DNA from: a virus
Lineage: Duplodnaviria > Caudoviricetes
DNA length: 29,855 nt
Strand: one strand, 5' to 3'
IMG/VR virus record: IMGVR_UViG_3300016467_000162
Span: 1 to 29,855 of that record
Shown here: piece by piece, positions 1 through 29,855 of the stretch
How positions within the stretch are numbered: the stretch's first letter is position 1
How the letters are laid out: each line of letters starts with the position of its first letter
Program-made: the position numbers and the translations under genes
The notes under the pieces: generated by a model
Database searches by the model: none
Told to the model about the DNA's origin: nothing
Seen by the model: the letters and a program-made list of their open reading frames with translations, nothing else

Positions 1-35
1 AGCAAATGATTTTAAATCAGATTGAGCAGTATTTA
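1..35. repeat. 35-bp terminal overlap, identical to 29821-29855 (circular assembly)
   Basis: agcaaatgattttaaatcagattgagcagtattta is present at both ends; the tape-measure reading frame continues across the join. Confidence 0.95.
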
Positions 36-96
36 ATTGGCTTTTTAAGCCTTTAATCTCTGCACTTAATTCAACTATTAATTTTTCATTTACCAT
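1..96 (-). CDS. Tape measure protein, 5' part (continues at 29820)
   Basis: ATG at 96 reads MVNEKLIVELSAEIKGLKSQLNTAQSDLKSFA and stays in frame across the junction into the 28312 ORF; overlaps the chaperone stop. Confidence 0.85.
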   Translation of the reverse strand, partial: MVNEKLIVELSAEIKGLKSQLNTAQSDLKSFA

Positions 97-409
97 TTTC
101 TTTCGGCTTTAATTTTTCCAAAATCGCTTCTTTATCTTTTTGAGTAGTAATGGTAATTTTTTTATTTAACCTACTTAAAATATCAGTCCATAAAGGTAAT
201 ATTTCTCTCGGCTTTTTTTGATGCTTTTTCTCAACTTGCGTATTTAAAACATAAGACATTAAAGTCCTTGTTCTATCCCACTCGTTTGCATCTTGTTTCC
301 TTTTATAAATAAAATATCTATAATAATCTACAAAAGTCATATCCCAAAAAATATGCGGCAACAAACCCAAGTCCATTACCGCACAATCCAAGATATCATC
401 CCAAGTTAC
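86..409 (-). CDS. Tail assembly chaperone, frameshifted C-terminal part (gpT-like)
   Basis: Lies between the chaperone and tape measure; -1 frame is open from the slippery A-run (VTWDDILDCAVMDLGLLPHIFWDMT). Confidence 0.8.
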   Translation of the reverse strand, partial: VTWDDILDCAVMDLGLLPHIFWDMTFVDYYRYFIYKRKQDANEWDRTRTLMSYVLNTQVEKKHQKKPREILPLWTDILSRLNKKITITTQKDKEAILEKLKPKENGK

Positions 410-777
410 TTTTTTTTTTCTCCTTGTTGCTCATTAGACATCGCTTTGAATGCTTTTATCATTTCCTGCGTAATCTTCAAACAACTTTCGGTAAAGCACT
501 TAATAACTTGTAATTGACCTTCATAACTTAAGTCATCTACCCATTCAACCACATCTTCATAAGTGAAGTCTATGATTAAACTTTTACCTCTGTAATATCC
601 AGTCAAACCTGAAAAGACTAAATCAGCTACCATTTGTAACTGACTATAATCTTCTCCTATTTCTTTAATATTACCGATATCACTACCACTAATCTTTGTA
701 TAAGTCTCTAACGCATAGTTAGAAAATTTCAATTGTTTTACTTCCCCATTTAGAGTAAGTTCAAGTATTCCGTTCAT
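406..777 (-). CDS. Tail assembly chaperone (gpG-like)
   Basis: Follows the tail-tube genes; ends GEKKK on GAA AAA AAA AAG TAA. Confidence 0.8.
   Translation of the reverse strand: MNGILELTLNGEVKQLKFSNYALETYTKISGSDIGNIKEIGEDYSQLQMVADLVFSGLTGYYRGKSLIIDFTYEDVVEWVDDLSYEGQLQVIKCFTESCLKITQEMIKAFKAMSNEQQGEKKK
409..420 (-). other. Programmed -1 frameshift slippery site (G-A10-G, contains A AAA AAG)
   Basis: Ten-T run at 410-419 directly before the stop; -1 frame joins the 86..391 ORF. Confidence 0.8.
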
Positions 778-794
778 AGTTTGTTTAGTTTAAT

Positions 795-1199
795 TTATGC
801 AATTGTAGCAAATGTAGGTGCGCCTGTTCCTGTAAACTCAATTGAGTAAGTAGTAACATCTTCCATAGGTGCTGAAACTTCGCAAGAAGAAATATAAGCA
901 GTTTGTGAAACCGATTTATCTCCTGTTGTCATATCAGTCCAAATAATAGCAACACTTGCTCTGTTATTGTATGCAGTGAAAATATCTGCTAAATCTTTGT
1001 TAGTAGCTTGAAAATCTGCAAGACCTTCTGCTGAGTAAGTAATATCTCTTAAACCTGGCATTACTTCTTTCCAACCTGCTGATTCTTTAGAAGTTGTTTC
1101 AAATAAGTCCTGATTCATAGACATTGTAACATTGGTTAATTCTGCTAATTGCGTTCCATCCATTTTTAAGATTTGCGCTGTGCCGTTGTAAACTGCCAT
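795..1199 (-). CDS. Major tail tube protein (TP901-1/Phage_tail_2-like), copy A
   Basis: ETTSKESAGWKEVMPGLR motif and C-terminal YSIEFTGTG; position before the chaperones. Confidence 0.85.
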   Translation of the reverse strand: MAVYNGTAQILKMDGTQLAELTNVTMSMNQDLFETTSKESAGWKEVMPGLRDITYSAEGLADFQATNKDLADIFTAYNNRASVAIIWTDMTTGDKSVSQTAYISSCEVSAPMEDVTTYSIEFTGTGAPTFATIA

Positions 1200-1220
1200 A
1201 TTATTTTATTTTAAAGTTAA

Positions 1221-1625
1221 TTAATCTGTAATTGTGTAAGTTCCTGTAAATGATACCGTATAAGATACCACATCTTCCATTGGTGCATTCACTTCAATGC
1301 TTTCTACATAAGCTAAGCCAGTATAATAAGCAGTCGCTAAAGTAGGAGAAGCAATTAAAATGTTTATAGGTGTTCTTGCATCGTAAGCAGCCATTAAAGT
1401 TGTAATACCTAAATCAGAAGCACCCTCAGCAAAATCTACCAAAGCATCAGCCGTAAAAGCAAAATCCCTTAAACCTGGCAATGAAACTGAATAACCTGCT
1501 GATTGTTTACAAGTAGCATCTATCATTGCATCGTTTAAAGTAACCGTTACTCCTCGTTGGCACATCAAAGGGAAATTTGAATCTGCATCATAAAGTAAAA
1601 TATCTGAACCGTTTAATACACTCAT
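1221..1625 (-). CDS. Tail tube protein paralog, copy B
   Basis: DATCKQSAGYSVSLPGLRD and APMEDVVSYTVSFTGT align with copy A; same length, 134 aa. Confidence 0.8.
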   Translation of the reverse strand: MSVLNGSDILLYDADSNFPLMCQRGVTVTLNDAMIDATCKQSAGYSVSLPGLRDFAFTADALVDFAEGASDLGITTLMAAYDARTPINILIASPTLATAYYTGLAYVESIEVNAPMEDVVSYTVSFTGTYTITD

Positions 1626-2068
1626 ATTCCTTGTTGTATTTTAAATGTAAATCTTATTAATCTTCTCACTAAAACTCCTGTGTCTATCAGTTGCTCAAGT
1701 GTATTTGTACTTTCCATTAGTGTTCTTATAACATACCAATCAGGCATTAAATCTAAATAACCATCTTGTCTTGTTCTAACTAATTCTATCACTTCGTTTG
1801 ATATTCTATCAGATAGTAATTTACCACCATAAGAGTTGTCAAACCTCGTTCCAACCTCAATTAAAACACTAACTTCTTGTCCGTAAGCCTGTTTACTACC
1901 TTCTAATAATTCCGTTGAACTAAAAGTAGAAAGTAAAATATATGGCTCTGTCGCTGCTGCTAAAACTGCTGCTGAATCATAAACAGGTACTTCTTGTAAG
2001 TCTATAACGATTGCACCGTTTAGCCTTTCGTAAAGTTTCCTTCTTATAAGTTCTCCGACATCTTTCAT
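1622..2068 (-). CDS. Tail terminator / tail completion protein
   Basis: VPVYD...PYILL pattern, size and position. Confidence 0.7.
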   Translation of the reverse strand: MKDVGELIRRKLYERLNGAIVIDLQEVPVYDSAAVLAAATEPYILLSTFSSTELLEGSKQAYGQEVSVLIEVGTRFDNSYGGKLLSDRISNEVIELVRTRQDGYLDLMPDWYVIRTLMESTNTLEQLIDTGVLVRRLIRFTFKIQQGI

Positions 2069-2072
2069 TGTA

Positions 2073-2080
2073 CAAATTTA
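2073..2080 (-). promoter_or_regulatory. Bacteroidota -7 promoter element TAAATTTG, 4 nt before ATG 2068
   Basis: Matches TAnnTTTG; intergenic; the 14 bp at 2071-2084 are identical to 10757-10770. Confidence 0.7.
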
Positions 2081-2084
2081 CGAT

Positions 2085-2504
2085 TTATTTGCTAATATTT
2101 TTAGCTATTTTTCTTATATCCCTTAAAAAGATTTTCTTATACTTAATAAACGCTGGAATTAAAAAAGGTTGAGCCTTCATAGTTCCCTTACCATTTACAT
2201 AAAACTGCATAGCATAAGCACTAAATCCTTCAGGAACGCTAACATTTATACCTGTACCAAATTCTACATAAGGAGCATAAGGAGCAGGAGTACCACCAAA
2301 AGCAACCGTTCCTGTTAATTGATTATCTGAATAAGATTGAATACCTGACCTTTCTAACTCTCCAAAATCTATTGGAACTGCACTTAAAGCATCTTTAAAA
2401 ATACCATCTGTATTCCTTACAACTGCCGATTTAACCGCCAACTCCGTATCTTTAGAAATAGACTTTAAACGATTTAATACCTGTGAAGTACCTTTGATTT
2501 TCAT
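2085..2504 (-). CDS. HK97 gp10-like neck/tail completion protein
   Basis: VPIDFGELERS, YAPYVEFGT and AQPFLIPA motifs. Confidence 0.85.
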   Translation of the reverse strand: MKIKGTSQVLNRLKSISKDTELAVKSAVVRNTDGIFKDALSAVPIDFGELERSGIQSYSDNQLTGTVAFGGTPAPYAPYVEFGTGINVSVPEGFSAYAMQFYVNGKGTMKAQPFLIPAFIKYKKIFLRDIRKIAKNISK

Positions 2505-2905
2505 TAGACAACAATATATTTATTATCTTCAGTCATTAAGAATTCATAAAACTCAGTAATTAAGAATGCAGTAGGGTCAATTAATCTACCTAAAGTAGTC
2601 ATAATAACGATTTCCTTCTTTCTTTCATCAATTACCTGGAATGCTTTAATAACATACTCTCCTGAATTGTAAACAATCTTATTTAATTGTGAAATATTAG
2701 GATAGTCATCATAGCGAATAGTAAACTCGTAGATATTATCTAAAGATATTTTACCATCTTCTAAATTTCTAAAGCCTTGCTTTGCTCTTACCTTTGCCCA
2801 TACTACTTTAGCATCTACATACATTCCAGTTGCACCACCTGTGCCATCTGAGCCTGTTTGTAAAGTCTGAATAGATATTTGATTCCTTAAGTTACCTGCT
2901 CTCAT
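2504..2905 (-). CDS. Head closure (head-tail joining) protein with C-terminal extension
   Basis: MRAGNLRNQISIQ, VWAKV, FTIRY (SPP1 gp16-like); extra tail FLITEFYEFLMTEDNKYIVV. Confidence 0.85.
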   Translation of the reverse strand: MRAGNLRNQISIQTLQTGSDGTGGATGMYVDAKVVWAKVRAKQGFRNLEDGKISLDNIYEFTIRYDDYPNISQLNKIVYNSGEYVIKAFQVIDERKKEIVIMTTLGRLIDPTAFLITEFYEFLMTEDNKYIVV

Positions 2906-3435
2906 TAAATTCCGAATATAGTGTTTCTACAATATGGCATAGCTTGTCTCCTTGCATCTGAACTTAACTCGTAAGCCATCTCGCCTACTACATAGTTTTC
3001 TCGGTTTTCGTAGTCAGTAGATACTTGTTTTAATATGGCTAATTTTAAGCCTTTAGGAGCAACTGCAAACCCTGCTTCATACTCTATTACCAAACCTTGT
3101 GTAGAATAAGCCTCAAGGACTTTATATTGCAATCCTCGTGCAGTATATTCTAAAGCCACATCATTATCATCAACTACCGAGTTTATCAAGGTAACTGGCC
3201 CATAAGGAATCTCTTGTGGAACGTGGTAATAAAACCAATAAGTTCTTAAAGTCTTTTCCCCTAAAGATAGCCCTGTAAACTTTTCAATCCTTTCCCTTGC
3301 TGAAGTAATAAGTTCTTCGATTAAATCGTTCTCCGAATCCGAAGAAATACGCATATAATCTTTAGCCTCTTGCAAGGTAACTGGCTCGGTTGTTAAATCC
3401 GTTAAAATCTCGATTTGAAATTCTGAGTTAATCAT
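2905..3435 (-). CDS. Head-tail adaptor (HK97 gp6-like)
   Basis: EPVTLQEAKDYMRI...LKLAILKQVSTDYENRE. Confidence 0.9.
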   Translation of the reverse strand: MINSEFQIEILTDLTTEPVTLQEAKDYMRISSDSENDLIEELITSARERIEKFTGLSLGEKTLRTYWFYYHVPQEIPYGPVTLINSVVDDNDVALEYTARGLQYKVLEAYSTQGLVIEYEAGFAVAPKGLKLAILKQVSTDYENRENYVVGEMAYELSSDARRQAMPYCRNTIFGI

Positions 3436-3683
3436 TATTCTGCTTTTTCTAAACCTAATTCGTTAATCACAATATCCGAAACATAACTATTGTCAGTTCC
3501 CCAGTTTGCAAATTGTTCTTCTGTTAAACTTAAATTACCTTCTGCTAATAGCTTACCATCTACATCACAAAGTTTGTAATAAGTAGAGCAAGAAATTGCT
3601 TGTACATCAAAAGGTAATACTAATACATCAATTTGAGTAATAGTGCCTAAAACACCTACACTACTCGGCTTTAATTGAATCAT
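3435..3683 (-). CDS. Small hypothetical protein, probably fibre-associated
   Basis: 82-aa ORF coupled to its neighbours, downstream of the fibre gene. Confidence 0.6.
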   Translation of the reverse strand: MIQLKPSSVGVLGTITQIDVLVLPFDVQAISCSTYYKLCDVDGKLLAEGNLSLTEEQFANWGTDNSYVSDIVINELGLEKAE

Positions 3684-3828
3684 CTTTTTTGTCTGTTAAA
3701 TTTAATACTTCTTTTAATTGGATTAATGCTTGTGCAATCGTTGCCGATTCATCTAAATTAAAGCACCCTTTAGTGTTTGCTATATTAAGTCCTTGACCCA
3801 AGATAGAATATATTTGTTCGTTGTTCAT
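3661..3828 (-). CDS. Hypothetical protein, 55 aa (not in ORF track)
   Basis: MNNEQIYSILGQGLNIANTKGCFNLDESATIAQALIQLKEVLNLTDKKDDSIKAE fills the gap; promoter motif 4 nt upstream. Confidence 0.7.
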   Translation of the reverse strand: MNNEQIYSILGQGLNIANTKGCFNLDESATIAQALIQLKEVLNLTDKKDDSIKAE

Positions 3829-3832
3829 AATT

Positions 3833-3840
3833 CAAATTTA
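3833..3840 (-). promoter_or_regulatory. -7 promoter element TAAATTTG, 4 nt before ATG 3828
   Basis: Matches TAnnTTTG immediately after the fibre stop codon. Confidence 0.6.
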
Positions 3841-6435
3841 CTAAACTATTTTTAAAGTTCCACCATCTGACCAAATATCTCCTGCACTTAATCCTGCACT
3901 TGAAGTTGGGATAGAAGAAATATTAATAGTATTAGATTTTATTGTCATTCTATCTGTATCATTTAATTGAAAAACACCAAATCCTGTTCCAGTACAATTT
4001 AAAGTAATATACGCATTTTGATTAGAACCGCTACTTTGCAATCTTAAATGAGCGTAAGAACTTGAATTTTGAATTTGAGCAGCGACACCAGCCCCATCTC
4101 TGACAATAAATAATGGATAACTTGGTGTTGTAGTTCCTACTAAAATATTAGTTGCGCTTACGCTTGAACTGAATGTCGCTGCACCTGTTGATTTAGCTAA
4201 TTTTAATACAATACTTGAAGTACCATAAGAATAGAAATTATAATCACTATCGTTTGCACCTAAAGGATTTGAACCTAAAAACCAATCATAAGTAGAGTTA
4301 GTCTGATAAATTAATGCGTTTGAATTTGTATTAGCAGTTCTATTTAATGATATATAAGTATTTGTACCACTTAAAGTTACGCTATTATTAAAGGTAGTTG
4401 CTCCACTCACTCTCGCAGTTCCGTTTACATCTAATTTGTATCCTGCATCTGTGGTTGTGCCGATTAGAACATTACCAATCCCAAAATAATATTTAGACGC
4501 ATCTATTTGAAAAGGAATATAAGCTGATGTGGCTCTATTATAAGCTGCTAAATTTACATTATAAGTTGCATCTGCACCTATTTCTAATCCTTGTGCGCCA
4601 CCATTTGATATAACTAATTTATTTAGTGGGTTTGTAGTTCCTATTCCGACATTACCTAAAGATGTGATGCGCATTCTTTCAGTACCATTTGTGCCAAACC
4701 ATAAAGCGTGATTAGTAGATGTACTTAAATTTAATTCGCTACCAAAAGATGTTAAACCACCTGTTGCCCCACCTGTATCTGTTAAAATAATATTAGCAGA
4801 ATCAGCACCTTCAATTTTAAATACTTTATTAGTTGCATTACCAATAGCAGTAGTCGTACCAAAACCAATAAATCCACTACCATTATCAAATATTTGGCTA
4901 TCCCCTAAAGCACTTGTTCCTGTAAACTTTGGTAAATAGTTTGTTGTGCCTGTGCCTGTTACAGGATTCGTTAAAGCTGCCTGATATTGTGGAATGTTTA
5001 AAACACCACCGCTATAAGTTGCAGCACCTGAAGTACCTGTTGTTGTTAAGCTAATAGCTGCTCTTGCTCTTGCATCTGTAAAGTAAAGGTTTGTACCTTC
5101 TGTTACTTGTGTTGTCGTGTAATCCCCTGAAGCAGCTACAACCGCACCTGTTCTACCAAATACCGAAGAAACCGCATCCGTATTAATATCAGTCCAAGAA
5201 GCAGTAACAGTTCCACCATCTTGTTGGTTTAAAGTTAAAGTTTTTGTTGTTGTTCCAGTAACCGCAGCACTAACAATAGAATCATTATAAGCCGTGTCCC
5301 AAGTAGCTTGTGAAGCCGTTGTAGGTATTCCGTAACCTGAAGTAGTTGATAAAACACCTGTTGTAGAATTATAATCTAATCCTGTTACGCTTTCGCTAAT
5401 AGCTGACCTTGAACGAGCGTTTGTAAAATATAAATTTGTACCCTCTGAAATATTAGTTGTTGTACCTGCTACCTTTGTCCATAAACCTGTTGATGTTACA
5501 AACTGAAGTATATCGCCATTTGAAGGACTTTGAGCAGAAACATTATGCAACTCATCTAATTCATAGCCGTTTTGAATGTTAACCTCGATTTGTCCTAAAG
5601 TTGGATGTGAACGAGTAACAATACCTACATACACTAAATGTGCAGGAGCATATTGTTTAGTCGAAGTAAAAGCACCAGCAACCGTAGAAGATAAATATAA
5701 TTGGTCTCCTTCAGCAAAAGCCGAAGTATCTACACCTGTTAAATCCCCAACAACAACCACATAACCATTAGCGTTATTAGCTAAATCAGATTGAATGAAT
5801 CCAAAGGTTTGAGCAGAAGTAGAATCCCCTGAAGCAATTGCTTTTGTTACCGTTGGCTTATTGCCTGTTGCACCACTAATATAAACAATCGTTCCTTTTG
5901 TTAAGGTTGCACCTGTTGTGTTTCTTACCTCTCTAATTAAAGTTCCATTAACCCAAGTAGCAGTAATTGTTCCAGCATCTTGTTGAGTTAAGGTTAAAGT
6001 ATTTGTACCACTACCTGTTACCGCAGCAGAGTTAATTTTATCGTTATAAGCAGTATCCCAATTAGCAGTATTATCTGTTAAATAAGAAATAGTACCAGCA
6101 GTAGATTTAACGATTCCTGTACCACTTAAAGTAGCCTGGAAATCAGCAGAAGATAAACCATCTAATAAATCAGCATTTAAGTTAGTTACTTTTGTAGTCG
6201 AAGCAACCGAAAAAGGAGCAGTACCAGTAGCAACCGTAGATGCTAATTGAGAAGTAAAGGTCTTAATACCTGCAACCGTTTGTGCGCCTGTTAAAAGAAC
6301 TGAATTACCTTGTGTGTAACTTCGTAGAATTGCAGCAGTTACCTTTTTAGTAACACCGTTATCCACTATCGGTAATACATCCGCATCTTGTACCGTTAAT
6401 AATGGATTTAATTCTGATATTTTAATATTAGCCAT
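3841..6435 (-). CDS. Long virion fibre / receptor-binding protein (864 aa)
   Basis: T/G/S/A-rich; N-terminal KISEL motif, GNVGIGTTNP and ERMRI beta-repeats, duplicated internal modules. Confidence 0.8.
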   Translation of the reverse strand: MANIKISELNPLLTVQDADVLPIVDNGVTKKVTAAILRSYTQGNSVLLTGAQTVAGIKTFTSQLASTVATGTAPFSVASTTKVTNLNADLLDGLSSADFQATLSGTGIVKSTAGTISYLTDNTANWDTAYNDKINSAAVTGSGTNTLTLTQQDAGTITATWVNGTLIREVRNTTGATLTKGTIVYISGATGNKPTVTKAIASGDSTSAQTFGFIQSDLANNANGYVVVVGDLTGVDTSAFAEGDQLYLSSTVAGAFTSTKQYAPAHLVYVGIVTRSHPTLGQIEVNIQNGYELDELHNVSAQSPSNGDILQFVTSTGLWTKVAGTTTNISEGTNLYFTNARSRSAISESVTGLDYNSTTGVLSTTSGYGIPTTASQATWDTAYNDSIVSAAVTGTTTKTLTLNQQDGGTVTASWTDINTDAVSSVFGRTGAVVAASGDYTTTQVTEGTNLYFTDARARAAISLTTTGTSGAATYSGGVLNIPQYQAALTNPVTGTGTTNYLPKFTGTSALGDSQIFDNGSGFIGFGTTTAIGNATNKVFKIEGADSANIILTDTGGATGGLTSFGSELNLSTSTNHALWFGTNGTERMRITSLGNVGIGTTNPLNKLVISNGGAQGLEIGADATYNVNLAAYNRATSAYIPFQIDASKYYFGIGNVLIGTTTDAGYKLDVNGTARVSGATTFNNSVTLSGTNTYISLNRTANTNSNALIYQTNSTYDWFLGSNPLGANDSDYNFYSYGTSSIVLKLAKSTGAATFSSSVSATNILVGTTTPSYPLFIVRDGAGVAAQIQNSSSYAHLRLQSSGSNQNAYITLNCTGTGFGVFQLNDTDRMTIKSNTINISSIPTSSAGLSAGDIWSDGGTLKIV

Positions 6436-6436
6436 A

Positions 6437-6610
6437 TTATTTCTTCTTTATTTTGCCTTTAAACTCTTTTGTAACGCCATCTTTTATAATTTCGGTAAAG
6501 TAGCCAACCTTGATAAATTCTTTCATCTTATCGCTTAAAATAAGGTCGTAGTGATTATTACGATAATACTTCCTGCCTTCGTGTGAGAAATCTACTTTGC
6601 ATTTATACAT
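6437..6610 (-). CDS. Small basic protein after the capsid gene, 57 aa (not in ORF track)
   Basis: MYKCKVDFSHEGRKYYRNNHYDLILSDKMKEFIKVGYFTEIIKDGVTKEFKGKIKKK; stop abuts the fibre ATG. Confidence 0.75.
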   Translation of the reverse strand: MYKCKVDFSHEGRKYYRNNHYDLILSDKMKEFIKVGYFTEIIKDGVTKEFKGKIKKK

Positions 6611-6612
6611 AC

Positions 6613-6639
6613 TACAAAGATACTAAGTTTTTTAGCAAT
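6613..6639 (-). promoter_or_regulatory. Promoter with TATCTTTG -7 element (6615-6622)
   Basis: 26/27 identical to 8610-8636; 4 nt before ATG 6610. Confidence 0.8.
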
Positions 6640-6673
6640 AAAAAAAGGGTAGATACAATTAAGCACCTACCCT
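6640..6673 (-). terminator. Intrinsic terminator after the major capsid gene
   Basis: AGGGUAGGUGC/GUAUCUACCCU stem followed by a U-run. Confidence 0.8.
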
Positions 6674-6695
6674 CTCTATTATTCTAAAGAACTAA

Positions 6696-7826
6696 TTAAA
6701 CATTCCCTAAATCAGCGTAAATCGCAGAAGTAGGCAACATAAGATTAATCGCTTCGTAGCACTCGATACGAGCAGTTACTAAGTTCTTGATGAAGTTGTC
6801 TCCAGACTCATAAGAGAAAGTAACATTTAATCCTTCAACTTCAACTCTTTCTAAGTAGTCTCTATCAAAGATTAATACTTTATCATCAGTTACCCAAGAA
6901 GCCTCGAATACAGGAACTCCGTAGATAGTTAATCCACCAACACCGTTAACGATAACCGCACCAGCACCAGCGTAGTAACCTTTACCGAAAGTAGCGATAA
7001 TTAATCTTGCCATTTGAGCAGGAGAAACTAAAGCATAAGAAGCGTTAAAGTTAGCAGTCTTTTGGTTTCCAATCAATTGGATGATTTCTTCTACATCGTT
7101 AGTAGCAGTTACGGTAGTTGAACCAGTAGCAGCACCTGAAACAGTTGAGAAGAAAGAAGCATTTTCAGCTTTGAAGAAGTCTCTAATCATCATACGAGTC
7201 AAAGTTTGCTCGATAAATGGTAAAGATTTCATCATTTGCTTAGAGAAAGTTGCGTAACCAGCGATATAAGCGTTTACAGTCTTAACTTCTGTTAAGTCGT
7301 AATCAATTTGACCTTTAGCTGCACCTTCAGTTTGAGCTGCGATAGCACCTTCTGAACCACTCTCTTTGTAAGTTACATAAGTACCAGTAGCACTTGAAAC
7401 TGTGTTAATCAAATCTCTGAAGTTTAATTTCTGAGAAGGTAAGATAGCTTGAATAGGGCTGTAAGTAGCAACTGAATCACCAGTTAAGTTAGCACCTAAA
7501 GTCATATTACCAACTGCTTTCAAGTTCATAGTGAATGAACCACCTGCTGATTTCAATTCTTTTTCAGCGATTGACATATTGTTGTCTAAACCTTCAGCTA
7601 ATTGCTCTCCGATAGATTTAGTTTCCATAGCTTTAGCAGCACTCTTACGAGATACTTCTTCTGCTTGTCTGTCTAATTCGTCTTTTACTGCTTTGATTTC
7701 AGCCTTAACTGCATCAATATTTTTTTCTACCATCGTAGAAACTTCGTTTTTTACGCTAACTAAAGCGTTTGCATTTGCATCAAACTTTGCGTTGATGTCA
7801 TTTGCTAAGTTTTTAATTTCTTCCAT
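6696..7826 (-). CDS. Major capsid protein, HK97 fold, with coiled-coil N-terminal (delta-like) domain
   Basis: Follows the prohead protease; EGAAKGQID and FIKNLVTARIECY motifs. Confidence 0.92.
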   Translation of the reverse strand: MEEIKNLANDINAKFDANANALVSVKNEVSTMVEKNIDAVKAEIKAVKDELDRQAEEVSRKSAAKAMETKSIGEQLAEGLDNNMSIAEKELKSAGGSFTMNLKAVGNMTLGANLTGDSVATYSPIQAILPSQKLNFRDLINTVSSATGTYVTYKESGSEGAIAAQTEGAAKGQIDYDLTEVKTVNAYIAGYATFSKQMMKSLPFIEQTLTRMMIRDFFKAENASFFSTVSGAATGSTTVTATNDVEEIIQLIGNQKTANFNASYALVSPAQMARLIIATFGKGYYAGAGAVIVNGVGGLTIYGVPVFEASWVTDDKVLIFDRDYLERVEVEGLNVTFSYESGDNFIKNLVTARIECYEAINLMLPTSAIYADLGNV

Positions 7827-7830
7827 TTTT

Positions 7831-8532
7831 TTAAAGATTTAAAAGTTGTCTAAATTGTTTTATTTCGTTTATCTTATTGTCCTCTTTCGGCTCTTGAACT
7901 GGTGTAGTGATTTTACTCGGCTCTTCAGTTTTCGCAAGTGAAACAAGTTTTAATAATTCAAATTCTATCAAACCGAATGTTTCATCAGTATAGCTACCAT
8001 TTTTAATAGCCTTTACTAAAGTTTTAATTCTGTCTTCTCTTTCTTCTGCTGACTTAAAGCCAGTAAAAGGTGTATTAGGGTTAGCGCCAAAAGTAACTGC
8101 TGAACCTTCCCAAAGTTTTACCTCAAAGATTTGCTCTACTTCTTCGCCTTCTGTTTGTGTTTCGATTGATTTGATTACTTGGTAACCAATAGAATGCTGA
8201 GTAATTACTCCATCTCTATAAAGTTTTAAAGCATCCTGTCCGTAAGTTGTATCGCTCATTTTAGCCTCAAAGTACAAACCAAAATTATCTTCTCTTAATA
8301 CCATTAACTTACCCAAAGGTTTGCAGGTATCGTGTTGCCACAAGTAAGCAATCTCAGGCTTTGATGAATCTGGACCTCTCTCTGCGATAGTCTTAGTAAA
8401 TGCACCTGGCATTATTACATCTCCGTCTAAGTCAATATTATTGAATTTAGAAAAGTAACCTGTTACTATTCCTGTTGCGACATCTAAGTCTTGAATAGTT
8501 GCATCGTAATTTTTGAAACTTATATTCTTCAT
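7831..8532 (-). CDS. Prohead maturation protease (HK97 family)
   Basis: GYFSKFNNIDLDGDVIMPGAF, LWQHD, HSIGY, LWEGSAVTFGANP. Confidence 0.93.
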   Translation of the reverse strand: MKNISFKNYDATIQDLDVATGIVTGYFSKFNNIDLDGDVIMPGAFTKTIAERGPDSSKPEIAYLWQHDTCKPLGKLMVLREDNFGLYFEAKMSDTTYGQDALKLYRDGVITQHSIGYQVIKSIETQTEGEEVEQIFEVKLWEGSAVTFGANPNTPFTGFKSAEEREDRIKTLVKAIKNGSYTDETFGLIEFELLKLVSLAKTEEPSKITTPVQEPKEDNKINEIKQFRQLLNL

Positions 8533-8554
8533 AAGCGATTATTTTAGAGTGTTT

Positions 8555-8584
8555 AAAAAAGAGTGAGTAGTTACCTACCCACCC
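8555..8584 (-). terminator. Intrinsic terminator-like hairpin
   Basis: GGGUGGGUAG-GUAA-CUACUCACUC (10 bp, two G-U pairs) followed by U6. Confidence 0.8.
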
Positions 8585-8607
8585 TAAAACCAAACACCAA
8601 ACTATGT
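8555..8607 (-). ncRNA. Candidate ~53-nt small RNA or attenuated leader
   Basis: Bounded by a TATCTTTG promoter and a GNRA-capped terminator; 5' arm is antisense to phage start-codon regions. Confidence 0.5.
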
Positions 8608-8609
8608 AG

Positions 8610-8636
8610 TACAAAGATACTAACTTTTTTAGCAAT
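8610..8636 (-). promoter_or_regulatory. Promoter with TATCTTTG -7 element (8612-8619)
   Basis: 26/27 identical to 6613-6639. Confidence 0.8.
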
Positions 8637-9415
8637 TATTTATATATGATATTATTTTCCTTATCTAATTTAGCTTTTGTAACCATTGTGCATTTGCAAT
8701 TAGCATTATTTTCTATTCCTCCTGCTGGGTCGCCTGGATGTTTCATCATCGTACCTTGTGCATTAAACTTCTCGTTTAGGTCAATTGTTTTACCGCTTAA
8801 AGCAACGTGCCAATCTCTCGGCATCTTAGGGTGGTCGTGAATCCAAGTCTTTTCCATAACAATAGGCATCAATTCAGACTGAGTAAACTTAGCAGCATTT
8901 GTAACCATTACTGATTCCGTTCTTGCTATTAGTCTTGCTCTTGTCTTAGACATCCCTACTTCCTTAACTAATCTACGCTCTGCACCTCTAAAGCCTTCGT
9001 TATTTTCTAAAGCATCCGTAAAAGCCTTTTGTATTCTCTTTAAACTTGTGTCGTTAATATCTTTAATGTGCTGACCGCCAATGGTAGCAAAGTATTCTTT
9101 TAATGCTGCATCCATTATTGGATTCTCAAAGCCTACACCGATTGTCGCTTGTGCTGGTAAGTTAGCCTTAAGCCATTTAACATAACCTCGTGATTGTTTA
9201 TTCCAAGAAGTATTATAAAAAGTTTGCATAGCCTCTGCAATAGGAACACCTGTGTATAACATCCCTGAAAGCTGATAGCTAAATGCAACCGATTCAGATT
9301 CCCTTAAAGCATCTAAAATAGGCTGAATAGATTGTTTCAAAGCCTTAGAGAATAAACGATAGCCGTAAACTTCTAAGTACTTTTGTAGTTTTGTGTCAAA
9401 TTCTTCTTGTGTCAT
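8636..9415 (-). CDS. Minor head protein (Mu gpF / SPP1 gp7-like)
   Basis: RARLIARTES, KTW, RDWH, HPGDP...NCKC motifs; follows portal. Confidence 0.88.
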   Translation of the reverse strand: MTQEEFDTKLQKYLEVYGYRLFSKALKQSIQPILDALRESESVAFSYQLSGMLYTGVPIAEAMQTFYNTSWNKQSRGYVKWLKANLPAQATIGVGFENPIMDAALKEYFATIGGQHIKDINDTSLKRIQKAFTDALENNEGFRGAERRLVKEVGMSKTRARLIARTESVMVTNAAKFTQSELMPIVMEKTWIHDHPKMPRDWHVALSGKTIDLNEKFNAQGTMMKHPGDPAGGIENNANCKCTMVTKAKLDKENNIIYK

Positions 9416-10743
9416 TATAACGCTTTATCCGACATCCCTAATTCATCCAAATAAGTCAAGTTGGTAGGTACTAAAACTCTATCCATATCTTCTTGGTCTA
9501 ATCTATCGTAATTCATTGCATCTCTTTTTTCATTAGGAGTAATCCACCAAGCCTCTTTCATTTGAGAAACAATTTTTTCCATATCCTTTTGCATTTCAGG
9601 GAATGCCTGTGCATCATAGTCGATATAATATTCAACACCATCCCTCAAAGAATAGTAAGAAGCCAAATGGTAGTTAAACATATCTCTGATTATATTCAAA
9701 ATAGGAATAACCGTATTTGTAACCAAACCTTTATAAGCTAACTCTTTATTATTGTATGAACTTGAATCCGTAGCAAATAAGATAGGGTCAACACCAAACA
9801 CTCTGCAAATAGTATCTCTATCTGCGCCAATTGATTTAATAATCTCTAAGTCTGCTGGGGACATTCCAATTTGCTTATAATCAATAATGCCGTTAGTTGC
9901 TACAATTCTCTTGTAATTATCAGCACCCATTAATTTAGTATCAATCTGTTGGTTAATCTTGCTTATTTGTTCGCCATCTAATAAAGCCTCTTTATCTCCT
10001 GAGAATAATAAACCAGCAACACCACCATTAGCAAATGCTTTAGCTTTCGCCTTAGTACCTTCGTTTGAACTTGCAACCGTTAATGAAGCAGCTTTTAAAG
10101 GAGATTGACCATATAATTCCGTTCCTGAAATATCAAACTTAGGATTGAAAAATCTAATATGCGCTACCTCGTTGTCGTTAAATTGAATAGCTTGGTCTCC
10201 GATTTGTAACTTATAACCTCCAATTGGTCTGAATGTTCCGTTTCCTATAATCTGAGTATATTGAGAAGGCATTGGATACATCTTTGTTGGTACTCCCTTG
10301 TTACGACCTACTTCAGGAAAAAACTTATAAGCGTAAGCATTACCAGTAATCTCTAAGAATGCAACCATTGATTCAATAAATTCCTGCTGACCTTGCATTT
10401 CGTTTGGTCTTGCCATAATAGCATTTAACTCAGTACCTTCTACTTCGTCAAGTCCTTTTTTTAATAGATTGAATTTATTGTTCTTTGTTCTATTAAAACT
10501 CTTTTTGTTGCTTACTACATAAACGTAAAAAGGAACTGAAGCAGCTTTTTTTGCAATCATATTAACTACTGCATAAACATCAGGGTTATTCTGATAACCT
10601 TCAGCTACATAGGCTCTTGGGTTGTCAGGAATATTATACATCATATCTCCGTTGAAATATGAAAATAAAGATTGAAAGTATTTGTTACCTGCATCGCCTT
10701 GAGAAGGGATTATAGCAGCCTTAATTCTTTGTAAGAGATTCAT
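9415..10743 (-). CDS. Portal protein (HK97 family)
   Basis: LEITGNAY, YGQSPL, ICRVFGVDP, WITPNEKR; ATG 10743 preferred over TTG 10749. Confidence 0.93.
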   Translation of the reverse strand: MNLLQRIKAAIIPSQGDAGNKYFQSLFSYFNGDMMYNIPDNPRAYVAEGYQNNPDVYAVVNMIAKKAASVPFYVYVVSNKKSFNRTKNNKFNLLKKGLDEVEGTELNAIMARPNEMQGQQEFIESMVAFLEITGNAYAYKFFPEVGRNKGVPTKMYPMPSQYTQIIGNGTFRPIGGYKLQIGDQAIQFNDNEVAHIRFFNPKFDISGTELYGQSPLKAASLTVASSNEGTKAKAKAFANGGVAGLLFSGDKEALLDGEQISKINQQIDTKLMGADNYKRIVATNGIIDYKQIGMSPADLEIIKSIGADRDTICRVFGVDPILFATDSSSYNNKELAYKGLVTNTVIPILNIIRDMFNYHLASYYSLRDGVEYYIDYDAQAFPEMQKDMEKIVSQMKEAWWITPNEKRDAMNYDRLDQEDMDRVLVPTNLTYLDELGMSDKAL

Positions 10744-10758
10744 AAGCAATTATTTTTA

Positions 10759-10766
10759 CAAATTTA
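10759..10766 (-). promoter_or_regulatory. -7 promoter element TAAATTTG upstream of portal
   Basis: Matches TAnnTTTG in the terL-portal gap. Confidence 0.7.
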
Positions 10767-10774
10767 CGATAATT

Positions 10775-12064
10775 TTATATAACTACGAACTCAAACTTCT
10801 TAAGTTCAAACCACATACGCATCATTAGCGCATCGGAAATATCAGGCGACCTACCTAAATGTTCTTTGACTTTATCTTTTGGTAGCACCGCAAGTTTGCC
10901 ATCCTTATCAGCGTTGTGCCTTTGCACCCACTCAAGCTCTTCGGTCAATTCCTTTTTGATTGTTACATCTTCGGTCATAACCCAAACACCAGCCTGATTG
11001 ATTAACTCTGCTAACTTGTAATAGCATTCCGACTTTAAATTAATGTAGTTACCTGTTAATGCCTTGCTATTGTTTACGAATCCTTTAAAGCCATAATCGA
11101 CCACTCCTCCGCCAACACCATCCTCATCACAGATAATTTGAGAATAAGGGATTGAATGCTTTTTTGCTAAATGTTTAATGAATGCTGCTACTTCGTTAGT
11201 TGCCTTATTGGACAACTTGTGTATTTCAATAACTCTAAAGCCTGACCAAACCATAATAACAGACTTATCTTTACCAAACCTTGCTATATCGGCTGATATG
11301 TAACCTTTACCATTTGGAATATGCTCATTAGTAAATAAATCAATTATCTTATCGTATTCAATTAAAGCGTTATCGTTATCATCGTATTCCCAGTTACCAA
11401 ATAAAAGTCTTTCTTTACTTACTTTATCTAACGATTGAAGTGAATGGATATAATGTTCTGAAATATAAGGGTTGTCTGTTATTAAAGATTGAATAAATGC
11501 TTTGCTTTCGCTTATCGTACCATCCTTAGTAGGCTTATAGAAGTTATTATAAACATATCCTTTTGCAGGGTTGCAAGTGCCTAACATCTTTGGTATTAAT
11601 TTAAACTCAGTTAGTTTGTACCTGATACGAGATTTAACAATGTTCCAAGCCTTCTCCGTTATTTGATTGCACTCATCTATGAATGCGCCAGTTATCTCTA
11701 ATGAACCTAATTCATCAAAGTTTGGGTCTGAAGGATATTGAAATAAGTCTTTTAAGTAAATAGCCGAGCCATTTGAGAAAGTAATAATATTTGATTGAGC
11801 ATTGTAAACATAGTGCTGACCTGATTTGATTCCTTGCAGTTTGCAAACATCATAAAATGAATTTAAGGTAGTATCTTTTAAGGTCTTTAGGACTGCTCTA
11901 CCCATTAACCATCGTGAGCCTGGATATTTTAAGCAGTTCTTAATAATCCAATAAACACCAAGTGCTGATTTTCCTCCTGCTACACCGCCTCCAAATATTA
12001 CCTCGCTTGTTATGTTATCTTCTAATCTATCAAGTGCTTTAGTCTGCTTCTTCGTTAGTATCAT
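10775..12064 (-). CDS. terL: Terminase large subunit
   Basis: Walker A FGGGVAGGKS, Walker B AFIDEC, TCNP, nuclease ADIARFGKDKS and SPDISDAL; start 12064 or 12079. Confidence 0.95.
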   Translation of the reverse strand: MILTKKQTKALDRLEDNITSEVIFGGGVAGGKSALGVYWIIKNCLKYPGSRWLMGRAVLKTLKDTTLNSFYDVCKLQGIKSGQHYVYNAQSNIITFSNGSAIYLKDLFQYPSDPNFDELGSLEITGAFIDECNQITEKAWNIVKSRIRYKLTEFKLIPKMLGTCNPAKGYVYNNFYKPTKDGTISESKAFIQSLITDNPYISEHYIHSLQSLDKVSKERLLFGNWEYDDNDNALIEYDKIIDLFTNEHIPNGKGYISADIARFGKDKSVIMVWSGFRVIEIHKLSNKATNEVAAFIKHLAKKHSIPYSQIICDEDGVGGGVVDYGFKGFVNNSKALTGNYINLKSECYYKLAELINQAGVWVMTEDVTIKKELTEELEWVQRHNADKDGKLAVLPKDKVKEHLGRSPDISDALMMRMWFELKKFEFVVI

Positions 12065-12416
12065 AGGTTTTAGTTTCATTGAAAGTAATACCCAAATCCA
12101 TACCGCCAGTATGTTTTAAAGTAGTACCCAACCTTTCAGCTTCTTCAGGTGTGCCGATTAACTTATATAATCCCATCTGCAATGTAGGGTTTTCGCTCTT
12201 ATACCACTTTGAACGCATTGATGTTTTAATTTCAATACGGTTAGTTTCCAATTCTTCAAACATCTTTTTATAGTAGTCCGAATCGTTTGAAAAGTGTTCA
12301 TAAAATGTTGATTTACAACAAGGTAAGAATGCAACGACATCTTCTATAAAAAACAATTTGTGTTTCTTAATTTGTTCTATTGCAGTTTTAAATAATTCAT
12401 CTTTTTTGTATGCCAT
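12039..12416 (-). CDS. terS: Probable terminase small subunit
   Basis: Directly upstream of and overlapping terL; N-terminal HTH-like segment (IEDVVAFLPCCKSTFYEHF). Confidence 0.7.
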   Translation of the reverse strand: MAYKKDELFKTAIEQIKKHKLFFIEDVVAFLPCCKSTFYEHFSNDSDYYKKMFEELETNRIEIKTSMRSKWYKSENPTLQMGLYKLIGTPEEAERLGTTLKHTGGMDLGITFNETKTYDTNEEAD

Positions 12417-12418
12417 AA

Positions 12419-12907
12419 CTAAAATTCATTAATCCAAAAAGCAGTATGCTCTTTATTGTTTATAATCACATCAAATTTTAAATTAAATTGTTTAATAAAG
12501 TCAAAATAATAAAATTCAAATGTACTTGTTGCTAAAATAATAATAGGATTAAATGGTGTTTTTGATAATAAATATTGATAAGACATAATTTGTCCAAAAG
12601 CATTAAATGTTTCAGATTTATCGTGTCTTGGGTTTTTACATTCAATTAAAATATCTTTACCTTGTTTAGTAGTTATATAAATATCAGCATAAATTGAAAA
12701 TAAATCATATTCATTTAATATAAATCGTTTTTCTAATTCAATATTATCTATATCTAAACCATAAGCATTTTTAATTATAGCATCTAATTTAGGTAATAAA
12801 TTATCAGTAAATTCTTTTTCACTATTAAATTTCTCTTTTAAAGAAACACATCCTTGTTCTAAACTTATATAATTAATCTTCTCTAATTCTTCTGTTTTAT
12901 ATGCCAT
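12419..12907 (-). CDS. PD-(D/E)XK family nuclease-like protein
   Basis: E-x..ADIYI...IECK...AFGQIMSY motif arrangement; visibly AT-rich. Confidence 0.7.
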   Translation of the reverse strand: MAYKTEELEKINYISLEQGCVSLKEKFNSEKEFTDNLLPKLDAIIKNAYGLDIDNIELEKRFILNEYDLFSIYADIYITTKQGKDILIECKNPRHDKSETFNAFGQIMSYQYLLSKTPFNPIIILATSTFEFYYFDFIKQFNLKFDVIINNKEHTAFWINEF

Positions 12908-14108
12908 AATCTACTCCGTTTCTTTTAATTTTAATTGTTGGGTCAAGTTTACGCATTCGGTCTACTATTACTTGGCAATACTTTGGGTCTAATTCCATAC
13001 CGTAGCATTTACGATTAAGTTGGTGTGCTGCTACCATTGTTGTTCCAGTTCCCATAAATAAATCTAATACTGATTTAGCAAAATCCATTTTTTCTATTAT
13101 CCAAGCTGGAAAAGCAATAGGAAATGTAGCTTTATGAATTTGTGCATAATCATTACCACTTGCATTTTCAGTTTCAATTACATTTGGAAATTTACCTTGC
13201 CATTTACAAGGAAATCCTCTTGTTTCATTTTTTTCACTAAAACAAAATACATATTCCCATTTAGTATTAAATGCACCTTTTACAATATTTGGTGGACATT
13301 GTGATTTATTCCAAATTAATATATCTTTTAATTGTTCTTTTAATTTATATTGATAATCTATTAATGTAAATTTATTTTGTGCTAACATTTGAATATTTAT
13401 AAAAGAATATGTTGCAAAAGTTATTGAATTTATTGTAAAATCATATAAAAATTGAATATATTCTTCATCTGTTTTTGCATCATTTTTATTTTGATATTTT
13501 TCATCAAAACCTTTAACCCTACCATTAAGATGACTATTTTTTGCTGCATTGTATGGAGGACTTGTAAATGCCATATCAGCCTTTTGACCATCCATTAATT
13601 TAGCTACTGCATCACTATCTGTTGAATCCCCACAAAGTAACCTATGTTCTCCAATTTCAAATAAATCCCCTAAAACAATATCTGTTTCTATTCCACCTTC
13701 AGGTGCTTCAAAGTCATCCTCTTCAGCTTCTAATTCTTTACCAAAGTCTGGCACATCTAATCCCCAAGCATCAAGTTCTTCTGCATCCCATTCGTTAGCT
13801 AACATATTCCAATCCCATTCGCCACCGCTTACATTATCTTTAATAATAAACTGCTTTTGTTCTTGTTCTGTCAAATCGCTTACTTTAATAATTGGAACTT
13901 CTTTTAATCCAGCGTGAATACAAGCCTTTAATCGCATATTTCCACCTAAAACAATCATATCATCATTTACGACAATAGGTCTTATTTCAAGCATCTTTGG
14001 GAACTCCTGTATTGATGCTACTAATTTCTTAAACTTGTCATCCTTGATAATTCTTGGATTATTAGGGTTTGACTTTACTAATTTTATGCTTACTAATTCG
14101 GTTTTCAT
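12897..14108 (-). CDS. ParB-like domain fused to an N4/N6 DNA methyltransferase (beta class)
   Basis: NPNNPR...LGGNMRLKA (ParB); FTSPPYN catalytic motif precedes the LDLFMGTGTT SAM-binding motif. Confidence 0.9.
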   Translation of the reverse strand: MKTELVSIKLVKSNPNNPRIIKDDKFKKLVASIQEFPKMLEIRPIVVNDDMIVLGGNMRLKACIHAGLKEVPIIKVSDLTEQEQKQFIIKDNVSGGEWDWNMLANEWDAEELDAWGLDVPDFGKELEAEEDDFEAPEGGIETDIVLGDLFEIGEHRLLCGDSTDSDAVAKLMDGQKADMAFTSPPYNAAKNSHLNGRVKGFDEKYQNKNDAKTDEEYIQFLYDFTINSITFATYSFINIQMLAQNKFTLIDYQYKLKEQLKDILIWNKSQCPPNIVKGAFNTKWEYVFCFSEKNETRGFPCKWQGKFPNVIETENASGNDYAQIHKATFPIAFPAWIIEKMDFAKSVLDLFMGTGTTMVAAHQLNRKCYGMELDPKYCQVIVDRMRKLDPTIKIKRNGVDYGI

Positions 14109-14112
14109 TTTA

Positions 14113-14120
14113 CAAAGGTA
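14113..14120 (-). promoter_or_regulatory. -7 promoter element TACCTTTG, 4 nt before ATG 14108
   Basis: Matches TAnnTTTG; intergenic. Confidence 0.7.
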
Positions 14121-14128
14121 ATATTTTT

Positions 14129-14509
14129 TTATAATTCAGCTACTTTCTGCGTGTATAAGTCAATCAACTCCTGATAATCTAACTTGCCCATTTTTTTTGT
14201 TTGATGCCTTTTATATTCCAGGTAATCCATTCCACCTTTGCCTATTTCTTTTTCAAGCCTCTTATAATACTCTATATAATTACCACTTTTGGCTATATTG
14301 CATCCGTAGCATTGTGGTCGACAATTTTGCTCATCATATCTTAAACTTAAAATACCTCTTGAATAAAAATGACCATTTTGTATCTTATTGTATGGTAAAA
14401 CCTTATCACAAGTAAAGCACTGGACATCTAAATTTTCATCAGCATACTTTAAACGAATATAAGTCGAAAATATAGCGTCTGCTTTCTTTTTTAGGATTGT
14501 TGTACTCAT
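14129..14509 (-). CDS. ninG: NinG/Rap-like recombination endonuclease
   Basis: FSTYIRL, CFTC, GHFYSR, LRYDEQNCRPQCYGCN. Confidence 0.85.
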   Translation of the reverse strand: MSTTILKKKADAIFSTYIRLKYADENLDVQCFTCDKVLPYNKIQNGHFYSRGILSLRYDEQNCRPQCYGCNIAKSGNYIEYYKRLEKEIGKGGMDYLEYKRHQTKKMGKLDYQELIDLYTQKVAEL

Positions 14510-14868
14510 TTCACAAGGATTTTATTGTAAGAAACTTCGAATACTACTCCCCAAATAATACAAAATAGAAATACATCCATTTGACCAAATATAGGGTTAT
14601 AAAAGATAATCGCTAACGAAACAAACGCTAACATCAAAGACTTTGCTAAATGCCATCCATCAGTTAAAAAGACTAACCAAGTAGAAGATAGAAAAAAGCG
14701 TTCTCCGTTTAAGATACTTCCGTTTTTCCATTTGTTTTTCCAACTAATGCGCCAATCTAAAAACTTATCATACTTAGAATCCCTAAATACTGATATATCG
14801 TACCTGGTACTTAAAACATCCATCAAAGCATTACAAAAAGCTGCTAATATTACAAAGATTATACTCAT
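14506..14868 (-). CDS. Hypothetical membrane protein
   Basis: About three hydrophobic segments; Trp-rich loop; coupled to neighbours. Confidence 0.65.
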   Translation of the reverse strand: MSIIFVILAAFCNALMDVLSTRYDISVFRDSKYDKFLDWRISWKNKWKNGSILNGERFFLSSTWLVFLTDGWHLAKSLMLAFVSLAIIFYNPIFGQMDVFLFCIIWGVVFEVSYNKILVK

Positions 14869-15221
14869 AAGTCATCTATCATTTCCAGCGTTTTAATCCT
14901 TTGGCTCATTTCTGCTATAATTATTTCCGCTTCGTGCCTCAAAGTTAATAACTCATTTCTTAATAACAAATTCTCTCCTTGTAAATCAGTCAAAAGCACA
15001 AAAGCAAAATTAAGAGTTTCTAAAGCATTCAAATTATCTTGATAGGTCTTACTATCAATTTTAGTTTTATTCGCATCTAATAGCTTAATTTGCATAACGC
15101 AAAGTAAATCTGCTATCTTGTATAGAGTTGATTGCCTAAAATCCGTTCTTGGAATCCTTTTTTCTAATTCACTCTCTAAAACTGCTTTTAAAGGACTACT
15201 TAACTCTGATAACTTTTTCAT
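14865..15221 (-). CDS. Hypothetical helical/coiled-coil protein
   Basis: ORF overlapping both neighbours. Confidence 0.6.
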   Translation of the reverse strand: MKKLSELSSPLKAVLESELEKRIPRTDFRQSTLYKIADLLCVMQIKLLDANKTKIDSKTYQDNLNALETLNFAFVLLTDLQGENLLLRNELLTLRHEAEIIIAEMSQRIKTLEMIDDL

Positions 15222-15387
15222 CTAATAATATAAATTTCTTGTCTTGTACTGGGTTGATTAATTCGATTACTTCTCTTAAAGCATCTACATAATACTGCGA
15301 AGATAGCTTATGGATTGGTAATACTTCAAATGGTTTTAAACTAAAAAGCCTTGCTTCTGAATGTTTAATGAATTCTTGTAGTGTCAT
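15196..15387 (-). CDS. Hypothetical protein
   Basis: A-rich leader; fits the operon. Confidence 0.55.
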   Translation of the reverse strand: MTLQEFIKHSEARLFSLKPFEVLPIHKLSSQYYVDALREVIELINPVQDKKFILLDEKVIRVK

Positions 15388-15399
15388 AATTTTATTGGT

Positions 15400-16350
15400 T
15401 TAAAAAGGTAATATTTTTGGTTGTTCAAATGTAACATATTTTCCTGCATAACTTTTAAGTCCGCCAATTTCTTCATAATAACAGTTCTTCCATCTATCAA
15501 AGAATAAAGTAGCTTCTCCTATTTCTCCAACTCCTTTAGGTTTAGTCTTTTGCACTATAATCTTAACTTCATTAGCCTGGTAAGGAATCCCATCTTTTGC
15601 AACTCCGAATGGTGGTCTCCAAACGCAAATCATTTGCTCTCCCTTTCTAAAGGATGTTTCTCCGCCATCAATATATCGTGGGTCAGCAGGTGGGTAATAT
15701 TTAATTCCAGTAGATTCATCTATAACCTTTGCGCCTACTTCTCTCGCTATGTGCATAATGATTGTGTGATGGTAATTGTATTCCCTTGCATACATCCTGA
15801 TTTTACCTAATACTCGAGCCATATACATATCTCTAACTTCTCCGTTTAGTTCGTGCTTTACTTCGTTAAAAGGGTCGGTAGTTACCGTATCGAATTTAAT
15901 TCCATATTTTTCAACTGCTAAATGAAAGTCATCTAAAGTTATATCTTTTACTCCTAAGTCCATAATGTAGAAATATTGGCTAACCTCTAATCCGTACCTG
16001 TAAAGTTCTTGTTTAGTTAGTCTTGCTATTTTATTCCCATCTAAGTCAAAGAAAGGTTTACCTGCCCACTTATGAATTATCTCTGCAAATATCTCTGCTG
16101 GAGTTCCTGTCTCAGGAGAAAATATTAAATGCTTCCACCCTTTAGATTTAGATAAGTTAATTAAACATTCCCACCAAAATTCAGACTTGCCTGAAGCAGG
16201 AGTTCCGTAGATGTAACTTGTAGCACCCTTTTTAAAAGATATTAGCTTATCTATTTCGGAGAATCCAACCGTTTCGCCTTTGATTAATCCTGTATCATAT
16301 AACGAATCTAATTCGCTTAATACATCTTCATATTTTTTAATAAAGTCCAT
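15400..16350 (-). CDS. SF4 (DnaB/T7 gp4-like) replicative helicase, no primase domain
   Basis: Walker A GTPASGKS, FSPE, DPFN, MHIAR, QKTK; follows the initiator. Confidence 0.8.
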   Translation of the reverse strand: MDFIKKYEDVLSELDSLYDTGLIKGETVGFSEIDKLISFKKGATSYIYGTPASGKSEFWWECLINLSKSKGWKHLIFSPETGTPAEIFAEIIHKWAGKPFFDLDGNKIARLTKQELYRYGLEVSQYFYIMDLGVKDITLDDFHLAVEKYGIKFDTVTTDPFNEVKHELNGEVRDMYMARVLGKIRMYAREYNYHHTIIMHIAREVGAKVIDESTGIKYYPPADPRYIDGGETSFRKGEQMICVWRPPFGVAKDGIPYQANEVKIIVQKTKPKGVGEIGEATLFFDRWKNCYYEEIGGLKSYAGKYVTFEQPKILPF

Positions 16351-16997
16351 TAGTAGTAAAATGTTGGTATGATAGGTGCTTGTATTTTCTTTTTATTCTC
16401 ATCTTTAAACCAGTTGTTTAGCATCGTATTCTTCCAATTGACAACCTGATTGCCTTTGCTATTTTTCCAACCTAAATTATTGTAGTAATGATACGCTTTA
16501 TTTGCGACTTCTCTTGAATATCCATTTTCATCAAAGTAAGCTAAAACATCTTCTAAAGTAGGGTTTATTATTTCATCTACCTTTACTTTACTTCTATTTA
16601 CTTTACTTATCTTTACTTTAGATGTGTTACGAACTTGTTTGAAATGCGTTTCATTTTCTGTAACTTGCTGATTTTCACGCCATTGTTTCAATCTTTCTGC
16701 GGTTTTTTCTTTTTTTATCTTGTAGTTTTCACTATACTTTAGCAATTGTTTGTTGAAACTTTCTCCATTGTTTGATGAAATTAGTCCAATAGTTTCCATA
16801 AATGACCAGCATTTCTCCAGCTTTTTACCTATGTTTAATTGCTTTTTTAAGACTGATGTTTTGACTGGTTTTTCTTGTTGAGCAAACTTCTCTAAGGCAG
16901 TGTAAAATAATCCCAAACCTTCATAGCCAAAAGCCATATATAATTCGGTTATTTTCTCATCATTAAATGAATTGCTATCGTGTAGATAATATTTCAT
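16350..16997 (-). CDS. Replication initiator (Lin1244/DUF4373-like N-terminus)
   Basis: YYLHDSNSFNDEKI...GLGLFY, low-complexity linker, C-terminal PTLEDV...GW...NWK; upstream of the helicase. Confidence 0.75.
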   Translation of the reverse strand: MKYYLHDSNSFNDEKITELYMAFGYEGLGLFYTALEKFAQQEKPVKTSVLKKQLNIGKKLEKCWSFMETIGLISSNNGESFNKQLLKYSENYKIKKEKTAERLKQWRENQQVTENETHFKQVRNTSKVKISKVNRSKVKVDEIINPTLEDVLAYFDENGYSREVANKAYHYYNNLGWKNSKGNQVVNWKNTMLNNWFKDENKKKIQAPIIPTFYY

Positions 16998-17005
16998 AAA
17001 TATGT

Positions 17006-17101
17006 AAAAAAAAGAATCCCACCAGGTCGAGATTTGGCAGGATTCAGGTTATTTAATAACCATTTAGTAATTTCATCTGTTCTCGACTCCAAATGAAACT
17101 A
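17006..17101 (-). ncRNA. Structured leader RNA with complementary loops and a terminator (candidate attenuator)
   Basis: Three hairpins; loop GUCGAGA (17081-17087) is complementary to terminator loop UCUCGAC (17026-17032); U8 tail. Confidence 0.65.
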
Positions 17102-17105
17102 TATG

Positions 17106-17113
17106 CAAATATA
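17106..17113 (-). promoter_or_regulatory. -7 promoter element TATATTTG
   Basis: Matches TAnnTTTG; predicted start coincides with the first base of hairpin 1. Confidence 0.75.
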
Positions 17114-17119
17114 CTAAAA

Positions 17120-17782
17120 TTAATCAATTATTTCTTCAATATCTTCTTGTTCAGGAATCCAAGCCATTGAAAATTCTTTATTTGCAAACATTTCGGTTAA
17201 TCCGCTTATTTGTGTTAATCTTAAAACTTCATCTCTATCCATACCTAATTCTTTAGATATTTTTTCATCACTCCAATTTCTTCTTTTTAAATCAACTACA
17301 ATATCTGACATAGATTCTACTTTGTGTTTCCCTCTTGCTCTATTATGCCTAATAGTAGATGCAACTCTATCATTTTGACCTTTTTGAGATTCCCTAATTG
17401 TAACTACTGGTAAATACCCGTGAACCCTACTTTGTATATCTTCACATTCTTTACCAACTCTATTTCTATGGAATCCATCAATAACTTCTCTTGTGCCATT
17501 ATTATTATCCATTGAAACAATAGGTTGAGTATATCCATCGTTTGCTATTGATAATCTTAATAATTCCATTTCAGGTGGTGCTACTGAATTTGGATTATAA
17601 TCATTTGCAATTACAGTATTATTTTTAACCCATATAACACAATCTACTGGTTCTGTATTAAATGGAGATATTTCGTGCAACATTAATTTAATTTCATTAA
17701 TCAAATCAACTTTTTCGTCAATTGTTAAATCAACAATTTTATTAATAATTTCTTTTTGGTGGTTAATTAATATATTTTTCAT
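17120..17782 (-). CDS. ParB/Srx-fold protein (IbrB/YbdM-like)
   Basis: ANDYNPNSVAPPEMELL, DGYTQPIV, IDGFHR, STIRHNRARGKH, C-terminal HTH. Confidence 0.9.
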   Translation of the reverse strand: MKNILINHQKEIINKIVDLTIDEKVDLINEIKLMLHEISPFNTEPVDCVIWVKNNTVIANDYNPNSVAPPEMELLRLSIANDGYTQPIVSMDNNNGTREVIDGFHRNRVGKECEDIQSRVHGYLPVVTIRESQKGQNDRVASTIRHNRARGKHKVESMSDIVVDLKRRNWSDEKISKELGMDRDEVLRLTQISGLTEMFANKEFSMAWIPEQEDIEEIID

Positions 17783-17785
17783 AGT

Positions 17786-19003
17786 TTAATTTTCTAAAAA
17801 TTTATTTTCGGTTCTTTGTTTTTTCTTTAATTCTAAATACTTTTTATAAGCATCTGTTTTATGCTGAGTAAATCCTAATCCTTTACACCAAAAATCATTT
17901 CTTAATAAAGACTTACATATTCTTCTCCAACTTGGTGCTAATTTTTCAGATTCTAAAATATAAGGGGCTTCATCAGGTATTCCTTTTGAATATCCTCTTT
18001 CTTCCCACCATTTTATAAAAGTATAAATTTTGTTTAGATAATGTTCTTTTGTTATATCAGGTATAGAATTTAAAAATAGCATTGCAAATGATTCCCAAGT
18101 ATGGTTTTTAGGTTTTGTTATTTTATTATATCCTGTTATAGAACCACTTTCATTAATATACAATGCGCCTGAATTTGCTCCATTTACTCTTGCAACAACT
18201 TTTGCCCAAGTTTCAGGTTCTATTAAATGGAATAACCATAATCCTCTTCTTTGGTCATCTCCATATGGTTGACAAATTCTTTGTTGATGTATAGATACGC
18301 CAGCTTTAAACATTAATTCATAAAGTTGATTAAATCTTTTATTTTCATTTTTTGAATGGTAAATCCAAATATCTTCAGTAGTCCAATCATAAATTGGATA
18401 AACATTAAATACACTATTTGTAACTTTTGTAGTATAAACTTTTTTATCTAAAGTTATTTTAGTTTTTGAACTTATTGTTCTATATCTATTTAATGATTCA
18501 TCAGAACGAATACCTACTAAACAAGCAGTTAATTTACCTTCAGAATACCATTCCCCAAATTCAGGCACAAATTCTTCAAATTCCATACCATCTCTAAAAA
18601 ATGGAAAATAATTTAAATCAGTTATTGCTTTACTTGGTTGTTCTCTTATCCAATTTTCTTTTTGTTCAATATCCCAGCATTTCCAAAATGGTTCATAAAC
18701 TGAAACAGCATTTCTTAAATGAATAGGTAAACAAACCCAGTACAAATCAATATAATCTTTATATTCTTCTATACAATGTTCAATATGTTCTATTGTAAAT
18801 TTATATTGTCCTTCTAAATCTACTATAAGTAACCCTATTTTTTTATTTCTTTTTTTTACTTCATCCATTACTAAATGAAGCATTACGGTAGAATCTTTAC
18901 CAGCACTAAAAGATAAATAAGTTTTTTCAAATCTATCTAAAGTCCATTTGATACGTTCTATTGAAGCATCAAATACATTCTTATCTAATCTTATTTTAGG
19001 CAT
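17786..19003 (-). CDS. PAPS-reductase-like protein with DUF3440 (IbrA/YbdN-like)
   Basis: PP-loop SFSAGKDS, GIRSDESLNR, YPIYDW, QRICQPYGDDQ, PSWRRICK. Confidence 0.9.
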   Translation of the reverse strand: MPKIRLDKNVFDASIERIKWTLDRFEKTYLSFSAGKDSTVMLHLVMDEVKKRNKKIGLLIVDLEGQYKFTIEHIEHCIEEYKDYIDLYWVCLPIHLRNAVSVYEPFWKCWDIEQKENWIREQPSKAITDLNYFPFFRDGMEFEEFVPEFGEWYSEGKLTACLVGIRSDESLNRYRTISSKTKITLDKKVYTTKVTNSVFNVYPIYDWTTEDIWIYHSKNENKRFNQLYELMFKAGVSIHQQRICQPYGDDQRRGLWLFHLIEPETWAKVVARVNGANSGALYINESGSITGYNKITKPKNHTWESFAMLFLNSIPDITKEHYLNKIYTFIKWWEERGYSKGIPDEAPYILESEKLAPSWRRICKSLLRNDFWCKGLGFTQHKTDAYKKYLELKKKQRTENKFLEN

Positions 19004-19370
19004 TTTGTTCGTGTTTTTGTTTCCAAATATTTAAAATATCATTAGCAATTTTATTGCTTCTATCTTGAACATTTTTTTCAAGTTTATTCCAAATTTCCAT
19101 AGTTACTTTATTTGGTATATTTGAATATAAACAACACGCACCTTGACCGATATAAGCAATTTTATTTAAAGATTCATTTGTTAAATTATGTTCACAGGAA
19201 TATTTCCATTCATTAATAACCCTTAACATATTTTCTGTTGTTTTAATTTCACAATTAAACATTTCAATACCTTTAAGAATTAATAATTCTTTGTTTTCTC
19301 CTGAACAATTTTCATAAAATCCAGCTTTGTAGTCTTCCCAAAGCCAATAAGGGTGATAAATTCGTTTCAT
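18996..19370 (-). CDS. Hypothetical protein, first gene of the PAPS-reductase/ParB cassette
   Basis: Overlaps the next gene; aromatic motif HPYWLWEDYKAGFY and WKYSCEHNLTN. Confidence 0.7.
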   Translation of the reverse strand: MKRIYHPYWLWEDYKAGFYENCSGENKELLILKGIEMFNCEIKTTENMLRVINEWKYSCEHNLTNESLNKIAYIGQGACCLYSNIPNKVTMEIWNKLEKNVQDRSNKIANDILNIWKQKHEQNA

Positions 19371-19400
19371 AGTTTGTTTTGGTTTAGTTTGCTAAGATAT

Positions 19401-19691
19401 TTATAATCTTCTATATTCAAAGTATTTTTCTAATCTTTTTGATAGGGCATATTTACTAACTCCATACTTTTCAGCGTAGTGTTGCATACTTAACCCATTA
19501 TCAAGAAAGTCTTGTAAAAATATAGGGAATACTTTATCAGCAGTAATACTTGCCTTTTTAATATGGTTATGCTTAGTTTTAACCCCTCTAATTTTAAATA
19601 CTTCTCTAATCTTTTTTTCGGAAATATTATACTTCTTACTTAAATCGCTTATTGTTATGTTATTCTTTCTGTAATCTTCTAAAAAATCCAT
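19401..19691 (-). CDS. Putative DNA-binding protein with two HTH-like repeats
   Basis: ITISDLSKKYNISEKKI and LSMQHYAEKYGVSKYAL. Confidence 0.6.
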   Translation of the reverse strand: MDFLEDYRKNNITISDLSKKYNISEKKIREVFKIRGVKTKHNHIKKASITADKVFPIFLQDFLDNGLSMQHYAEKYGVSKYALSKRLEKYFEYRRL

Positions 19692-20058
19692 CTGTCTCTT
19701 TTAACTTTTTAATGTACAATAATGTTTGTTCTGAAATAACTTTAATTGAATCTATCCTTTCTTCTAAAGAATCGTGATAAATATGCAGTTCTTCAATACT
19801 ATCTGTTAATTTATAGCCTTTAGATGTTGCTATTATATTTGGAGCAGTTGTTCTTCTAAGATAATTAATGATTGCCCTAATTCTTGCACCATTTAATTTT
19901 GGATAAATTCCGTTTGCATCAGACCAGTATACAAGCGATATTAAATCTTGGCTTTTATAAAATAAAGGATTTTTCCTTAAAAAGTTTTCAATAACCTTTG
20001 CGCATTTTTTTTCGTGTTCGGTTATTTTGTAGGTGTATTCTTCAAAATTGGTTATCAT
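19660..20058 (-). CDS. Hypothetical protein, possibly winged-helix
   Basis: RIRAIINYLR...IIATSKGY pattern. Confidence 0.55.
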   Translation of the reverse strand: MITNFEEYTYKITEHEKKCAKVIENFLRKNPLFYKSQDLISLVYWSDANGIYPKLNGARIRAIINYLRRTTAPNIIATSKGYKLTDSIEELHIYHDSLEERIDSIKVISEQTLLYIKKLKETDGFFRRLQKE

Positions 20059-20214
20059 ATAGTTTGGCTTTAAAGTTTTAAAATACCTACGCTACTCATA
20101 GGCACTTGGGTGCTACCCTGTTTAAATTGTTAAACTTTTCCCAAAATCTTTTTTCCAGGACACCTCTTATCTTTACCGCAAAAAGAACGCTTGTAGCAGC
20201 AGTAATATCGTTAA

Positions 20215-20478
20215 TTAAAAGGGTAAACTTGAATCCGTTTGTGTAGTAGTTTCTTCTACCTTGCCTTGTCCCCATAATACTTTACCATTTCCTAAATAAG
20301 TCTTAGGTGCTTTTGCATCTCTTTCTTCTTTAGACTGGCTTAATGTGATTGAAACATTGTTACCGAACTTATCGTTCTTGTCATCCACTATGATAGATAC
20401 ATTTAAGTATTTACCTTTTACTAATTTTTCTCTGTCGATTCTTGTTACATCAATAGATGCGCTGATAATTGAACTCAT
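20215..20478 (-). CDS. Putative single-stranded DNA-binding protein
   Basis: Small beta-rich protein ending DSSLPF, next to ERF and exonuclease. Confidence 0.6.
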   Translation of the reverse strand: MSSIISASIDVTRIDREKLVKGKYLNVSIIVDDKNDKFGNNVSITLSQSKEERDAKAPKTYLGNGKVLWGQGKVEETTTQTDSSLPF

Positions 20479-20489
20479 TTTTTTTATTT

Positions 20490-21119
20490 TTAAAGGTTTA
20501 TAATTCTTGTTCCTATTCTTGCTTGTATTTCTTGGTCGTAATTTTGAAGCCAGGCTCTACATTGTTCAACTTTATTGATGATTTCTTGCTCAATAGATTC
20601 ATCTCGTTTAAACTCGTAGCTTACCCAGCGTTCAAAATCCTCTAAATGTGAGTAGCTTATTTTTGTTCCATAATTAGCAGCAGCAGGGGTGTCTCCTAAA
20701 TAATAGAATAGTGTAGCAAATGGTTTATTGCATAACATCATATAGCCTCTCAACTGCCATTCGTAGTCGGTGTTTAACTCTAATGCTGAATCCAATAAGG
20801 TCTTTCTATTCCAAGCACATTTCGTATCTATAATAGAGTTCTCAAGGATAACATCAGGAGTTCCTACTAACCATTCGTTTGTGTAAATATCTTCATTTTT
20901 ATAGGCTTTGATACCTCCGTATAAAACTTTAGATGCAAACTCAATCGCTTCATCTTCCAATAAAATACCTTTGGTTAAATATTTTGAAATTAATTCTTCT
21001 TTATCTCCAGAATACCATTCTTTGAGATAAGTTATACAAGTTTGCGATAGTTCGCCTGGCTTTTTAGACTTGCTCATTATTTTCCCTAACGAGGATGGTC
21101 TTGCTTTAAAGTATTTCAT
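20490..21119 (-). CDS. Lambda-exonuclease/YqaJ-like exonuclease
   Basis: KGILLEDEAI, GTPD, IIDTKC, YEWQLRGYM. Confidence 0.85.
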   Translation of the reverse strand: MKYFKARPSSLGKIMSKSKKPGELSQTCITYLKEWYSGDKEELISKYLTKGILLEDEAIEFASKVLYGGIKAYKNEDIYTNEWLVGTPDVILENSIIDTKCAWNRKTLLDSALELNTDYEWQLRGYMMLCNKPFATLFYYLGDTPAAANYGTKISYSHLEDFERWVSYEFKRDESIEQEIINKVEQCRAWLQNYDQEIQARIGTRIINL

Positions 21120-21669
21120 TTGGGTTCGTGGTTAAAAGTCTTAAAGTATTTTCATCCATTGTATATCTCTCTTGGATAGCTTTTAGATTCTTGTTGTCTT
21201 TTAGGTAACCTGCTCTGCACTTGTCAAATAATTCTGTACCTACTTTCAAAATTGGCTTAGCCATTCTATCAGCTACTGCTTGTGCAGCATCGTGAACATT
21301 CGTAGCATCCGCATCCTTAGTGTCATCAATAAGGAATAAACCATTAAGAGCATATTTCCGAGCATAACTGGAACTCGCACCGAACGACTGCGCAATATCC
21401 ATACCTTTTCTGTTAGGGTCAATCCCAGCAGAAGCCGATGAATTAAATTCTTTACCATCTTTGTCTATAAATTGAATGTAAGTTTCGCAGAAGATAATAC
21501 CAGCTTTTTCTTGAATGTTATCCGATATTGTCATCGTGCATTCGTACTTTAAAAGTAATGGTTTTACTGCTTCTAATATATCTTCCGTAGAACGATACTT
21601 GTACTTTCCAAAGGAATTGTACTGATTTTTTGGTGCTTTTAGCTCCGATTGGATTTTTAATAATGACAT
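21106..21669 (-). CDS. erf: ERF-family single-strand annealing protein
   Basis: YKYRSTEDILEAVKPLL and GASSSYARKYAL. Confidence 0.9.
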   Translation of the reverse strand: MSLLKIQSELKAPKNQYNSFGKYKYRSTEDILEAVKPLLLKYECTMTISDNIQEKAGIIFCETYIQFIDKDGKEFNSSASAGIDPNRKGMDIAQSFGASSSYARKYALNGLFLIDDTKDADATNVHDAAQAVADRMAKPILKVGTELFDKCRAGYLKDNKNLKAIQERYTMDENTLRLLTTNPNEIL

Positions 21670-21701
21670 AATTTTCTTGTTTTGGTTTTTAAAGATACTA
21701 T

Positions 21702-21938
21702 TTATTTGATTAAATTCAAGTAATTATTTTTAATTATTTGTTTAGCAATATGGTGTTCATATTCTGTTGTAACTCTTTGAATTTCAGATTCTTTTAAACG
21801 ATTAATAAGATACATTGCCTGGACTGATTTGCAATAATTACCATCTTGTAATGTTTGCTTATAAAGTCTAACTAACTTCTCCAACTTACTTTCCTTCGGT
21901 GGATTTGCTATAAATTTATGTACTGTTATAATACTCAT
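21702..21938 (-). CDS. Hypothetical protein
   Basis: TAATG-coupled ORF in the early cluster. Confidence 0.55.
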   Translation of the reverse strand: MSIITVHKFIANPPKESKLEKLVRLYKQTLQDGNYCKSVQAMYLINRLKESEIQRVTTEYEHHIAKQIIKNNYLNLIK

Positions 21939-22294
21939 TATCGTGGCTTACAAATATTGTACAAAGCGTTAGCGAAATTAGATTGACAAGCCAATACAGG
22001 TTGCGTTAAAATTGAAAGGATTAACTCCTCGTAATTTTCTTCTATAAAGTCATCGACATCCTGAGTAAAGTAAATAGGATTTTCAGCTTGTTCGATTGAT
22101 GCTGGTGCTAATTCTATTTTAACTTCGCCTCTTGAAATATCATAGTTATCCACTACCCACTTCTTTAAATCTAAATGGCTAAATCTATGGTTATAGATAA
22201 TGAATCCATCTGTGTACTCGGTGTAATACTTGTTAATACCATCTACTTCGACAATATTAATTTCTTCAATGATTGGTTTTAATAGCTTTTTCAT
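21938..22294 (-). CDS. Hypothetical protein
   Basis: ATGA-coupled ORF in the early cluster. Confidence 0.6.
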   Translation of the reverse strand: MKKLLKPIIEEINIVEVDGINKYYTEYTDGFIIYNHRFSHLDLKKWVVDNYDISRGEVKIELAPASIEQAENPIYFTQDVDDFIEENYEELILSILTQPVLACQSNFANALYNICKPR

Positions 22295-22476
22295 TTGGTT
22301 CTTGTGATTAATAAAATGTGATTAATTCGACCTTTGCAAGTATAAGCCTTGCCGTTGTATTTTTTGTAATAATTGAGTAAAGACCTGATTCGGTTGCCTT
22401 CTCGCTCATCTACTTCCATAGTCTCCCCTATGTTTAGTGATTTGATTTGTTTAGCTTGTTCTTTGCGGTATATCAT
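22291..22476 (-). CDS. Small basic protein, possibly DNA-binding
   Basis: LNIGETMEV...RIRSLLNYYKK...ITRTK. Confidence 0.55.
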   Translation of the reverse strand: MIYRKEQAKQIKSLNIGETMEVDEREGNRIRSLLNYYKKYNGKAYTCKGRINHILLITRTK

Positions 22477-22633
22477 TTAATAACTCTAATGCTCTTTTAA
22501 ATACTTGGATTCTTGTGTGTAGCTGCCTTAATTGATAAGGGTCTTTTTCTACTCTTGGTAACTGGTTAGTTAGCTTGTTGATTGCATCTTTTAAGCCTTG
22601 CTCAAATGATTGCTCTTTTGGATAGTTAAACAT
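22451..22633 (-). CDS. Hypothetical protein, first gene of the early cluster
   Basis: Preceded by an AACCAAAACAAAAC leader and a promoter-like sequence. Confidence 0.6.
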   Translation of the reverse strand: MFNYPKEQSFEQGLKDAINKLTNQLPRVEKDPYQLRQLHTRIQVFKRALELLNDIPQRTS

Positions 22634-22653
22634 ATCGTTTTGTTTTGGTTCAA

Positions 22654-22684
22654 CAAATATCTTAATTAAGTTTTATATTCCAAA
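22654..22684 (-). promoter_or_regulatory. Candidate early promoter TTTG-N19-GATATTTG containing palindrome CTTAATTAAG
   Basis: -33/-7 spacing of 19 nt; one mismatch to TAnnTTTG. Confidence 0.5.
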
Positions 22685-22744
22685 TAATATTTTACAAAAA
22701 GCTATAAATAAATCATAACTCGCTGATAATCAAAGAGAATAATT

Positions 22745-23176
22745 TTAAAGTTTTTTTAGGATTAAGTAAATAGCAAGGATTGCACCCAACAATAGCAGGA
22801 TTTCATTCTTACAAGGGTAAGTCTCCTTAATAGTAGCCGTTTTTTCTACCTTTATAGCTTTATTTTCTACCTTATCGATTTTAAGGCTTTTTAAGGCTTT
22901 ATCTTCTTTGATGTGCCTCTTTACCTTAATAGACTTTAGTTTTAGCTTGTAATCGCCTCTAATGGCTTGAGAAGGACTAATAAGTGGTGTTCCTACTGTA
23001 TCAAACTCGTAAATGACTTCTTCGGTTGTTTCTACCTTGCCTGAATCGGTTAATACCTCAACTTGCTCAATCTTATTTACCACAGAATCAACTTTAGTTA
23101 CTTCTACCAGTTTTTTAGATTTACAAGAAGATAGTAAAATTACTACCGATAAGAATATTAGCCTTTTGGTGTCCAT
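22745..23176 (-). CDS. Lipoprotein with C-terminal transmembrane helix (unimolecular spanin-like)
   Basis: Signal peptide with lipobox LSSC; C-terminal ILLLLGAILAIYLILKKL. Confidence 0.65.
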   Translation of the reverse strand: MDTKRLIFLSVVILLSSCKSKKLVEVTKVDSVVNKIEQVEVLTDSGKVETTEEVIYEFDTVGTPLISPSQAIRGDYKLKLKSIKVKRHIKEDKALKSLKIDKVENKAIKVEKTATIKETYPCKNEILLLLGAILAIYLILKKL

Positions 23177-23364
23177 AGTTTAATTAGTTTCTTTTGTCTT
23201 TCTAACCTGCAATCAGCCTTGCACATTGAGCAATAAACCTTAGTACCTGATGAGATGTATTCCTTAGCGCAACACTCTGAAATAGTCAAAGGGTTTACCT
23301 GCTCTATTTCTATTGTAGCTTCTTCGCTTAAGGATTCTTTTATTTCTTTTGATTTCTTTGCCAT
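23158..23364 (-). CDS. Small Cys-rich (zinc-ribbon-like) protein
   Basis: SECC...YCSMCKADC. Confidence 0.55.
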   Translation of the reverse strand: MAKKSKEIKESLSEEATIEIEQVNPLTISECCAKEYISSGTKVYCSMCKADCRLERQKKLIKLWTPKG

Positions 23365-23392
23365 AATTTAAACTAACATTAAGTTCCTTTCG

Positions 23393-23400
23393 CAAATTTA
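23393..23400 (-). promoter_or_regulatory. -7 promoter element TAAATTTG
   Basis: Matches TAnnTTTG; intergenic. Confidence 0.6.
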
Positions 23401-23420
23401 ACCAAAAAAGCGTAATATTC

Positions 23421-23750
23421 CTACTTACTGGTTTCATATTGTATCTCTCTTTCTAAGCATTCGATAGCTTTTTTTAAGTCTTGAACCAAAGCATCCTTTT
23501 TCCCTGCTCGTAAAATATACTTAATTGCGTTTCCTTTCATAAAGGATAAATTATAAGCGTTTGCTATATCAATAACATCCACAGGCACTCCTTTGATTTC
23601 AACTTTGTAGTATTTAGGCTTGGTAACAATATCAGCTATTTGACCTCCAGTTAATTCAACTGGCTTTAATTGATACTTAATACTGCAATTACTACACAGT
23701 TCTGAACACTCGCAATTTTCTAAGTGGTTAACTTCTCCGATTGTTTTCAT
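23421..23750 (-). CDS. DUF3310 (SaV-like) protein
   Basis: PKYY...DVIDI...FMKGNAIKYILRAGKKD...DLKKA. Confidence 0.8.
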   Translation of the reverse strand: MKTIGEVNHLENCECSELCSNCSIKYQLKPVELTGGQIADIVTKPKYYKVEIKGVPVDVIDIANAYNLSFMKGNAIKYILRAGKKDALVQDLKKAIECLEREIQYETSK

Positions 23751-23841
23751 TTTTGGTTTCTTTTATAAGTTCTTTTTTTAATCTTTCTATCTCTTGGTAA
23801 AGTTCGTTAATCTTCGCTATCAATTTCTCCCTCGTTGTCAT
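23728..23841 (-). CDS. Possible 37-aa coiled-coil peptide (not in ORF track)
   Basis: MTTREKLIAKINELYQEIERLKKELIKETKNENNRRS bridges the gap between neighbours. Confidence 0.45.
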   Translation of the reverse strand: MTTREKLIAKINELYQEIERLKKELIKETKNENNRRS

Positions 23842-24025
23842 AATCTAAAAAGTCTAATCGTGTGTTTATCATTTTAATTAACCTCGCCTGTGTTAAGGTC
23901 TTGTATGAAGGGAATAAAAGTAGTGATTTCTCCTCTAATTCAAAAAGAAAATAGACAAAAAACTTCAACTCCTCTAAAATCTCGCCATCAGTTACATCAA
24001 AAACTTCTTCTTCTTTATTCTCCAT
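23807..24025 (-). CDS. Acidic hypothetical protein
   Basis: Likely start MENKEEE at 24025, overlapping the upstream gene end. Confidence 0.55.
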   Translation of the reverse strand: MENKEEEVFDVTDGEILEELKFFVYFLFELEEKSLLLFPSYKTLTQARLIKMINTRLDFLDYDNEGEIDSED

Positions 24026-24860
24026 ATAAAACTCCGTTATAAACACATTTATAATCAATTATTGCGTGTGGTTGAGCAAAGAACAAAACCTTATCGCCAT
24101 CTATTTTAAAAGTAACCTCTAAAAATCCTTGACACCAATCTGCTATCTTTCCTGTTGGTAGATACTCGACTGCTTCCATTAACCTCGTACATCCAACCTC
24201 AAACCAAGCGTTTATATTGTGCCTATTGCGAATGTATCGCATACCTAATCTGTGTGTATGACCTGTACATCCTGAACCCCAGTATTCGATTATATTTTTC
24301 TCACTTGCGTTCTTAGTTAAACTTAATCCGTGAGTAATATCAAAAATATCAAAGTAAGTAAATACATCCGTTGGGTCGTAAATCATATCATTCTCAGCAA
24401 GGTGTAACATCTCCTCAAACTTTGTAGATTCAAAATGCTTATAAAGAATAGCTAATCTTGCAAGTTGACCTTTAGATAATAAAAATGGTTTTGTTACTCG
24501 CTCGTCGTGGTTTCCTGTACGAATACGAATCTTAGCATCCGTTGAAAGTCTTAATGGTTTTAATATTTGCTCCTCTGTATATCTAAATTCCTCAACTTCG
24601 TTATAATCTTTAAGGATTCCCTCCATATAAAGTTTATTCGTATGCTTAGATACAAAAGGTAAATCTACTATATCTCCGTTGATACAGACTTCGTCAAATT
24701 TATTATGTTGTAGAATGTTATTGATAACTCTCAAGCATTTCAAATCTGCTAACCAACCGTGAGGGTCAGAGAATACAAATAACTTATAAGTCTTTTTATC
24801 CGTAAGTTTTTTAAGCTGGTATTGATTATACTCAGTCTCGGTTAGTCTTGGTCTGTACAT
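24015..24860 (-). CDS. Calcineurin-like metallophosphoesterase
   Basis: SDPH, GDIVD, GNHD, THG and GHTH motifs. Confidence 0.9.
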   Translation of the reverse strand: MYRPRLTETEYNQYQLKKLTDKKTYKLFVFSDPHGWLADLKCLRVINNILQHNKFDEVCINGDIVDLPFVSKHTNKLYMEGILKDYNEVEEFRYTEEQILKPLRLSTDAKIRIRTGNHDERVTKPFLLSKGQLARLAILYKHFESTKFEEMLHLAENDMIYDPTDVFTYFDIFDITHGLSLTKNASEKNIIEYWGSGCTGHTHRLGMRYIRNRHNINAWFEVGCTRLMEAVEYLPTGKIADWCQGFLEVTFKIDGDKVLFFAQPHAIIDYKCVYNGVLYGE

Positions 24861-24902
24861 AGTTTTTTTTGTCGAAATTACTAATTATTTTAGTAAATGC
24901 AA

Positions 24903-25094
24903 TTATCTTTTATTCAAAGGTTTACGATTAATAGTTGTCATATACCCTCCCAAAGCAATTAAAGCCGAAAGTAATAGCTTAAAGCCTGTATTTAAAGACC
25001 AAATAAAGTTATCCCAGTCAATTGTAACCCAAGCATTCGCAATAGCTACAATCGCTCCAAATATCGTTGAAAGTCTATTATTTAATTTTCGCAT
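24903..25094 (-). CDS. Probable holin (two TM segments)
   Basis: Two hydrophobic helices and basic termini, next to the endolysin. Confidence 0.6.
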   Translation of the reverse strand: MRKLNNRLSTIFGAIVAIANAWVTIDWDNFIWSLNTGFKLLLSALIALGGYMTTINRKPLNKR

Positions 25095-25530
25095 ACAAGT
25101 TGAACTCTTTTAATCTTCTTCTCATTAAGCCTTTACTTACTACTCCGCTTACTTTAATCCACATTAAAAAGCCTATTCTTATTTTCTCAATTGTTTGTCC
25201 GCCGTTAATAAACTTAACCAAAGAAGACTTTGCAAACGCTCCGCAACCTATATTATAACAAAGGCAGAATAAAGCATCAAATTCGTTCTGTTTAAGCGGT
25301 CTAATGACATATTTTTTAATGCAGTTAGTATATTGTGCCGAAGTGTCTAAGAATAGCTTATAAGCCTCCTCTTTAGTTAATTTATCGCCTTTCTTTACAG
25401 GTTGTCCGTTAGCGTATTTAGTTGAGCCTATTCCGATAGTCCAAACTCCTGCTGGACATAAGTAAGCGTCTAATTTTAAACCCTCAAATTCGACTAATAA
25501 TTTTAATCCTTCTTCGCTTATTTGTGCCAT
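25078..25530 (-). CDS. Endolysin, GH24 lysozyme
   Basis: FEGLKLDAYLCPAGVWTIGIGST, FDAL..YNIG, GLMRRR..E. Confidence 0.93.
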   Translation of the reverse strand: MAQISEEGLKLLVEFEGLKLDAYLCPAGVWTIGIGSTKYANGQPVKKGDKLTKEEAYKLFLDTSAQYTNCIKKYVIRPLKQNEFDALFCLCYNIGCGAFAKSSLVKFINGGQTIEKIRIGFLMWIKVSGVVSKGLMRRRLKEFNLYAKIK

Positions 25531-25787
25531 AAAAATTCCTTAACAAAATTAACGCCTGTAATAGTTAAAATAAAAGCACCAATTCGTATAGCCCAGTTAA
25601 TGCCAGTATTATAATCTCTGACTTCTTGAACTTTAGTTTCGGTTTCTTCTAATGCTTCTTCAATTGTTTCTAATCGCTGAAGGATTCCGTTTCTATTTAA
25701 TTTAGAGCCTGTAATAGCTTGGCTAATCATTTCCACATTTATCGACAAAGCCTTTAGCTGGTCGTTAATCTCTTTAAGTTCGCTCAT
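25518..25787 (-). CDS. Coiled-coil protein with a C-terminal TM helix (holin/antiholin-like)
   Basis: Located upstream of the endolysin; single hydrophobic C-terminal segment. Confidence 0.5.
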   Translation of the reverse strand: MSELKEINDQLKALSINVEMISQAITGSKLNRNGILQRLETIEEALEETETKVQEVRDYNTGINWAIRIGAFILTITGVNFVKEFLWHK

Positions 25788-28312
25788 TACTCGCCCTCCT
25801 GTTGTATACTACTTGTTTGACTACCTGGTTGTCCTTGACCTGCTCCTGTATCTTCTTTAGTAGTTGACCAAGAACGGAATCCAGTTTCTAATTTATCAGT
25901 TTGGCTTTGGTGTGTAGTAATGTTAGTTTTGTTTGATACATAGTCAAAAGATGCCTCGTGCATAAAGTGTTGACCTTGCGCTAAAGCTATATTAAAGACT
26001 TGACCAAAATTGATATTCTTACCATAAACATTCCCTGTAAATTTCTGCCAGGTAGCTTGATAAAAAGATAATATTGAACGAGTAATACACTCTTGCATTG
26101 GTCTACCTAATATAAGTTCTGAAGCACTTTCCCAAGGTCTTAACCATCTATTAGAATTTTGGATTGTATTAAGTTCGTCTCCTATATCATAACCAATAAA
26201 GTCTTCTATAATTTGGGATTCCGATTTATTAGCTATACCACCGTGATATTGACCTTTATCTATTTTATAAGTATTCGAAAATGGCTTAACTAAAGTAGAA
26301 TCATTAGGAATATTAGTAGCATTATAAATAAATCCTTTTGTGTTTTTATATCCTTGTGGAATAATACTTACCTTAATATCGTCAAAATATGTTTGATGAA
26401 CATTAATTGTATCAAAACTTCTTTGTGGTCTTAAAATTAAAGTACCATACTCATATAAAGTAGTGCCATCAGTTAAGCTATTTTGGTCAAAAGTAGATAA
26501 GCATTTATACTTCATCCATCTATTTTTATCGCTCATAAAGATAGGCATTCTAAATACTGCATTCCATAAAGGAGAAGTTACAACACTATAATAAGTACCA
26601 GTTGAATCTAAATATCTTGTAGGGAAACTACTTGGTGTGCCATCTTTAGATTTAGCAAATGCTATATTAATACCATCTCCGTCAGTATGTGAATCATCAA
26701 AATAAACCGTACATTCTACTTTAATAGCAAAGAAATTATAAAATCCAAAAGGAGAAATATTATTTGTAAGTCTAAAAGTATTAGATAAATAAATATCAGT
26801 ATTTAAACCACCTGTAATATCTTCATTTTCTATTACTGATAAAATTCTATTATCAAATGGTCTATCTTCTCCAGTTGCATTAGCAAAATCAAAAGGACTT
26901 TCAAGTTGCCAATTAGTAGGAACTGTGGTTGTTGTTGCGTAATCCTTAAAGAATCCGTAGTTATTTATTAGATTTCTTTCGTAGTAAGGATAGTTAAATT
27001 GAACATTTGTCAATCTTTTATTTAAAGTTACTACTTGGTTAACATCAGACCATTTAACATTCCCAGCGTTACCAATAGATGAATAAAAATCAAAAGTATA
27101 TTCACTTATATAAGTTCCGTTAATATCATATTTTAAACCATTTTGAAACTTTTGTTTGATAGATACATTATCTAAAAACATATAACCTATTTCATCTGGA
27201 TTATTATTTAAAAAAGCTATTTCTAAATCTCCACCTGGTGCATCAAATTCAAACTCATAATAAGTCCAGTCATTTGTAGTAGTTACACTAAATACATCTC
27301 CATCAATATAAACCCTTGCAACTGCTTTAGGAGTGTTTCCGTCATTCTTTGCCCAAAAAGAAACCACATATAATGCTTCTAAAAAAGGTATAGATTGATA
27401 AACTGATGAAACATTATCCCCAAATATTTTAGGGCATTGGCTTCCATTTATTCCTCCTGTTGCACTATTAATAATACTACCATTAGTTGACCAATATTCA
27501 TAAAGTGGAGAACCATCAATACTAAAAGTACCATCAATAACTAAATCATTTACCGCTAAATCATTAATAGCAACTACATACCAAGTCGCATCTTTATTAG
27601 ATTGATAAACAACACAACCTAAAGATTCCATTAATGTACATAAAAGAAAATAACAATCCTTTGGCTCAAATGTAGACCAATCAACTGATGAATATTCTGA
27701 TAACTTTAAGTTTGCAAGATTAACAAGTGTACTATCTATTTTAAATTGACTATAAAAAGCCACATCTAATTCACTTCCAGTCTTTTTTAATAACCTACAA
27801 ACAAAGTCATTAACATCTATGCAAGTATCAACACTTGTGTCATTGTATAAAGCGTAATAATCTTCTCTTGTGTATTTAATGTCTTTTAATACCGCAAGGT
27901 TATCCGTAGCAGTAAGCTGAAGAAAATATTGTTCTTGCCACTCGTATTGAATAACATCAGGCAAAAGAAAACCTACCCATTTTAAAGTTTCAGTTACTCC
28001 ATTAGTTTCATAAAGACTTATTTTAAAAGAATATTCATCGTTATCAAAAAAGAAATCAGAAGGCTGAACGGTAGAATTGTAAGGGATAAAACATTTAATA
28101 TCTGCATAAGATGCCCTAATAGGAGCAAAGATATTATCTTTATTGGCTTTATAATTTAAAACAAATGCGCTATCCTGTGCTGGTATTAATTCAATTACAT
28201 CGTAAACAACGGTAGTTGCCTCGTATTTTTCAAACTTAACCTTATAAAAAAAGTCAGTATTTACTTGGTCTAAACCTTTGAATTGTAAATTATAAATATG
28301 ATTGTAAGCCAT
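25787..28312 (-). CDS. Large tail tip/baseplate protein with an inserted carbohydrate-binding-like module
   Basis: Directly follows tape measure; internal LVIDGTFS...YVVSFWAK...WTYYEFEF...FLDNVSIK resembles CBM4/9. Confidence 0.7.
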   Translation of the reverse strand: MAYNHIYNLQFKGLDQVNTDFFYKVKFEKYEATTVVYDVIELIPAQDSAFVLNYKANKDNIFAPIRASYADIKCFIPYNSTVQPSDFFFDNDEYSFKISLYETNGVTETLKWVGFLLPDVIQYEWQEQYFLQLTATDNLAVLKDIKYTREDYYALYNDTSVDTCIDVNDFVCRLLKKTGSELDVAFYSQFKIDSTLVNLANLKLSEYSSVDWSTFEPKDCYFLLCTLMESLGCVVYQSNKDATWYVVAINDLAVNDLVIDGTFSIDGSPLYEYWSTNGSIINSATGGINGSQCPKIFGDNVSSVYQSIPFLEALYVVSFWAKNDGNTPKAVARVYIDGDVFSVTTTNDWTYYEFEFDAPGGDLEIAFLNNNPDEIGYMFLDNVSIKQKFQNGLKYDINGTYISEYTFDFYSSIGNAGNVKWSDVNQVVTLNKRLTNVQFNYPYYERNLINNYGFFKDYATTTTVPTNWQLESPFDFANATGEDRPFDNRILSVIENEDITGGLNTDIYLSNTFRLTNNISPFGFYNFFAIKVECTVYFDDSHTDGDGINIAFAKSKDGTPSSFPTRYLDSTGTYYSVVTSPLWNAVFRMPIFMSDKNRWMKYKCLSTFDQNSLTDGTTLYEYGTLILRPQRSFDTINVHQTYFDDIKVSIIPQGYKNTKGFIYNATNIPNDSTLVKPFSNTYKIDKGQYHGGIANKSESQIIEDFIGYDIGDELNTIQNSNRWLRPWESASELILGRPMQECITRSILSFYQATWQKFTGNVYGKNINFGQVFNIALAQGQHFMHEASFDYVSNKTNITTHQSQTDKLETGFRSWSTTKEDTGAGQGQPGSQTSSIQQEGE

Positions 28313-29820
28313 TATACCACCCTCGAGTTTTTAATTGCATTGTTATCTAAAAGCATTCTCATTTTATCGCCCATAATATCAATTTGGTAAGTCCCTTGAC
28401 CTACTGTGTTTGTAGGAGTTGCTACCATTGAGCCTGTTGCACTTCCTTGACTAAAATCAAGTCCTGATAATTGTTTAAATATAGGCATAAATCCAGAAAT
28501 TGAAGAAGCAACACCAAAGCCACCTAAAAAGAAACTTAATAAAGCAGCAACCGCAGCAGCAATAATTAGTTTTCTAATCAATTGTAATAATGCTTGACCT
28601 AAAGCCTGAAAAAAGTTTTGACCACTATCTAAAGCAGCGTTAAAAGAATTTGTTAAAGCATCTCCTAATAAACCTACAATAGTTTGCATATTTGCAATAT
28701 AAGCCTCCATTGCTGGGTCAGTGTATAATCCGTTATATGATTCTTTAAGACTTCCGACATTTGCAGTTAACTTTTCTACTTCAGCATTCCAAGCAGCTAA
28801 ATTTTGAGCAGCAAGTCCAGCTTTAGCACTTGTTAAGTCATCCATTGTAATCATTGCTGAGCCTTCTGTTGCTTTTGTTCTTTTAGTTACAGTTGCTTTA
28901 GGCGCAGCAGGTGTACCAAATGATTTTAATACATCTACATTAGTCTTTTTAGATTCTTTATTTAAGTTATTTAATGAATCATATATTGTATCATAAGATT
29001 TTGCAAGAGCAATATTTCCTGTAACGGCTAACCCAAATCTTGTAAAAAACTCGCCCCAAGATTTACTCTCAAGTATTTCTAAAGAACTATTAGCACCATC
29101 TATAATAGCTTTAAAGAATTCTCCTATTTTACCATTATTAACTGCGTTAGTAAATGTATTGCTTAATCTATTAACACTTGCTTGTAATGAATCTACTTGA
29201 CCTACTATTTTATCTCCGTAAGTTTTATTTAATTCTAAAGCTAATTTAGGTAACAAGTCTCCAGCCATAATTTCGCCATTCTCAAGCATTTTACCTAATT
29301 CAGCAGTAGTTACACCCATTGCTTTAGCAGCTAAGTTAAATGCACCTGGTAAACGCTCTCCTAATTGACCTCTTAATTCTTCAGCTTGTACTGTTCCCTT
29401 TGAAATCATTTGACCTAAAGCCATTAAAGCACCTTTTAAGTCATCGTTAGATAATTTAAGTGTTGCTGCTGCTTTAGCTACTGATTCAAATATATAATTG
29501 GTTTGTTCTAAAGGCACATTAGCAGAAACTGCTGCACCTGCGAAAGTTTTATAAGCCTCACTAACTGCAAGTAAATTTAAACCATATTGGTCTGCAAATT
29601 GTGATAATTGTTGGAATTGTGCGTTTGCTGCTTCAGTAGAACCTAAAATAGCACTTAAAGCTGAATTAATAGCATCTAATTTTAATGCCCTATCAAAAGA
29701 AGCGCCTACTGCTTGAATTGCAGCATTTAAACTAACATAGCCTAATACAAGGTTTTTAATTCCATCAGTTGCATTAGTAAAAGAGTTTTGGATATTATCG
29801 CTTGTCTGCTTGTTTGCAGA
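28312..29820 (-). CDS. Tape measure protein, main part (about 534 aa including 1..96)
   Basis: ALGQMISKGTVQAEELRGQLGERLPGA tape-measure motif; frame is open up to the junction. Confidence 0.9.
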   Translation of the reverse strand, partial: SANKQTSDNIQNSFTNATDGIKNLVLGYVSLNAAIQAVGASFDRALKLDAINSALSAILGSTEAANAQFQQLSQFADQYGLNLLAVSEAYKTFAGAAVSANVPLEQTNYIFESVAKAAATLKLSNDDLKGALMALGQMISKGTVQAEELRGQLGERLPGAFNLAAKAMGVTTAELGKMLENGEIMAGDLLPKLALELNKTYGDKIVGQVDSLQASVNRLSNTFTNAVNNGKIGEFFKAIIDGANSSLEILESKSWGEFFTRFGLAVTGNIALAKSYDTIYDSLNNLNKESKKTNVDVLKSFGTPAAPKATVTKRTKATEGSAMITMDDLTSAKAGLAAQNLAAWNAEVEKLTANVGSLKESYNGLYTDPAMEAYIANMQTIVGLLGDALTNSFNAALDSGQNFFQALGQALLQLIRKLIIAAAVAALLSFFLGGFGVASSISGFMPIFKQLSGLDFSQGSATGSMVATPTNTVGQGTYQIDIMGDKMRMLLDNNAIKNSRVV

Positions 29821-29855
29821 AGCAAATGATTTTAAATCAGATTGAGCAGTATTTA
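29821..29855. repeat. 35-bp terminal overlap, identical to 1-35
   Basis: Exact match to the first 35 bases. Confidence 0.95.

Follow-up and report, generated by a model that had tools for sequence, protein, structure and literature searches.

The window analysed here, i.e., the whole stretch of 29,855 bases, is a complete phage record with direct terminal repeats in which all real genes lie on the minus strand, arranged in blocks for an HK97-type head and tail, for recombination and replication (Erf, exonuclease, and helicase), and for lysis. The locus of interest lies between a gpF-like head morphogenesis gene (8636..9415, minus strand; phrog_2468, E 4.7e-34), whose stop codon ends at 8636, and the gene of an HK97-type prohead protease (7831..8532, minus strand; phrog_80, E 3.6e-47), whose ATG is at 8532 and which is the first gene that read-through would meet. 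The major capsid protein follows (6696..7826, minus strand; PF05065, E 1.2e-13), with a terminator of its own at 6677-6642, and the Erf ssDNA-annealing gene lies in the recombination block (21106-21669, minus strand; PF04404, E 1.1e-34). The 39 and 25 proteins scanned (PHROG and Pfam) include none that was named as an integrase or as Q-, N-, or NusG-like, with many small ORFs being without a match. Among cultured phages, Cellulophaga phi10:1 and Flavobacterium 11b come closest in their capsid (33-34%), and blastn against GenBank phages returned short matches only, with 80% query coverage in none among 40 records. From the TAnnTTTG boxes, the A-rich starts, and these nearest cultured capsid relatives we infer a Bacteroidota host, and the clade bearing the unit described below consists of small aquatic phages, likely of Bacteroidota. 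The TAnnTTTG boxes alone are not above chance in the window (46 found vs 49.8 expected).

The gap between the two head genes holds a compact unit on the minus strand. A Bacteroidota sigma-A type -7 box, TATCTTTG (8612..8619), precedes a U/G-rich, single-stranded 5' arm of 22 nt, ACAUAGUUUGGUGUUUGGUUUU (8586..8607), which begins with ACAUAG, and therein an anti-AUG, and is the predicted pairing region; next comes an intrinsic terminator (8555..8585) with a 10-11 bp hairpin (stem 8585-8560, GTAA loop) and U6 (six T at 8560-8555), from which 22 nt remain to the protease ATG. With the box assumed at -12..-5, the spacing given in PMC9723704, the RNA is predicted to begin at A8607. The fold of the predicted 53-nt RNA has an energy of -16.6 kcal/mol (z -3.96), which none of 200 shuffles equals, and it leaves the arm mostly unpaired; promoter box, anti-AUG arm, hairpin, and U6 are all present as the sequence-only reading had described them. 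Past the U-tract, AAACAC(U) (8548..8554, minus strand) is the predicted partner of the arm's GUGUUU in the read-through RNA only, in which the first 9-10 nt of the arm would be left free. A -33 element was considered and rejected, the TTG being only 13 nt before the box and not invariant. No Rfam family reached threshold in 8300-8900, where an L20 leader (20.4 of 58.7 bits, terminator-driven) and SAM-II (16.1 of 44) scored below their gathering thresholds. The RNA-library evidence consists of assembled contigs from 6 of 18 public runs, which cannot show start, end, or strand: runs X1 and X7 show the even cover that DNA would give, runs X5, X11, and X14 have no contig cover over the unit, and run X10 has one contig (8243-8594, depth 5), which bridges the U-tract and ends at 8594. 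Elsewhere in the window genome, a near-copy of the unit's promoter (6640-6612) lies past the capsid terminator, 4 nt ahead of the ATG of the leaderless ORF 6610, and the capsid terminator itself has GGGTAGGT in common with the unit's hairpin.

We estimated the conservation of the unit in 91 records (the window, 72 protease loci, and 18 metagenome loci), some of which are one contig present in two collections. The full pattern was matched by 80 of them, two of these twice, giving 82 matches and 57 distinct strings; the 11 records without a match comprise five that are cut off, four distant relatives, the locus L573 discussed below, and one unrelated match. The unit is present twice per record in L007 and L057, possibly as assembly repeats. 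The arm has not a single substitution in the 57 distinct copies, its only variation being the length of one U-run (four U in 48 copies, three in seven, and five in two), U6 is kept in all 57, and the box is invariant in 22 of 22 aligned copies. The spacers that flank the unit vary (6 and 16 forms), and so do third codon positions in the adjoining protease gene (25 of the first 30; mean difference 0.28). To judge from these alignments, the arm is under strong purifying selection. The hairpin occurs in five forms, all of them pairing-competent, and the GNRA cap that had been read from the window holds there (GTAA) but not across copies, since a 6-nt loop replaces it in 28 of the 57. The motif after the U-tract is AAACAC in 55 copies and AAACGC in two. 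In 22 hand-picked sequences the outer nine pairs of the terminator are 100% paired (one pair with two-sided and three with one-sided changes) and the GUGUUU-AAACAC extension helix is 99.4% paired, with one-sided changes only; 113 of 500 shuffles reached the observed pair counts, so that structure is not separated from relatedness by this measure. Each of the three complete relatives has one CATAGTTTGGTG, and a covariance model of the unit (R1) has one match in the window.

Comparison of the upstream regions of the protease gene places the unit between a promoter and its gene. In distant relatives (protease 45-69% identical), the gpF-protease gap contains nothing but a promoter box, a few bases ahead of the ATG. 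TAnnTTT[GA] occurs in the last 35 nt of 45 of 52 distinct outgroup regions, none of which has the arm, whereas the arm is present in all 30 clade regions, without any box in that same interval, in agreement with the earlier statement that no other promoter precedes the protease; in L310 a nearly identical promoter stands directly ahead of the protease without the unit. By position, then, the unit's box is the ancestral protease-capsid promoter. Because distant relatives have the bare promoter where the clade always has the arm, arm and terminator appear to have been inserted into the protease-capsid mRNA leader in the clade. The sequence-only reading had posed a small RNA and an attenuated leader as alternatives; the two do not exclude one another, and the leader reading holds as well, because the box is that ancestral promoter and the clade has no other box before the protease. 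With an insertion behind the promoter, the protease-capsid mRNA must arise largely by read-through, unless boxes within the protease gene, which occur at chance frequency (31 and 29 of 44 genes), serve the capsid gene, as they could. Before the protease ATG (8535-8517, minus strand), a conserved CGCTT is predicted to pair with early coding bases and so to bury the start codon in a small hairpin.

L573 (580-713) offers a natural replacement. Its promoter, arm, and terminator are unchanged, though the downstream leader and the protease have been replaced: the leader lacks the AAACAC partner, and the protease, 68% identical, is preceded by a TAAATTTA box of its own at 13 nt from the ATG. An insert in the form of a GIY-YIG gene was rejected here, as there is only a 20-codon MIGIYK remnant ahead of the diverged protease. 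This single case suggests that the unit is kept for its own sake, although a recent swap would look alike; a scan with the L573 protease gave no further variant of this type.

We then compared the arm with the gene starts of the window, with duplex energies calculated by RNAduplex, which ignores target accessibility. The motif AAACTATG is found at five of 46 starts (777, 17782, 19370, 23176, and 24860) vs one of 620 other minus-strand ATGs, and five of the eight AACCAAA on the minus strand are within 30 nt of a start (19370, 21669, 22294, 22633, and 23750). All complementarities named by the earlier reading (18996..19370, 406..777, 24857-24865, 17780-17787, and the AACCAAA leaders of 21669, 22633, and 23750) are present, and the starts at 23176, 20058, and 22294 are complementary as well. 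The strongest duplex in the genome is with the leader and start of the accessory ORF 18996-19370 (19368..19392, minus strand; -18.0 kcal/mol); weaker ones are predicted, in the same orientation, with those of ORF 406-777 (775..800; -16.8), the second conserved predicted target, of Erf (21666..21691; -16.2 here), the best conserved one, and of ORF 22745-23176 (23174..23195; -15.7), a moderate one. The window's Erf leader has drifted (AAATT before the ATG) and ranks below 19370, 20058, and 777. Capsid, portal, and most tail genes pair poorly with the arm, and 24860 and 23750 pair weakly. The six best duplexes with the 46 curated starts average -16.2 kcal/mol vs -10.6 for shuffled arms (0 of 300 as good), so the pairing that had been proposed stands out from the shuffled controls; shuffles that keep ACAU reach -11.9 (0 of 300 as good) and those that keep the first 9 nt reach -14.2 (16 of 300 as good). 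The arm also prefers its own starts to those of other Erf-bearing phages (top six -16.2 vs -13.8, P about 0.006, 47 called starts), where starts outside the window come from a simple first-ATG caller and some are wrong.

Several of these genes merit description. ORF 406-777, probably a tail assembly chaperone gene, sits after the major tail genes, and its Atlas neighbours at 0.89-0.90 are a lead only. ORF 22745-23176 (minus strand) has a lipoprotein-like N-terminus and a hydrophobic C-terminus without a PHROG or Pfam match, an anatomy that we take to be u-spanin-like. The accessory module 17120-19370 (minus strand) comprises three genes (an unknown of 124 aa, a PAPS-reductase/DUF3440, and a ParB-like gene), which presumably resemble IbrA/IbrB; it is 98% identical in the complete genome G306 and was not found in G307 and G308. 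A small HTH gene lies beside it at 19401-19691. A TAnnTTTG box stands 3-9 nt ahead of several late-gene starts (2068, 3828, 6610, 10749, and 14108, minus strand); such late genes, apparently leaderless or nearly so, would be insensitive to an anti-leader RNA.

Across the clade, the main conserved predicted target is the Erf leader, followed by the gene at 777. The Erf leader is laid out as AAAACCAAAAC(A), then two or three unpaired bases, and then AAACTATG, and would pair with the arm in two blocks, the longer of up to 12 bases and the shorter of up to 8. With the majority arm, all ten distinct clade contexts of Erf give -19.0 to -23.9 kcal/mol vs a median of -8.2 in the outgroup (n=53; four at -15 or better), where 15 Erf loci (L375-L389) are assigned to the clade by an Erf identity of 73-87%, L387 being the only one whose record was seen to contain the unit. 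Among the 54, 49, and 48 starts of three further complete genomes with both unit and targets, Erf ranks first, first, and second, and the homologue of gene 777 is among the top three in each. The start of gene 777 carries AAACTATG in 10 of 12 distinct clade contexts and that of 23176 in four of seven, while the accessory gene 18996-19370 is present in one of the three other complete genomes. Of the target list drawn up from the window, 777 has therefore held up as conserved, whereas 17782 and 19370 belong to the accessory module and 24860 and 23750 are weak, and Erf (21669), which had been listed as a minor match, is yet the best conserved.

An exact two-block match (a minimum of 8 nt at the AUG and of 10 nt upstream, a definition chosen after the Erf match was seen) occurs in 6 of 550 clade contexts vs 1 of 1869 in the outgroup, and the sole outgroup match is in L390, a locus with clade-type neighbouring genes and leaders. 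In L390 the clade-type Erf leader belongs to an HNH-like gene, and the Erf gene itself follows a second, related leader. If energy is the sole measure, -19 with the majority arm is attained by 8 of 1198 starts of the Erf outgroup. Enrichment over several targets is modest in the three further genomes (top-six P 0.052, 0.19, and 0.045), and the conservation of the Erf leader (0.80 vs 0.43-0.93 for 18 other leaders) is not unusual. The pentamer that most often precedes the ATG is, in the clade, AAACT (34 of 512 distinct contexts and 14 of 121 families); two outgroups have it in 3 of 675 and in 20 of 1161. A cluster of AAACTATG starts occurs in an unrelated complete phage, G413, in which a matching promoter-CATAGTTT unit was not found, so the 8-mer may reflect a host start preference.

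Erf-bearing phages often have units of promoter, U-rich arm, and terminator close to their early genes, and many of these units contain a CAT (L391, L395, L399, L401, L406, L411, L426, L431, L436, L438, L451, L452, and L454). Of 18 tests of such look-alikes, made on partial loci of other phages, two gave a preference for own over foreign starts, and some of the look-alikes are evidently no more than normal 3' ends. In a second, unrelated group of phages (L085:2998-3065; also L081, L148, L151, and L185), a promoter, a CATAGTTT-led U-rich arm, and a terminator lie within the early region, and in two partial records no perfect own target was found for this arm. A search of the genome collection with promoter and seed returned 103 scattered matches across unrelated taxa, the unit architecture being absent from the 12 listed matches that are U-rich or bear a hairpin, and viral scans with looser patterns (9 and 13 of 64 parts) gave mostly chance matches among those listed. 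The genome scan and covariance model R1 (151 Bacteroidota genomes) gave no chromosomal homologue; one weak R1 match reads as an ordinary terminator region.

No description of the unit was found in searches of the open-access literature. The C4 antisense RNA of P1/P7 (RF01695) is a phage RNA that represses the phage's own genes by pairing at translation starts, and it is a structured, processed RNA for lysogeny control. The Rfam hits in 8300-8900 include no C4 match, and the unit is a 5' arm with a terminator in a genome without an integrase match. Among the closest known systems are FopS and GibS of Bacteroides thetaiotaomicron. Six FopS (RF04319) loci share with the unit a sigma-A box, a short single-stranded 5' arm, CAU near the start, a U/G-rich anti-leader, and an intrinsic terminator. 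Nevertheless, the FopS covariance model has no match in 8300-8900 at E<=5 and a 9.1-bit match elsewhere in the genome against a cut-off of 56, and the seed R1/R1' differs in sequence (CATGGTATTAGATTTAAGGTT at FopS loci, CATAGTTTGGTGTTTGGTTTT in the unit), CAU and U/G richness being what is common. FopS is a multicopy chromosomal family of about 65-70 nt, whereas the unit is a single copy in a phage, with a predicted RNA of 53 nt, its seat is an operon leader, and its predicted targets are the phage's own genes. According to PMC11697453, FopS represses translation by pairing at start regions and targets SusC and outer-membrane transporter genes; RbpB binding is a further trait of the family. 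StxS, of the lambda PR'-tR' type, is a short RNA made by termination just past the late-gene promoter which has gained a trans-regulatory role (PMC7547250), and it is Hfq-bound, RNase E-processed, and under Q antitermination in a temperate phage. StxS and the unit are alike in having a terminator directly after the promoter of structural genes, but the unit is a clade-specific insertion, and a sequence relation is not expected.

We consider it on balance probable that the capsid promoter gives rise to a terminated RNA that silences Erf and a few other mRNAs of the phage, as well as a read-through protease-capsid mRNA. The promoter would thus yield two RNAs, one of ~53 bases by partial termination and one that continues into protease and capsid. 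The free 5' arm of the short RNA would pair over the leader and start codon of Erf, and of a few other own mRNAs, and may block their translation by occlusion, as FopS has been shown to do experimentally (PMC11697453), while in the read-through mRNA part of the arm would be folded away. Recombination and replication genes might in this manner be damped as head synthesis is switched on. Translation initiation in Flavobacterium relies on adenines upstream of the start and on low structure (PMC6847099), so covering about -20 to +3 should inhibit it. A stricter version, which we regard as possible yet rather doubtful, is an early-to-late switch made of RNA only, in which a FopS-like RNA was inserted behind the capsid promoter, each firing of which would give either capsid mRNA or a repressor of the recombination/replication operon headed by Erf, with the read-through form hiding its own seed.

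The same anatomy could act in cis only, the promoter-proximal terminator and the 5' structure setting the level, timing, or stability of the protease-capsid mRNA, with the short RNA as a by-product and the matches as a result of U-rich meeting A-rich composition. The ancestral position of the promoter and the lack of another box before the protease suit this explanation, as do the U/G-rich stretches common before terminators in these phages and hosts, the bridging of the U-tract by the contig of run X10 (8243-8594, depth 5), and the conserved extension helix, which forms solely on read-through and could explain the conservation of GUGUUU without any target. We nonetheless judge it unlikely: the first 9-10 nt and GGUUUU are unpaired in both folds yet never change, L573 retains the arm without its helix partner, composition-matched shuffles and foreign starts pair worse, and a cis antiterminator formed from the arm is impossible since the arm has a single C. 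If the short RNA were real but selected for action on host mRNAs (e.g., receptor or defence genes), the phage leaders would match it through a shared start style. An invariant arm suits a target outside a fast-changing phage genome, and the layout is like that of FopS, which acts on outer-membrane transporters and has been seen in one phage (PMC11697453). Against this, the two-block target gave 39 matches vs 37 for the control in 301 Bacteroidota genomes and is thus not a general Bacteroidota start, no chromosomal homologue emerged from the genome scan or the covariance model, and the exact two-block match is confined to genes of the clade. Host targeting is accordingly quite improbable in our view, and a broad action on host starts through the full arm, which the sequence-only reading had raised as a possibility, is not supported by these genomes.

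Two further explanations dispense with a regulatory RNA of this kind. The AAAACCAAAAC-type motif might be a protein-binding site, acting as a DNA operator that can be read either way round or as an RNA decoy; it would stand just behind early promoters and, in inverted form, behind that of the capsid genes. It does come after a TATCTTTA-like box at Erf, with similar boxes at other early genes, and the genome has the small HTH gene mentioned above, but the start codon is part of the match, in register, a terminator closes the unit, and the spacing between the blocks shifts by 1-2 nt in arm and leaders, which fits RNA pairing better than an operator; we hold a protein site to be very unlikely. 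A functionless inverted gene-start remnant or a plus-strand minigene, brought to mind by the resemblance of the arm, read on the plus strand, to a leader followed by ATG, seems scarcely credible. What the plus strand would encode changes from relative to relative, with anything from Met-stop to unrelated peptides in three frames, no plus-strand TAnnTTTG box is nearby, and the arm's apparent purifying selection is strong; its invariance largely refutes the remnant.

The question addressed is how small Bacteroidota phages with seemingly only host-type promoters order early and late expression. The unit would represent a compact mechanism with a traceable origin, from bare-promoter relatives and an insert-bearing clade to one natural swap, that of L573, which separates the RNA from the downstream leader. 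If the favoured mechanism is true, start-region silencing of the FopS/GibS type would extend from Bacteroides chromosomes to the self-regulation of phages, and the unit would be a second case, after StxS, of a terminated RNA from a late promoter with a role in trans.

Follow-up and report, generated by a model that had tools for sequence, protein, structure and literature searches.

Does the segment at positions 17006–17113 of the phage genome analyzed here (29,855 nt, the whole stretch being hereafter called the window) encode an RNA that decides whether the replication genes behind it are transcribed? The original prediction had described on its minus strand a promoter, two long hairpins with complementary loops, a small hairpin between them and a terminator ending just before an initiator gene, and had proposed that pairing of the two loops gates expression of the initiator and helicase. 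Our analysis indicates that this leader is probably a kissing-loop attenuator acting on phage replication genes. It points to widespread RNA control of replication in the phages of Bacteroidota, including virulent phages, in which attenuation would not be expected to serve lysogeny.

Architecture of the Leader

Every predicted feature is present at its coordinates on the minus strand. Read in this direction, the leader opens with the box TATATTTG (17106–17113), a putative promoter element of the Bacteroidota -7 type that places the predicted transcription start near position 17101. We call this promoter because a -7-type box recurs upstream of loop 1 in 45/46 homologues and because TATATTTG matches what we take to be the Bacteroidota consensus; the motif TAnnTTTG is not enriched in the source genome (46 occurrences seen vs. 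49.8 expected). The 5' hairpin, P1 (17068–17101), has 12 bp, namely 11 bp with two G-U pairs between arms 17100–17090 and 17079–17069 plus an extra U-A pair (17101/17068), and is indicated by the fold and by double changes in relatives. Its 10-nt loop (17089–17080) carries segment A, GUCGAGA (17081–17087), flanked by two purines on the 5' side and one on the 3' side. A small hairpin follows, P2 (17047–17061), whose arms, GGUU/AACC, are invariant and whose loop varies in length, and then P3 (17014–17045), a predicted intrinsic terminator hairpin of 11 bp and -13.8 kcal/mol. The arms of P3 (17045–17035 and 17024–17014) again include two G-U pairs, and its 10-nt loop (17034–17025) carries segment B, UCUCGAC (17026–17032), the complement of segment A; the two stems, their loops and the matching heptamers are thus as originally claimed. 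The U8 tract that forms the predicted termination site (17006–17013) lies 8 nt from the ATG at 16997. A U tract follows P3 across the family, most members of which have their ATG approximately 9–16 nt past the hairpin.

The centroid fold of the leader consists of exactly P1, P2, and P3, with a folding z score of -3.53 and 1 of 200 shuffled sequences folding equally well. The A:B duplex has an energy of -9.3 kcal/mol. Neither heptamer recurs elsewhere in the 29,855-nt genome, and a 7-bp complement between random 10-mers of that genome was obtained in 340 of 200,000 draws. In all 46 family members examined, folding favors the sense over the antisense strand (for P1 of the source phage, -9.0 vs. 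-2.2 kcal/mol).

In the pT181 and pIP501 antisense attenuators, as in the pseudoknots of IncI and IncB rep genes, pairing of RNA loops gates the replication initiator, and plasmid copy-number attenuators are controlled by a countertranscript. Could an RNA from the opposite strand likewise control the phage leader? The position of an initiator gene behind the terminator would suit such control, as would the presence of different loop alleles in close relatives, but TAnnTTTG was found on the opposite strand within 200 nt in 3/46 cases (a scan confined to this promoter type), the antisense strand folds worse throughout, and complementarity between A and B would be unneeded. The phage leader also differs from the plasmid attenuators in having neither a conserved antisense promoter nor a leader peptide and in having the partner loop within the terminator of the same RNA. 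We consequently regard a countertranscript as highly improbable.

Conservation of the Loop–Loop Pairing

Loss of loop complementarity among homologues had been named beforehand as the observation that would speak against the original prediction. The opposite was seen, since pairing is retained through double changes. In a profile-based census, 191 upstream regions yielded 89 family matches, 47 of them unique; apart from one partial match that could not be parsed, all (46/46) show 7–9 Watson–Crick pairs between the two loops. We also ran a blind test with a pattern that described the terminator of the sister clade alone, with three core loop bases left free and loop 1 unseen. It returned 102 loci, and an exact upstream complement was present in 98 of the 101 that had enough upstream DNA, distributed among four alleles (58, 24, 12, and 4 loci); in the three misses the loop sequence is unique and the flanks are unrelated. 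Loci L026 and L027 have a wholly different 9-nt kiss pair and are followed by a closely related initiator.

Pairs were then counted clade by clade in two alignments, A3 (13 sequences, P3 omitted) and A4 (11 sequences, P2 omitted). The kiss pairs are 100% paired in both, with double changes at 2/7 positions in A3 and 3/7 in A4, while P1 has double changes at 6/12 and 5/12 pairs, respectively. Conservation extends to the initial G-U of segment A and to the arms of P2; because the five pairs of P2 never vary in A3, its pairing is without covariation support. RNAalifold returned no consensus structure for the first MAFFT alignment of 36 sequences, because two clades were out of register in it. A tree of 62 rows, restricted to those with both halves matched and hence showing turnover rather than covariation, contains nine loop types and at least 13 changes. 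Loop alleles differ between close relatives and a few of them dominate; we do not claim diversifying selection, since variation in P1 is as great as in the kiss.

These comparisons establish the leader as a real, strongly supported RNA structure and show that the pairing of A with B is under selection, although covariation speaks to this pairing and not to its timing or effect. They also bear on the simplest alternative, an ordinary leaky terminator in which the heptamers match by chance. A single 7-mer is weak when taken alone, and 4 of 29 control units (promoter plus hairpin, from five genomes) reach 7–8 bp by a loose score; set against the 98/101 loci of the blind test with their matched double changes and the 46/46 of the census, the probability of such a coincidence is negligible, and the compensatory changes rule it out.

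With regard to distribution, a model of the element, R1, found one strong copy per genome in four of the five genomes searched. It is a narrow model, giving no match in genome G008 even though locus L061 of that genome holds the element. The same model gave zero matches in five bacterial genomes, and the leader was absent within 6 kb of the initiator genes of three isolate genomes and one metagenome-assembled chromosome (L096, L097, L099–L101). In RNA run X1, which consists of assembled contigs and gives sequence only, the region is covered and a matched alternative loop allele is included; runs X2 and X3 account for small shares.

Genes around the Leader

The source genome is that of a complete phage with direct terminal repeats (completeness 100), in which every annotated gene is on the minus strand; these genes include terminase, portal, capsid, tape measure, Erf, and NinG. 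Neither tyrosine integrase nor serine recombinase (PF00589, PF07508) was found in five near-complete genomes, namely the source phage and four relatives, which may have a plasmid-like carrier state. From the promoter type, the relatives present in assemblies of Bacteroidota and the related phage proteins, we infer that the host belongs to the Bacteroidota; among phage records with a related protein, 93/94 are Flavobacterium phages.

The leader fills the gap between a ParB-like gene, whose stop lies at 17120, and the gene for a likely replication initiator of 215 aa (16350–16997, minus strand). This protein resembles DUF4373/Lin1244_N, an assignment based on weak family matches (PF14297, E 7e-5, below the cut-off; PHROG 2562, E 3e-6), on similarity of its C-terminal part to annotated replication proteins of Flavobacterium phages and on its DnaB-like neighbor. 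Its AlphaFold model is mediocre (pLDDT 64, pTM 0.34), and Foldseek found no match to this model at E <= 0.001. Short direct repeats at 16568–16620 within the gene, encoding a KVK..SKVK stretch that relatives share, may be iterons of the origin. The initiator gene is coupled to that of a DnaB-like helicase of 316 aa (15400–16350, minus strand; PHROG 239, E 1e-11; PHROG 19, E 3e-8).

How far does the link with replication genes extend? All 70 elements with at least 1 kb of downstream sequence precede one of four types of initiator: 37 of the source-phage type, 19 distant DUF4373 proteins, 5 HTH_36 proteins, and 9 unclassified. A second scan of viral initiators mostly repeated known loci. The proposed connection with the initiator hence stands, while that with the helicase is not constant, since G007 and G010 have unrelated genes in its place. 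At some loci a small gene intervenes between leader and initiator; small or HNH-like genes separate the two in L057, L065, L070, L050, L145, and L163, indicating that this spot accepts insertions. By comparison of sequences, the leader persists while the initiator behind it is swapped. Alleles combine freely with types of initiator, which makes it unlikely that the initiator recognizes the sequence of the loop. The persistence of the leader suggests that regulation is a property of the module rather than of one protein.

Upstream of the leader and outside the element lies a pair of minus-strand genes, DUF3440/PAPS-reductase and ParB-like (17120–19003), which presumably resembles ibrAB. Most close relatives of the source phage have different genes here. 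The pair reads as an insertion, with a matching upstream end in L012–L014.

This gene context also weighs upon the idea that the product is a stand-alone small RNA of approximately 95 nt, in which the kiss would clamp the structure or hold a dimer together, the initiator being expressed by constitutive leakage or through a general antiterminator. The unit does have its own promoter box and terminator, its P2 arms are invariant as a protein site would be, and in most clusters B lies wholly within the open loop of the finished terminator. The leader, however, always stands directly before replication genes and survives swaps of the initiator, is present in one strong copy per genome where found, and in most members has the ATG within about 9–16 nt of its hairpin, so we consider a stand-alone product unlikely.

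Related Leaders and Cultured Carriers

Many other initiator leaders follow the same logic with little likeness in sequence, having a promoter box, a 5' segment that usually lies in a loop and a complement of this segment within the terminator. Our detector of promoters followed by terminators flagged 108 of the 191 loci; real elements such as L028 and L068 escaped it, and it mis-parsed L026, L055, and L175, rows that were kept in the following count. A complement of at least 7 nt to the leader's own terminator is present in 15 of 22 leader clusters, as against 28 of 462 swapped pairs, with the limits that these pairs are not independent, that three clusters are homologous to the family of the source phage and that some rows are mis-parsed. 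Ranking by duplex energy gave a much weaker signal, the own terminator coming first in 4/22 clusters and 12th in the cluster of the source phage.

Segment A is found again just before the AUG in 3 of the 22 clusters and, on visual inspection, in L066 and L176. The resulting A–B–A' layout, in which A' falls within the 25 nt before the first ATG and directly adjoins the start codon, is seen in L044, L049, L165, L166, L145, L163, L066, and L176; in the cluster of L044, A, B, and the copy at the start codon co-vary. This second copy is absent from the source phage and its homologous family.

Related leaders are also present in the records of five cultured Flavobacterium phages, in which the kiss is fully paired with double changes at 4/7 positions and P2 is not conserved. 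Model R1 matches all five weakly, at the correct position. Cultured carriers include mumin6-1, tooticki6-1, and elemoA. Locus L224 (301–432, mumin6-1) and locus L225 have a related leader followed by a small gene and a PF04851 helicase, without initiator and primase. The cultured phages of the mumin group are described as lytic only (PMC7077304). The element can be tested in these cultured virulent phages; together with the matched natural alleles, they render cis and trans models of its action directly testable, and the alleles could yield orthogonal RNA attenuators for Bacteroidota.

Comparison with Known RNA Systems

The element had not been recognized as a member of any named RNA family, and a scan with the covariance models of Rfam 15 agrees: at the gathering score there was no match in the source genome or in 18 loci, and tRNA alone in 20 more, the best weak match reaching 28 of 60 bits. 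We found no description of the element in the literature, our coverage of subscription papers being slight.

The closest likeness in design is to the guanidine-IV riboswitch and its relative Gd4v, which are described as having a 5' hairpin linked by a pseudoknot or kissing loop to a 3' Rho-independent terminator hairpin (PMC11611296, PMC9788692). In the published account of guanidine-IV, the kissing loop hinders the terminator, read-through being favored by the kiss, and shortening of the linker opposes the kiss (PMC11611296). A metabolite-sensing riboswitch of this build, testing the state of the host before replication, would fit the shared topology (PMC9788692) and the conservation of the P2 arms and of the G-U start of segment A. 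Nucleotides in and around the kiss of guanidine-IV are nonetheless reported as highly conserved, whereas 2–4 of the 7 pairs change in the phage leader (a comparison with the description rather than with a base-by-base consensus); the middle of the kiss helix varies freely, and the pair of L026 and L027 is altogether different. Unlike guanidine-IV, the phage leader has neither a fixed core nor a known ligand, and the leaders of cultured phages lack a conserved P2. The genes listed for guanidine-IV and Gd4v are SugE/Gdx, MATE, GNAT, and transaminase, whereas those behind the phage leader are of initiator type in 70/70 cases, neither metabolic nor transport genes. A riboswitch is thus very unlikely.

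The C4 RNA of phages P1 and P7 is an immunity RNA comparable to CI of phage P4. P4 immunity, as outlined in the cited source, depends upon CI RNA together with seqA and seqC, the replication genes lying behind a premature terminator (PMC4825925). The phage leader resembles this system in having a predicted terminator (hairpin plus U tract) in front of replication genes and complementary segments within the leader, and the A–B–A' layout of some relatives, which puts A' at the start codon, recalls seqA/CI/seqC. By the same outline it differs in that the source phage has no downstream target, each heptamer being single in its genome, and in that no integrase was found in the source phage and the carriers in culture are, by the published description, purely lytic (PMC7077304), whereas P4 is temperate.

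Among viral RNA candidates, Fremin 2023 lists the unnamed DNAVirus_4859, _187, and _704 from aquatic phages, within 25 bp of DUF4373 genes (PMC10690425). DNAVirus_4859 (106 nt, 40 sequences) is listed with HTH_36, Phage_rep_O, and DUF4373 and so shares the HTH_36 and DUF4373 context with the phage leader; the three candidates are given 1–3 covarying bases and no terminator call, and the main text makes no mention of kissing loops (PMC10690425). The leader may be one of these candidates, which we compared by their listing rather than by alignments. The FopS RNAs of Bacteroides are also short and terminator-ended, with one copy reported in a phage (PMC11697453), but are described as having a single-stranded 5' seed, 12–15 copies per genome and mRNA targets (PMC11697453), unlike the phage leader, which is single-copy and has a covarying 5' hairpin that pairs with the loop of its terminator.

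Proposed Mechanism

We consider, with a probability of about 60%, that the leader is a cis-acting attenuator in which the loop kiss blocks closure of the terminator and lets transcription proceed into the initiator gene. P1 would fold first, before the terminator. Segment B ends 12 nt ahead of the U tract; judging from the footprint of RNA polymerase, which we used to time the exit of B, this segment would emerge about when the enzyme reaches the U tract, slightly before the loop-closing pairs of the terminator form. Segment A would then catch B while the 5' arm of the terminator is still open, so that closing of the stem would be strained or delayed; failing the kiss, an RNA of approximately 95 nt would be released.

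The direction of this effect is suggested by the short tether that links P1 to P3 (a median of 5 + 1 unpaired nt). By rough geometry, a cis kiss with both stems closed would require sharp bending, to 133 degrees or less in the source phage and to 70–90 degrees in two relatives, whereas the kiss fits easily once the terminator arm is open; the A-U-rich base of P1 may fray. The short tether, the geometry and the competition described for guanidine-IV together lead us to take the kiss as the read-through state, and by this analogy we infer, in line with the original prediction, that the kiss would control formation of the terminator. A kiss of opposite sign, promoting pausing or termination, or one that acts at another step and controls translation of the first gene, appears quite unlikely to us. 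The copy of segment A right before the AUG, in three clusters and two additional loci, means that B can reach the start region, but this copy is absent from the source phage and from the family homologous to it, and the short tether speaks against a kiss that stabilizes the closed terminator.

What would then provide the input to the cis attenuator? Our leading guess is the released RNA, because B is exposed in the finished terminator and because the start codon offers another target in some lineages. By binding loop A of newly made transcripts with its B loop, the released RNA would produce an early burst of initiator synthesis followed by self-damping. A protein-free and ligand-free RNA switch of this kind, by which virulent phages would count themselves and the released 95-nt leader would shut off initiator synthesis in trans, is a possibility that we put forward tentatively. 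The kiss of a terminated leader with itself would be uncomfortable, and its terminator loop would instead kiss loop 1 of new transcripts and, in some lineages, also the copy at the start codon. Shut-off would track the build-up of genome copies, and the loop allele would serve as a recognition code between co-infecting phages. Against action in trans stand the dominance of a few alleles, the equal variability of P1 and the kiss, the fact that these phages show no lysogeny genes and the precedent of guanidine-IV, which achieves this control by acting in cis alone.

Elsewhere in the window, another promoter box is followed after 26 nt by a terminator-like hairpin and U tract (8619–8560, minus strand), with the gene for prohead protease downstream. 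The loop of this hairpin, of 4 nt, shows no complementarity, and the unit may be a sign of general antitermination acting on late genes, which could make the kiss secondary.

Other features of the window lie farther from the leader. Several small hairpins occupy the intergenic region between a putative SSB-like gene and the next gene (20058–20215, minus strand). A gene at 12897–14108 (minus strand) joins a ParB N-terminal domain to a DNA methylase, with the terminase genes downstream, and two tandem genes of 134 aa (795–1199 and 1221–1625, minus strand) both match the major tail protein PHROG 1407.
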